A stretch of DNA of 64,000 bases from Scenedesmus sp. PABB004 (lineage: Eukaryota), in assembly GCA_014905635.1 (NCBI GenBank), contig JABVCE010000011.1, positions 310,001 to 374,000 on the forward strand, written 5' to 3'. A program made the translations under genes and the position numbers. This document shows, one piece after another, positions 1 through 64,000 of this stretch. Position 1 is the first letter of the stretch. Every line of letters begins with the position of its first letter. The notes below the pieces were generated by a model that was given only the letters and a program-made list of their open reading frames with translations, was not told the origin of the DNA and searched no databases.

Positions 1-411
1 CGCCGCGCGCGCACCGCGCTGCGCGCACGCATTCGCCGCGGGCGGCCGCCCGCGATTTCATCGCCCCCATGGTCGCGCCCCCGCTGGACGGTGATCGCAG
101 CGATTCCTTGATGGCTTGCGCGCGCTCGCTTCCCTGCCTCCCTCCCTGCTCGCTGCTGCTCTGTCGCGCCGCGGGCCAGCTGGAAACACAGACTCTCGGT
201 CGGCACGTTGCATCCAGGCGCCCCGCCCGCCGTCCCACCCATCGCACCCAACCGGCCGCTCAGCGCCCACAGACAGAGCAGCAGCGCGTGCGCCCGCCGT
301 GCCGCGCCACACCAGCCGCGCCACGCAGCCCTCCACACCCGTCCCGGCGTGCGCCGCCGGCTCCCGTGGGGGGCGCCTGCTGGGCGGCATGCGCCAATGC
401 TCGGGCACCCA

Positions 412-2224
412 CTACGCGATGGTGCTGTGCACAATGAGCTCCGCGGGGCGCGGCAGGCCGCACGCGTCGGCGCACGACAGCGCTGCACGCAGCGCGCCCT
501 CGGCCTCAGCGCCCACCCCGCGCAGCATGACGCACCTGACGTGCGCCAGCGCGCCCAGCAGCGCCGTCCCCTCGGCCGGCGACGTGCTGGCGGAGCCGCC
601 CGGCCAGTCCACCTCGAGCGCGCGCAGCTCGGGCATGCTCCGCCCCAGCGCGGCCATGATCAGCGGGGGCACTGACGTCGGCTGCGGCAAAGCAAACTCG
701 CCATTGTCATCAACTCTGAGATCATCGATGCAGACACGCAGGCGCGTGAGCTGGGTGACCTCGTACAGCGCCGCGGCCTGCTCGCAACACTTGATGGTGA
801 GCTGCAGCTCGCGCAGCGCGGGCAGGCGGGCCAGACCGCGCAGCGCCGCGACGCACTCCAGTGCGTCGCCGCTCCAACGCATGCCGCCGACGCCCAGCGC
901 CGTCAGCGCAGTGCAGCACTGCGTCAGCGCCTGCAGGTGGTGCGCCGCCATGTAGCCCCGAGACTGCATCCTCCGCAGCCCTGGGAACGCCGCCCACGGC
1001 ACGTTGTCGCCGCCGACCAGCTCCACCACAGACGGGCACGCGGCCGGCACTGGGCCCGCCTCCGGTGCGTCGTCGTCCCATATCCACGAGCCCTGCAGCC
1101 TGGTCAGGGCGGTCAGGCGCGCCAGGTGCGGCAGCGCGGCGCGCGACAGGCCGGCGACGTGCAGCTCCGCCAGCCGCGGCAGCGCCACCGCCGCCTCCAG
1201 CAGGGCCGGGTCGGAGCCTTGCTCAACGCACAGGAGGTCCAGCCGCGTCAGCGCGACGAGCCGCGCCAGCGCGCCGCACTCGGCCACACTCAGCCCCCGT
1301 TGATCGGTCCTGCCAGACAGGGCCAGACTCCGCAGCCCCGTGCAGGCGGCGACGGCGGCCAGGCCGACACGGTCGTCGGCCAAGGGCAGCCACAGGTGCG
1401 TCAGCGACGGCGCCAGGCCGCCCAGCCAGTCGTAGCACTGCTGGCTGTGGGGCTGACGGGACCCGGCCACCGACAGGCTCGCCAGGGCACCCAGCGCGGA
1501 AAGCAACGAGAAGTGCTCCAGCGTGACGCATTGGCCATAGAACTTCGCAGCCAGCCGCGTGAGCTTCGTCGCGCCGCGGCCGATCGCCCGCCACGCCGCG
1601 TCGCTGCCCTCCCAGCTGCTGCCCCCCAGCTCCAGCTCCAGCGCCCGCAGTCCCGGCAGCTCGCCGCCCACCGCCCACAGCAGTGGCGCCAGGCTCTCAG
1701 GCGAGCTGAGTTGGCCGTCTGCTGCCTCCAGGCACAGCGTGTCCAGCCGCGGCAGCCTGCGGGGCGGGCGGCGGCGGGCGGGGTCAGCCGCGGTGCTCTA
1801 AGCACTCCGCACAGCGGGCGCACACCGTCTGCTTCTGCCCAGCTGCCGCGCCACACACACGGGAATGCCGCGCCGCGCGCGCCGCGCCCGCGCCCACCTC
1901 GCGAGCGCCCGCTGCAGCGCGGGCAGGTGCAGCGCCGCGTTGTCGGAGCTGGCGATTGTGAGGCTCACGCGGCTGCAGGCGCCGAAGCGCTCGTGCAGCG
2001 TGTACAGCCAGCGCCGGTGGTCGTCGGCGGGGCGCCCGGGCAGGGGGCCGGACGTCGCGCAGCTTGAGCGCCGCCACGCTGCCGTGCACCAGGCGCCGCG
2101 CCTCCCTGCAGGCCAGCGCGAAGGCCCTGGCGCTGCCCCGGTCCGCCAGCATCTTTGGCGCGAGCACCTGCGACCAGGCGTCGTCGTTCAGCGCCGCCAG
2201 CGCCGAGATCAGCGGGCACGCCAT
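412..2224 (-). CDS. Chlorophyte LRR (RNI-like) protein with F-box-like N-terminus; 2 exons; apparent 1-nt frameshift at about 2043-2047
   Basis: ATG 2224 (MACPLISALAALNDDAWSQVLAPKM...ARAFALACREARRLV); GT-AG intron 1897..1757; exon 2 has repeated LxxLxxLxL motifs (LTRLDLL, LRSLALS, LRELQLT, LRALEVD); TAG at 414-412. Exon 1 needs a frame change in the G5 run to reach the donor in phase. Confidence 0.75.
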
Positions 2225-2524
2225 CTGCGCGGCGCCGCGGCGGCGCGCTGGGGCCGCGGGAGGGCGAGCGGCGGTGCGCGAGCGGGCTGAAGCGGGACCG
2301 TGGCGCGGGGGCGCGGGCGGGCTGTGCGCGGGGTGGCGCGAGGCGCGCGGCCGTGGGCGGCGGCAGCAGCGGCGGCAGCGATCTTGAAGCGCCGGACCCC
2401 GCGCGGCGCTGGTGATGGTGCCGGCGCAGCCACTGGCGCTGTGGGGTTGTGGAAAGGTGCAGGAGGTGTGGCTAGTCGGTTGCCGCCGCCGCCCGCGGCA
2501 CGCGCGCCGTGCACGGCGCGCCCC

Positions 2525-5500
2525 TCACTGCCGCTTCTTGGCCGCGCTGCCGCCGCCGCCGGCCGCCAGCGCGCCGCGCTGCCGCCGCGCGCGCTCCAGC
2601 GCCGGCCCGTGCGCCAGGTAGCCCTTGGGCGGCGGGCGGGGCGCGGGGAACGCGGCGCGCAGGCCGTGCTCCCACGCGAACGTCGACACTACGACGGCCG
2701 CCACGCCCGCCGCCAGCGCGGCGCGCAGGTGCAGCGGGATGGGCACGAGCCCGAAGCTGCGCGCGCAACGCGGCCGGCAGGCAGGCGCACGCGAGCACGC
2801 GTGAGCGCGCGGGGCAGCTCGGGGTGCCGAGCCGCTGCGTCGGCGCGCCGAGCCGCCGCGCCGGCGCGCCGCCGCACCTCTCGTTGAGGGGCGGGAACCA
2901 CTCGAGGACGAGCACGCCGAGGAAGGCGGCGCTGCCGCGCAGCGACTTGGCCATGCCCGCGTTGTCCGCGAGGCTGGTGTTGAAGGGGTGGCCGACGTAG
3001 TTCACTGCGCGGCGGCGGCGGCGGCATGGGGCGCGGCGGCGGCGGCGTGCGGCGCGCTGCCCGCGAGCAATCGACCAAACACCCACCTGCGAACGTGGTG
3101 AGCTGCATGGCCTGCTGCACCAGGTAGCACACGCTGTTGACCAGGTTTGGCGCAAAGTCGCTCTCGCTGCCCTGCGCCTCGGCCGGCGGCATCGCGCCCA
3201 GCGCGAGCCTGGCGCGGCGGCGCGCGGCGCGGGGCGCGGGGCAGCGCGCGGGGGCGCGCGTGTGAGGGCGCGCCGCGGGGGCTCGGCGCGCGGCGGGGCC
3301 TGCTCGCTCCCCGCCCGCCCGCCCCCGCCCCGCGCGCGCGCCGCCCCGCCTCCCCCGCCGGCCCGAATCCCGCGCCCGAGCGCCGCGGCCGCCGGCGCCG
3401 CCGCACCGGTACATTCCGACGAGCAGCGCGAGCTGCGCCGCAAACTGGCCGAGCAGGCTGGCGAAGAAGTACGCGCAGAAGATGGAGGGGTGCGGGCGCT
3501 CCGCGCTCAGCGCGGGCAGCGGCTGCGCGGCGCTGATGAAGTAAAACAGCCCCGCCGTCAGCAGCCCCGACAGCGTCGCCTGCGGGCGGTGGCGGTGCCG
3601 GTGCCGGTGGTGCGGCGGGCGGTGGGCGGCGGCAGCTGCCATGGCGGCGCGCGTGGGTGGGTGCGGCCCCTTCCCACCTGGGTGGGAACACACACCCACC
3701 CACACCCGCCCACCGACCCACCCACACCCGCCCACCCACACCCACCCACCCACCTGCGCGTCGCTGAGCTTGACGCCCTGCAGGTACATCACGCTCAGTG
3801 CATACGCGGTCGAGAGGCAGGAGAGGCCGAGGATCTTGAACATCTGCACCGTCGTCACGAGCGTGCAGCGCCCCTGGCCGAGCACGTCCAGCACCGGCGC
3901 GACGCTGCCCGCCTTGGCCGTGAACGGCGCCGCCATGCTCGCGTCGCCGGGCTTGACCATCGGCGGGCCGTCGGCGCCGCCGGCCGCCTCGGCGTCGAGG
4001 CGGTCGAGCATGTCGGCCATGCGCTGCACCGCGGGCGGCACGGGCCTGCCCGCCGCGCGGTACTGCTCGACCAGCGCGGCGCCGGGCGGCGGCTTGTCGC
4101 CTGGCGCGGCGCGGGGCGCGGGCGCGCGGGCAGCGCAGCGGGGGCGACGGAGTGTGGGTGCAGGCGGGCGGGGCAGGCGGGGCGCGCGCGGCCAGGCCCA
4201 GTGTGGGGCGCGGGCGCGGGCGGCCCCAGCACACGCGCGCACCCTTCTTGCCCTTGCCGGCGCCGGCGCCGCCGGGCCGCGGCGCGGCGAGCTCGCCCGG
4301 CCGGCCGCCGCGCGGCGCGGGCGCGGGCGCGGGCGCGGCGGGCGACGCGCCCGCGTGCGACGCGCCGCCGGCGCGGCCGCGCTGCTTGTCCTGCTTGTCG
4401 CCGGCGCGGTGCTTGCGCTGCGCCTGCTCCGCGAGCGCGCTCGGCGCGAGCAGCGCGACGCCGACGTGCGCCGCCTTGAGGCCGCCCACGTCGTTGGTGC
4501 CGTCGCCAACCATCAGCGTCGTCCACCCGCACGCGCGCAGCGCCTGCGCCGCGCACGGGGCAGAGTGGGGCGGGGCGTGGGTCGCGCGCGCTTTTCGTTT
4601 GGCAGCGACCGAGCTCGACTGAGGCCCCGAGCGAGCCCCAGCCGCGGCGGCGGCGGCGGCGGCGGCGGCGCCCAGAGCCGCGCGCCTGCAGCACCAGCTC
4701 CTTCTGCTCCGGGCTGACGCGCGCAAAGACCTGCACCAGGGGAATGACGCGCCGCCCGAGGCCCGCGCCCTCGACGTGCGCGAGCGCGTCGCCTGCGGCG
4801 GCGGCGGCGGCGGTGGCGGTGGTGGCGTGGCGGCGCGTCAGGCGTTCCGCGGCAGCCGCCAGCGCGCGCGCGGCGTGGCGCAGCGCCGCGCGGCCGCGGG
4901 CGCGGCGCAGCCGCGCACCCGTGAGGCAGAGGTCGTTCTCTGACGCCAGCAGCAGCAGCTCGTCCCAGTCGCGGCTGAAGGGCAGCCGCGTCGACTCGTC
5001 GGGGCTGAGCCACTCAAACTCGGCGTCCGCCGCGGCCGAGCCGGGCGTGTGGTGCGCGCCGGGGCCGTCGCCGGCGGCCTCCAGCCTGCGTGGACGTGGC
5101 GGCGGCAGGCCGGGCGTCGGCGCCGGGCGCCGCAGGCCCTGAACCAGTCGCAGGCCGCGCGCGCCAGCCCTCTGCGAGCCCCTCCCTGCGAGCCCCTCCC
5201 TGCGAGCCCCCGCCCGTGCGCGCGCCGCACTTGTGCTGCAGCACCAGCACCGGGCGCGTGACGATGCCGACCTGCCGCGCCGCGTGCGCCGCGGTGAGCG
5301 GCGCGTCGCCGGTGATCATGACCAGCATGTGGCTGCTCGCCGCGAGCGCGGCGAGGCTCGGCGCCGACTCGGGCTTCAGCGGGCACTGCGGCGGGCGGCG
5401 GGGCGGCGGCGGCGCGAGCGGCGTGGCGGTGAGCCGGGTGCGGCGGCGTGCGGCGCCTCGCGCGCAGACGGGCGCACGCGGCGCACGCGCGCGTTTGAAT

Positions 5501-8500
5501 CTGGGCCTGAGCCCTGTCTGGGCCTGAAACTCCCCCAGGCGCGCACCTGGAAGACGGCAAAGCCCTCGAACGTCATCCCCGCCTCCGCCTCCTCGCGCGG
5601 CAGCGCGCGCAGGTCGGGGCCCGAGAGCTCGCGCGACAGGCGGCGCGACGCGAGCGCGATCACGCGCGCGCCCTGCGCCGCAAAGTGCTTGTACGTCGCG
5701 TCGTAGTGCGGCGGGACCTGCGGCGGCCGGCGCGGCGGCGGCGCACGCGGCGGCGGCGGGCGCGGCGGCGGCGCACGCGGCGGCGGCGCGGCGGCACACG
5801 ACATGGTCGCCAGGGGCGCGCCGGCGGCCGCAGCAGCAGCCGCCGCGGCGCGCCGGGCCGCGGCCAGCGCGCGCCGGCGCGCGCGCACCGTCGCGAGGTG
5901 CTGGCGCACGACCTCTGGCGCGCCCTTGAGCACCGCGACCGGCGCCGGCCCCGTCGGCTCGCCGGCGTCGACCAAGATGACGGCGCCCATGCGGCGCAGC
6001 GCGCTGCTAAAGTGGTAGCGCTGCACCACCGCCGCGCGGACGCGCTTGTCGGGCGAGATCGCGACGTCGCCGCCGTACGTCCAGCGGCACGCCTGGCGCG
6101 GCGCGGCGGCGGCGCGGCGGCGGCGGCGGCGCGGCGGCGCGTCGGGCGCGCACGCGGGGGAGTGACGCGCCGGCAGCCGCCGCAGGACCCCCTCCCACCC
6201 CTCGCCGCGCCTCCGCGCCGCCGCCGCACCTGCAGCGCCGCCTTTTCCAGCGGGTCGCCGATCAGCTCGCCCTCGACCTGCACCAGGCTCTGGCACGCCG
6301 CGAGCACGTGGCACGCCGCCGCCGGCAGCGCCGCGGGGTCGAGCACCAGCTCCAGCGGCGGCCTGGGCGCGGCGCGGCGCGGCGGCGGCGCGTCGGGCAC
6401 GCGCCCCCGACGCCGCAAGCCCGCCCGCCCGCCCGCCCGCCCGCCCGCCAGGCGCCCGCCTGCACGCGCGCGCGCGCGCGCGCGCGCGCGCGCGTGCGCG
6501 GCGCCCGCCGCGCACCGCTCGGGCAGGCCCGCGAGGCCCTCCAGCAGCAGGTGGTCGGTCGTGAGCGTGCCGGTCTTGTCGAAGCAGCACACCTCGACCT
6601 GCGCAGGTCAGCAACGCCGCGGCGCGCGTGCGTCGGCGGCCGCGCAGGCGTGCGGGGCGCCCTCCGCTCCCCCTCGCCGGGCAGCGCCGCGGGCGAGCAG
6701 AGCTCGCTGCCGCCGACTCGACCTCTCGCGCGCACCTTGCCGGCAAAGGGGATGCGGAACGGCTCGGTGCAAAAGATGGCCTTGCGCGCGAGCGCGACGA
6801 GCGAGGAGTTGACCGCGATGGTCAGCTCCATCGGCAGCTCTGCGCCGATGGAGACAGACGCGCGGCGCGGCGCGGTCGGCGGCGGAGCGGCACGCGTGGC
6901 GGCCGGCGCGCGGCCCGCGGCGCGCGCGCGCGGGCGCAGCTGACGGTCGGCGGTTTGAATCTGTGCGCCCGGGCCGCCGCACCTGGCGGGATGACGGAGG
7001 TGATTATCATTATGCAGTTGAGCAGCAGCTTGAACCGGTCCCGCGACGCGTCCTGCAAGCCGCGCAGCAGCGGCGCGCGCGCGTCAGGCCGCCGCCGCCA
7101 CGGCCGCGCGCTGGGCCGGCTGCAGCGCGCCAGGCCGCACCGCGCCGCGCGGCGCGCACCGCGAGGCCGTGGTGCAGCACGTAGCCCGACGCGGCGACCG
7201 CAAAGACGAGCAGGAAGGCGATGAAGGCGCCCGTCTCCCACGAGTTGGCGGTGATGCGCTCGGTGGAGTAGAGGATCGTGCGCATGAGCTGACCCTGGCT
7301 CGTCTCAAAGCCTGGCGGACACGGCGGGGCGGTGGTGTGGGGCGGGCGTTGGTGCGAGGGTGTCGCCGTTGGAGGGGCGGCGGGTGGGCACAGAGGGAGG
7401 AGGGGTGCGTCGGGCGGTTGCGGCAAGGGCCGCGGGGGGCGCGGTGGGGCGCAGCGGCGCGGCGGGCGCGGCGGCGCACCCGTGCGCACGACGACCGCGA
7501 GGCAGCCGCCGTCGGGCGTGCGCAGGCGCGCGGCCTTGTCACCGGTGTGCTGCAGCACGCGCGTGCCGCCGAAGAGCACGTGCTGGCGGTGGCTCTTGAT
7601 GTGCAGCGTCTCGTCGGGGCTCACGCCGCCGCCGCCGACGGGCAGCTTCCACTGCGGCGTCGACTCGCCGGTGAGCACCGCCTCCTCCACGATGCAGTCC
7701 CCGGCGAGCAGCAGGCAGTCTGGCGGCGACGGCGGCGGCGTTGCGGCGGCGCGGCGCGGTCGGGTCGGGCCGGGGGAGGCGCTGCACAGCCGCTGCGGAT
7801 GACCCGTGGACGCGAGAGCGTGCTGCGCGCGCTGTGAACGCGCCGCGCGCGCCGCGCCGCACCCGCAGGGATGACCTTCTCCTCCGCGCCGGGGCCGCCC
7901 TTGGGCCGCACGATGCTCACGACGTCGCCCGGCAGCAGCGCCTCGCCCGGCACCTCCTGCGCGGCCGCAGGCGCGCGTTGGCGGCCGCGGCCCCGCCCGC
8001 GCGGCGCGCCACCGTCGCCGCCGCGCACGCCGCCGCCGCCGCGCACCTCCCACTTGCCCGCGCGGTACGCGAGCAGGCGCTGCTTCGGCGTCTGCAGCGC
8101 GCGCAGCTCGCGCAGGTTGCGCGTGCGCTGCATGACGACGGTGCACTCAAACATGATGAGCATGCCGAGCGTGAACAGGGAGTAGTACCTGTGGTTTTGA
8201 ATGATTGATTGATTGATTGTTCGAGTGAGTGAGTGAGCGAGTGAGTGAGTGAGCGAGCGAGTGAATGAGCGAGCGAGTGAGCGAGTGAGTGAATGAGCGA
8301 GTGAGTGAGTGAGCGAGCGAGCGAGTGAGTGAGCGAGCGAGTGCATGTGCGCGGCGTGCGTGCGGCGGGCACCATGTCGCTCAATCCTTAAGCGCGCCGG
8401 CTGGGCGGTGCCGGCGCGCTACACCGGAAGAGCGGGTCGCTGTCGCAGCGGCTTGGAATCCGGCGCCCCCAACGGGCGGCTGTGGGCCCGGATGAAAGGC

Positions 8501-9818
8501 CCTGCATTGATATGCTTGCGCGCGTGCGCGCGTGCGCGCGCGTCGCTGCGGCGCCGGGGGCCCCCGCCCTGCGGCCCCTCTGCGTGCAGGCAACGATAGC
8601 ACAGGCGGCGCGGCGGCGGCGCACCAGTACTCGTCGAGGCACCACAGGCCCACGCAGAGGACCTGGAAGACAAAGAACGGCGCGAGCATCTGCTCCTTGA
8701 GCAGCTCCCCAAACGGCGGCACCGGCACCTGCGGCCGCGCAGCGGCGGTCGCAGTGGCGCGGCACGCCCGCGTTCTGCGTCGGCCACCCGGCCATCGCGG
8801 CGGCGGCCAGCGCCCAGCGCGCGCGGCGCACCTCGAATTTGTTGAGCCCCCACTGCGCGGCCGCGGCGGCGACCTTGTCGGGCGCGCCGTAGCCGCTCGC
8901 GCGGAGGTAGTAGGCGAAGGGCTCGTGCACCGGGAAGCGCAGGCGCTCAAAGGCGTTGCCGGGGGCGTGGTAGTTGAAGCGGAGCTTGCGGAACTCAAAA
9001 GCGACCTCAGGGCGCTCCTCGCCGCTGTGCGGGTCGCGCTGCGCGGAGGGAGGCGCGCGCGGCGCGGAGGGAGGGTCTATGAGGCGCGGTGGCGGGCGGG
9101 GGGGAGGTCCTGCAAGCGCGCGCCGCCGTCCTGCGAGCAACCGCCGCCGGCCAGCTCACCGCGGTGCGGAACTCGAGCGGCACGATCGCGGCCTGCCCGC
9201 CAAACTTGTGCGGGATGACCTGCGGCGGCGGCGGCAGCGGCGGCTGTGACGACAGCGACCTGCCGGCGCCGCGGGGCCTTGCGGGCGCGCCGCCTGGGCG
9301 CGGCGGCGGTGCGGCGCGGCGCGCACGTGGATGTACTCGGCGTCTGCGAGCTTGGCCACGCGGCGGAAGTTGACGGCCGCGTTGAAGGCGATGCTCCAGT
9401 GCGTGAAGAGGAAGCTCAGCACGTGCGCCGCGCTCACGGCGATGCAGGCGTAGAGCACCAGCTGCGGCCGGCTGCGGCGACAGCAGCGGCGGCGGCGGCG
9501 GCGCGCTCGCGGCGCGCCCGCGGCGACCCCTCGGCGCGGCCCCTCGCCGCGGCAGCATGCAGGCACAGGGTGGTCGCAGGGCGCCCCGGGCGCAGCGCGG
9601 CGGCGCGCTCACTCGCTCGTCAGCGACTGCTGCAGCAGCGCGGCGCCGAGCGCGGCGTAGGCGGCGAGGAAGGGCCCCAGGTTGAGCCTCGCCGCGCCCA
9701 GGCGGCGCGCCAGCAGCACCACGGCCTCGATCTCCTTGGCCTTGACGCCGGGCGGGCCCGGGTTGTCCGGCACGTCCGCCTCTGCGACCCACGCGGCGCC
9801 GGCGGCTGCCGTCGCCAT
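2525..9818 (-). CDS. SPF1: P5A-type ATPase (Spf1/ATP13A1/PDR2 family), about 24 exons
   Basis: Spliced motifs [111 protein letters not shown] 9818, TGA 2527-2525. Confidence 0.96.
8202..8343. repeat. Compound tetranucleotide microsatellite, (GATT)n then (GAGT/GAGC)n, in a P5A-ATPase intron
   Basis: Directly visible tandem GATT, then GAGT/GAGC/GAAT units. Confidence 0.9.
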
Positions 9819-10397
9819 CGCTGCTGCCGCCGCCCCGGCCCGCAGCGCCTGCTGCGATCTGTGCCCCGCCCGGGCGTGATCACGCGCGCGCTGTGACTAC
9901 GGCCCCGCCACGGCTGCGCGGCGGGAGGCCCGGGCTGTGATGCCCGCTCGGGTGCGAGCTGCTTCGCTGCGGCCGACGGTTGCGTGCGGGTTGCAGGCCC
10001 CCGAGGCGCGTGGGGGCGGTGACAGCAGCGCGATCAGGGCCTGCTTGTGGGGCAAACAGGGCAGGCCACGGGGCGCACGCGGCGCTGCGCAGCGCGCAAA
10101 AACTGAGCACGCCGTGACGCCCGGCGCCGCCGCGCCCGCCGGCGCGGCCTGTTCGACGCCGCACTGCCGCCACTCCATTCGTACTCCGCCCGGCCACCCG
10201 TCAGGCGATAGCGGAGGGAGCACGGCACGGCCTGCAGCACGCGCCGTCGCCGACAGCAGCGGCGGCGCGCCCGCGATGCGCTGAGCCGCCCGCACCGCGC
10301 GGGGCGCCCGGCCCCTGCTGCCCTGCTCCTATCAGTGCCTGGCCGCCGGCGGGGCCGCGTGCGCGCCGGCCGCCGCCTCGCGCGGCGGCGGGCGGCG

Positions 10398-12442
10398 ATG
10401 GCGGCGCTCGCGTCGCACCCGCTGCGCATCACCGACCGCGACGTGCTGCGCGAGGCCTCGCTGGACGAGTGGTTCAGCAGCTTCAAGGGCCTCGACCTCC
10501 ACGTCCGCGTGCGTGCCGCGCCGCGTCCTGTGCCCGCCGCGACGTGCGCGCGCGCCGCCGCTTCCTGCAAACGCCCGCCCGCCGCCGCGCGCGCCGCAGG
10601 TGCTCGGCGCGCGCGACCTCGCGCCCAAGAGCAAGGCGTCGCTGCCGGACTGCTACGTCAAGGTCCTGTGTGGCCCCGCGGCGCACCGCACGTCGACGCA
10701 GCGCCGCAGCCTCGACCCGGACTGGCAGGAGGAATTCTTCGTGGAGCACGCCGAGGTCGCGGCGGCGAAGCGCGTGCTGTGCGTCGAGGTGTGGGCCTGG
10801 GACTGGGCGCGCCCTGACGAGTGCCTCGGGCGCGGCTTCGTCGACATCAACTCCCTCGCCTTCGAGCCGCTGGAGGTGCGGCGGCGCCGGCCGCGGCGGC
10901 CGCGCCGGCGGCGGCGGCGCCAGGCAGCGGCTGTGCAGCGCGGCGGCAGCAGGGCCCCCGACGCCGCGCGCCGCGCTGGCCGCGCTGGCCGTGCCCTGCC
11001 GGCCGCGCCAGGTGCTGGAGCTGGAGCTGCAGCTGCACCCGCCCAGCGTGAAGAAGCTCAAAGACGTCAAGGGCCCCAAGCAGCCCGGCGGCAAGAAGCA
11101 GAAGGTGAAGCAGGCCGACCAGGCGGCCAAGACCCAGGCCGCGCCGGCGGCGGCGGCGGTCGGCAGCGCGCTGCACCGCGTGCTCTCGGGGCAGCTGCTG
11201 TCGGCGCCGTCGCTGCGACACTACCTGTCCGGCGCGGGCCCCAGCGCCGCCCAGCCGCGCGACCAGGGGCAGCGCGGCGGCGGCGGCGCGCCCGCGCCGG
11301 CGGCGGCGCCGCCCGCGCAGGCAAAGCAGCGGCCGGGCGCCGCGGCGCAGCAGGCGCCGCCGCCGCCGCCGGAGCTGGGCACCGTGCGCGTCGCGCTGTG
11401 GTGGGCGCCGACGTGGCGCTCGCACGCGTTTGACGTCGCGGAGCGTGTGAGTTTCTGCCTGCTCCCGGGCGAGGTCAAGGTGCGGCAACCGCCGCCGCCG
11501 CCACCGCTGCCGCGGAGCCCTGGCCCCCGCGCCCGCCGCCAGCGGCGTCGACGCCGCGCGCCGCGCGCAGGTGCCGCCCGTGGTGACGCACGCCAAGCTG
11601 GGCACGCTGTACGAGGAGCCCTGCGTCGTCTACATCAAGGCGTGCCGCGCCCCGCTCGCTGCGACGCCGCGCCCGCCCGCATTCAGCGCCGCCGCGCCGC
11701 CGGCGCGCCGCGCGCGACCCCGCGCCCGCGCCGCCCGCGCGCCGCGCAGCTGTCGCTGCTGGAGGTGCAGTTGGGGAGCCGCTGGTACGTCTCCTACCTC
11801 CAGCAGGCGCGCCGCCGCAGCGGCAGCGGGCGCGCGAGCCCCGGCGCCGACTGGGGCGGCGCCGCGTCGCGCGCGGGCAGCGTCGGCGGGCTGGACACGG
11901 CGGACAGCCTCGAGGCGGCGGTCGCAGCGGTGGTCAGCGCGTACCGCCACGACGGGCTCTCGGGCGGCGGCGGCGGCGCGCCGGGCGAGGTGCCGCTGCT
12001 GCTCGAGCTGCTGGGCGGCGCCGACGGCAGCCCGCCCGGCGGCGTGAGCCTCGCAGAGGCGGCGCGGCTGCAGCAGCAGCAGGCGGCGCTGCTGCAGCGC
12101 CACCTCGCCGCAGAGCCAGTGTACGCCCTCGCGCGCCTGCGGTGCGCGCCCGCCCCGCTCGCCCGCGCCCGGGCGGCCGCTGCCGCCCCGCTGCGTGCGC
12201 TGCGCTGCCGCCGCTCCGCCAACGCACCGGCCGCCGCTGCGTGCAGCTACGGCAAGCACCAGGCAATGGAGAGCAACCCCGTTAGGCTGCGCCCCGGCGG
12301 CGCCGCGGTGTTTCGGGAGCAGTTTGTCTTCATTGCCAAGCGCCCGCTGCAGGTGCGGCTGCGGCTGGGGCGCTGTGCGTGCGCGGGGCAAGCTCGGCGG
12401 CTGGCGCCGCGGAACGGCACGGCGCTGCACGCTCAGCCCGCT

Positions 12443-12507
<65 letters not shown>

Positions 12508-15500
12508 CGCCGCAGCACAAGCGGCTGGTGCTGGAGGTGCGTTGTGCGCCGCCGCCGTGCCGGAGGGGGAGCCCGCTGGCTCGCCACCCTGGCGCGCAGG
12601 CATGCGCCGGGGCCCCAGACCCAACCTGGCGCCGCCCCGCAGGTGGTGCTGCGGGGTAAGGCTCTGCCCGGCGGCAAGCTGGTCGCGCGGGGCGAGTGGA
12701 GCGGCGTGCAGCTGCTGGCCGCCAGCCCGCCGCCGCCGACGACGTGGGCGGGCGTGTTCGCGGTGCGCCGCACGCTGCACGCGCCGCCGCGTTGCCGGGC
12801 CGCCCCCCGCCCACGCGCTGGCCCCCGCCCGCCCGCCCGCCTGCCTGCCCGTCCCTCCCCCGCTCCAGTTCCGGCGCTGCCAGCTGCCCGGCATCGTCCT
12901 GCCGCTGGAGGGGATCGAGGGCGGCACCGTGGAGCTCATCGCTGCCGCGGCCGACGCCGACGGCCGCGCCGCGATGTACGGCGTGCCCCAGCTCAGCCTC
13001 GAGGCGGCTGCGGTGCTCGGCGCGCCGCCACAGGCGCCGGGGGGCAGCGCGCCAGCCAGCGCGCCGGCGTCGCCGCGGCGCGCGAGCCGCGACGCGCCAG
13101 TCGCGGCGGCCGCTGCCGTCGCGCTCGCGCGGCGGCGTGGCGCCGCGGCGCCTCCGGCGCCTGCGCCCGCGGCTGCGGAGGCGGAGGCGGAGGCACCTGC
13201 ACGGCCGGGCGCTGCAGCGGGCGCGGGCGGCGACCGCAGCTGGGGCGGCTGGCTCGTGCGAAAGGTGCGCGGCGGCCTTCAAGCCCCCCCCCCCCTCGCC
13301 TGCCTGCACGCCCGCGTCTCACCCGCCGCGCGCGCCGCGCCCGCAGCTGCCGCGCCCGCTCGGCGCCCGCGGCGCCGCCGGCGGCGGCGCCGAGTCGGGC
13401 GCGCCCCGCACCCCGCGGCGGCCCTCGCCCTTCGCCAGCAGCACGACCGCCAGCATCATCGCGGCCGCCGGCGCGGCGGCCGGCGCCGCCGGCGACGGCG
13501 GCGGCGGCGCCGCCGGGCCGGCGCTCGGCGAGCGGGCGAGCCCGATCGCCGGCCTGCCGGTCACGCCGGGGCGCGGCATGCTGTCCGGGCCGCTCGCGAC
13601 GCTGCAGCTGGTGCTGCACCGCGTCGACGTCTCGCCCGAGCCGCCCCGGGGCTGGTTTGTCGTTTTGAAGCTCGGCCAGCACTGGGCCAAGAGCACCGTG
13701 AGGTGCGCGCCGAGCCTCGGCCGGCCCGCCGCACCGTCACCGCGCCCCCGCCTGGCCGTTGCGTCACGTCACCGCGCGCCGTCGCGCCCAGCCGCCGCGT
13801 CATGCCGCGCGGCCCGTCGCAGGCGCGACGCCGAGTTTGCGTGGCAGCTGAGCGTGCCCATCTATCACCCGACCACGACGCTCATCCTCGTGGTCTTTGG
13901 CGACGCGGGGCGCGGCCGCCTTGCATTCCTCGGCAAGAGCAGCTTCCGCATCTCGGCGCTCCTCTACCTCAACCGCCGGTGCGTGCGCCGCCAATGCCGC
14001 ACGCGTTCGCCGCACGCGCGCCCGGCGCGCCGCGCCGCCCCTTGCGGCCGCCGCGTGCCGCCGCCGCCGCCGCGTCAAACCGCCCGCGTCGAGGCGCGCA
14101 CCGCCGCGCGGCGATGCGCAGGGAGGTGGTCAAGTCGCTCAAGCTGCGCGTCGCCGGCGCGGGTGGCATCCCAGAGCCCAGCGGCGGCGGCACCGGCGCG
14201 CTCGGCGGCGCGGCGGACTCGCCGCACCCGCCCGTCGTCGCGCCGGGCGCGACCGTGAGCCAGGTGCGGCGCCCGCGCCCGCGCGCGCGCGCGTCGCCTC
14301 CTCCGCGCGCCCCTCGCACGCCGCGCCGCCGCCGCCGCCGCCGCCGCCGCGCGCGCGGCCCGGCCCGCAGGTGACCGGGTCGGTGCTGCTGGGCGTCACG
14401 TGCTCCATCCCCGACCAGCAGCGCCTGCTGCAGGCCTACGAGCGCTCCCAGTACCCGCCCCAGGCGCGCGCCGCTGCGGGCCTGGGCCAGGGAGGGGCCT
14501 CGGGGGGGGGGGGGGGGGGGCCCGCGCCGCGCGGGTGCGGTCCGCGGCACCGCCGCCGAGCGCGCGGCCCACTTGCTGCCACGCCCCGCTGCCCTCTCCT
14601 TCCGCTGCCAGGTGCACCACATCAGCCTATTCCACGCGGTGAGCCGCGACACGATCGTCACCGCGACGCACGCCAAGGTCGTCGCGTGGCTCTCAAGTGC
14701 GGCGCCGCGCCGCCGCCAGGCCGCGTCCGCCCGCGCCCGCCCCCGCTCCCACCCGGCGTGCCGCCGCCCACCCGGCCGCCGCGCCCACGCGCGCCCGTTC
14801 ACCGCGCGGCGCCCAGGCGGCGCGGAGCCGCCCATCCCCGAGGCCGCGGCGTGGAAGGTGCTGGAGACAGGGCGGGAGAAGTTCCGCCTCGGGCGCGCGC
14901 GGTGCGGCGCAGCGCCCGGGGCTCAGGGCCCAGCCGCGCCGCCGCTGGAGACGGGAGTGCACGCGCGCCGCCGCCGCCGCCACGCGATGCCCCCGGCGCC
15001 GCCGCGCGCGCCCCTCCCTGCGCGCGCGCGCCAGGCACAACATCCAGCGCCTGAAGGACGCCACGTCCTGGGTGCCGCGCAGCTGGGCAGCATTCCAAGA
15101 CCTCAAGGCGTGCTTCTGCCGCGCGTTGCGCCCCGCCCCGCCCCGCCCCGCCCGCGGCACCGCCCGCCGAGCCGCGCCGCGCCGCGCTGTGACGATGCAC
15201 CCGCGCCGCGCGGCCGCGCCGCCGCCGCGCCGCCGCCGCCGCCGCCGGTGCAGGCGTGGGTGCGGCCGTGGCACAACGCCGCGAGCGTGTTTGTGATGGC
15301 CGCCATCTGCTTCCGCCCCGTGGAGAGCCTCTTCGCATTCCTCCTGTGGCGCAGCTCCCTCGCGCTCCGCCGCCTGCTGATGCACGTGCGCGCCGCGGCG
15401 CGGCGGGGGCGCGCGCACGCGTGCGCGCCGTCTCCGCTCGCCGCCCGCTGCGCCGCTGCGGCGCGCCGCGTGGCTCCGCCGCTCGCCCCGCGCGCCCGCT

Positions 15501-16540
15501 CGCCCTCACGCCCCATCACTGATGGGCGACTCCCGCTCACTCCTCTCCTCCCGCCCCGCCCCCTGCCCCGCCAGGGCCTGGTCGAGTACCTGGGGCTGGA
15601 CCTGGGCGAGCTGCTCGACACCTCGCGCCTCCTGCCCTCGGGTGGGTGGACGGACGCCAGCGGCGCCCCCCGGGGCCCGGTGCCGGCCGCCGTCCGCGCC
15701 GCGGCGGCGCAGCCGGCAGGCGCCGCGCCGAGCCTGCCCCGCCCCGCCCCGCCCCGCCCCGCCCCGCCGCGCCCCGCCCCGCCCCGCCCCGCCGCGCCGC
15801 ACCCTCACAGACCTGTTTTACGCCGGCGACGGCGAGGACGAGGACGACGACGCCGCGTCGACCGCGAGCGGCGGCAGCGGCAGCACGCTCGGCGGCGGGC
15901 CCTGGGGCGGCGGCGCGGGCGGCGCGGGCGGCGCGGGCGCCGGCGGCGGCGGCTGGGGCAGCAGCGGCGGCGGCGGCGTGCGGGACCTGGCGGCGATCAT
16001 GATGTTCCAGCCGCGCCGCATCAAGCTGCTCAAGCGCCGCTACGAGCAGCTGCTGCGCATCTCGCTGCAGGTGCGCGCGGCGGCGGCCCGCACCGCGCGG
16101 TGTGTGTGCTGCGCGTGCTGCGCGTACTGAGTGCGCGCTGTGCGCCTGGCGCGCCCGACAGGTCCAGAACCGCATCGACGACATTGCCATGGTCTTCGAG
16201 CGCCTGCAGGCGCGTGCGCGCCACACGCGCGGCGGCCCCGCGCCACGCCGGCCCCAGCCTGCCCGCCCACCTGCTGATCTGCCCGCCCGCCCCCGCGCGT
16301 GCGCGCGCCCATCACGTGCAGGCGATGGTGACGGGGCAGGACCCGCTGGCCACCGCGCTCTTCTTCTGGCGCTGCCTGCTGCTCGCGGCGGCGCTGTGGG
16401 CGGTCGGGCCCGGGACGCTGATCTTCGCGTGGTGGTGCTGGGAGGTGCTGCGCCCGCCCGGCTGGCGGCGGCCGCCCGGCGTCAAGGGGCCGATACAGTT
16501 CGTGCAGAACCTGCCGTCCAAGTCCACCGAGGAGGTGTGA
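10398..16540 (+). CDS. Multiple C2-domain and transmembrane protein (MCTP/QUIRKY-like with PRT_C-like C-terminus), about 20 exons
   Basis: C2 motifs LHVR|VLGARDLAPKSKASLPDCYVKV...LDPDWQEEF...VEVWAWD...DECLG; later C2 exons (WFVVLKLGQHWAKST, LVVFGD); C-terminal LQ|VQNRIDDIAMVFERLQ|AMVTGQDPLATALF...LRPP...FVQNLPS; ATG 10398, TGA 16538-16540. Confidence 0.85.
12443..12505. repeat. (GCC)n microsatellite, about 21 units, in an intron of the C2 gene
   Basis: Uninterrupted GCC run just before the acceptor. Confidence 0.9.
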
Positions 16541-16689
16541 CCGCGTCAACGGGCCGGGATTCGGTTACCTCTGCCTGATCGGCACCGCCCCGACGAGTGC
16601 TGCGCGGGGCACGCAGACCGCACAGCTGCGCACTCTCTGGCCAGCGACGGCCGCCCCGCGGCGCCTCCGCCTCAACCCTCAGGCGCCGC

Positions 16690-18000
16690 TCACTCGTGCA
16701 GCGGGCAGCCGCGCGGCGGCGCCGCCGCCGCCGGCGCCCCCGCGAGCCGGTGCGCGCCCGTGGCGGTCGCGTACGCGGACAGCGCGGGCATGAAATCGCT
16801 GCCACCGGTGCCCCGCGCGCCCTCGCGCGCGGCAAACTGCGCGATGTACTGTGCTGCGAAACCCCTGTGCTGCGCCCGGAACGCCGCGAGCTCGCCCACC
16901 GCGGCGTCGTAGGCCTCGGTCACGCTCGCCGCCGCGAGGCGCCGCACCGCGCCGCGCACGCTCGGCCCCGCCTCGAGCGCGTCCAGGAACGCGCGGTGGG
17001 CGGGCGGCATGTGCGCCCGCATCGCGGCGAGGTAGGTGGACAGCCTGCGGGCGCCGCCCCCGCGGCGGCGGCGCGTCGCGGCGTGTCGCGGCTGGGCGCA
17101 TGGCGAGCGGGCGGCGGGGCGCTGCCGCAGCCTGGCGCGGCGGTGGTGGCGGCGGCGGGCCGCCGCCGCGGCTGGGCCCGGCCAGGCGCGGCGGCGGCGG
17201 CGGCGGCGCACCAGCCGCGCTCGTGCTCGATGCCGAGCGCCGCGTCGAGCGCGGGCACGACGCTGCTCTGCGCGCCCGTCTCGCCGTAGAGCTGCTGCGG
17301 CGCGCCGCGCCAGAGCCCGCCGTAGACCAGTCCCCTTGGCAGCTTGGGATTGGCCCGCCAGCCCGACATCGGCAGCCGCACGCGCGTGTAATACACATGC
17401 GGATCGCACCTGCGGGTGGGCGGCAGGCGGGTGGGCGGCAAGCGGGCGAGCCGCGCGCCGCCGCCGCGCGCCGCCGGTCAGCGCCGCGCGCACCGCTCGC
17501 CCATGCACGACAGCAGCGCCTGCATCGCCTGCAGCGCCGCGACGAGCTCGCCGAGCCGCGCCTCCATCGCCGGCGCGTCGCGCCGCTCCGCGGCGGCCTG
17601 CAGCGGCCGCAGCGCCGCGAGCGCGGGGGCGGCCGCCGCCTCGATCGTCACGTGCACGGCGCGGAACCACTCCTCGTCCAGGCCGCCCAGGAAGTTCTAG
17701 CGACCGCGCGCGCGGGGCGGCGCAGCGGGCTTGCATGACAGGGCAGAGGGCTTGCAGCGCGGCGCTGGCGGCGCGCGGCGGCTCGCGGGCGAGCGCGCCG
17801 CGCCGCGCACGTGCTGGCAGGCGAGGTTGCCGAGCGCGACCGGCGCGGCGGCGTCGAGGCGGCGCCAGTTCATCAGGTTGTACGTCGCGTACACGAGCAC
17901 AGGCGGCATGCCCAGCGCGGCCGACACGGCCGCCCAGGGCTGCGCGAGCCGCGCCGGCAGCGCGTCGGGCGGGGCCGGGCCGTCGCACCAGACGTGCGCC

Positions 18001-18039
<39 letters not shown>

Positions 18040-18853
18040 TGGCGGGCGGGGCGCCGGGCTGGCGGGCGGTCTGCGGGGGGGGGGGGGGCAGCGAGCCAGG
18101 GCGCGGCCCGCGCGGCCCGTGCACCGCGCCGATGGCCTCCCGCGCCTCACGTGGCAGAGGAAGGAGAGCACCATGTACGCCCGCCACAGCTCCGCGTCGC
18201 ATGAACACCACGCCCCCGCCGCGCCGTCGGCCGCCACCGCCCGCCCGCCGGCGGCGTAGCACGCGCCCGCCGGCGGCAGCAGCTGGGGCGCCGCCAGCGC
18301 GCCGTCCACGCCGAGCGCGGGCGCGGCCGCGTTGCCGGGCGGCAGCGACGACAGCGCTGGCAGCTCGCGCAGGTCAAACGGCGGCAGCGCCTCGAGCGCG
18401 CGCCGCAGCGTGCCGGGGCCTGGCGGCGGCGGCGGCGGCGTGCTCGTGAGCGAGCGAACGGGCGGCCGCATCGACGACGACTGGGTGACCAGGGTCACCC
18501 GGCCGTGGCCACCGCCGGCCGGGCCCGTGCGGGTGCTGCTCACTGCCCAGCGCCAGCTTGGGGATGGCGTCCAGCGCCTCCTCGTACGCGGCCAGGCCGG
18601 GCGGCAGCCTGCGCCGGCGCGACGCGGTTGGCGCGGCCGGCGGCGGCCGCGGCGGCAGCGGCAGCGGCAGCGGCGGGCGCTGGCGCGCGCACCGCAGCAG
18701 CGGGTCGTGCTCCGGCAAGAACCCGCGCTCGGCGGTGACGCCGTCGAACAGAACAGCAGCGCGGCGGGCTGCGGCGCGCCCGCGGCAGGCTGCGGCGCGG
18801 CGCGGCGCCGCGGGCCGCTGCCGCTGCGGCCGCGCCGCCGCCGCGGCGCGCAT
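16690..18853 (-). CDS. IDO: Indoleamine 2,3-dioxygenase family heme enzyme with Arg/Ala-rich putative organellar presequence, 7 exons
   Basis: GFLPEHDPL, AYMVLSFLCH, LGMPPVLVYATYNLMNW, FLGGLDEEWFRAVHVTIE, RLPMSGW, GETGAQSSVVPALD, MRAHMPPAHRAFL, FRAQH (proximal His), GTGGSDFM; ATG 18853, TGA 16692-16690. Confidence 0.93.
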
Positions 18854-19251
18854 GGCGCCCCGGAGCGACCGCGGCAGCGCCTGAGGCGACCAGGCGCAGC
18901 ACGTGGCTCCGGGACGGGCGCGGCCAGCCCGGGCTGCGGCGCGGCGCGGGGGTTGGCGGCGAGCGCTCTGCTGCTGTTGCTCCGGCCCGCGGCGGCGGCC
19001 GCGCAGGTCGATGATCTCCAACTCCGCTCCCGTGCTACACCCGCCGCGGCGGCGCCGCAGAGGTTGCCACCCAGGCCCTGCGCGATCCTCCTGGCTCCCG
19101 CCAGCGGCGGCGGTGCAGCGCGTGCCAAAGCCCCACGTGCGCGGCGCAGCCAACGGCGCCACCGGCCGATCGCAGGGCCCACTTTCTACACGCACGCCGC
19201 CGCGCCACGCGCCTCGCGGGCTCCGCCGCTCGCGAGGGCTCGACCGCTGAG

Positions 19252-19368
19252 GGCATCGCCTCAACCATCGCGCCTTTCCGTCTCTCAAGTTCGAAAGGCG
19301 CCGGAGTGCACCCAACCACCCCAGACGCCTTCCGCACTTGAGCGACGCAGGGCGCGACGGCCGGTGCC
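19252..19368. ncRNA. Long imperfect hairpin A (pre-miRNA-like)
   Basis: Arm 19265-19308 (ccatcgcgcctttccgtctctcaagttcgaaaggcgccggagtg) pairs with 19317-19360; loop cacccaac; several + strand A-C mismatches become G-U pairs on the - strand. Confidence 0.55.
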
Positions 19369-19676
19369 GCCGCGCTGCTGCAGATGGCGCAAAGCGCGGT
19401 GCACGCGGCCGCAGAGCGCCGACCCGCCGCGCCCGCGCGGGTGGCGCCGCAACGTCCGAGGCGCGCCACGCCGCTGCCGGCTCGGCGCGCGGGCGGCTCG
19501 GCGGCGCGGCGCCGCCGCGCGGAGGAGCAGCGACCGGGAGGCGCGCGGCCCCGCGCCAGGGCCCCTGCGTCGTCGACGGCTGCTGCGGCGGCCCCGCGCG
19601 CGCGACGGGCGGGAAGTAGGAATGCGACAGAGGCGGGCAACCTCGGCAGCGCGGCGCGGCGCGGCACCCGCTGCGG

Positions 19677-19842
19677 CCGCCGCCTCGGGGCAGCGCTGCA
19701 CGCAGCGCGGCAGCGCTGCGCGGGCGTCCAGGGCATCCGGGCCGCCCTGCTTGACGAGCGCGGACGACCCGGTGGTCGCCTGAGGCAGTCAAGGAGGTCG
19801 GCCCGGATGCCCACGTGCAGCGCTGCCGCCGCGAGGCGGCGG
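19677..19842. ncRNA. Long hairpin B (pre-miRNA-like)
   Basis: 19731-19755 (gggcatccgggccgccctgcttgac) is the reverse complement of 19788-19812 with 2 mismatches; an outer ggcagcgctgc(a/g)cg arm pairs with 19814-19829; inner cgacc/ggtcg stem. Confidence 0.55.
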
Positions 19843-20038
19843 GCGCAGCGGGCGCGCGCACGCGGCCGCCCTGCCCAGCGCGCGCGGCGCGCGCGAGCAG
19901 TGCGCGCAGCGGCCAGCAGCGAAGGCCAGCGGAGGCGGCCAGCGGGTGCGGGGGGCGGCGTCGGAGGCCGGCGGCGCCGCGCAGCAGCCCCCGGCGGCGG
20001 GCCTGCCCACGCGCAGCAGCGGGCGCAGCACGGCGCGC

Positions 20039-20145
20039 GCCAACCTGGCCGCCGTGCAGCCCTTGACGCTCGCGTCGTATGTGCCCTGGTGTATCCTGGG
20101 CACCTTTGACGCGAGCTCCAAGGGCTGCACGGCGCCAAGGTCGGC
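20039..20145. ncRNA. Long hairpin C (pre-miRNA-like)
   Basis: cgccgtgcagcccttg (16 bp perfect) + gctcgcgtc (9 bp) + gtgccc (6 bp) pair with gggcac...gacgcgagc..caagggctgcacggcg; about 45-bp stem. Confidence 0.65.
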
Positions 20146-20713
20146 TGCCAGCCCGGCAGCGCCTCGTGTGTGCGCACGCGCGCGCGCGGCCCGGCGACGG
20201 CGCCACCCGGCAACCACAGCCGCCGCTGCGGTGCTCGACGCGTGCGTGCGGCCGAGCGCATCGGCGCCGCAGCGCGCGTGCTGGCGCGGCCGCGCGGCCT
20301 CGCCGCGCGGCACGCGTCGCTGGCCGTGAGAGCGTCGCCAGCAGCGGCGGCGGCGGGGCAGCCGAGGCAGCCGAGGCAGTACAGGCGGCGCTGCCCGGCG
20401 GCGGGCTCTGCCTCACGCTCGCAGCGGGTGGGTGGAGAGCGCTGCGCGCGGCATTGGCGCGCTCACGCGGCCTCACTCTCACCCAGCACCTTCGCAGGCG
20501 CAGGCGCTGCGTGCGCACGCAGACAGCAAGGCCCAGACCTCTACGGCCCTGCTTCTCACGCCGGGCGGGCGTTGCGTCTTGGAGGGGGGGGGGGGGGTGC
20601 GGCTGCAGCCCGCGGCGGCGGCGCGCCCTGCGGCGCCTGCGGCTGGGGCGCGACGATCACACCCCGGCTCGCTCGCGCAGGAGACGGTCGGTCAGGTCGA
20701 CCCTGCGGGAGGG

Positions 20714-20876
20714 GCAGCCCTGGACGACCATCTCCGGCGCCCTCGGGGAGCTCCTGCAGCAGGCGCGCGTGGCCCTCCAGGCCTACCTGGCAGTTGCTGC
20801 CAGGCGGACCTCGAGGACCACGCGCACCTGGTCGGGGGAGCTCGCCGAGGTCGCCGGAGCGCTGCCCGAGGGCTGC
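20714..20876. ncRNA. Long hairpin D (pre-miRNA-like), about 62-nt arms
   Basis: 20732-20793 versus the reverse complement of 20797-20859 gives about 50 Watson-Crick pairs, loop TTG; closing stem gcagccct/agggctgc. Confidence 0.65.
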
Positions 20877-20933
20877 GCCGCCAGCGGGGGAGCGGCCAGC
20901 GCGCCTCTAGCTCGCGGCTCACCCGCGACGCCC

Positions 20934-21000
20934 GACGAAGGCGGGGAAGACCCAGAGGTGGCAGACCTCCTTCTCCGACCGCTGTGTCCTCCTCGCCGTC
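20934..21000. ncRNA. Imperfect hairpin E
   Basis: ggcggggaagacccagaggtggcaga pairs ungapped with tctccgaccgctgtgtcctcctcgcc at 20 of 26 positions. Confidence 0.4.
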
Positions 21001-21037
21001 TGCAAGCACAGGAAGAAAAAGCGCGCGCGTGACGCCC

Positions 21038-21166
21038 AGGCGCACGCCGACGCACCGTCGTGAGCCTCGCGCTTTGGCAAAGTGCGCGTCTCCGTGACCG
21101 GGCCACGGCGACGCGCACTCTGCCGCGCGCGGGGCGCACGAGCGCGTGTCGGGCTCGTGCGGGCCT
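21038..21166. ncRNA. Long hairpin F (pre-miRNA-like)
   Basis: ggcaaagtgcgcgtctccgtg (21076-21096) pairs with cacggcgacgcgcactctgcc (21104-21124); outer tcgtgagcctcgcgc with gcgcggggcgcacga; further outer ccgac/gtcgg and gcacg/cgtgc. Confidence 0.6.
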
Positions 21167-21367
21167 GAGCTGCGTGCCGCGCGTCGTGTGCCCGTCCCGC
21201 CTCGCTGCCGGCGCCGTTTTGAGGCCGGCAGGGGGGGGGGTCGTGGGTGCGGCCGCGCGCGGCGAGGCCGAGGCCGAGGGCCGCGGCAGGGCGGGCGCGG
21301 CCGGCCGGCTGCGGCGCGGTGCGGGGTTGGCGGCGCGCGCTCAGCTGCCGCTGCGGCTCGAGGCGGG

Positions 21368-21462
21368 TCGCGGCGGTCGCGGCGGCTCGCGGCGGCTCGC
21401 GGCGGCTCGCGGCGGCCGGGCGGTCGCGGCGGCTCGCGGCGGGTCGCGGCGGCTCGCGGCGG
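21368..21462. repeat. Minisatellite of about 10-nt unit (TCGCGGCGGC), about 9 imperfect copies
   Basis: Directly visible tandem tcgcggcggc units between the hairpin cluster and the Ubl-E2 stop codon. Confidence 0.8.
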
Positions 21463-21568
21463 TTGGGTGCAACTCTCCTGTTTCATGAGCAGCAGCCTGC
21501 AACAACCTGCCCTTGCCTGACAACAACGCCAGCAACGCAGCTGCCAAAGCCTCAAAGCCCCGCCGCGG

Positions 21569-22950
21569 TCAGCGCGGCCCCATCGCGTGCGCGGCCGTGT
21601 GCGCCGCCACGGCCGCCTTCCACGCGCGGTCGGCTGTGAGCGCGGGCTTGCGCAGCAGCATGTGCAGCGCGGCGAGCACGCACGCCACCGAGCGCATCTC
21701 GGTGCCCACCACAAAGCAGATCACGCCGCTGCGCTCGTCGACGTAGGGGTTGAGGATCGGCGTCACAAACTTTGCACACGGCTGCCGGCCCGGGAAGGCG
21801 TGGCTAAACATCAGGCGCACGTGCCACCAGCCCCCCGCATAGGGCGTGCCCTCGGGCCCGGCGAGCTGCCGGCGCGCGCGGCGGGGGACGCAGGTCAGAG
21901 CGGCGGCCGCGTCGGAGGCCAGAGCTGCGGCCTGCCCAGCGATGCGCTGTGCTGCGCGCGACGTGCACGTGCACGCGCGCGCGCGCGCGCGCCTGGACGT
22001 GCCACACCAGCGGGTCATCGGCGTCCGGCGCGGCGCTGATGCCAGGCATGGGGTGGCGCATGATGTGCCTGAACTGCTTGGCCAGCTGGGCCTCCGTGCT
22101 GGTGCCGATGCGCGGCGTGTCCGCGCCCGGCGCGGTCACCGGCTCACCGACGATGCGCGCGCCGCCGCCGCCGGCGGCGCCGCCCCTCTGGCGCTCCACG
22201 GCCTGAGCGGCGGCAGCGGCAGCGGCGCGGTGCTGCTCAGCTCTTGCAGGAGACTGCCCGCGACGCCAGCGGCTGCAGCGCCGCCCTGCCCGCGCGCTGC
22301 CGGCACCGCGCGCTGCCGGCCCCGCAAGCGGCGCGCGCGCCCGACCCCGTGTCACACCTGGACGGCGTCCAGGCCGGGCTTGAGCGCCAGCGGCTTGCCG
22401 TCGTGCGCGGAGTCCAGCTCCTTGCCAGCATATGCCAGCCTGACCTCAGCGGCGCAGGAGCCCATCGACCGCGCCACCTCGCGCCGCAGGTCGCCGCCGG
22501 TCGTGACGCCCGGCGTGACCTCGACGCGCAGCAGCTGGCCGGCCGCGGTCACCACGGTGAGCTCGCGCCGCAGCTCGGGCGCCGGCGCCGGCGCGGCGGC
22601 GCGGCGCCGCATCGCGTGCAGCAGCGGCGCCGTGCCGGGGCGGGGCGCGAAGGCCTCGCCGTCGCGCGCCGGCGCGAGCTCGTCCCTGCGTGCGCGAGCC
22701 GCACGTCGTCGGGCCGTGCACCGGTGCGGGCCGCCACCTCGGCCCGGATGTCGCCCACGGTGGACCCCGGCTGCAGCGGCACGCGCAGCACGGCGCCGTC
22801 CTGCGTCACGATGTCCACGTCCGTTTGCTGCGCGCGCAGCCGCACGGCGGGGGCGTGCCCGCGGGGCGCGGGGCGCAGCAGCGCAGCGGGTGCGGCGGCG
22901 GACGCGCGGCGCGGCGCCGGCAGCGCGGGGCGGCGCGCGGCCGCGAGCAT
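21569..22950 (-). CDS. Fusion protein: transit-peptide-like leader, two ubiquitin-like domains (second ends RQRGG), UBC/E2 domain; 3 exons; 1-nt frameshift at 22684-22686
   Basis: Ubl1 VDIVTQDGAVLRVPLQPGSTVGDIRAEVAARTGARPDDVRLAHAG; Ubl2 LTVVTAAGQLLRVEVTPGVTTGGDLRREVARSMGSCAAEVRLAYAGKEL; intron 22357..22203; E2 GISAAPDADDPLVWHVQ|LAGPEGTPYAGGWWHVRLMFSHAFP...KFVTPILNPYVDERSGVIC; GC-AG intron 21992..21866; TGA 21571-21569. Confidence 0.8.
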
Positions 22951-23122
22951 CGCGCTGGCGTGTTGGGGCGCGTGAGGGGGCGGCTGGGGCGGTTCGAGAG
23001 CTTTGGCGCGCGGGGGGCGCCGCGGCGGCGTGGCACAGCTCGGGAGCGGGACCGAGGTTCAGCGCGCGCCGCCGCATGACACTCCCCCGCGGCACGCCGC
23101 ATCCTGCCCCAGTCCGCCCCTC

Positions 23123-26100
23123 TCAGTGCCGGGCGGGCTTGGCCATCGCGCCGCCGCTCACGCGCGGGCTGCCCGCGGCCGAGCCGGGTCGGTCCGCCAG
23201 GCGCGACGCCGGCCGCGCGGCCGCGCCGCCGGCGCCGCCGCCGCCCGCCGCGCCGAAGCTCGCACGCTGCCCCGGCGCGCGCGGCGGGCTCGCCGGCGGC
23301 GCGCCGCCGCCCTCCGCCGCCGCGCCGTCGCCGGCGGGGTTCGCCGCGGCTGCGGGCGCGCGCCGCGCCGCGCCGAGCTCCACCTGCGCCGCGCGCGCTG
23401 CAAAGTTGAGCGACGACAGCGTCTCGCTCGCCGACGCGGGCTCGGGCGAGCAGCAGCAGACCAGCAGGACCTTGCTGCTGCCCGACAGGCTGTCGGCGAG
23501 CACCTGCACAGGTGCGCGCGGGTGTGCGGGTGCGGGCATGAGGGAGGCCGCCGCCGCGCGGCGTCCGCGCCGGTGCCGCCGCCGCGCCACTTGCACAGCC
23601 CCCGGGCGCGCACGCGCGCCTGCGTGAGCTTGCTGTTGCGGAAGGGCACGTGCGCGCCGCGGCGCTGCAGCGCGGCGATAACGTCGCCGAGCGCGGAGAG
23701 GCTGCGGTTGATGGCCTGCGCCTCTCGCAGCTGCTGCCCGGCGACCTCGCTCCTGTCCACGCGCTCCGAGCCCGCCAGGTCCACCAGGTGCAGCAGCGAG
23801 CTGAACGGCGCGCCGCCCTCGCGCCGCCCGCAGACGCGCACGCTGAGCACGGCGTGCGAGCGGCTGCTGTTGGCGTTGAGCGCGGTCGCCGCGGTCGCCC
23901 GCGCGCGCGCGCCCTCCCGCAGCACCGCCTGCACCTCCCCGGCGTCGCGCACGGGCCGCCAGAGCAGGCCGGGCACGCTGCGGGGCGCGGGCGGGTGTGG
24001 CGGCCCCGCGCGCGGCGTCAGGCGGCCGAGGGGGTGCAGGGCGCGCGGGCGCAGGCGGGCGCGCCCGGCGCGACGCCGCACCGGTCCATGCCGGCCGGCA
24101 GCTCGCCCGCGGGGAGGCCCGACACGTCGAGCGTGTGCGCGGCCGCGGCGGCCGCGGCGGCGGCGGCCGCGCCGCCGCCGCCACCCGCGGCGCTGGCCGC
24201 GGCGGCCATGGCCAGCAGGTCCCGCACCGCCTCGTTGTAGATTTCCAGCATCGCCACCTGGGGTGGGGCGGCAGGAGCAGCGGCGGCGGCGGCGGCGGTG
24301 GAAGGTGGAGGGCCAGGCTCCGCGCGCGCCAGCCCCCGCGAGCCGCAGCACGGCCACGCGGCGGTGCAGGACGGCCGCGCGCGCAGCCGCGGCTGCGGGC
24401 CCACCGACCTGGAACGACCAGCCCCCGTTCGCCTCGTCCGCGGCGATCGCAAACAGCTCCTGCGACCGCGCGGCGGGCCGCAGCGCGCCGCGCGCGCGGC
24501 GGGCGTTCAGCACTCAGCAGAGGCCGCGCCTGCGCGCGCGCAGCCCCGCGTGCGTGCGCCCGTCGGTTGCGTGCCGGACCTGCAGCGCGCGCGCGTTGAC
24601 GCCGAGCGCGTCCGGTGGGCCGTCCATGGTGAAGGTCTTGCCGCTCCCCGTCTGGCCGTACGCGATGATGGCGGCGTTGAAGCCGTCGGCGCACGAGCGC
24701 ACGAGCGGCGACACCTCCTCGTACACCTGCGGCGGGCACAGCGGCCGGGCGGGGGCAGAGGCAGGGGCGGCCGTCGGGCGCGTCCGGCTGCGCACAGCGC
24801 GGCGGCTGCAGCTGCCGGCCGCCGCGCGCGTCGTCGGCCCGCGCGGCGCCGTGCAGGTCGCGCCTGCGCCTGGCCCGCCTCGGGCGGGAAGACGGCGTCA
24901 AATTCAAACTCCCGGCTCCGCGCCGTCGACGCGTCGCAGACCGCGACGAGGCCCTCGAGCGGGAAGCTCACGGCGCTCGCGGCGCAGCCGCCGGGCGGCG
25001 CGCGCCCGCGCGGCGACGCCGGCGCCGGCGCCGCGAGCGGCGGCCGCACGCGGCACATCACGCGGATGTTCCCCCGCAGCACCTGTGACGTGGCAGCGGT
25101 GGCACGAGCACCCTCAGGCCTCAGCGCACACGCGCAGCCTGGCCCGGCGCAGCGCCGTCGCGTTTCCCCGAGATGCAGGCCCCGCGGCCAGGGCGCCGCG
25201 CCTGCAGCTGCTCGTGCAGTCGCCGCCGCACGCCGCGCTCGCGCATGAACCGCTCCTCCCACTCCGCCGCGGCGGCCGCCGACGCGGCCGCCGCGGCGGT
25301 TGACGCGGCCGCCGCGGCGCGCAGGCCCTCGAGCGGCGCGAGCTGCGCCGCGAGCCGGTCGCGCTCCTCCGCCGCGTGCGCGGCCTCCGCGGCGCCGCGC
25401 TCGCGCTCGCCCGCCGCGGCCGCGAGCTCGGCGCGCAGCGCCGCCAGCTCGCCGCCGCGCTGCGCGAGCTGCTCCTGCAGCAGCGCCCGCTCCGCGGCGA
25501 CCTTGTCCAGCTCGCTGCTGCTCGCGTCGCCCCAGATGCGCGCCTGCGCGCGCGCCTCCTCCAGCGCCTGCGCGTCGCATGCAACATGTCGCCACGCCGC
25601 ACGCCGCGTCACAGCTCAGCCGCCGTCGCAGGCGGCGCCGCCACCGCCGCCGCACCTGGCGCACGGCCGCGCCCTCGCGCTGCAGGCCCTCCGCGGCGGC
25701 CGCCGCGTCGGCGAGCTGCCGCTCGAGCTCATACTTGACTCGCCAGGCCTCCAGGTTCTCACCCTTCAGCGCCTCCACCTCACCCCTCAGCGCCTCGGCC
25801 TCGCCCGCCGCCTGCGCCTGCGCCGCCTGGCGAGCGTGCGCGTGCGCGGGCGGCGGCGCGGCGCGGCGGCGGCGGCAACGCTGGTCGGCGACGCGCGGCC
25901 GCGAGCTGCCGGCGCCGGCGCGCAAGAGCAGCGGCGGCGCACTCGGGCTGCTCCATGCCCCCCCCCCCTACGCACGCAAGCGCACCAGGGCCGCCTGGAC
26001 GCGGGCCTCCGCGTCGTACAGCCGCTCGTTGGCCTCCGCGAGCGCCGCGCCCGCCGCCTCCTGCACGCGCGCGGCGCCGCCGTCGCCGTCGCCGCTGTCG

Positions 26101-26938
26101 CCGTCGGCAACATAGTACCTGCACCGCAGGCGGCCGGCGCGCGCGAGCTCGGACCGCGCAGCCGTGGAGGAGGGCGCGGCTGGCTGAGACGGTGTGGAGC
26201 GCTGCGCCGGCGCGCGCGCCTGTAATAGTGCTTCAGGCTGGCGCGCCACTTGGCCTGGCCGCCGCCGCTGCTGCCGCCGCCGCCGGCGCCTGCCAGCGGC
26301 GCTGCCAGCGCCGCGCCGCCGCTCCGCCGCGCTGCCGGCGAGCCCGCCTCCGGCCCGGCCGCCTCCGCCGGGCTGGCGCGCCCGCTGGTGGGGCTGCCGT
26401 CGCCGGCGGGTGCCGCTGCGCGAGCGCCGCCGCCGTCGGGCGCCGCCGCCGCCCTGGCCGCCAGCGACGCGCGCGCGAGCCAGCCCGGCACGCCGGCAGG
26501 CCACTCGCGCCCCGCCACATCGCCCCGCCCCCGCTCGGCATCGCCCAGGCTGCTCAGCAGCTCCCGGTTGGCCGGCGGCAGCGCCGCCGCGCCTGCCGCG
26601 GCGAGCGCGGGCGAGGCAGGCGTGGCGCGCGGCGGCGCCAGCGCGGTCAAGCGCCGTCGGCGACCGCCCGCACCGTGCAGCGCGGGGATGAGCTGCTGCT
26701 TGGCCCGGGCGTCCTGCACCTCGCGCTCGTAGAGCCGGCCCTCCAGGGACGCAATCCTGGCGAGCAGCCTGCAGCGCGCGGCCGCGCGCCGGTTGCCGCC
26801 AATTTTGTGGCGCGTGCGACAGCGAGGGCAGCAGCGCAGGCGGACGCGCGGCGACGGGCCGCACCTGTCCACCATCTCGCCGCTGCCGGCCGCGCCTGCG
26901 ACCGCCGCCGGGCGGGCGAACACGCCCGCCTCCGCCAT
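23123..26938 (-). CDS. Kinesin-14 family motor (coiled coil followed by C-terminal motor domain), multi-exon
   Basis: [23 protein letters not shown] (kinesin-14 neck), [71 protein letters not shown]. The start codon is less certain than the motor. Confidence 0.93.
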
Positions 26939-27321
26939 CGCGCCGCCGCCGCGCCGCGCTCACATGCGGGCTGGCACGCCGTGGAAGCTGCACGAGTCAC
27001 GTCGCTGCGCCCGGAGCTGCCGCCAGCCCCAGCAGCAGTCTCCGTGGCAGTTGGCAGTCGCGCGGGCGCGTGACGAGCAGCGGGCTGCGCTGGTGACCGC
27101 CGCCGCCGCCCGCAGCCACTCGACCGACCCCGCGGCCAACCGCAGCATCACAACCTGCTGCGCACAATCTGCCGGCGGACACAGCCGCCGCCGCTGCCGT
27201 CGACGCGGCCGCCGCCGCTGCTGCTGGCGGCGCCGCAGTTGCTCCTGCGCCGCAGTCGTCAGAAGCTGCTGCGGCGCAGCCACCAGCAGCTGCTGCCCCC
27301 GCAGTGGCCGGCCGACAGCGC

Positions 27322-28674
27322 ATGGCGGCGCGGCGCCAGCTGCGCCTGCCGGTGCCCGTGTCCATCGTCACTGGCGCGCTCGGCGCCGGCAAGACGACCG
27401 CGCTGCGCGCGCTCTGCGCCGCGCGGCCCGCGGGCGAGGTGTGGTGCGTCGTCGTGAACGAGTTTGGGGCGGTCGGCATCGACGGTGGGCGCGGCGGCGG
27501 GCCCGCGCGCGGCCGCGGCCGCCCCCGCCCGACGCCGCCCCGCCAGCGCGCGCGCAGCCGCGACGATCGAGGGCGCCGGCGTGAGCGCGGGCGCGAGCGA
27601 CGGCGGCGGCGTGGCGGTGCGCCAGCTCGCGGGCGGCTGCGCGTGCTGCGTGCTGGGCGGGCCGCTGGCGGCGGCGCTCGCGCAGGTCATCCGCGCCACC
27701 AAACCCGACCGTCTGCTGATCGAGCCGAGCGGCCTGGCCAACGCGGCGAGCCTCATCGACATCCTCACCGCGCCGCCGCTGGGGCCGTCGCTGCAGCTGA
27801 ACGCCGTGATCTGCCTGGTGCGCCGCGCGGGGCTGAGGCCTGTCGGCGGCGCGGCGCGGCGCCCCTCGCGCCCCAGCCGCTGGCGGCGCCGCAGGTCGAC
27901 CTGACCAGCTTTGAGCCGGCGGCGCTGCTCGCCAACGCGACCGCGGCGGACCAGGTCGTCGCGGCGGATGTACTTGTCGGCAGCAAGGCCGACGCGGCGG
28001 CGGCCGGCGCCGCAGAGGCGTTCGAGCGCTGGGCGGGCGAGGAGCTGTTTCCGGCCAAGGCGCAGGTGCTGCTGGTGCAGCGGGGTCAGCTCGACCCCGC
28101 GCTGCTCGACGCGCCGCGCGGGCAGTGCCTGCTGGCCGCGCCCGGCCGGGGCAGCAGCCGGGGGCGGCAGCAGCACGCCGCGGCCGCGGCGGCGGCGGCG
28201 GCGGCCGCGGCTGCCGACGGGGGCGCGCGGCAGCAGGCGGCGGCCGGCGCCGAGCCGGCGCCGGAGCCGGCGCCGCGGCGCCCGGCGCGCGTGCCGGGCG
28301 TCGACCTCGGGCCGCAGGCGCAGCACGTGTCGTGCGGCTGGGTGTTCCACGAAGGCGACACCTTTGACCGCGCCGCGCTGCTGTCGCTGCTGCGCGCGCT
28401 GAGCTGCGCAGCGCCGGCCGTCGCGCGCGCCAAGGCGGTCGCGCGGCTTGGGCCCAAGGCCTGGGCCGCTCCTGCAGGCGCCGGCGACGCTCTGACGCTC
28501 GCGCCGGTGTCGTACCGGGGGCGCAGCATGGTGGAGGTGATCCTGGAGGCCGGGCCCGCCGCGGAGGCGTCCGCGCGCGCCGCGCTCAGCGCGCGCGGCG
28601 CGGTCGCCGGCGGCGGCGGCTCGCTGCTCGACGCGCTCGAGGCCGCGCTGGTGGGCTGCCTCGTCGACCCGTGA
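27322..28674 (+). CDS. COG0523/CobW-family (ZNG1/YeiR-like) P-loop GTPase metallochaperone, 3 exons
   Basis: IVTGALGAGKTT, VVVNEFGAVGID, GGCACC (CxCC), LLIEPSG, G4-like SKAD, CobW_C-like SCGWVF...FDR...ARAK; TGA 28672-28674. Confidence 0.9.
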   Translation: MAARRQLRLPVPVSIVTGALGAGKTTALRALCAARPAGEVWCVVVNEFGAVGIDGGRGGGPARGRGRPRPTPPRQRARSRDDRGRRRERGRERRRRRGGAPARGRLRVLRAGRAAGGGARAGHPRHQTRPSADRAERPGQRGEPHRHPHRAAAGAVAAAERRDLPGAPRGAEACRRRGAAPLAPQPLAAPQVDLTSFEPAALLANATAADQVVAADVLVGSKADAAAAGAAEAFERWAGEELFPAKAQVLLVQRGQLDPALLDAPRGQCLLAAPGRGSSRGRQQHAAAAAAAAAAAAADGGARQQAAAGAEPAPEPAPRRPARVPGVDLGPQAQHVSCGWVFHEGDTFDRAALLSLLRALSCAAPAVARAKAVARLGPKAWAAPAGAGDALTLAPVSYRGRSMVEVILEAGPAAEASARAALSARGAVAGGGGSLLDALEAALVGCLVDP

Positions 28675-28835
28675 GCCGCGCGGGTAACGAAAGGTTACCG
28701 CCAAGAGTCAGACACGGTCGAATACATCGCAGTGCGGTGCGCGCGTCGGAGGGACGCGCGCGGCGCTGCGCAGACCTACGCTCTAGCGCGGCGTCGAGGC
28801 GGCCGCCGGCTGCGCTCCCGGCAGCGGGGGCATCA

Positions 28836-29203
28836 TCACAGCCGGTGCCACACGCCGTTGGCAAACAGCGCGACCCCCAGCGCGACCACAAACGCGCCGG
28901 CCGCGGCGCCCGCGGCGCGCCCGCCGCGCGGCGCGACGCCGCCGGCGCCGCTCGAGCGCCCCGAGCGGCCCGAGCTGGAGCTCCCCCGCGTGCCGCCGCC
29001 GCGCGACGGCGGGCCGCCCGCGCGCGCGAGCACGATGGCGATCGCGCCGGGCACAATGAACGCCTGCACTGTGCTCGCGACGTCCCCAATCAGGCTCAGC
29101 GCGGAGAAGATGTCAGGGACCACGCACGCCGCGAGCACCATGCCCAGCAGCAGGCCGTACGTGAGCGCGTAAAAGTGCTCCTGCTCCCGCGCGCGCCAGC
29201 TCC

Positions 29204-29243
<40 letters not shown>

Positions 29244-31429
29244 AGGGCGGCCGCCGGGGTCGGCGGGGCCGACGGCGAGCGCGATCGCGTCCCCGCCGCT
29301 GCCGCCGCCACCGCCGCCGCCGCCGCCGCCGCTGCTGAAGCTGAACAGGCGCCAGGGCGCGCGCGACCCCGGCGCGCCGCCGCCGCCGCCGCGCCACGTG
29401 AAGCCCGCGCCGGGCCGCCAGCTGCCATAGGCTGGCTGGTCCATCGCATCAAACTCTTGCAGGACGCGGCTGTCGTCCAGCACGTTTGCGTCCGCCTGCT
29501 TGACCGCGACGGGCAGCCCCGCCGCCGCCGGCGCCGGCGCCGGAGGCGGCCGCGGCGGCGCCGGCGGCGGCGGCGCGCCATCGGCGCTGCTGCCCAGCGG
29601 CGTGCGCCGCCGCGCGCGCGCGCCGCCGCCGCCGCCGTCGCCGCGCCCGCTCCAGAGCATCTCGGCGAGGCAGGAGCGCAGCGGGTGCATGTAGAGCAGC
29701 AGGCTCGCGATCAGGGAGACCAGGAACCCGCCGCGCAGGCTCCAGCTCAGCGCCCGCGCGAGCACGGGGCCGACGCGCGGCTCGAGCTCGCGCGTGCTGA
29801 ACGAGGCGAGCACGTTGACCTGCGTGGCGCGCCGGGGCGCGCAGGGCGGCGACGTCTCGGCCGTCAGCCGCCGCCCGCGGCACGCGGCGAACCGAGGTTT
29901 CGCTGCGCGGAGCGCCTCCCGCCGCGCGTCCCCGCGCGCGCCGCGCCTGCACGTCGTCGCCAAACGCGAGCGCCGCGCCGAGGCTGAGCGTGAGGTAGGT
30001 CCCAAACGCGAGGCACAGCGCGGCACCGATCGCCGCCTTCATGCGCGCCGGCGAGTAGGGCACCAGCAGCGGCATGAGCGGGTGGACGCTCTGGTGCGCC
30101 ACCTGGGCGGCGGCGGCGCGGCGCCACGTGGCGGCGTCAGGTGTCGGCGCCAGCGGCAGGGGCAGCGTCGCTGCCGCGCCAGGGGCCCGGCAGCGTGACG
30201 ACGGCCAGCGCGGCGCAGCCGCCTGCGCCGCGCTCACGTAGCAGGCGATGAGCACCGGCATCACGGCGGTGAGCGCCTCAAGCTGCGCGCCGCGCGTCGG
30301 CCCCAGCATGGCCCAGTTGGGCGCGAGGGGCAGCGCCGCATCGCCGCGCGCGAGCGCGGCCGCGCCGAGGCCCGCGCACGCCGCCGCGAGCAGCGCGGTC
30401 GCGGCGACGCCGACGACGTTGAGCGGCGCGAGGCGGTCCATCGACCTGCGCGTGCGCACGGGTTCAGGGTTTAGGGTCGACGGGCAGGCCGGCCGGGCGG
30501 GCGGCGCGAGGTGTGGCGGCAGGGCGTCGGCGGGCCCGGCGCGGCGCTGCGCGGCGCGCGGGCGTCGCGCGGCGCGCGCACCGCAGCAGCAGCAGCGGCG
30601 CGCAGACCACGGCCGCGACCGCAATGACCACGAGGCGCGGGTCGGCGCCGCCAGCGGCGGGGCCGAACAGCTCGCAGAGCAGCCCGTCGCACGCGTCGGC
30701 GCCGCTGCCGACGAGGATGTCACGCACGATGACCTGGCGGCGGCGGCGGCGGGCGGGCGGGCGGGCGCGGCGGCGGGCGGGCGGGCGGGCGGGCGGGCCG
30801 GCTCGGGGCGGGGCGGCGGTGGACGCGGCGCTGCAGGCGTGCGGCGCGCGGCGGCGCCCCACGCGGCGCCCCCGGCTGCCGCCGCCCCGTCCGCGCGCCC
30901 GTCTGCGCGCCCCGTCCGCGCGCGCAGCGGCGCACCAGGTACACCACACCGAAGCCGGCGCAGAAGGCCAGCACCGCGAGCTGCAGCGCCTTGGCGCCGC
31001 GCCAGCCCAGGCACGCCGTGGCGAGCTCGCTGTACGTCGCCGCGCCGCGCGCGGCCGAGCCGTCCACGAGCACCGCGAGGGTGTAGTAGGTCAGCCCTGG
31101 CGGCGGCGCGGGGCCCAAGGGTCGGCGCGCGGGCGGCTGCGGCTGGGCGCGCGGCCGCCCGACGCGCCGCGCGGGCGCGGGCGCGGGCGCGCACCTGCGA
31201 CGCCCGCGAGCATCGCGGTGCCCGCGATCGCGCCCGTCGCGACGAAGGCGCGGGGAATGGCCATCATGCCCGCGCCGATGATGACCTTGGCCAGGTTGGC
31301 CACCGCGCGGCGCGCCGACGCCGCCGCCGCGGCGGCCTCCGCCGCGCTCGGCGGAGGCGGGAAGAGCAGCGGCGTGTGCAGCTCGCTGCCGTCGTCGCTG
31401 CCGTCGCTGACGCCGCCGTCGCTCGCCAT
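28836..31429 (-). CDS. Amino-acid transporter, AAAP/AVT6 (SLC38-like) family, multi-exon
   Basis: ANLAKVIIGAGMMAIPRAF, TYSEL, PLLLLR|SMDRL, VLIACY|VAHQSVHP, FGDDVQ|VNVL, VPDIFSALSLIGDVAST..AFIVPG; N-terminal acidic dileucine ELHTPLL suggests vacuolar targeting. Confidence 0.9.
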
Positions 31430-31814
31430 GGCGGCGACCAGCAGCGCGGCGCACGGAACTGCGCTGCTGCCGGCGGCGCGGGCGCAGCGCCTGGAGCGCC
31501 AGCGGGCGCGGGGGACGCAGATCGCGCTGGGCACACCGGAACTGGGCGGGCCCCAGGCGCGCGGGCTCGGGAGCGGGCGAGGCGCAGCCAGGCTCGCGAG
31601 CAGCAGAGCCCGCGCGGCTCAGGCCCCGGGGCCCCGCGCTCATTCGGCCGCTCTCCGTGCTCGCGGTAGCGCATCACAACACAGCGCGCGCGCACCGCAA
31701 CCGCACACCCAACCGCCCCACGGCGCGCTGCGCTGCGCTGCGCTCGCTGCTGCGCCGCTGCCGCCGCCGCCCTCCACCGCTGCGCCAGCAGGCGCGCTCA
31801 GCGCGTCAGCCGCC

Positions 31815-34405
31815 ATGCTGGCCGCAGGGCGCGGCGGGCGTGCACCAGCTGCGCCGCGGCCGCTGCGGCGCCCACAGCCGCGGCCCGGGCGCCGCCGGCG
31901 CTGCTGCCCACCGCACGCCGCCGCCGGTGACGGCGGGCAACCACCGCGCGCCGCCGCCGCCGCCGACGGCGGTCGCGCGGCGGTCGTCGTCGGCGGCGGC
32001 TGGGCGGGCTTCGGCGCCGCGCTGGCGCTGGCCAAGGCGGGCGCGTCGGTGACGCTGCTGGACGCGTCGGAGTCGCCCGGCGGCCTCAGCTCGGCGGCGA
32101 CCACGCCGGCGGGGCGCGTCGTCGAGCCCGGGATCAAGGGCTTCTGGTGGGCGCCCGCGCGCGCCCGGCCGGCGGCCTGAGAACAGCAGCAGCCCGCGGC
32201 GCCGGCGCCCGGCCGCGGCGTCGGGAGCCCGACGCCCCGGCGGCGGCGCGGCGCGGCGCCGCAGGTACCAGTATGCCAACATCGAGGCCCTCGTGGCCGA
32301 GCTCGGCATCGCGCCAAGCCCCTTCACGCCCTGGACGCGCAGCAGCTTCTGGTCCCCCGCCGGCCTGGAGGTGCGGGGCGCGCGGCCGGCGGCGCGCCGC
32401 CGCCCGCGCCGCCCCGCCGCGCACCACGCGCTGGCGCCCGCCTGCGTGGCTCACACAACACGCACGCGCGCACACATCCCATCACATCCTATCAATCCCA
32501 GGTGGAGTCGCCCATCTTCCAGGACCTCCCCCGCCTGCCGGCGCCGCTCGGGAGCTTTGTGCACACCGCGCCGCTGTTCACGCGGCTGGGCCTTGCTGAC
32601 CGCGCGAGCGCGGTGGGGCTCGTGGGACCGGTGCTGGAGCACGACCTGAACGACGACACGTACAGGTGCGGCGGGCTTGAAAGCATCGCGCGCACGCGCG
32701 CGCCAGCAAGCCTGTCAGCGAGCGTCACACGCCACCGCCGCCGCCGCCGCCGCCGCCGCACTCGGCGCAGCCGGTACGACACGCTGTCGGCGCACGACCT
32801 CTTTGCCTCGGCCGGCGTGTCGCGGGCGCTGTACGAGCAGTTCTTGTCGCCGATGCTGCTCGTCACGCTCTTCGCCCCCCCGACCGAGCTCTCCGCCGCC
32901 GCCGCGCTCGGTGCGGCGGGGGGTCGGGCGCTGAGCCGCGCGCGCTGCTGGCTGCGCGGGCCGGCCGGCCGGCGCCGCCGACGCGCTGCGCCCGCCCTGC
33001 GGCGCCCGCCGCCCGCGCGGCCCCGCCCCCGGCCGCCAGGCGCGCTGCAGTACTTTGCTCTGGCGCACCAGCCCAACTTTGACGTCCGCTGGTGCAGAGG
33101 CCCGATAGGTGCGGTGGGCCCGGCAGGTTGCCGGGACGGGGGGCGCGCGCGCGTCTGTCGGCTGCCGCGGCGCCGGCCGCACGCGCGCCGCCGCGCCGCG
33201 CCGCTGGTCCGCGCAGGCGAGCTGATCTTTGCCCCGCTCGTGCGGCGGCTGAGTGCGCTCGGCGTGCGCGTGCTGGGCGGGCGGCGCGCGGAGGCGGTGC
33301 TGCCTGGCGGCGGGACCGGCGCCAACGGCGGCGCCGCCGCGCCGGCGGCGGCGCACCTGCCGGGCGCCGTCGTCGCGCACGGCCCCGGCGGCGCGCTCGA
33401 GACGCACGCCGCAGACGCAATCGTCCTCGCGACGGGCGTGCCCGGGCTGCAGGGCCTCGTGTCGCGCAGCCCCGTGCTCGCCGCCGCGGCCGACCTGCGC
33501 GCGGCGGCCGCGCTGCCGACGAGCGCGGTGCTCGCGGCACGGCTCTGGCTCGACGCGCACGTGCCGCTGCGGTGCGCGTCCAACGTCGTCGCGGGGTTTG
33601 ACGCCGGCATGGGCGGCACGGTCTTCCAGCTCGAGGCGCTGCAGGCGCGCCGCCCCGCGCGCGCCCGGCGCCGCGCAGGGAGCCCGCACCGCCGCGGCAC
33701 AATGCGCGCCGCCCGCCGCCCGCCTTACCCCCCCCCCCCCCGTCGCTCGCCCAAAACCCTGCCGCCCGCCCTAAACCCCCGCGCCGCGCGCGGCACAGGA
33801 CCAGTACCGCGGCGAGGCGGGCAGCGTTCTCGAGTTTGATATCTACAACGCGGCGACGCTGCTGCCGCTGCCCGACGACGCGCTCATCGACCGCCTGCTG
33901 GGCACGTACCTCGAGCCGGCGCTGCGGCGCCGCGGCGGCGGCGGCGCGCCGCCGCCGCCGCGCGTGCTCGACGCGAGCGTGCTGCGGTTCCCGCGCGCGG
34001 TGACGCGCTTTGCGCCCGGCACCGCCGCCGCGCTGCCGCGCATCGCCACGAGCCTCGCCAATCTCTTTGTCGCTGGCGACTGCGTGGCGGAGGGCCCCGG
34101 GACGCACGGGTGCAAGGGCCTCTCGCAGGAGAAGGCGCTGGTTTCCGGGCTGCAGGTCTGCCAACCGGCGCGCGGCGCGGCGCGGCAGCCGGCGCGCGCA
34201 ACCGAGCGCGCCCGCGCGCGCGCCGCCGCAGGCCGGCAACCGCGCGGCGGCGCGGCTCGGCCTGGCGCCCGTGGCGCGCGTCATCCCGGTGGAGCCGGAC
34301 GAGCCCCACGTCGCGGCCGCGAAGGCCGCGCTGCGCCTGCAGCGCCAGCTGGGCGCGGCGCTCACGCTGGGCGGGCGCGGCGGCGCGCGCAGCGGGGGCT
34401 CGTGA
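31815..34405 (+). CDS. FAD-dependent amine oxidase / phytoene-desaturase-like oxidoreductase with probable plastid transit peptide, multi-exon
   Basis: VVVGGGWAGFGAA...VTLLDASESPGG, EPGIKGFW|YQYANI, VESPIFQDLPRLPAPLG, TLFAPPTELSAAAALG, NLFVAGD, GLSQEKALVSG; TGA 34403-34405. Confidence 0.85.
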
Positions 34406-34760
34406 ACGCGGAGCGGAAGGGCTCAGCAGCGCAGAGCCCTCGCGGCGCAGCCCGCACGCCCCGCCTGAGGAACCCGGGCGCTCTCCACAGCGGCCCACAG
34501 CGGCCCGCAGCGCGTCACACGCCCACGCTCGCAGAAAGGGCAACGGCGCGCTGCTGCCGCTGCCGGCGCGCTGCTGCCGCTGCCGCCGCGCGCCGCTGCC
34601 ACAGCGCCGCCGCCGGCGCAGTGCCACGCCTTGTGACCGCGGCACCACTGTCGCCAGCGCGCCGCCGACCGTCCAGCAGCGCGGCGCAGGCGCGGCAGCG
34701 GCGCGCCGCGGCCGCTCAAGCAGCAGCGCGCGGCGCTGCCGCCGTCGCCGCCCTGCCGCC

Positions 34761-37622
34761 ATGGACCTGACGCAGCTGCCCGCGCGTGCGCTCAAGGTGG
34801 GTTGAGCCCTCTTGCGCCCAACTCGCATGCATGCGTGCCGCGCCGACCGCCGCCGCCCGCCGGCGCAGGCGCTCGACCCCGCCGACGCGGCGGCCTGCCG
34901 CCTCGCGGCGCGCGGCCTCGCCGAGGTCGTCGCGCCGCCGCCGCGTGGCGCGGGCGTGCACCTGGCGGTCGCGGCCAGCGCGTTCTCAGCGGCGCTGCGC
35001 CACGAGCGCGCGGCGGCCGGCGCGCGCCGCGCGGGGAGCGGCGGCGGCGTCGCGTCGAGCCTCGCGCGCGGCGCGCGCGGCCACCGTGCGGCGCGGGTGG
35101 TCGTCGACCTCGCTGACGACCAGTGCGACGACGCGACGTGGGCTGAGCTGTGGAGGTGCGTGTTAGGGACGACAGTGGCTAGCCAGCGGCTGGGGCTGGG
35201 GGTGGCGGCGGGGCCGTCGCCCCTCCCCCGCCGCCGCCGCCGCCGCCCACACGCGCCGCCCCCGCCCACGCGCCCGCCCGCACGCAGCGCGCTGGCGGCC
35301 GTCGGCAGCGTGGCGGAGCTGGAGGTGGTGGAGGTGCACGGCCCCAGGGCCGCCGCCGCCGCGACGCTCGGCGCGCTGCGCCGCCGCGCGGCCCTGCGCG
35401 AGGCGGCGGGCGGGAGCAGCTGCAGCGACGGCGGCGACGGCGGCGGCGGCTGGCTCCCGGCGCTCGTTGCGCGCCTGGGGGACCGCCTCGCCGGGCTGCG
35501 CCTGGTGCTGGCGGCGCCGCTCGCGGCGTCTGAGCAGCCCCTGCTGCTGCGGCTCACCGCGCTGGAACGCCTCGCGCTCGAGCGCGCGCCGCCGCCGCTG
35601 AGGCCGGTCGTGGGGCCCGGCGGCGGCGCCGACGCGGCGGGCGGCGCCGTCGCCGCGCCGGCGCTGCTGCAGAGCGTTGTGGTGCCGCTGCTGCAGGGCG
35701 CGACACGGCTGCAGAGCCTGACGGCGGCCGTGGCGACGACCGACGACGGGCAGGCGGATGCCGAGGCGAGCGGCGCGCAAGCGCGCGTGCGGGTGCCCAC
35801 GCACCGTGTGCCGCGCCGCGCCGCCGTGCTGCACCCCCGCCCCCTCGTCCGTCCATCCACTCTCCTCCACCCCCGCCGCCGCAGTTTGCCGTCAAACTGG
35901 AGCGCTCGCTGCTGGCGCTCACCCAGCTGACGCACCTGAGCCTCGGCGCCTGGCCCCGCTCGCGGCTGCTCTGGTCGGCCGCGCCCCTGCTCATGCCGGC
36001 GCTGCGCAGCCTCGAGTGCCAGCCGGGCGTGTTCTTGGACGCCGAGTCCGCGGCCGAGGACCTGCAGAGCGCGCAGGCCACGGCCGCGGCCGAGGCCGTC
36101 GCGCACGGCGTCGCGCGCGCGAGCCTGCTGCCGGCGGGCGCGGCGCCGCCCGCGCCCGGCGGCGCCGGCGCAGGGCCCGGCACGCCGGCGCCGGCGCTCA
36201 CGCGGCTGGTGATGGGCGAGGGCGGCAACGTCACGCCGCTGCTCGCGCTGCTCGCGCGGCCGGGTGGCGGCGCGGCGCCGGCGGGGGCGCTGTCGCGCCT
36301 CGAGCTCGCCTCGCCCGGCGAGGTGCCCGGGGAGCTGCTCGGCGCGCTCCCGGGGCTGCGCGAGCTGCGCGTCGCCGTGGGCGAGCGCGGCGACGTGGAG
36401 GCCCTGGCCGCGGCGCCGGGGCTGGCGGCGCGGCTCGCCGGCCTCACGCTGCTCTGCACCGAGCCTGGCGAGCAGTACGATGAGTGGGGGCCGTCGTACC
36501 GGCCGCTGCCGCTGGTGTCGGCCCTGTCGGCGCTGACCAGCCTGCGGGTCGCGAGCGCGGCAAACACGCTCGCGGCCGACGACCTGCGCCTGCTGGGCAG
36601 CGCGCTGCCGCGGCTGCAGTCGTTTGAGTTCTCCGGCCACCTGGCGCGGTCGGCGCCGCTGGCGGGCGGGCCGCGCCACGGCGTGGCTGTGGACGGCCTG
36701 CCGGCGGGCCTCCGCGCGCTGAGCCTGGACGTGCGCGAGCCCGCGAGCCAGGCGCTCCGCCTGCACGCGCTGCCGCCGGGCCTGACGAGCCTGGCCGTCC
36801 GTGGCGCGCGCTGCGAGCCGCTCGACGCGGGCGACGCCGGCGCGCCGGGCGCGCTGCACCTGCCGCACCTGGAGATGCTGGACGTGGAGCTGCACTCGGC
36901 GGCGACCGCGGCGCGCGCGTTTGGGTGAGGCCGGCGCGCTCGGGCGCCTGGCGGGCGCGTCCCCCGCGTGCGCCAACCGCCGCCGCCGCGCCTGCACAGG
37001 AGCGCGACCGCGCTGCAGTCGCTGCGCCTGTTCCTGGACCGGCCCGCGCCCGACGCCGGGGCGGGGCTGGGGCTGGAGCTATGGCCGCAGCTCATGAGCG
37101 TTGAGCTCCACACGTCGGGTGCGGCGGCGCGCGGGGCCGGCGGGCGGCGGGGTTCAGGCAGGGCGCAGCAGGGCCGCCCGCTCAGCCTCGCCGCGCCGCG
37201 CCGCAGACACTGAGGCGCTCGAGCAGCTGCTCCCTGGCCTGCGCCGCCTGCGCCGCCTGCGGCGCCTCGGCCTCGCGCTCGCGCCCGGCGCTGCCGCCGC
37301 GGCGCCGCCGCCGGCCGGGCCGGGCGTCGCCGGGCAGCTCGGCGGCTGCCTGCCGGCGCTGACGCGGCTGCAGGGGCTCGCAATTGACCTTCCACCCGAC
37401 CCCAGCAGCAGCGGCGCCGGCAGCAGCAGCCAGCCCGCGGCCGCGGACGGCGGCCTCGCCGCCGCGCTGGCGCGGTGCAGCAGCCTGCGGCGGCTGGTGC
37501 TGAGCGAGGGCGCGGTGCCGGGCTGCGACGCAGCGGGGCAGCGCGAGCTAGCGGGCGCCCTGCTCAACTGCGTGGTGCTGGTCCGGGCGCCCGGCGAGGT
37601 GCTGCCGGCGCTCGACGCATGA
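34761..37622 (+). CDS. Chlorophyte LRR protein with F-box-like N-terminus, multi-exon
   Basis: MDLTQLPARALK|ALDPADAAACRLAAR; many LxxLxL repeats (LTALERLAL, LRSLEC, LRELRV, LTSLRV, LRALSLD, LRRLVLS); TGA 37620-37622. Confidence 0.75.
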
Positions 37623-39118
37623 CCGGGTGCCAGGGGCTGGCCGTTGCGCCAGTTCCCCCGGCGGCAACGTGCGCGCACGCGGCGAGGGGGCGCGCGCCGC
37701 CATTGGAAACCGCGTCACCGCCGCTCGAGCCCGCGCGCCGCCGCGCGCGCCCGCCAGCCCCCGCGCCGCCGCCGCGGTTGCGGCCGCCGCCGTCGACGAT
37801 GGGCTCGAGCGGGACGAGCGTGCTGGGGACGCTGACGAGGTGCGCCCCGAGCTCGTGCAGCGTCGGCGGCCGGCCCGCCGCCGCCGCCGCCGCGAGGCGC
37901 CCGCGCGCCCGCGCCGACAATGGCGGAAGCACGAGCGCAGTCAGCTGGCCGCCGGAGGCGCAGGCGGTGTCGACGCCGGTCGCAAAGCGCGCGGACTGCA
38001 GGCGCCGCACGCTGTCGTGGCCAAACACAACGTGCAGGCCCTCCGCGGGGCTGCCCTCCCAAAAGTCGGCCCACGGCTCCGAGCCGGGCTGCGCGCGCTC
38101 GAGCCCCACAAACCTGCGACCGCGCGGCGGCGGAGAGTGGGCGGCGGGCAGCCTCGTTGGCCGGCCGCGCGCCTGTGTGCGCGCTGCACGGCGCGGCGCG
38201 AACGGCGCGCAGCGCGGCGCGCCGCACCTGCCGTCGGGCGTGTGAACGACGTCGCGGATGGCCAGGACCAGCTCCAGCTGCTGCTCCGCGAGCGGCACGC
38301 CCGGCAGCAGGCCGCCGTGCACGGAAATAATGGAGTAGCTGCCGGCGGGGGCGGCGGCGGCCGGGGCGCGTCTCGCCCTCTGACCGGCGCCGCGCGCCGC
38401 CGCCGCCCGCGCCGCGCGCGCACCCCTCGACCGTGATTGAGAAGGGCAGGCCCATGAGGAAGTCGACGTCCTCCGGCAGCAGCTCCCCCACCCAGGCGTG
38501 CTTGGCGAGCGGCGGCTCGATCCCTTGCTGCAGACCCCACCACGCTGCGCTGCGGCGGCGGGCGCATGCTGTGTGGGGGCCGCGGTGGCGGAGCGGCGGA
38601 GCGCCGGGCGCCGCGCGGCGGGTGTGTGCGTGCGCGCACCCGCGAGCGCGCCGTCGTCGTTGTTGCCGCGCACGGCCCACGCGCGGCCCTCGCAGAGCGC
38701 GCGCACGGCCGCCACCGTCTCCTGCGACCGCGGGCCTTTGTTGCACAGATCGCCCAGGAAGATCAGGCTGTCGCGCTCGTGGTCAAACGCCAGGGTGTCC
38801 AGCAGCGCAAAGAGCTCCTCCAGGCACCCGTGCACGTCGCCCACCTGCGCGCCGCGGCCGGGAGTCGAGCGCGGAGCTTGCCAGGCGCGGCCGTGCCGCT
38901 GGGCGGCGCGGGCGCACCAGGACCAGCCGCCCATCGCCCAGCGCGTGCTCTGCCAGCTTCGCGTGAACGACCGGCGGCAGCGGGTTGCCGGCGGGGGTGA
39001 GGTTGTCGCCGCCGCGCGCGCTGCGGAGGAGCTGCTTGCCGCCGCCGCCGTCGAGACGCTCGTACGCCGGCCCGGCGAGGCCCTGCTGCCGGGCGCCGCC
39101 GCACAGGCAGTTTCCCAT
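37564..39118 (-). CDS. Calcineurin-like metallophosphoesterase (ApaH/PrpE/Ppn2-like), predicted N-myristoylated and palmitoylated
   Basis: MGNCLC start; LVL|VGDVHGC, FLGDLCNKGP, VRGNND, SVHGG, VVFGHD, GVDTAC. The exact 3' end is uncertain because it overlaps the convergent gene. Confidence 0.88.
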
Positions 39119-39516
39119 GTCGATACTGCTAACGCGGAGCTGCTGCGGGCTGCTCGGCGGCTGGCGCGCGACGGTCGGTCTGTTTCGCGCGCGCGTCAGT
39201 TTTTGCTCGGCCAATGCTCGGCGGTGCGCCGCTCGCGGCAGCTGCTGGTTGGCACGCGCAAAGAATTCAGCGGGAGTGAGCCCCGCCGTGCCCGGTGGAG
39301 CTCCAGGGCGTCGGCGGCGGCGGGCCGGCGGGCGAGCGGACGGTGGGCGCATGTCATTCTCGAGCGTTGCTGCCGCCGTCCACGCCGCTGTCTCTCACGC
39401 AGCGCAGACGGCCGCATCTGAGCGCGGCGGCAGCGACGCCGCGGTGCGCCGCCAGCACGCGGCGCAGCCGCGGGCGCCGCCGCACGGCGCGGCGCAAGGT
39501 GGGGTGCGGCGTGGGG

Positions 39517-42500
39517 ATGCCGCTGATGCCGCGGTGTGCATGCGTGCCCCTGCGTCGTGGCAGCGGCGGCGCGGCGCCGGCGGCAGCAGCGGCGGCGGCG
39601 CAGCGCGGCCCGGCCGCGGCGCTGGCCTGGCCGGCGCAGCAGCGGCACCAGCATCAGCAGGGGCGGCCGACGCTGCAGTGCCGGAGCCACACCGCCGGCG
39701 GCGCCGGCGGGGGGCCAGACGCGGCGGCCTTCCGGCGTGCGCTCGCGTCCGCGGCGCCCGACTGGCGCTCGCTGCAGCGGCTGCCGCTGCCAGAGCCTGC
39801 CAGGGGCGCGGTGTTTTCGGCGCTGGCGGTGGCCGCGGCGCTGCGGCTGCGGCAGCAGGCGCGCGGGGCCGGCGCCTGGCGCCGGGCCGGCAGCGCCAGG
39901 CGCGGCTCGGCGCAGCCGGCGCAGCGGCAGCAGCAACACCACCACCAGCAGCAGCAGCAGCAGCAGCAGCAGGCAGCGGCGTGGGCCTGGTATCACGGCG
40001 AGGTGCTGCAGGGCTGCCTGCAGCGCGCGGCGGCCGGCGGCGGCGGCGGCGGCGTGGACGCGGCGGCCGCCGCCGCGCTGCTGCAGGCCACGGCCGCGAT
40101 GGGCTGGAGCCGCGCCGGCATGGCGCGCGCCACCGGCAGCGCGGAGGCTGAGGGGCAGCTGGTGGGCGCGTGCCTCACGCTGCTGCGCCTCGGGCTGGAG
40201 GCGGCGCTCGGCGGCGCGGGCGGCGCCGCGGGCGGCGGCGGCGAGCGGCCGCCAGGGCCGCCGCGGGTCCGCTGCAGCGCGTCGCTCGTCGTGGCGCTGG
40301 TCGTCGCCAGCCAGCGGCTGGGCCTGAAGCTGCGCAGCGGCACGCCGCTGCACGCGCTGCGGGAGCGCGCGCTGGCGGCCGCGCTCGCTGGCGACGGCGG
40401 CGGCGGCGGCGGCGGCGGGCGCGCAGGCTACGGCTGGGCGGTGAAGCTGCTGCAGAGCTGGGTGGTGTCTGGCACCGTCATGTCGCCGCAGCTGCTGCTG
40501 CTGCTGTGCGAGTGCGTCCAGGTGCGCGCCGACGAGCGGCGGCTGCCAGCCCCGCTGCGCCTGCCCTCGACCCCGCCCGCAACCCCCGCCGCCGCGGCCG
40601 CCGCAGGCGCACCTGCTCGCGCGGCCGGCGCTCCTGCTGCGGCTGCTGCTGCGCATGCAGGCGCTGGAGCGCCGCCTGCTGTGGCCGGAGGGCCAGCAGC
40701 TGCTGGCGCGCTTTCGTGAGACGCTGCTCGCGCAGCTGCCGGCGCACGCCGTGCAGGGCCTGCGCGCGCAGGTCCAGGCGCAGCTGGCGGGCGGGGGCGA
40801 GCCTGCCGCGGGCGAGCTGGTGCTGGTGTGCGGCGCGCTGGCGCAGCTGCCGGCGGCGCTGCCGGCGGAGCTGGCTGCGGAGCTGCTGCTGCCGCCGGGG
40901 CAGCGCCTGCTGGCGGCGGCCACGCGGCAGCTGCGCGAGGGCGGGCCGCGCCGGGCGGCAGCTGCGGAGGCCTGCTGCTTCACGCCCGCCCAGGCGAGCC
41001 AGTGGCTCGCGGCGCTCGCGCGCATGCTGGGCGGCGCCGCGGCGCCCGCGGCGCGCGACGCGCTCGCGGCGCCGCTCCTGGGCTACCTGGCAGCCACGCA
41101 GGGCGTGCCCGGCGCGTGGCCGCCGCGCGCGCTCGTGCCGCTGCTGTCGGCCGCGGCGCAGCTCGGGCTGCCCGCGGCGGCCGGCCCCGAGTGGTGGGCG
41201 GCGGCGCTCGCGGCGCTGCTCGCGGAGTTGCCAGCTTATGCGCCGCACCAGGTGCTCGCTGTGCTGCAGGCCATGGCGAGCGGCGGGTTCAGGCCCGACC
41301 CCGAGCTGCTCGAGCAGCGCCTGCTGCCGGTGCTCGCGGGGGGTTTTGGCCAGGCCGGCGCCGGCGGCGGCGCGAAGCAGCCGCGGCCGTTCTCCCTGCC
41401 GCAGCTGCTCGACCTCGCGGACGCGCTCGCGCAGCTGCGGCACGCGCCCCGCAGCGAGGCCTGGTGGGCCAGCTACCAGGCGGCCGTGCTCTGCAAGGTG
41501 GGGCGGGGCCTGCAGCAGCAGGTGCGGCAGCAGAAGCGGCAGCAGGAGCAGCAGCAGCAGGAGAGCGGCAGCGGCGGCGAGCAGCGCATGGCGGCGGCGC
41601 AGGCGGCGCGCCTGCTGTGGGCGGCCGGGCAGCTGCGCCTGCAGCCGCGGCGTGAGCTGCTCACCGCGGCGCTCGCGGCGCTGGCGGCGGAGCCCAACCT
41701 CAGCGGCGCCCTGACCAACCGGCAGCTGGTGGGTCTCTTTGTGGGGCTCAGCGCGCTGGCCCCGGGGGCGCCCGGCGCGCTGCAGCCGCAGCTCTACGGC
41801 CGGATCTGCCGCGCGCTGCGCGGCCAGCGGCGGCGGCGCTGGCGGCCGGCCGACGTGACAAACCTGGTGCGCTGCATAGGCGCGCTCGCCGACGCCGCGG
41901 CGGGCGGCGGGGCGGGCGACGCCGAGGAGGCGGCGGCACAGCCGCTGCTGCCGCCGCCTGGGCTGGTGGACCAGCTGCTGGCCGAGGTGGAGCCCGCCCT
42001 GGAGGTCGGCCTGCTGCGCGGCAGGGCGCTGGCCAGCCTGATGTCGGGCCTGCGCAAGCTGGGCCACCGCCCGGGCCAGGACTGGCTCGACAGGTGCGGC
42101 GCGCGCGCCGCGCGCAGCTGCTCGCGCGGCGCCCCCGCGCGGCGCCGCCGCCGGGGCGCTCCGCGACGCTCACCGCCCGCGCCGCTGCCTGCGCCGCGCG
42201 GCGCAGGTACCAGGCGGCCGTCGTGGCGGCGGAGCCGGGCATGGCGGACACGGAGGCGCTCACGGCGTTCACCTGCCTCGTGCACGCCGGCTGCGCGATC
42301 GACCCCGCGCTGCTCGCGGGCGTGCTGCGCCGCGCGCCGCGGCCGCGCCTCAGCCCGGGCCTGGTGGCCGACCTCAGCGCCGCGCTGGCGGCGGTCGACG
42401 CGCGCGGGCACGCGGCGGAGCCTGCGGCGGGGCCTGACGGCGAGCCGCGCGGCGGCCACCGGCTGCGCAGCAGCAGTCTGTCGCCGCACGATGCGCAGGC

Positions 42501-42801
42501 GTGCCGCGGGGCGCCGGCCGGCGTGCTGGAGCCGCGGCAGCAGGGAGGGCCTGGGGCGCGGGCGCCGCACGCGCAGCAGGGCGCCTGCGACGCCGCGGAC
42601 GCCACGCTCGGCCTGGACGCGCTCATAGACCAGGCGCGCAGTGCGATCGGCGCGCGCGAGTGGTGGGCCGCGAGCGCCGGCGACGCGGCCAGCGACGAGG
42701 CGCCAGACCCCGCGACCGCGGCGCGCCTGGCCGAGCGGCTGGCGGCCGTGGACGCGCTGCTGGCGGCCGACAGCGGCGGCGGCGGCGCCGGCGGCGCGTG
42801 A
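39517..42801 (+). CDS. Octotricopeptide-repeat (OPR)-like helical repeat protein, probably organellar RNA-binding, 3 exons
   Basis: Degenerate ~38-40 aa repeats: FTPAQASQWLAALARM, WPPRALVPLLSAAAQLGL..PEWW, YAPHQVLAVLQAMASGGFRP, FSLPQLLDLADALAQLRHAP..AWW, AARLLWAAGQLRLQP, LASLMSGLRKLGHRPGQDWL; transit-peptide-like start; TGA 42799-42801. Confidence 0.75.
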
Positions 42802-43274
42802 GGCGTGCCGCTTCTGATTAGGTGCGGCGCGCGGTCCGGTGTGTTTGGTGCCGCGTGCGGCGGAGCTGGAGCGCAATTCGCTGCCGCGCCGCTCGGTCAA
42901 CGCCCTTGACTCAGCTGGGGCCTCGGTAACCGAGGGCCCCCGACTGCACGGCATCCAACCCAACCGCAACCCAGCTGCCGGGAGTGGGGCGCGCGCGGCG
43001 ATTGCGCTGCCGCGCCGGCCCGCCGGCGCGCCGGCGTCACTGCAGGACGCGGCCGACACCCCGCGGCGCCTGTGCGGCCGCGCTGATCAGGAGCGAGCAC
43101 TTTCTGCCAGCCACGCGCGCCGGCGCGCGGCACAGGCTGCGCGAGGCGCCGCGCCCCTCTCCAGCGGATCATCAGTCTGTGGCCGCGACCGCTGCGCGGC
43201 GGGGTCGCCAAAGTGACTCTCGCCTGGGGACGGCCGACGCGCCGGCCGTACGGTCGCCCGCCGCAAGAATGATG

Positions 43275-43279
43275 TGTAA
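43275..43279 (+). terminator. Candidate chlorophyte polyadenylation signal TGTAA for the OPR gene
   Basis: TGTAA is the known Chlorophyceae poly(A) signal; it lies about 470 nt after the stop codon. Confidence 0.35.
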
Positions 43280-43734
43280 CGCGCCTTTTCAGGGCGCACG
43301 CACGCGTGCGTGCAGCGGGGAGCGCAAATGGCTGCCGCCAAAATCCTCACCGTGCCTGCGGCGCTCCGCCGATCCCTCCGATCCCATCGGCTGCCGAGGA
43401 GCTTGCGTCGCATCGCGCCGCCCGCCGGGCATGCGCAGAAACGGTCGGAGACGTCGAATCGCCCCAGACCCCCCGCTCAGCCCGCCCGCGCCGCGCACCC
43501 GGCGCCGCGTGAGAGCCCCTCGCGTTCCGCTGCACCGCGAAAGCGAGCGCTCAGGCGCGCGGCCAGGCTTGACGAGCGACCTGGGAGCCTGAGGTGCGCG
43601 CTGGGCGCGGGGCGCGGCCCAGGATGGGCACGTGCCGGGCGGGGCAGCCAGCGCGCTGGCGAGCCACCCTGACGCCGCGCCGCGCCTCCGCCCGGCTCCA
43701 CAGGCCTCTGGAACGCCCGATCTCGTGCAGCGCC

Positions 43735-44889
43735 ATGGGGATCGAGCAGGCGAATTACGCAGACGTGTGGCCAGGGAGGCCCGGCACCGCGGCGCAGGCC
43801 AAGGCCCAGGGCCGCCCCGCCAGCACCGCGCACGGCCAGGGCGGGCCCGCACCGAGCAGCGGAACTGGCTTCTGGGTGCCCCGCTACCTGCCCGCCGAGT
43901 ACCGGCGGCGCCGCGCGGCCGCCGCGGCAGCCGCCAACGCGCCGCCGCCGCCGCCGCCGCCGCCGCGGCGCTACGTGGTGCTGGAGCCCCAGCACGCGAG
44001 CCCCCTGGCGTCCAGCGCCGAGAGCCTGGACGCCTGCGCGCTCAGCAGCTTCAGCTTCAGCGGTGGTGCGCTCACGGGCTCGCACGACAGCGCGGCCTCG
44101 CTCGCCTGGAGCAGCGGCGTCTGCGCCGTGCCCACGGGCCGGCTGGACATGCCCGCGCCGCTCGCGCGCGCGCCGGACGAGGGCTTCCAGGGGCGGGGCG
44201 CCCTGGCCGCGCCAGCCTGCGCACCCGACGCGGGTCTGGGCCAGTGCCACCAGCGGTGGTCGGAGCAGCCCGCCGGCGCCAGCCTGGCGCCGCCGGCGCA
44301 CAGCGCGCTCGATGACTGCGCGTACCTGGCCGGCCCGGCGTGCACCACGGCGCTCGACGGCTGCGGCCTGGCCCCCGCGGGCGCCTGGGCCGGCGGCGCG
44401 GGCGACGCCTGGCGCCCCGGCGCGCCGCTGCCGAGCGCCCCCGCCGGCGGCGCCACGCCCGGCGCGCTCTGCGCGGCCCAGGCCGCGGTGGCCGCGGAGC
44501 TGGGCGAGCTCTTTGCAGTGGGGCAGCGCCTCGCTGCGGCGATGGCCGCGGCGCCGGCGGGCTCGCCCGCCGCGGCGACCTGCGCGGCCGCGGTGGAGTC
44601 GTACCAGGTCGCGGTGCGCGCCGCCATGGGCACCAGCGCACGCCTGCAGGCCGCGGCGGCGGCGGCAGCGGTCCCCGGGCCCTGGCGCCTGGCCGTGAGC
44701 GCCCCGCTCGCCCTCGCGGATGCGGCCGGCTGGGGCGGCGGCGGCGGCGGCGCGTCGCTCGTGGCGGGCCTGACACAGGCCGCGTGCAACAGCGTGGCGC
44801 ACGCGAAGCTGGCGGAGCTGGCTGAGATTGACCAGCTGCACCGCCGCGTGCAGGTGGAGCTCATCAGCCTGCTGCCCCACGGCATGTGA
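43735..44889 (+). CDS. Intronless hypothetical protein (384 aa), mostly low complexity, with a GTGFWVP motif and a helical C-terminus
   Basis: GCCATGG start context, strong G/C at third codon positions, ends ...AKLAELAEIDQLHRRVQVELISLLPHGM-TGA. Confidence 0.65.
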   Translation: MGIEQANYADVWPGRPGTAAQAKAQGRPASTAHGQGGPAPSSGTGFWVPRYLPAEYRRRRAAAAAAANAPPPPPPPPRRYVVLEPQHASPLASSAESLDACALSSFSFSGGALTGSHDSAASLAWSSGVCAVPTGRLDMPAPLARAPDEGFQGRGALAAPACAPDAGLGQCHQRWSEQPAGASLAPPAHSALDDCAYLAGPACTTALDGCGLAPAGAWAGGAGDAWRPGAPLPSAPAGGATPGALCAAQAAVAAELGELFAVGQRLAAAMAAAPAGSPAAATCAAAVESYQVAVRAAMGTSARLQAAAAAAAVPGPWRLAVSAPLALADAAGWGGGGGGASLVAGLTQAACNSVAHAKLAELAEIDQLHRRVQVELISLLPHGM

Positions 44890-45902
44890 GGCCGGTGGGG
44901 CGGCGGTGCGCGGCGACCAGCGAGTCGCGTGCGCGCAGCCGGCCAGACGGCCGCCCAGGTCTCCGCCAGAGCGCACGCTCTGCCGCGCACTTGACTGCCG
45001 CACCGCGCGGGCGGCGCGTGCCGGCCGACGTATATATGGCGCCATGCGCGTCGGCGGGGCGCTCTGCCCCGCCGCAGCACTTGGCACCCCAGCATTGCGC
45101 AGCCGCGGCGTTCCGCGTGGCCAGCCATGCAACGCATGCCGCGTTTGTGGTTGTGGGGCGTTCCGTCCCATCAGCACTGAGCAGGTGCACCCAGGGGTGC
45201 CCTGATCGCTTCGCAGACCTGGCGCCTGGCCTTCTGCGCGGTGTGGCGCCGCGCGCCGGCCGCGCGGTCGGTCTCGCCGCGGACTGCCGGCGCACTGCCC
45301 CCCCCCCCCCCGCCCAAACCAAACCCGTAGCGCATGCTCGCAAACGTGGTGTCTGTAGCGCATGCGTGCGAGCGATGTGACGTGTTTGTGTTGTGTTCTT
45401 CTTCAGAAAACAACACTCGTTGGCGCGCCAGCTTTGCGCGCCGCCGCTCCACGCCGTCGTGGGGCTGCCGCTCACCACCACCCAGGGTGTTACGTACTGA
45501 GCTTTGCCCCGGTCTCGTCTCGTGTTGCATCATCTCGTGTTGCATTGTGGCGTGCTGCTCGTGCTGCCTCAGAAAAAGAAGAAAAGAAGAAAGCAAGGCT
45601 GCTCACAACAACACACCGGTGTGTTGTTGTGGTACCACGCCCGCGCGACGCACGCTCTGATCAAAGAAGGCAGCAGGACGGATGGGGACGGAGGGGGACT
45701 CGGAACGCCGCGCTCGCCCGCGAACAACAACGCGCGCCGCCGCCGCGCCTAGAATCGCGGCGGCGGCGCGCCCCCGGCGAGCGCGGCCATGCATGGGGAT
45801 GATGATGATGATGACGATGTGTGTGCGGCGCATCAACGCGCGCTCTAACCTGTGCAGCGCCCTCGGGAGATCGGCTGGAAGGTGCCCTGGACGTGGCGCC
45901 CT

Positions 45903-45964
45903 CAGGAGGTGGCGATCAGTGCTCCGTCTGGGCGCCCCGCAGGAGGTGGCGATCAGTGCTCCGT
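45903..45964. repeat. Exact 25-nt direct repeat, 2 copies, 37-nt period
   Basis: caggaggtggcgatcagtgctccgt at 45903-45927 and 45940-45964. Confidence 0.85.
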
Positions 45965-46168
45965 TTGGTAATGTGCGCTCGGGGGGCGCTTGCTACCTCT
46001 GGTTCTTCTTGCGTGGGGAGGGGGTTGCTACCGCGTCCTGGCTCTCCGTCTTGCTCTGTGGGGCGCTCGGCATACCTTATTGTGCCGTTCAAAAAACGGT
46101 GTCGGTCCCGTTTACGTGTCTTCTTCCTACGAACGTTTTCAGTTGCCATTGCAACTGGTTTGGCTGCA

Positions 46169-46196
46169 GCCGATTGGTTGCGGCCGATTGGTTGCG
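46169..46196. promoter_or_regulatory. Tandem 14-nt repeat with two reverse CCAAT boxes upstream of the AP2 gene
   Basis: gccgattggttgcg twice (ATTGG is CCAAT on the - strand), about 470 nt before ATG 46665. Confidence 0.45.
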
Positions 46197-46664
46197 GCGG
46201 CCCAGCGCGCGGATCGGCCCTCGGCACGCTTTCACACTCTTCATGCGCGCGCATGAAGCGCGCGGCGCCGATGGCCAGCGCAGCTCCCGTGCTGGCGGCA
46301 GCCGCCGGGGAAGGGGGTGCATGATGTGGTGATGTCGCCTCAATAACAGACTGCACGACCCCTGCGCCGCCGCCGCTCAGCGCCGATCACCACACCGATC
46401 GTCAGCAGGGCGAGTCTCCTGCGCGCCCGCACGCCGTGCCGAGGCGCACGCGCGGGATCGCGGACGCCCGCACCTGCCGCGCGCGGCGGCGCCGGCGGTG
46501 CGCCGCGGCCGCGCCGGGGCGCGGTCGCGAGCGCCCGCATTCCGGGGGTGCTCACGCGCCGGCAGGGGCCGCCGTGTGGGCCCTCGGCGCGGCGCCGCCA
46601 ACCGCCGCTGCGCCGGCACCGGCGCGCGCCGCGCCGCAGGGCCGCAGGGCCGGGCTGGCGGGCC

Positions 46665-49869
<3,205 letters not shown>

Positions 49870-50386
49870 CATGGCCAACCCACAGGCGCTGGGGGCGGCC
49901 AGCCCGGGTGCAGCCAAGCCGCCGCTGCCGCGCGCGGCGCTGCCAGCGCCGGTGCCGCTCGGCGCCAGCGCGGCGGGGGTTGCGCAGGAGCCCCGCCCGC
50001 GTGCGGGCGGCGGCAGCGGCGGCGGCGGCGGCCCGATCGCAAGTGCGCGCGCTGCCGTGACGGCGCTGTCGCCCGCCGGCTCTGGCACGGCGCTGCTGCT
50101 GGCGGCCGAGCCGACGCCAGGCGCCGGCGGCGCCGGCCAGGGCTGAGGTGCCTGCTGCTCGGCGTGCAAGCAGGACTGCGTCGCGTCAGCTGAGCCTGAG
50201 CGCACGCCTGAGCGTGCCGCGCGCTGTGTGCGGTGCTGCTGTCTGCCCGCTGTCCACCGGGCGCGGTCCTGCGAGTTGTGAGAGTTGTTGTCACACGGCT
50301 GGCGTGAGAACAGTCGGCCGGCATGCGCCCGCTGAATAACAGCTAACAGAGCTGTTAGCGACTGCAACGACGGCGCAGGCGCGCGG

Positions 50387-51292
50387 TCAGGTCACCCGCG
50401 CCGCCTTGCGCCCCTGCGGCCGCCCCGCGCCGCCGCCCGCGTCCGCGCCGCTCGTCAGCGGCAGTGGCGGCGCCTGCGCCTGCGCCTGCGCCTCGCCCGC
50501 CGCGCCCGCGCCCGCCAGCGCGGCTGGCGGCGCCGCGCCGCCGCCGAGCTGCTCGGCGCCGCGCTTGCGTGCCGCCTTGGCCGCGGCCTTGGCGGCCCTG
50601 GCCGCGGCCTTGCCCCGCAGCGCCGCGCGCGTCGCCTCCATGGCCTCCGCGCCGCGCGCGAGCGCGAGCACCTCGCCGCTGTCAAACGGCACGCTGCAGA
50701 CCGGGCAGCGCGCCGGGCCGCCGCCCTCCGCGCCAGCCAGCCCCGCGAGCGCCTTGTCCGAGATAACGTGGCCACAGGGCTTCAGCGCCGAGAACGGCTG
50801 CCCGCCACCGCACGGCAGCGCGGTCACGGGGCAGACCCAGGCGGCCGCGTCCGCCTGCGCGGCGCCGCCCAGCTGCTGCCGCGCCTGCTGCTCGGGGTCG
50901 GGCGTGAGCTGCAGCGCGACGACGTCGCGCACCGAGCGCAGGTGATCCCACGCGCCGCCGCCCGCGCGCTGCGCGTTGGCGTAGCGCAGCGCGGCCGCCT
51001 CGTCGCCGGCGCCGAGCGCAGACCGGGCGGCCAGCAGGTGCTCCAGCACGGCGGCCCGGTTGAGCAGCTGCCCCAGCGCGTCCGCCACGATCGGCGGCGA
51101 CAGCGGCACGCCCGACAGCGCGCAGCAGGTCCACAGGATGCGGCGCCGCGCGGCCGCGTCGAGGTGCGGCGGCGAGTAGGTCCCCACGTTGCCGCCGCGC
51201 GACGAGCGCGAGCCGTCGGCCTGCGCCAGGCGCCACGATGCGCCGCGGAGGACGTCGGAGCGGCTGATCTTGGTGCCGCCGTCGAGCCCCAT
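50387..51292 (-). CDS. RTF2: Replication termination factor 2 (Rtf2 RING-like) homolog, intronless
   Basis: MGLDGGT start, WTCCALSGVPLSPPIVADALGQLLNRAAVLEHLL, CPVT, PCGHVISDKAL, CPVCSVPF; basic C-terminus. Confidence 0.9.
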   Translation of the reverse strand: MGLDGGTKISRSDVLRGASWRLAQADGSRSSRGGNVGTYSPPHLDAAARRRILWTCCALSGVPLSPPIVADALGQLLNRAAVLEHLLAARSALGAGDEAAALRYANAQRAGGGAWDHLRSVRDVVALQLTPDPEQQARQQLGGAAQADAAAWVCPVTALPCGGGQPFSALKPCGHVISDKALAGLAGAEGGGPARCPVCSVPFDSGEVLALARGAEAMEATRAALRGKAAARAAKAAAKAARKRGAEQLGGGAAPPAALAGAGAAGEAQAQAQAPPLPLTSGADAGGGAGRPQGRKAARVT

Positions 51293-51630
51293 CCCTGGTG
51301 CTGGCGGCGGTGCTGGTGCTGCTGGTGCGTGCGGCGGTACTGGTGCGTGCGTGCGGCCTGGTGTGTTGGGCGGACGGGGAAGTTGGTGGAGGGGCCGTGC
51401 TTGGAGCTCGGTTGTCGCCGCCGCCGCGGCGCTGTCAGTCGGGGTCTTCGCGCGCTGCGCCGCCGCGCTGCCACCTGCTCCCCGCCTGCCCACGCGTCAC
51501 GCAGTCACAGAGCACCACGTCTGACCGCTGGGTACGGGCAGCAACGGCGGCAGGCCGTCGCTGCTCGTGCCGCTGCTCGTGCGCGCCGCCCGTCGCTGCC
51601 GCCGCGGCGCCAGCCGGGCCGCCCCGCGCC

Positions 51631-54234
<2,604 letters not shown>

Positions 54235-54436
54235 CGACGGCGCCGTGCCCCGCGCGCGCTGCGCGGGCGAGCCGCCAGCTGGCGCGCGCCTGCGCTGCGC
54301 GTGCTGCGTCTGTGCGGTCCGGTCAGGCGCGCGGGGCCGAGCAGCAGTGGGCTGTGCGCCCGAGGGCGGAGGCGCGGTGCTCGGTCCCGCAGTGACGCTT
54401 GCTGCAGCTGCAACAAGCAGCGCCGCGCCGAGCCCG

Positions 54437-55429
54437 TCAGCCCTCCGCGCCGCTGCCGCCGCCGCTTCTCACGCGCCACGCCGCGACGTCCGTGGCCACC
54501 CAGGCGAGCGTCTCGTCGGCGCGCGTGTCGTCGGCGTACAGCGTGAGGCGCGGCTCGTAGCGCTTCAGCGCCGCCGCCTCCTCGCGGCCTAGCCGCCCGC
54601 TGTCGCCGCAGCCGCCGGCGTGCGCCGGCGCGGCGAGGTCGGCGAGCAGCTCCGCCAGCACCTCGTCGGCGCCGCGCCCGCCCACGTCCACCCACCTGCG
54701 GCGCCGGGCGCGGCGGCGGGCGGGGTGCGCTCAGCGCTCTGCCTGCCAGCCCCGCCCGGCCCTGGGCTCACCGAGCACGCGGCCGGCCCGCGCGCGCTTC
54801 AAGCGCTCAACAAAACCCTCGGACCCACTTGAACAGCGGGTCATCCCGGAACCACGTGGTCTGGCGCTTCACCAGGTTGCGCGACGCCGTCGCGACGTCC
54901 AGCACGAGCTGGCGCAGCGCGCCGCGCGTCGCGCCGCCGTCGGCGCGCGCGGCGGCCATGAACGCGACCGCCTGGCGGTACCCAATCGCGCGCGTCGACA
55001 CGTGGCTGCCGGGCGACAGCCCCGCGTCGAGCAGCGCGGCCGCCTCAGCGAGCAGCCCGCCGGCGACCTACGGCGCGCGGCGGCGGCCGCGGCGGCAGCG
55101 GCTGCGTGTGGGACGCAGGGGCGACCAACTGCTGCCGCCGCAGCGCTGCGCCCCGGGAGCACAGCGCGCGCACCATCTCCTCCACGCGCGCCACGATGCG
55201 ATCAAACAGCTCCAGCCGCGGGCGGTGCAGGAAGAAGCACCTGCGACGCGCCGGCGGCGGCCGCAACACGCGGCGGTCGGCGCCGGCGGCTGGCTGGCGG
55301 CGGGCCCCCGCTGCGGCGCGGCGCTGCGGGGGTGCCGCGGCGGCCTGCCAGGCCAGGCCGCACCTGAAGTCGTAGTCCAGCGGCCGCCCCGTGTCCACGT
55401 CGAGCGCGCTCAGCGGCACGCCGCCGTTC

Positions 55430-55495
<66 letters not shown>

Positions 55496-55802
55496 AGGGC
55501 GCGCTGGGCGTGCGCGGCGGGGCCGCGCGCTCATGCGCGTGCCGCCGGCCGCCGGCAGCCAGCACAAGGCGCCAGCCGCCGCACCTGCAGCAGGATCTGC
55601 AGCACGCGCTGGACGCGATACCAGTTGTTGCGCTCACCGCGGATGCGCTCGGCGGTCGACGGGTCGCCGAGCGCTGCCACTGCGTCGACCGCGACGTCCC
55701 ACCGCGCGTCGTCGCCCAGCGCCGCGGCGGCCGCCGCGGCCGCGGGGCTGAGCGGCGCGCTGAGCTGCGGCGGCTGTGGCAGCTCCAGCCCCGCTGCCTG
55801 CC

Positions 55803-55856
<54 letters not shown>

Positions 55857-56880
55857 CCTGCTGCTGCTGCGGCTCCGGCTGCTGCGGCTCCTGCTCCTGC
55901 TGCTGATGCTGCTGCTGCTCCTGCTGCTGCTGCTGCTGCTCCTGCTGCGCCTGCTGCGCCCCGCCGCCGCCGCGCCGCGCCGCGGCGGCGTCGACCCAGG
56001 CGCGCTCTATGATCTCCTGCGCCGCCGCCGCCGCGCCGGGGCTGCTCGCGGGCGTGGCTGCTTTGCCAAATATGAACCACCGGAGGTAGAAGCCGGTGCC
56101 GCCGACCACGATGGGGACCTTACCGCGCTGCGTGTGTGTGTGTGTGTGGTGGGGGCGGAGCGAGGGAGGGAGCGAGGGAGGGGGAGAGAGAGAGGGAGTG
56201 AGATGGAGAGGGGGGCGCGTGAGGTGTGTGGGGCGCCGCCGGTGTCGCGCTGCGGCGGCCGCGGGCGGGCGGTCGGCATGGGCGCGCACCGCGATCACGT
56301 CGTCCGCCGCCGCGCGCGCGAGCTGCGCAAAGTCTCCCGCGCTGAACTCGTCGGCCGGGTCCAGCACGTCGATCAGGTGGTGCGGGATGCCCCGCCGCTG
56401 CGCCGGCGGCAGCTGCGGCGGCGGCGCGGCGCGGCCGGTCGCCGGCGTGCGCGCCGCCCCCCCCCCCCCCCCCCCCCCCCGCGCGGGGCTGGGCGCAAGC
56501 GCGCGCGCGCCGGCGGGCGCGCACGCGCGCGGGCGGGCGCGTGGCGCGGCATGGCACCAGGCGCGCGCCTTGTCGGAGCCGACGTCCAGGCCGTGATACA
56601 CCTGCACGCTGTCGGCGCTGATCACCTCGCCGCCCAGGCGCTCCGCGAGCGCGAGGCTCAGCGCCGTCTTGCCGGCCGCGGTGGGGCCGGTGATGACGAC
56701 AACGCGCGGCGCGCCCGGCGCCGGCGGCGCCCAGAGCGGCGGCGCCGCCGCCTGCTGCGCGCCGGCCGCCGCGCACGCGGCGCGCGCGCGCGGCGGCGGT
56801 GGGCGCGCGCGCGCGCCGCGCGGCATCGCAGGGGCGGCGGCGGCGGCGGCGACTGTTCGCATGAGGCGGGCCAGCAGCAT
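54437..56880 (-). CDS. miaA: tRNA dimethylallyltransferase (MiaA/IPT9-like) with organellar presequence and poly-Gln insertion, multi-exon
   Basis: [89 protein letters not shown]. Confidence 0.95.
55431..55494. repeat. (GGC)n microsatellite in a tRNA-IPT intron
   Basis: Directly visible, about 21 units. Confidence 0.9.
55804..55957 (-). repeat. Exonic (CAG)n-rich repeat encoding poly-Gln in tRNA-IPT
   Basis: (CTG)n on the + strand, in frame between GGTGFYLRW and DPSTAERI with no flanking splice sites evident. Confidence 0.85.
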
Positions 56881-57351
56881 GCGGTGGCCCGGCTCGGCCG
56901 CGCGGCGCGTGTGCGCCGGGAGGCACCGGCGCTGCTGCCGGCGGCGCCGGGCGGCGCTGCTGCTGCTCCGGCGGCGGCGGCGTGGTTGTGCGGCAGTCAG
57001 GGGCCTCAGGGGCCGCGTTGCAGCAGCACCGCGCCGCCGCGTCACGACGGCAGCGGCGGCGTCCGCTGGAGTGCCTGCCGCATCCGGCTGCGCCCCGCCG
57101 CCCGCCGCCTCGCCCGCAGTCCCCACACACGGTCCGCCCGCACCAGCGCGCTCAGCACCGCCCGCCCCCATCCCCGGCTCTGCGCGCCCGCTCCTGGCGC
57201 CGCGCGCCGCGCTGCCGTGCCACGGCGACGCTCCCCGGCCTGATCCGCGACCGGGGACCACGCCCAGCGCGCGCCAGCCCCGCGGGCGGCCCCGCACGCG
57301 AGCCGGCGGCCGCCGCTGCTGCTGATTGCGCGCGCCCGCGGCGGCGCCGCC

Positions 57352-58568
57352 ATGTCGTCCAAGCCCGCCGGGGCGCCGCTGGCGCTGGAGTACCACGGCC
57401 GCGCGGCGGCGGTGGGGCACTGGCGGCGGGGGCAGGAGCTGATCGACGCGCTCGCGTACATCGACCCCCTCACGCCCGACGTCAAGAGCGCCGTCGACGC
57501 GCTGATCGAGGAGGAGATGCGCCGCAGCGCCAAGCGCCCCGCCGACTACCTCAAGGACCTGCCCCCCGTGCCGGCGCCCAAGTTTGAGGGCCACCCCGCG
57601 CTCGCCGCGGAGTATGCGCGGTGCGGCGCGGCGCACCGGCGCCGCCGCGGCCGCCTCTCACGGCGCCCGCGACCGCCCGCGACCGTGCTCACGGTCCCCT
57701 GACGCCGCCCGCTGCGCCCGCTGCGGCCACACCGCAGGGTTGAGAAGATGGAGCCCATGCAGCAGCTGGACACGACGCGCTACAGGCTGGACCCGCCGCC
57801 GCAGGTGGCCGCCGGCCCGGCGGCGGCGCGCGCTGGCAGCTCAGCGGGGCGGGGCGGCCCCGGCGGCCCCCCCGCCGCCCCGCGCGCGCCTCACCGCCGC
57901 CGCCCGCCCGCCCGCCGCGCGCGCAGGCCAAGCGCAACGACCAGGCCGCGTGGGCCGCCGCCGCGGGCAACGCGCACGCGCAGCTGGAGCACCAGCTGAA
58001 CCGCGTGACCAACATCGAGCTGCTGGTCAAGTACGGCGCCAACGCGTGGCGCGCGCAGGGCGCGCTCGACGAGGCCCTGCTCAAGCAGCTGGAGGCCGCG
58101 CTCGCCGCGCTGCGCAAGTGCGCCGCGCCGCCGCGCGGCCCCCTGTTGCTGCGCTGCGCCCCGCCGGCCGCGCGTCGCGCGCCGCCGACCCGCGCGGCGT
58201 GCCCCGCCGCCCGCGGCGCCGCAGGCAGATCGACGCGCTGAACCGCGACCGCAAGCTGCAGCAGAGCAAGGCGGGCGCGGAGCTGCGCACGCTGGAGGAC
58301 AAGTGCGCGGCGGCGGCGGCGGCGCGGGGCCGGCGCGAGCGCGCCGTGCTGCGCGCGGCCTCGGCCAGCCTGCCTCGCTCGACCTGAGCACCCTGACGCC
58401 GCCGCCACGCCGCTCGCAGGTACTACAGCGCGCTGCGCAAGAACCTGGAGATCGACTCGGCCTGCGCGGCCGTCGCGGAGGAGATGGCCCGGCTGGAGGC
58501 GCAGGTCGCGGCGCTCGGCGGCGGCGGCGGCGCGCAGCAGCAGCAGGCCAACGGCGCGGCGGACGCGG

Positions 58569-58605
<37 letters not shown>

Positions 58606-58630
58606 GGCGGCGGAGGCGATGGAGCAGTGA
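57352..58630 (+). CDS. BCAS2: Pre-mRNA splicing factor SPF27/BCAS2/MOS4, 5 exons
   Basis: [82 protein letters not shown] 58628-58630. Confidence 0.95.
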
Positions 58631-59002
58631 GGCGGCTGTTGCCGCTGCTGGGGCAACGCCCGACCGCCGGCGCCTGGTCCGTTCTGCCGCGCGAGGGCAG
58701 CACACACGCGCAACAGCACACAGCGCCCTGCTCCATGCAGTACGTTCGCACAAGCTCTGCCTCTGCCTGCAAATCGCCTGACCTGTTGAGACCACCGCCC
58801 ACCGCGGCGGCAGGCCCGGGTGTGCAGGCAAGGGCCTGCCCGGGCCGCTGCGCCGCGCACTGTGGCGCCTGCACAACTCGCATGAGGCCGAGGCCGTCCT
58901 GCTCTAGACACGCCCTGGCATCAATGCGCGCCCTGGCCCACAGCCTGAACACGCCCCCGGTTGTCTGCCCCCGCTGCCCTCGCACCACGCCTCGCGCGCG
59001 CG

Positions 59003-62000
59003 TCACGCCGCGCCGCAGGGCCGCGCCCAGTCGGGGGCCCAGGTAAGGACGGCGGCGATGAGCCACTCGCGGCTGAACAGGGGCCAGCCCCGCGGCAGGC
59101 CCACGCGGCGCGCCCAGGCCAGGTCGTCCGCGCGCACGCCGGCCTCGTCCGCGGCGGCCAGCACCAGCAAGCGCTCGCCGCCGCCCGCCGCCGCCACCCC
59201 CGCGGCCGGCTGCGCGCGCTCGCGCTCCAGCCGCAGCAGCTCCTCCGCCGAGGGCAGCACAACGCCGCCCGCGGCGGTGATCAGCAGCCGCAGGCTGTCG
59301 CCGCCGTCTGCCGCGCCCGCCAGCAGCCCGGGCGACAGCAAGCAGCTCAAGCCTGCGCGCAAGCGGCACGGCAAGCTGTGCAGGCGGCAGCGGCGGCAGC
59401 GCGAGCGCGCGCGCGCTGGCGCGAGCGCGCACCCGTCAGCAGCGCGCGGCCCTTGGCCGCCGCCGCAGCGGCCGCCGCGTGCGTCGCCTCGAGGCTCGCG
59501 CCGCCGCCAAACGGCCGCATCAGCGCGTCGTCGCGCAGAAGGTGGTGGCACGGCGCGACCCACGTGCCCGCGTCCCTGCGCGGCGGCACGGCCGCGCGGC
59601 AGCACGGCAGCGAGCAGTCAGCGCCCGGCCCCTGGCGGCTGCGCGGTGGCGGCGCGCGCGCCGCGGCGGCGCGCGCGCCGCGGCGGCGGGCCGGCTCACT
59701 CGCACGCTGCAACCCAGCTCTCCGCCGCGACGACCGGCACGCCGCGCGCGAGGGCGAGGAGGAGCTTCAGGGACTTGGACGTGCGGCCGGCAGTCGCGGC
59801 GAGGTGTGTGACCGCCAGGTCTGTGGGCGCCTCCGCCACGCGGCCGCCGAGCGACGCCGCCAGGCGGCGGCCGCGCGCCTGCACGTCCTTGCTCACGCCG
59901 GTCGCAAAACTCAGCACGACCGACTGCGACGGCGCCGCGCGCCGCGGGGACGGCGCGCCGGCCGCGGCGCGGACCGCGGCCGCGGTCGCCGGCGACAGCG
60001 GCGCGCGGCCGCGGCGCGCGCAGCCGCGGCTGCTGCTGCCCGGCTCGGCGGCGTGCTGCGGCGGAGAGCTGGCGCCCGCGGCCGCAGCCGCGGCGCCGTC
60101 CTCGCCGCCGGCGCGTGGGCTGGCGGGGTCGCCGCCGTCCGGCGCCGCGCCCTCGTCGCCGCTGCCCGCGAGCTGCTGGCTCGGCCGCGCCCCGCCGGAG
60201 CTCTTGCGCGAGGTGAGCTTGCGCACGCTGTGGTGCGCGTCTGCGCTGCCGCCCAGCGCCTCGGAGTGGCCGCCGCTGAGCGCCTCGGGGAAGGGGCACA
60301 CGGGGAAGCTGTCGCAGCGCGCGTGCGCCGCCGCTGCGGCAGCAGGCTCTGCCGCCTCCAGCCGCGCCTGCTTTGCTGCCCGGGCAACCTCCGGCGGCTC
60401 CACTGCGGCTGCTGCCGGCGCTGCCTCCTCGCCTGCTGCATTGGGCGGCCCCTGCTGCTCGCCTGCTGCTGCGTTTGTCAGCAGCTGCCCCCCGAGGCCG
60501 CGCTTGCTGCCGGTGACCGGCGCGGGTGCGGTGCCCCCCGGCAGCGCCTCCGCTGGCCGCTGCTGCTCCTGCTCGTGCGCCTGCTGCGCCTCCAGCAGCT
60601 GCGCCTCCTGCAACTCCGGCGCCTCGCTCCGTGCGCAACGGTCGGCGAGCCAGCTGCCGCCGCGGCCGCCCCGCCTGCTGCCGCCCGGCGGCGCGCCGCC
60701 GCGGCCCCTGCCGCGGCCCCCGGCCCTGCCCCTGCTGGGGGGCGTCGTGGCGACCACCGTGATGCCCAGCTGCGCGAGCAGCTCAGCGTCCGCGCCCGGC
60801 GCGCCCCAGAGCGCGGGGTGCGCCGCCGCCTGGCTAAACTCCACGCCGCTCGTGTAGTCCTCGCCGATGCCCTTCTGGCCCGCGTTGCTGCGGCTGGAGC
60901 GCCGCAGACCGGCCGCGTCTGGGCGCGGGGGCGGCGGCGGCGGCGTGGCGCTGCCGCCGTCGCTGCCGCCCCTGCCGCGCTTCCTGCCCGCGCCGCACAA
61001 CGGGTCAGCTGCGGCCGCGCCGGCGCGGCCGCCGCCCCTGCCCCTGCCGCCACGGCCTCTGCCGCCGGCGCCCCTGCCGCGCGTGGCGGCCGCCGCCCTG
61101 GCGACGGGCTGCGCGCCGGGCGAGTCGCCGCCCGCCGCTGCCGGCAGCTGGCAGTGCCACAGCGGCAGCTGGTCGTCAGCCGCGCCCACGCAGAGCGCCC
61201 TGAGCGTTGCAGCGCCGCGGCGGCCGCCCGTGTCTGGCGTCGTGGCTGTGGCGTCCAAGCTGAGCAGCGCGTGCAGCCCCTCCGCCGCCAGCTGCGTGCC
61301 TGCGCCGACCGCGCCGGGCGAGGGCGAGTGCGCCCCCGGGGCGTCCGCCGCATCGCACTCGTCAAAGCGCGGCACGCGCGGCACGACGCGCGCTGCCGGC
61401 GTGCCCCCTGCGCCCGCTCCTGCTGCACCGGCCTCCGCCTGCCGGTCGGCCGGCGGCTGCCGCGCCGCGCCGTCCAGCGGCGTGTCTGTCAAGCTGCCCG
61501 CCAGGCGGGCGGCCAGCACCCCGGCGGCCTGAAACGCAGCCCCAACCTGCTGGCTGGTCGGCGGGCCCTGGCTGGGGCTGGCCGCGGAGACGGCCGTCGC
61601 TGCTGCCCCGGGCGGCAGCGCAGCAGGCGCTGCCCCGGTCGTGCTGGCGGCCAGCTCCTGCTGCTGCGGCTGCTGCGGCTGCGGCTGCGACCGCTCTCCC
61701 AGCGAGTGCGGCAGCTGGCGCACGACCGGCTGGCTGGTGCCGCTGGCGCCGGGCGCGGCCGCCGCGGCGCGGCTCAGCAGCAGCTCGACAAAATCGTCCT
61801 GCTCCTGCGTGGCGCCTGCGCGGCTGCCCGGCGCTGGGCCCGGCACCTGTCGCTGGCGGCTGCTGGCGTCCTCGCCGCACCCCGCCGGCGCCGCGCACGG
61901 CTCGGTCGCCTGCGTGCTGCTGCTGCCTGTCAGGCTGGCGCTGGCGACCGGGCTGGCCTCCTGCTGCGGCAGTGCTGCGCCCGCCGGCTCTGCGCCCGCC

Positions 62001-63545
62001 GGCTCTGCGCCCGCGTCTGGCAGGGGGTCGCACGGCGCCGCAGCCGCCCAGTCAAACACCTGGGTCGGTGGCAGCACAGATCCGGGCAAATCCGGCACTG
62101 GAGCCCCTTGGACCGGCCGCGGCGCTGGCTGCGGCGACGGCCCAGCGCCGGCGCCCTGCAGGCTGGGAGCCGCCTGCTGCGACTGCTGCTGCTGCTGCTG
62201 CTGCTGTCGCGACTGCTGCTGCTGTGGCTGTCGCGACTGCTGCTGCGACTGCTGCTGCGACTCCTGTTGAAGGGGCGCTCGCCGCTCCGGATGCAGCGGC
62301 AGCAGCATGGGCGGCGGTGCCTCCTGCGCCGCTTGCAGCTGCTGCCCCTGCTCCTGCTCCTGCGCCTCGAGCTGCTGCCGCAGCACGTCCAGCGGAACGA
62401 GCTGGTCGGACGCGGGCTGGTCGGTGCGTCGGCTGGGTTCCGTGCCTGCCGACGCTGCCCTTGCCGCCGGTGCCGCCGCCGCCGCGTCTGCCGGCGGCGG
62501 CGCGCTGGTGGCCTGCTGCAGCACCGCAGCGACGCCCTGCTGGACGCGGGCGTCTGCCCACCACTGGCTGCCGCCGCCGCCGTCCGTGGCGTCCGAGTGC
62601 ACGGTGCCGCCGTCGCTGATGCTGGTTGCCTGGCTGACAGCCCAGCCGGCCGCACCCTCGGCGGCCGCGCGCAGCGCCGCGGCCGCCGCCTGCTGCTGGG
62701 CCGCCAGGAGACTCGGGCCCTGCAGCAGCGCCAGCAGCGCAGCGGGGCCCGCCGCCGCCGCCCCCAGCGCCGCCTGCGGCGGCGGCGGGACGGGCGGCGA
62801 CGCGGACGCGGACGCCGCGACCGCCGCCGCCACTGCCGCCTCCTGCTGCCCCGACAGGGCCTCATCCGTCTGCACCTGCTGCGGCTGCTGCTGTGGCTGC
62901 TGCTGCGGCTGCTGCTCCTCCGCCGGCGTCGGCGCCGCCAGCGCGCCGGCGCCGAACGCGAGCCGCACGACGGCGGCGCCGACGCGCAGCGACTCGCTGG
63001 GCCCGCGCAGCACGTGCACGACGCCCGGGCGCAGCGGCGGCGCGCGGGGGCCCACCCCGAGCCGAGTCTTGTTCATGCTGTCCAAGTCAGTCAGGCGAGC
63101 GAGCGAGGCGTCGGGCTCGAGCTCTGCGCGCGGCCGCGGCGCGGCCGCGGGCTTGGGGCGCGCGCGGCGCGCCCAGGCGCGCGGCCGAGGGCGGGCGCGG
63201 GCGCGGCCGGCCGCATGCAGAGGCAGCGCCGCCGCGCCGCGCACCGATGAGCAGGTGGGTCGCAGAGACGGTCGGGTCGTCCAGCAGCACGGCGTTGACG
63301 CTCTCCCGGCCGAGGGCGAGGCGCCACTCCGCCTCCCGCTCCGCCAGGGGCCGCGTGCCCGGCCCCGACGCGCGGCCGACCACATTGGCTCCCGCCAGCA
63401 GCCCGCGCGCGCCGCCCGCGCTGTAGAGCCAGCCGAGCGGCACGCGCGGCGCCGCCGGCGGCGGCTCCGGGACGTCGTCGTCGTCGTCGTCGTCGTCGCA
63501 TGGCTGAGTGCCCAGCTCCGGCTCGAACGCCTGCGTGGCCGCCAT
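59003..63545 (-). CDS. MDC1: MDC1-like DNA-damage mediator: N-terminal FHA, long disordered TQ/SQ- and RGG-containing linker, C-terminal tandem BRCT; 4 exons
   Basis: FHA motifs GANVVGR, DPTVSATHLLI, LTDLDSMNKT; BRCT1 LSFATG...LGGRV...VTHL...SLKLLLALARGVPVVAAESWVAAC; BRCT2 LRLLITAAGGVV...FSREWLIAAVL; TGA 59005-59003. Confidence 0.8.
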
Positions 63546-63925
63546 GGCCGCGCGCCTCGGCGCCGCTGCTCTCGAGCCGCCGTGCTGGCAGCGCGCAGCA
63601 GCTCCGCCGCCAGTCGGGAGCGCGAGGCGTCAAGCGAGCGCCATGAGCGCGATGGCCGGGGCGCTGCACGCTGCCGGCGGGCGCGGCGGGCGGCGGCGCT
63701 GCTGCTGCTCTCTTTGCGCGCGTGTGCGCCGGGCGCCCAGGCGCTGGCCCGCCTCCTCGCCGCACCGCACAGTGGGAGATGCCCGCGAGGCGCGGCGCTG
63801 TGTTGCTTTTGGCGCCGGGCGCGGTTCAGCGTTACGAATGGGTCAAATCCCGCCGCGCCCCGCGCAAGCGGGCGACACCGGCAGCGCTCGCTCGCTGATG
63901 TTGTACACTGCACACACAGCACACA

Positions 63926-64000
63926 CTACTCCGACCCGGGGAACACGAGCGCACGCAGCTCGTCCGCCAGGCTCCGCACCTGCTGCGCGGCGTCGCCGAG
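63926..64000 (-). CDS. Possible 3' end of a gene running off the window (…LGDAAQQVRSLADELRALVFPGSE*)
   Basis: 75-nt open frame with GC3-rich codons ending in TAG at 63928-63926; too short to identify. Confidence 0.35.
   Translation of the reverse strand, partial: LGDAAQQVRSLADELRALVFPGSE

Follow-up and report, generated by a model that had tools for sequence, protein, structure and literature searches.

Results

A gene-free gap between the Ubl-E2 and IDO genes

We analyzed a 64-kb stretch of a Scenedesmus sp. PABB004 contig (the window), which belongs to an extreme genome (assembly GCA_014905635.1), reported at 78.5% GC, 39.8 Mb and 1.31% repeats (PMC12571836). Within the window, a cluster of fold-back hairpins occupies a gene-free gap of about 2 kb between two minus-strand genes, Ubl-E2 and IDO (Table 1). 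The initial annotation saw no credible gene in this gap, the largest non-coding-like stretch of the window, and our searches agree: Pfam recognized no real family in ORFs of the gap, returning one weak match under its cut-off. A tRNA scan gave nothing at threshold. Rfam gave nothing at its gathering threshold, and the matches below it (MIR898 at 43.2 bits against 75; mir-431 and mir-28 at 29 bits against 70 and 64) are generic hairpin matches.

The IDO start codon is probably the ATG at 18855-18853. The public gene model joins kinesin, E2 and IDO into one gene across the gap, which it reads as an intron plus one 45-nt exon bordered by AG and GT. This fused model is probably an artefact, because the IDO proteins of relatives stand alone at 485-502 aa. 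Transcript ends cannot be placed, because the TGTAA poly(A) signal is so rare here, with three occurrences in 64 kb and none of its complement.

Table 1. Features of the gap and its borders, in window coordinates. z compares the fold with dinucleotide shuffles and is given as plus/minus strand.
Feature	Position	Strand	Length (nt)	z	Remarks
IDO, probable start and first coding part	18733..18855	-			downstream neighbor of the gap
Hairpin A	19252..19368		117	-6.3/-7.8	loop 19309-19316; 68% GC
Weak short hairpin	19359..19410			-2.8/-4.3	
Hairpin B, compound fold-back	19659..19857				inner hairpin 19731-19812; outer arms 19659-19702/19814-19857
Hairpin C	20039..20145			-13.3/-13.1	
Weak short hairpin	20224..20274			-2.5/-3.7	
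Hairpin D	20714..20876		163	-9.1/-12.2	loop 20794-20796
Exon of the fused public model	20828..20872	-	45		residues 1059-1073 map here; within 3' arm of D
Hairpin E	20934..21000		67	-2.7/-2.7	2 of 200 shuffles equally good
Hairpin F	21038..21166		129	-5.6/-7.7	loop 21097-21103
Weak hairpin	21175..21265			-4.0/-2.2	stabler on plus
Tandem repeat, 10-nt unit	21349..21462				about 11.8 copies; immediately past E2 stop
Ubl-E2, last exon and stop codon	21569..21865	-			UQ_con 4.6e-12 (Pfam); 100% identical HSP 21865-21617; upstream neighbor of the gap

Five strong hairpins and a marginal one

We compared the minimum free energy of each hairpin as RNA with that of 200 dinucleotide shuffles per strand. 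The main hairpins lie where the initial annotation had placed them, and five of them (A, B, C, D, and F) fold far better than chance, with none of 200 shuffles equally good and z values from -5.6 to -13.3. Hairpin B, folded as 19677-19842, reached z -11.1 on plus and -8.6 on minus, and the minimum free energy of A was -60.6 on plus and -78.2 on minus. Hairpin E is marginal in this sequence and folds better in a variant strain. The annotation had also listed four weaker fold-backs. Three of these are detectable as weak hairpins; the fourth, at 20489-20585, is within chance (z -1.0/-0.05; 34 and 91 of 200 shuffles equally good). With DNA parameters, the folds of A, B, C, D, and F are strong too (z -3.7 to -11.5, the latter for B).

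Each of A-F is 67-199 nt long and nearly all inverted repeat: one arm is an adjacent reverse-complement copy of the other, the spacer is 3-9 nt, and the arm pairs are 75-83% complementary. None is young. A repeat search aligned the inner arms of B (19731-19769/19774-19812; 39 nt, 79% complementary) and the arms of C (20039-20089/20095-20145; 51 nt, 82%, 5-nt spacer). The arms of A are complementary at 38 of 51 aligned positions and those of F at 48 of 58. As RNA, the six would form imperfect double-stranded stems of 24-83 bp.

The hairpins are clustered and single-copy in the window

We scanned the whole stretch in 2130 windows of 120 nt, 64 of which (starting at 19200-21100) represent the gap. 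A composition-corrected z of -4 or lower on either strand was found in 10/64 gap windows versus 2/2066 elsewhere (Fisher p 2e-14), and both outside windows (3601 and 29221) are low-complexity palindromes, one of (GGGT)n/(ACCC)n and the other of (GGC)n/(GCC)n. When segments of about 950 nt were folded and compared with 20 shuffles each, the two halves of the gap gave z values of -10.5 and -9.1 on minus and -9.2 and -5.4 on plus, versus -3.8, -0.05, and -0.3 for three controls. The earlier impression that no other part of the window has a comparable hairpin density is thus borne out. The other non-coding-like stretches of the window (1.1-2.1 kb) and its introns hold no comparable hairpins, and hence a uniform mutational process does not explain the cluster. 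The palindromes are not an assembly artefact either, because short metagenome contigs from two runs (X1 and X2), which match the window at 98-99% identity, cross the apex of E, and one of them (X2) also crosses the apex of F.

As the initial annotation had noted, no hairpin is a copy of another. Compared among themselves, A-F show no similarity, no common loop or stem motif, and no shared termini, and no arm has a second copy in the 64-kb window.

Three hairpins carry codon-like periodicity

The GC content of hairpins C, D, and E varies with codon phase (0.89/0.53/0.64, p 0.004; 0.63/0.93/0.70, p 0.0008; and 0.50/0.55/0.96, p 0.0015, respectively), a pattern found in 0/6 intron-like gaps. Arm 1 of C and arm 1 of D have codon scores of 0.47 and 0.42 and so reach the mean of true exons (0.46 +/- 0.20). 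Neither A, F, nor B taken as a whole has exon-like periodicity. This feature of C, D, and E is new here, and because of it the three may derive from fragments of coding sequence that were copied in inverted orientation.

The periodic segments fall in three different frames, and the frame of the 45-nt model exon scores 0.07 only. Searches for parent genes in the window (blastn, tblastx, 21-mer) returned GC-rich low-complexity matches only, and word-indexed protein searches with peptides of D and C returned nothing at E<=10. An exhaustive protein search with D gave one match (E 3e-4), which we rejected because it is to a repeated motif within an unrelated protein of 876 aa.

Mismatches show no strand preference

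The initial annotation had reported that transition mismatches in A, D, and F are mostly A-C on plus and G-U on minus, and had taken this to favor a minus-strand transcript modestly. Hairpins A and D do lean this way (wobble-type mismatches 6 v 2 and 5 v 2, minus versus plus), but F does not (2 v 3). The strand argument fails on the wider count: there are 21 such mismatches on plus versus 22 on minus across nine hairpins, with 6 on plus versus 1 on minus in 21175..21265, and the excess within A-F (19 minus v 12 plus) is not significant. Among all 89 arm mismatches, G-U makes up about a quarter on either strand, and 46 are transversions. This is the pattern of neutral decay. The minus strand folds slightly better than the plus strand in both halves of the gap (-671.2 v -662.0 and -640.6 v -635.9 kcal/mol).

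Strain variation

The near-identical metagenome contigs cover 717 nt of the gap. A hand count found 6 variants in 327 nt of hairpin and 2 in 390 nt of spacer, so the hairpins are not visibly conserved between strains. Of the six strain variants in D and E, five make the fold of the variant strain more stable, which is not significant; with its three natural variants, E improves from -40.0 to -54.4 on the minus strand. A search for the locus in relatives returned one distant 1-kb metagenome contig only.

Discussion

Candidate substrates of a Dicer-like enzyme

We favor a reading in which the hairpins arose by inverted duplication and, if transcribed, would be Dicer substrates; we put its probability at roughly 40%. 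A local inverted duplication would have made each element by placing a reverse-complement copy of one arm beside the other, 3-9 nt away. Five strong elements and a marginal one would have arisen independently between the tandem Ubl-E2 and IDO genes, and no fewer than three (C, D, and E) from sequence with the codon periodicity of this genome. Should the gap be transcribed, the simplest source would be (i) an extended 3' end of E2, (ii) read-through from E2, which would cover the gap because it has a minus-strand gene on either side, or (iii) a separate non-coding RNA. Each element would then fold into an imperfect stem of the type that green-algal Dicer-like enzymes cut, and the outcome could be small RNAs derived from the hairpins (miRNA-like or siRNA), cutting of the host transcript itself, or a combination of the two. 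Transcription, processing by Dicer, and any target are inferred; a search of the remaining 61 kb of the window gave no complementary target for the hairpins.

Annotation criteria for plant miRNAs ask for a fold-back of at most about 300 nt that contains a duplex of 20-24 nt in which mismatches and asymmetric bulges are few. All six hairpins contain 21-nt windows with at most five unpaired positions per side, from 22/47 to 125/143 such windows per hairpin and strand, and the best (in C, D, and F) have 1+1 unpaired positions. Inverted repeats of this kind, five or six of them strong, hairpin-forming, and mutually unrelated, could feed a small-RNA pathway. A polycistronic miRNA precursor, as the initial annotation proposed, is one candidate interpretation. 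In its favor are the lack of a credible gene in the gap, the dissimilarity of the hairpins, the absence of target-site duplications, and the room for 21-nt duplexes; the mismatch counts and the sub-threshold Rfam matches give it no support.

Plant polycistronic precursors with non-homologous miRNAs are recognized from sequenced small RNAs and usually contain two or three hairpins. Like them, the gap brings several unrelated hairpins into close proximity, perhaps within a single transcript; unlike them, it has five or six, and their common transcript is putative. MIR genes can also arise by inverted duplication of target-gene fragments. The codon-like periodicity of C, D, and E is expected of copies of coding sequence, although here neither the window nor protein databases yielded a parent gene. 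In the pairing of adjacent reverse-complement arms across a tiny spacer, the locus resembles such MIR genes. It also resembles in this the hairpins or miRNAs attributed to replication template switching (PMC10710096, PMC8794818). In Chlamydomonas reinhardtii, DCL3-dependent hairpin precursors of miRNAs and siRNAs occur in introns, UTRs, and non-coding RNAs. DCL3 is reported to produce the majority of miRNAs there, using hairpins within introns and UTRs of coding RNAs, and to cut mRNAs that contain hairpins as well, nine of which had no associated small RNAs (PMC4817775). Our locus resembles that system in that long imperfect fold-backs, with stems long enough for 21-nt duplexes, lie next to coding genes, or in their non-coding parts, in a chlorophycean alga. 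It differs in having five or six unrelated hairpins in 2 kb and in belonging to an alga of a different order (Sphaeropleales).

Alternative explanations

The main rival, somewhat less probable than the reading above, is that the hairpins are neutral DNA palindromes. Template switching, or inverted-duplication mutations of another type, would have produced them where a compact genome has its one long stretch free of constraint, and they would now be decaying, with no role as RNA. A one-step origin of hairpins by template switching has been proposed (PMC10710096, PMC8794818). The balanced wobble-type mismatches, the lack of a G-U excess, transversions as common as transitions, arm complementarity of 75-83% throughout, and hairpins no less variable than their spacers are all in keeping with this, and the periodicity of C, D, and E points to copied coding fragments rather than to sequence shaped as RNA. 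However, palindromes of this type are missing from the introns and from the remaining non-coding-like stretches of the window, and no arm pair exceeds 83% complementarity, which is unexpected if the events were spread over time. The stabilizing tendency of the strain variants in D and E also runs against neutrality, without reaching significance.

A cis-acting barrier seems unlikely. In this reading the stems would act, either as RNA or as DNA cruciforms, to halt or cleave E2 read-through ahead of the IDO promoter, with small RNAs arising at most as by-products. The cluster lies exactly between two same-strand genes, the hairpins are strong with DNA parameters, and DCL3 of Chlamydomonas is reported to cleave hairpin-bearing mRNAs, some of them with no associated small RNAs (PMC4817775). 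Yet other intergenic stretches of the window have no such hairpins, those of the gap have neither a loop nor a stem motif in common, and the barrier is pure inference.

Slightly less likely still are remnants of fold-back transposons or MITEs of several families, inserted in one gap. The elements have the shape of many MITEs, being short and almost wholly inverted repeat. However, no flanking direct repeat (3-10 nt, within 3 nt of the ends) accompanies five of the six hairpins, and the sixth, B, has only a trivial GCG. The mutual dissimilarity of the six, the lack of shared termini and of second arm copies in 64 kb, and the 1.31% of repeats reported for the genome (PMC12571836) likewise count against transposons.

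We give similarly low odds to a dedicated small-RNA locus, a hairpin 'fragment trap' of inverted, snap-back-like copies of coding fragments from other genes or from invaders, with Dicer products that would silence the parents in trans. If true, the gap would correspond, in a unicellular alga, to those small-RNA clusters in which fragments of targets are stored, and would hold several miRNA-like genes caught at an early stage.

The least probable alternative is that the gap contains real protein-coding exons, as in the public model: the periodicity of C, D, and E, the exon-like scores of two arms, and the AG and GT borders speak for it, but against it stand the absence of a real Pfam family and of homologues for D or C peptides, the three different frames, the score of the model exon's own frame, and the stand-alone IDO proteins of relatives.

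Significance

Our literature search returned no paper on small-RNA biology in the Scenedesmaceae, a family with uses in algal biotechnology. Hairpins that are clustered, unrelated, and in part derived from coding sequence would offer a ready test case for the birth of hairpin RNA genes by template switching or inverted duplication, and would also show whether Dicer cleavage regulates tandem neighbor genes. Hairpins with codon-like periodicity can, in addition, mislead gene finders, since the public annotation fuses three genes here and places an exon inside hairpin D.

Hairpins in the gap between the Ubl-E2 and IDO genes

We computed RNA folding z-scores for the hairpins in the ~2 kb gap between the minus-strand Ubl-E2 (E2) and IDO genes, using 200 dinucleotide-preserving shuffles on each strand. 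The hairpins are real: A, B, C, D and F fold at z -5.6 to -13.3 and remain outliers under DNA energy parameters (z -3.7 to -11.5), under which hairpin E is no outlier (z -1.4). An outer arm pair extends hairpin B to 19659-19857, and each of hairpins A-F can accommodate 21-nt duplexes that stay inside the customary limits on mismatches. Three of the four further hairpins that the initial annotation listed as weaker hold at z -2.2 to -4.3, whereas the fourth, 20489-20585, folds at chance level (z -1.0 / -0.05). Homopolymers of 15 G (20584-20598) and 10 G (21231-21240) on the plus strand, read as C on the minus strand, lie between the hairpins.

Features of the gap and its neighbours (G-U, mismatches that pair as G-U on the given strand)
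Feature	Position	Strand	z (plus / minus)	G-U (plus / minus)	Arm complementarity
Hairpin A	19252-19368		-6.3 / -7.8	2 / 6	75%
Hairpin B	19677-19842		-11.1 / -8.6		79% (inner arms)
Hairpin C	20039-20145		-13.3 / -13.1		82%
Hairpin D	20714-20876		-9.1 / -12.2	2 / 5	78%
Hairpin E	20934-21000		-2.7 / -2.7		76%
Hairpin F	21038-21166		-5.6 / -7.7	3 / 2	83%
Weaker hairpin	21175-21265			6 / 1	
IDO segments (Pfam)	16690-18146	minus			
UQ_con (ubiquitin-conjugating) segment (Pfam)	stop at 21569	minus			
Kinesin segment (Pfam)	23123-24967	minus			
45-nt exon of public model, within 3' arm of hairpin D	20872-20828	minus			

The density of folding was scanned in 2130 windows of 120 nt (step 30, both strands), with the effect of composition regressed out. 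A robust z<=-4 was found for 10 of the 64 windows starting at 19200-21100 versus 2 of the 2066 others (Fisher p 2e-14), and both exceptions are low-complexity palindromes, one of (GGGT)n/(ACCC)n at 3601 and one of (GGC)n/(GCC)n at 29221. When folded as ~950-nt pieces with 20 shuffles each, the two halves of the gap had z-scores of -10.5 and -9.1 on the minus strand and -9.2 and -5.4 on the plus strand, versus -3.8 and -0.05 for two non-coding-like control stretches and -0.3 for a genic one. In a map of codon usage, trained on the seven exon segments that match best, no non-coding-like stretch of the window is larger than the gap; the others (1.1-2.1 kb) are without such hairpins. The initial annotation was therefore correct that no comparable density occurs elsewhere in the window.

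Other structured or repetitive sites were also seen. A fairly clean palindrome at 45707-45790, GCGCTCGCC...GGCGAGCGC flanking a GC-rich core, lies in another non-coding-like stretch, and the non-coding-like 44900-45880 (981 nt) folds at z -3.8. Very stable folds at 29215-29345 and 29520-29655 (-111 and -114 kcal/mol) place (GGC)n opposite (GCC)n; they are low-complexity and match many sites in the window. A (TG)n microsatellite of ~155 nt (53419-53574) appears as zero-folding-energy windows on the minus strand.

Possible origin and role of the fold-backs

On the minus strand, the E2 stop (21569) is followed by the gap and then by the probable IDO start (18855). We propose, at a probability of about 0.4, that the fold-backs come from inverted duplication and are Dicer substrates when transcribed. 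Because the gap separates two same-strand genes, the stems would be exposed in any E2 transcript that reads through or has a long 3' end. In Chlamydomonas, introns and UTRs of coding RNAs are reported to supply the hairpins for most DCL3-made miRNAs, and DCL3 is described as also cleaving mRNAs with hairpins directly; for nine of these mRNAs no small RNAs were detectable (PMC4817775). Our estimate follows from this precedent and from the same-strand gap. The demonstrated steps reach structure and the later steps are a proposal; the candidate miRNA cluster of the initial annotation is neither shown nor excluded. No paper on Scenedesmaceae small RNAs was found in the literature searched.

Neutral palindromes with no RNA role are the next reading, which we consider rather unlikely. 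We aligned each arm to its partner's reverse complement and typed every mismatch across nine hairpins. G-U accounts for about one quarter of the 89 mismatches on either strand (21 on plus versus 22 on minus; 12 versus 19 for A-F only, not significant), and transversions account for 46 more. This share matches unselected substitution with a transition:transversion ratio near 1, and the mismatches therefore signal neither RNA-pairing selection nor strand. The minus-strand transcript modestly favoured in the initial annotation retains its G-U lean in A and D, but not in F or in the nine-hairpin total; whole-region energies are better on the minus strand by just 9 and 5 kcal/mol. Arm complementarity is narrow-ranged, with no young near-perfect pair among A-F, which fits an origin in a burst, fast loss of perfect palindromes, or a level held by selection.

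Near-identical contigs from DNA (metagenome) runs span 717 nt of the gap at low depths (2.4-4.3). By hand count, strain variants number 6 in 327 nt of hairpin versus 2 in 390 nt of spacer, and thus the hairpins are not visibly conserved. Five of the six hairpin variants stabilise the fold when put into the window sequence (not significant), and strain variants shift hairpin E on the minus strand from -40.0 to -54.4 kcal/mol. An assembly artefact was rejected: short contigs from runs X1 and X2, 98-99% identical to the window, cross the apex of E, and that of F is crossed by the X2 contig as well. A cis-acting barrier separating the two genes is an improbable account of the gap.

Transposon remnants are slightly less probable again. 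As initially annotated, none of the six hairpins is a copy of another; nor does any have a second copy in the 64-kb window. They are not visibly MITEs: a flanking direct repeat of 3-10 nt is absent at five of the six, and the sixth has only GCG. Rfam gave no family at threshold, the best being a generic long-hairpin match to MIR898 (43 bits versus a gathering score of 75), and a tRNA scan found none.

Codon-like periodicity and the public gene model

Hairpins C, D and E have a GC of 0.89-0.96 in one codon phase and 0.50-0.70 in the other two (chi-square p 0.004, 0.0008 and 0.0015, respectively), the same pattern as true exons (rich-phase GC 0.92-0.95). Such periodicity is absent from the gap spacers (all p>0.03) and from intron-like gaps (0 of 6 with p<0.05). 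Arm 1 of B is also periodic (0.94/0.65/0.84) but not in phase with its partner arm. True exons have a mean codon score of 0.46 +/- 0.20 per codon; arm 1 of C (ANLAAVQPLTLASYVPW) at 0.47 and arm 1 of D (QPWTTISGALGELLQQARVALQAYLA) at 0.42, both in the plus-strand reading, score at real-exon level. The simplest reading is that these arms arose by inverted copying of coding sequence. Such copying is a proposed birth route of plant MIR genes. Inverted coding copies would also be compatible with template switching, as proposed in PMC10710096 and PMC8794818. No parent gene was found within the window, a word-indexed protein search for a parent of D or C gave none at E<=10, and the sole match of D in an exhaustive protein search was to a repeated motif of an unrelated protein; with such short peptides, all of these negatives are weak.

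That the hairpins are real exons is the least likely reading. With an IDO exon as protein query we retrieved KIN14Q, a 1561-aa protein of Scenedesmus sp. PABB004 with kinesin, IDO and UQ_con domains, whose model bridges the gap by the 45-nt exon between introns 21610-20873 and 20827-18881, both with GT-AG ends. The codon-like periodicity probably explains the gene finder's exon call inside hairpin D. By tblastn against the window, 7 of 14 KIN14Q segments are at least 97% identical, five of them 100%, which identifies the source of the window as this alga or a strain nearly identical to it. The model fuses the kinesin, Ubl-E2 and IDO genes (16693-26938, minus). Since IDO proteins of relatives stand alone (485-502 aa), this fusion is probably a mis-annotation. 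GC is ~80% along the whole window; the genome is reported at 39.8 Mb, 78.5% GC, 1.31% repeats and 7,092 genes (PMC12571836).

Two minor observations concern 3' ends. TGTAA, the chlorophycean poly(A) signal, has just 3 occurrences in the 64 kb and its complement TTACA has 0, so this alga may use a different signal. A 10-nt tandem repeat, CGCGGCGGCT (21349-21462, ~11.8 copies, 87% matches), lies ~100 nt past the E2 stop codon, presumably within the 3' UTR.

Follow-up and report, generated by a model that had tools for sequence, protein, structure and literature searches.

Does a single gene of the green alga Scenedesmus sp. PABB004 encode both a ubiquitin-like (Ubl) modifier and the E2 enzyme that conjugates it? 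New Ubl modifiers are rare, and SUMO, NEDD8, ISG15, FAT10 and UFM1 have each opened a field of their own. The locus lies in a window of 64,000 nucleotides (the whole stretch of DNA analysed; contig JABVCE010000011.1, positions 310,001 to 374,000), and a preliminary description, made from the letters alone, had proposed that two Ubl domains, only the second ending in GG, are fused to an E2 as a polyprotein. Here, the layout, relatives and condition of the gene are analysed, and the readings that the fusion allows are weighed.

Layout of the gene

The gene occupies positions 22950-21569 of the minus strand and reads as a leader, a first Ubl domain without GG (Ubl1), a second Ubl domain (Ubl2), a 27-residue linker and a UBC-type E2 (Table 1). 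This is the order given in the preliminary description, and all features that it listed were recovered at their minus-strand coordinates, including the end of Ubl1 (LLHAMRRRAA) without GG, the Ubl2 tail joined across the intron 22357..22203, and the codon of the catalytic Cys. The start codon, ATG 22950-22948, is the first in-frame ATG downstream of a stop. The leader that follows is basic and holds no acidic residue, as is also the case in Hariotina, and it looks like a transit peptide. The UBC core exon is ended by the stop codon 21571-21569, and the E2 has a short, divergent C-terminus. Each exon carries a coding signature in its proposed frame (GC3 0.93-1.00, GC2 0.51-0.76), and the introns and flanks are flat at ~0.8. 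A single exon, 22202-21993, carries the GG tail together with the first helix of the E2, and neither a stop nor a Met separates the two, so that an E2 with its N-terminus can only be made fused to the tail.

Table 1. Features of the Ubl-E2 gene of Scenedesmus sp. PABB004, in order of translation (positions within the window).
Feature	Position	Strand	Evidence
N-terminal leader, 42 codons from ATG 22950	22825..22950	-	translation; GC3 0.93 in frame
Ubl1, N-terminal part, frame A, ends ...VRLAHA	22687..22824	-	Pfam ubiquitin E 0.13, profile positions 5-42; aligns with ortholog Ubl1; GC3 0.94, GC2 0.52
G run with one-base shift from frame A to frame B within Ubl1	22684..22686	-	frames abut; GC3 signal switches frame
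Ubl1, C-terminal part, frame B, ends ...HAMRRRAA	22595..22684	-	aligns with Tetradesmus Ubl1 tail ...FTMRRAAAG
Ubl2 core (strands 1-4, helix, start of strand 5), ends ...DAVQ	22358..22567	-	AlphaFold2; in-register match to ubiquitin
Intron 1, GT..AG, 155 nt, phase 0, within last strand of Ubl2	22203..22357	-	GT 22357, AG 22204-22203; same intron in deposited model; GC by codon position flat
Ubl2 tail AVERQRGG	22179..22202	-	GG codons 22184-22179; R-x-x-GG in 6/7 related loci
Low-complexity linker, 27 residues, contains conserved VTAPGA	22098..22178	-	translation; ortholog comparison
UBC N-terminal helix and first strand (…AQLAKQFRHIMRHP…LVWHVQ), same exon as GG tail	21993..22097	-	58% identity (31/53) to Tetradesmus ortholog
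Intron 2, homology-implied, GC..AG, 127 nt, phase 0	21866..21992	-	ortholog-length protein
UBC core exon; NPY 21751-21743 at HPN position; catalytic Cys 21718-21716	21572..21865	-	Pfam UQ_con; UBE2H alignment

Domain identity and predicted folds

The domain matches go beyond chance. The last exon of the gene matches Pfam UQ_con (PF00179, cut-off 27 bits) with an E-value of 1.5e-12 and 47.8 bits over profile positions 35-122 of 140. The two Ubl pieces, each of which is only part of a domain, match ubiquitin (PF00240, cut-off 25.4 bits) in the right register but fall short of that cut-off, with E-values of 0.071 and 0.13 and scores of 13.3 and 12.5 bits. In the Tetradesmus ortholog P0035, ubiquitin is found at 2.6e-8 and 34 bits, above the same cut-off, over profile positions 1-70 of 72, and UQ_con at 7e-19, the latter match beginning at the region of the UBC N-terminal helix that is equivalent to 21993..22097.

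Over 60 residues aligned in register, the PABB004 Ubl2 core shares 27% identity with ubiquitin, and it was modelled by AlphaFold2 (P0001, residues 40-109) with a pLDDT of 82-91 and the element order beta-beta-alpha-beta-beta. In the AlphaFold2 model of the Hariotina protein, both repeats display the order of beta-grasp elements, with a pLDDT above 90 for Ubl2 and of 58-82 for Ubl1, and the stretch equivalent to the PABB004 linker falls below 50. The best Foldseek matches of the predicted di-Ubl are linear di-ubiquitin and ISG15 (E 2e-10 to 1e-8, ~200 columns). By their models, Ubl1 and Ubl2 are thus both beta-grasp domains, as the preliminary description had presumed. In the E2, the catalytic Cys is aligned with that of UBE2H and kept in both Tetradesmus loci. 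The E2 nearest to the PABB004 UBC exon is UBE2H (E 1.3e-9), and the UBC domain of the complete Tetradesmus paralog (E 3.4e-31, profile positions 2-139 of 140) is nearest to UBE2A (E 1.5e-22).

Introns and deposited gene models

Intron 1 is supported by the spacing that its junction restores: the distance from VRL to GG amounts to 37 residues in all five ortholog tails, and 29 + 8 residues give the same 37 across the PABB004 junction. For intron 2, the donor that leads to an ortholog-length protein is GC, not GT (cag/GCGCGC at 21992), and this donor, GCGCGCGC, compared with the modal donor of this locus, GTGCGCGC, differs at position +2 alone. Two further in-frame donors exist, namely GT 22007, which is used in the deposited model and loses VWHVQ, and GT 21974, which follows a (GC)9 run and adds six residues. 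In all three ortholog models that read past the donor point, the next residue is V (GTN).

The deposited PABB004 protein is 1561 residues long and chains a kinesin, the Ubl-E2 gene and an IDO; 18 of the 22 introns of this model measure 80-167 nt, and the joining introns 334, 738 and 1947 nt. A Ubl-UBC-IDO fusion, as found in the deposited models of both genomes, was rejected as unlikely: the UBC exon ends on an in-frame stop (21571-21569), and the join would rest on introns of 738 and 1947 nt, against a usual length of 80-167 nt. An 80-nt intron that the deposited model places at 22765..22686, thereby masking the frameshift in Ubl1, was rejected because it would remove the core of that domain. 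For annotation, the lesson of the locus is that gene models of PABB004 are over-merged, with Ubl-E2 genes concealed inside chimeric models.

Relatives and conservation

The architecture and tail to which the preliminary description had drawn attention recur in other green algae, namely in Tetradesmus obliquus (two loci), Hariotina reticulata and three further fragments. The gene is real and has so far been seen only in the green-algal family Scenedesmaceae. The family is small, comprising three named species and the three fragments, and the relatives are all gene predictions, of which several are visibly mis-spliced. An exhaustive HMMER search at E<=1e-3 returned 29 proteins, among which P0008, P0014, P0015, P0027 and P0034 have the family-specific Ubl; three of these five models run on into a UBC domain, and the other two are fragments with the Ubl alone. 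A sixth relative, P0038, came from a profile search. Searches of indexed proteins gained little beyond Tetradesmus and P0038, scans of metagenome contigs with the family alignment and with P0027 gave no confirmed locus, and the ESM Atlas yielded plain UQ_con clusters only, together with one UQ_con cluster from bacteria in which 17% of the members have YukD.

The GG tail of Ubl2 is present in six of the seven loci, invariably 37 residues past VRL, and all six GG tails retain the Arg that lies five residues before the end. GG on Ubl1 is found in none of three loci, with AA at its position in PABB004 and Tetradesmus, which supports the earlier claim of a GG on the second domain only. Pro never follows the GG directly in the six loci, where the next residue is A, S, T, G, A and N, respectively. 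Beyond it, the orthologs differ in both the length and the sequence of the linker, save for the motif (I/L)VTAPGA. The exception to the GG tail is the second Tetradesmus paralog (P0015/P0036), which reads MQRVNITVT at the expected position; this may be an unspliced intron. HPN and the catalytic Cys are kept in both Tetradesmus E2s, one of which is a complete UBC domain, and the GG tail runs on into the E2 also in Tetradesmus locus 1 and in P0038.

Condition of the PABB004 copy

Four defects of the PABB004 copy were missed or only partly noted in the preliminary description: the frameshift, the NPY motif, the GC donor and the short C-terminus of the E2. Ubl1 requires a change of frame at the G run 22686-22684, where the orthologs read through and there is no room for an intron. 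The codon-position GC signal is intact in every exon, which leaves either an assembly error or a young lesion as the source of the frameshift. By alignment with UBE2H, the HPN motif of the E2 reads NPY (codons 21751-21743), a change of two base substitutions. In two DNA metagenome runs, two pieces were credible matches (22230-22433 and 21579-21752) and the remainder were mostly short GC-rich chance pieces; the second of them, a 174-nt piece from an independent metagenome contig, confirms NPY and differs from the assembly at one position, synonymously. Neither piece reaches the G run of the frameshift or bridges the junctions of either intron. The E2 C-terminus is ~10 residues shorter than that of the complete Tetradesmus paralog and has no detectable match to it, and a search within the window for a downstream or better C-terminal exon found none.

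The PABB004 copy may therefore be impaired. If the frameshift is an assembly error only, the protein would probably still be chargeable on its Cys. In other E2s, the Asn of HPN is held necessary for transfer of the Ubl to lysine, and by analogy the PABB004 E2 would likely transfer to lysines poorly.

These defects raise the possibility that the PABB004 copy is a decaying or dead gene, whatever the rest of the family does, a reading that concerns this copy only, is compatible with the others discussed below, and appears somewhat unlikely to us. From the ATG, frame A is open only to a stop just below 22552, which would give ~133 residues without Ubl2 or E2. The two substitutions in HPN occur in independent DNA as well, GT has become GC at the ancestral donor position, and the UBC domain's C-terminus is both short and unalignable. 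The genome, moreover, is described in a comparative paper as the smallest in its family and as the one with the most gene-family contractions (PMC12571836). Against decay stand the GC signature, undisturbed on both sides of the shift, an identity to the ortholog that is even across the parts of the protein (46%, 58%, 43%), the retention of both GG and Cys, and the synonymous nature of the sole difference in the independent DNA. Furthermore, the shift falls within a G homopolymer in an assembly of 77 contigs with an N50 of 1.3 Mb and 78.5% GC, and homopolymer errors are presumably frequent in assemblies of such kind.

A candidate pre-protein of modifier and E2

For the family as a whole, our tentative reading, with a probability of roughly 0.4, is that the gene encodes a lineage-specific pre-protein, composed of a short basic leader, tandem ubiquitin-family beta-grasps and, behind a disordered linker, an E2 of canonical UBC type, which would be cut after the GG into a di-Ubl and the E2. 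The cut would probably be made by ordinary ubiquitin-type proteases, and would yield a di-Ubl with a free GG in an ISG15/FAT10-like layout, and an E2 bearing an N-terminal extension. Once cleaved, the di-Ubl would have slightly better than even odds of E1 activation and subsequent conjugation to targets, and if such conjugation happens, the co-translated E2 would probably be its likeliest carrier. No gene for an E1, a protease or an E3 was found within +/-10 kb (126 ORFs scanned in 12-32 kb of the window). If the reading is true, the encoding of modifier and E2 in one reading frame would guarantee their simultaneous production in equal amounts.

An alternative that accepts the cut, and that we regard as unlikely, is that the Ubl part is a removable N-terminal module for folding, dosage or turnover, comparable to ubiquitin-ribosomal protein fusions or FUBI-eS30, after whose removal the E2 uses ordinary ubiquitin. 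The need for cleavage alone would explain the conservation of the GG equally well, the sequence of the E2 is that of a generic class I UBC, with UBE2A, UBE2N and UBE2H as nearest enzymes and nothing that points to a special Ubl partner, and no dedicated E1 is encoded nearby. However, a simple tag needs neither two beta-grasps nor a first domain whose GG is replaced so that the pair stays joined, and the tail Arg is kept wherever there is a GG. In ubiquitin, the Arg at the equivalent position of the tail is held important for recognition by the E1.

Conversely, the Ubl domains might not be cut off at all and act in cis, either by docking the E2 to the proteasome, an E1 or an E3, or by regulation through the backside face. 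Many eukaryotic enzymes bear uncleaved N-terminal Ubl domains, Ubl1, its GG clearly lost, must stay joined to Ubl2, and the conservation of (I/L)VTAPGA just ahead of the E2 may indicate a functional tether. Yet integral Ubl domains generally lose the GG, whereas Ubl2 keeps R-x-x-GG at a fixed distance in all loci but one, and the linker that follows is variable and predicted to be disordered, so that we doubt this reading as well. That the fusion is merely a gene-model artefact of two adjacent genes is very improbable, as in spite of the over-merged PABB004 models, with their kinesin-Ubl-E2-IDO chain and its long joining introns, the GG tail and the first E2 helix share one unbroken exon, their continuity is repeated in Tetradesmus locus 1 and P0038, and the spacing and intron 1 are typical of the locus.

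Comparison with known systems

The arrangement proposed for the pre-protein, an N-terminal ubiquitin-family domain ending in GG within a longer precursor, is familiar from ubiquitin-ribosomal protein fusions, polyubiquitin and FUBI-eS30. From such ubiquitin precursors, monomers are freed by cleavage (PMC2408969). The algal gene differs in that the partner is a conjugation enzyme, the Ubl is double, and the GG is followed by a linker of 27 to ~90 residues instead of the first residue of the partner. In a survey of algal ubiquitin fusions (PMC6332867), the terms 'conjugating', 'UBC' and 'Scenedesmus' are all absent. With class I UBC E2s (UBE2H/Ubc8, UBE2A/Rad6, UBE2N), the algal E2 shares the UBC domain and the aligned catalytic Cys, but it fits no single subfamily and has additional N-terminal Ubl domains and the VTAPGA extension, and the PABB004 E2 deviates further by NPY in place of HPN and by its shortened C-terminus.

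The vertebrate modifiers ISG15 and FAT10 resemble the di-Ubl of these green algae in having tandem beta-grasps with GG only on the second, and the predicted di-Ubl matches ISG15 chains in Foldseek at E ~1e-9. There is, however, no specific kinship in sequence: the algal domain is nearest to ubiquitin, at ~14 bits per domain, and ISG15 is matched at E 1.5e-4 in one domain. Neither ISG15 nor FAT10 is known to be produced as an E2 fusion.

No description of a natural eukaryotic Ubl-E2 fusion was found in the literature searched, the scope of which did not extend to the survey of E2 architectures by Burroughs (2008). The earlier statement that the architecture is undescribed hence stands for eukaryotes within that literature, but not for bacteria. 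PolyUbl proteins fused to an E2-like domain are listed for some bacteria in an earlier survey (Iyer, 2006; PMC1779556), and the closest experimentally tested precedent for a Ubl-E2 fusion is BubAB, in which, according to two preprints, a Ubl of one to three beta-grasps lies upstream of the fused E2 and is cut directly after a conserved Gly at the junction to give a conjugatable Ubl (bioRxiv 10.1101/2024.11.21.623953, 10.1101/2024.11.21.623966). The likeness of BubAB (Type I Bub, formerly 6E/DUF6527 operons) to the algal gene, namely the fusion of Ubl and E2 and the conserved Gly where they join, is one of analogy only. BubB has Ser for the catalytic Cys and is without the C-terminal UBC helices, and its partners, a JAB-E1 fusion and a DUF6527 protease, are encoded in the operon, whereas the algal E2 is a canonical UQ_con domain with Cys, with HPN in the orthologs, and with introns in its gene. 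In 12-32 kb, a scan of 126 ORFs revealed neither a JAB-E1 nor a DUF6527 partner, and PADLOC 2023, which may be without Bub models, returned no match. The resemblance to BubAB is one of convergent logic and not of common membership.

There is also a bolder proposal, the odds of which we put at well below even: Scenedesmaceae would have evolved a one-gene Ubl conjugation pathway of their own, with an ISG15-style di-Ubl, a ubiquitin-type R-x-x-GG tail and a dedicated E2, as a convergent eukaryotic counterpart of BubAB. A variant that is bolder still, in which the leader targets the pre-protein to the plastid or mitochondrion and Ubl conjugation takes place inside the organelle, seems far-fetched. 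The family constitutes a compact, testable system, with intact HPN and Cys at both Tetradesmus obliquus loci, and if the proposal is true, eukaryotes would have reached the solution of the bacterial Bub operons independently.

Architecture of the Ubl-Ubl-E2 Gene

The minus-strand gene at 22950-21569 encodes a leader, two ubiquitin-like domains (Ubl1 and the E2-proximal Ubl2), a linker and an E2 (UBC) domain, and every piece reported in the preliminary description is present, with the codons of the Gly-Gly (GG) tail end and of the catalytic Cys placed exactly, as re-translation confirmed, so that the observation holds as a whole (see table). The tail codons and the N-terminal helix of the E2 share one 70-codon exon in which the first Met lies inside the helix, and this continuity, read from the DNA itself, is the strongest point for a real fusion. 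The fusion could be regarded as a gene-modelling artefact, but the GG tail and the E2 helix are not joined by any predicted splice, and the same continuity recurs in Tetradesmus locus 1 and in P0038, a further relative from a profile search.

Features of the Ubl-Ubl-E2 gene and its surroundings
Feature	Position	Strand	Basis
Start ATG	22950	-	first in-frame ATG downstream of stop
Leader, 42 residues, basic	22825-22950	-	frame A translation
Ubl1, first two thirds, ending ...VRLAHA	to G run 22686-22684	-	frame A
Frame change A to B in homologous reading	G run 22686-22684	-	translation of both frames
Ubl1 end, DELAPARDGEAF...LLHAMRRRAA, without GG	from G run onward	-	frame B
Ala/Pro spacer, short	between Ubl1 and Ubl2	-	translation, frame B
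Ubl2, nearly entire, ending ...DAVQ	to 22358	-	frame B
Intron 1	donor GT at 22357, acceptor AG at 22204-22203	-	sequence
Ubl2 tail AVERQRGG, opening the exon; GG codons	22184-22179	-	translation
Linker, 27 residues, Gly/Ala/Pro-rich	after GG, same exon	-	no stop, no Met
E2 N-terminal part ...AQLAKQFRHIMRHP...LVWHVQ	same exon as GG tail	-	translation
(GC)9 microsatellite, then two GTGCAC repeats	21975-21992, exactly at intron 2 start		
Last exon, LAGPEGTPYAGG...SGVIC...	21865-21572	-	after second intron
Stop codon	21571-21569	-	ends last exon
Run of near-identical ccgccgcgagccgccgcgacc-type units	3' flank, about 21370-21470		
Deposited KIN14Q model	16693-26938	-	
15-codon bridging exon of KIN14Q model	20872-20828		
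Kinesin-14 motor	upstream of gene	same strand	Pfam
IDO exons	16.7-18.1 kb		Pfam
CobW; NAD/FAD-binding fragment; amino-acid transporter fragment	12-32 kb		Pfam

The last exon matches UQ_con in Pfam (E 1.5e-12) and is closest to UBE2H among solved structures (E 1.3e-9), in an alignment that places the window Cys on the catalytic Cys and NPY opposite HPN, the E2 motif upstream of it. Both Ubl pieces match PF00240 in the right register, each over only part of the domain and without reaching the cut-off (E 0.071 and 0.13), and over 60 residues Ubl2 shares 27% identity with ubiquitin, also in register. AlphaFold2 with a 9-row family alignment folds Ubl2 as beta-beta-alpha-beta-beta (pLDDT 82-91), its last strand being shortened solely because the exon ends there. 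In the model of the Hariotina protein (8-row alignment), both Ubls have the beta-grasp element order (pLDDT >90 for Ubl2, 58-82 for Ubl1) and the linker is disordered; its top Foldseek matches are linear di- and tetra-ubiquitin and ISG15 (E 2e-10 to 1e-8), spanning about 200 columns with both Ubl domains included. Basic leaders of 29-42 residues without an acidic residue are seen in the window protein and in Hariotina P0008 (residues 1-29) and look like a putative algal organelle transit peptide, but Ala/Arg/Pro-rich stretches are also the default composition at 79% GC.

Deposited Models and Neighborhood

The window matches, at 100% identity, a segment of the deposited 1561-residue protein KIN14Q of Scenedesmus sp. 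PABB004, whose model is clearly an over-merged chimera of a kinesin-14, the Ubl-Ubl-UBC gene and an indoleamine 2,3-dioxygenase (IDO). Its 22 introns were mapped: 18 measure 80-167 nt, and those between kinesin and Ubl (334 nt) and between UBC and IDO (738 and 1947 nt) are outliers. For the assembly, a GC content of 78.5% and no more than 7,092 gene models are reported (PMC12571836). The Tetradesmus model P0035 likewise continues into IDO; we do not believe in a true Ubl-UBC-IDO fusion, and since the order is found on the same strand in PABB004 and in T. obliquus, it most likely reflects conserved synteny, with a functional link to IDO (16693-18880) conceivable. Between 12 and 32 kb, 126 stop-to-stop ORFs have 110 residues or more; a Pfam scan of the full set detected neither an E1 nor a deubiquitinase nor an E3, and in the approximately 2.7 kb from the UBC stop to the likely IDO start (18881-21568) none of these ORFs has a Pfam match at E<=1e-5.

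Relatives and Conservation of the GG Tail

When 1.84 billion representatives were searched exhaustively by HMMER, the Ubl piece matched 29 proteins at E<=1e-3, the majority being long metagenome proteins built of many ubiquitin-family repeats; the best-scoring (P0006, P0007 and P0009) have 1378-2934 residues of divergent repeats, with 16 in each of P0006 and P0007 according to Pfam. The family-specific Ubl occurs in five of the matches, namely P0008 (Hariotina reticulata), P0014 and P0015 (Tetradesmus obliquus loci 1 and 2) and two fragments, P0027 and P0034. P0035, a longer model of locus 1 in the same cluster as P0014, matches the Pfam ubiquitin profile above cut-off (2.6e-8, positions 1-70 of 72) and UQ_con (7e-19), while P0015 holds a complete UBC domain (E 3.4e-31, positions 2-139 of 140); HPN and Cys are retained in both Tetradesmus E2s. 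Residues 24-100 of P0035 carry the VRLAYAGRELPPS stretch twice ahead of Ubl2, and locus 1 may have three Ubl domains or a model that is wrong at its 5' end.

The end of the E2-proximal Ubl can be read in seven distinct loci, six of which have the full R-x-x-GG pattern: VERQRGG in the window, MMRMKGG in Tetradesmus locus 1, MQRMTGG in Hariotina, LQRFQGG in P0027, MHRMSGG in P0034 and MARMKGG in P0038. The exception is Tetradesmus locus 2, which reads MQRVNITVT in two assemblies; P0027 is closely similar to it, yet has the GG, and the V that follows MQR would be compatible with an unspliced GTN. The distance from VRL to GG is exactly 37 residues in all five ortholog tails and 29+8 = 37 across intron 1 of the window, which independently supports that junction. 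Beyond the GG, the sequence is unconserved (a poly-Ser stretch in Tetradesmus, Gly/Ala residues in the window copy and a mixed stretch of about 70 residues in P0038) until a common (I/L)VTAPGA about ten residues ahead of the first E2 helix, and Pro directly follows the GG in none of the six loci. Ubl1 provides an internal control, as it ends in GG in none of three loci, the matching residues being AA in the window and Tetradesmus. A GG at fixed distance, on the E2-proximal domain only and before a free-running linker, is the pattern expected of a processing site.

Condition of the Window Copy

Four anomalies are found in the window copy alone, namely the Ubl1 frameshift, NPY for HPN, a GC donor and a short E2 C-terminus. 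The frameshift lies in a G run that orthologs read straight through, without room for an intron; the deposited 80-nt 'intron' 22765..22686 was rejected, as it only masks the frameshift and removes the Ubl1 core. NPY and Cys are not assembly errors, because an independent 174-nt metagenome contig from an unrelated run covers 21579-21752 with a single, synonymous difference. At the ortholog splice point the window reads cag|GCGCGCGC. Ortholog models that read past this point after W-x-(V/I)-K continue with V in 3/3 cases, as expected of GTN, and GCGCGCGC departs at position +2 only from the modal donor of the locus, GTGCG(C/G), used by 12 of 22 introns (three of the 12 being GTGCGCGC), so that a GC-AG intron 2 of 127 nt is plausible. 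Of the in-frame GT alternatives, 22007, chosen by the deposited model, loses VWHVQ, and 21974, after the (GC)9 run, adds six residues. After ...LLRKP, the E2 C-terminus falls about 10 residues short of the complete paralog and is unalignable to it; no better C-terminal UBC exon was found across the window.

The gene could be dead in the PABB004 genome, a reading compatible with the others, but codon-position GC gives a clean coding signal in every exon (GC3 0.93-1.00, GC2 0.51-0.76), whereas introns and flanks stay flat at about 0.8; the signal switches frame exactly at the G run, and no part stands out in its identity to the Tetradesmus ortholog (46%, 58%, 43%). The copy is read here as either an assembly error combined with real E2 divergence or a very young lesion, and may be non-functional.

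Proposed Processing

The preliminary description envisaged a polyprotein processed into a divergent di-Ubl modifier and a cognate E2. This interpretation finds partial support: the architecture, folds, tail conservation and exon continuity are observed, while cleavage, conjugation and the role of the E2 as carrier are proposed here conditionally. The pre-protein would be cut after the GG by general ubiquitin-type proteases (probability roughly 0.6), freeing a di-Ubl that ends in a reactive GG, together with an N-terminally extended E2. Once cleaved, the di-Ubl would have a slightly better than even chance of being activated and conjugated, and if it is conjugated, the co-translated E2 would, in the simplest case, probably be its carrier. 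In rival readings, cleavage might be the whole of the process, the Ubl then being a removable module, or the protein might stay uncleaved, with Ubls acting in cis.

Comparison With Known Systems

Precursors that join a ubiquitin-family protein to another protein are a classical arrangement. ISG15 and FAT10 have the same di-Ubl layout but no specific sequence kinship with the algal Ubls, to which ubiquitin itself is nearest. In the full-text literature searched, no natural eukaryotic Ubl-E2 fusion was found, although a survey of E2 architectures (PMC2701696) could still list one, nor a paper naming the orthologs' accessions; the terms 'conjugating', 'UBC' and 'Scenedesmus' are absent by term search from a paper on algal ubiquitin fusion proteins (PMC6332867). 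The family represents a eukaryotic pre-protein of the di-Ubl-GG-E2 type, encountered to date in Scenedesmaceae only, and its real interest lies at the family level, less so in the possibly non-functional window copy. PolyUbl fused to an E2-like domain appears in an earlier listing (PMC1779556), and the only described Ubl-E2 pre-protein in the literature searched is bacterial BubAB (Type I Bub), reported to be cut at the junction Gly by the JAB peptidase of its operon, releasing a conjugatable Ubl (bioRxiv 10.1101/2024.11.21.623953, 10.1101/2024.11.21.623966). In contrast to BubAB, which is defined by a Cys-less E2 and operon partners, the algal protein has neither, and the likeness between the two is therefore convergent.
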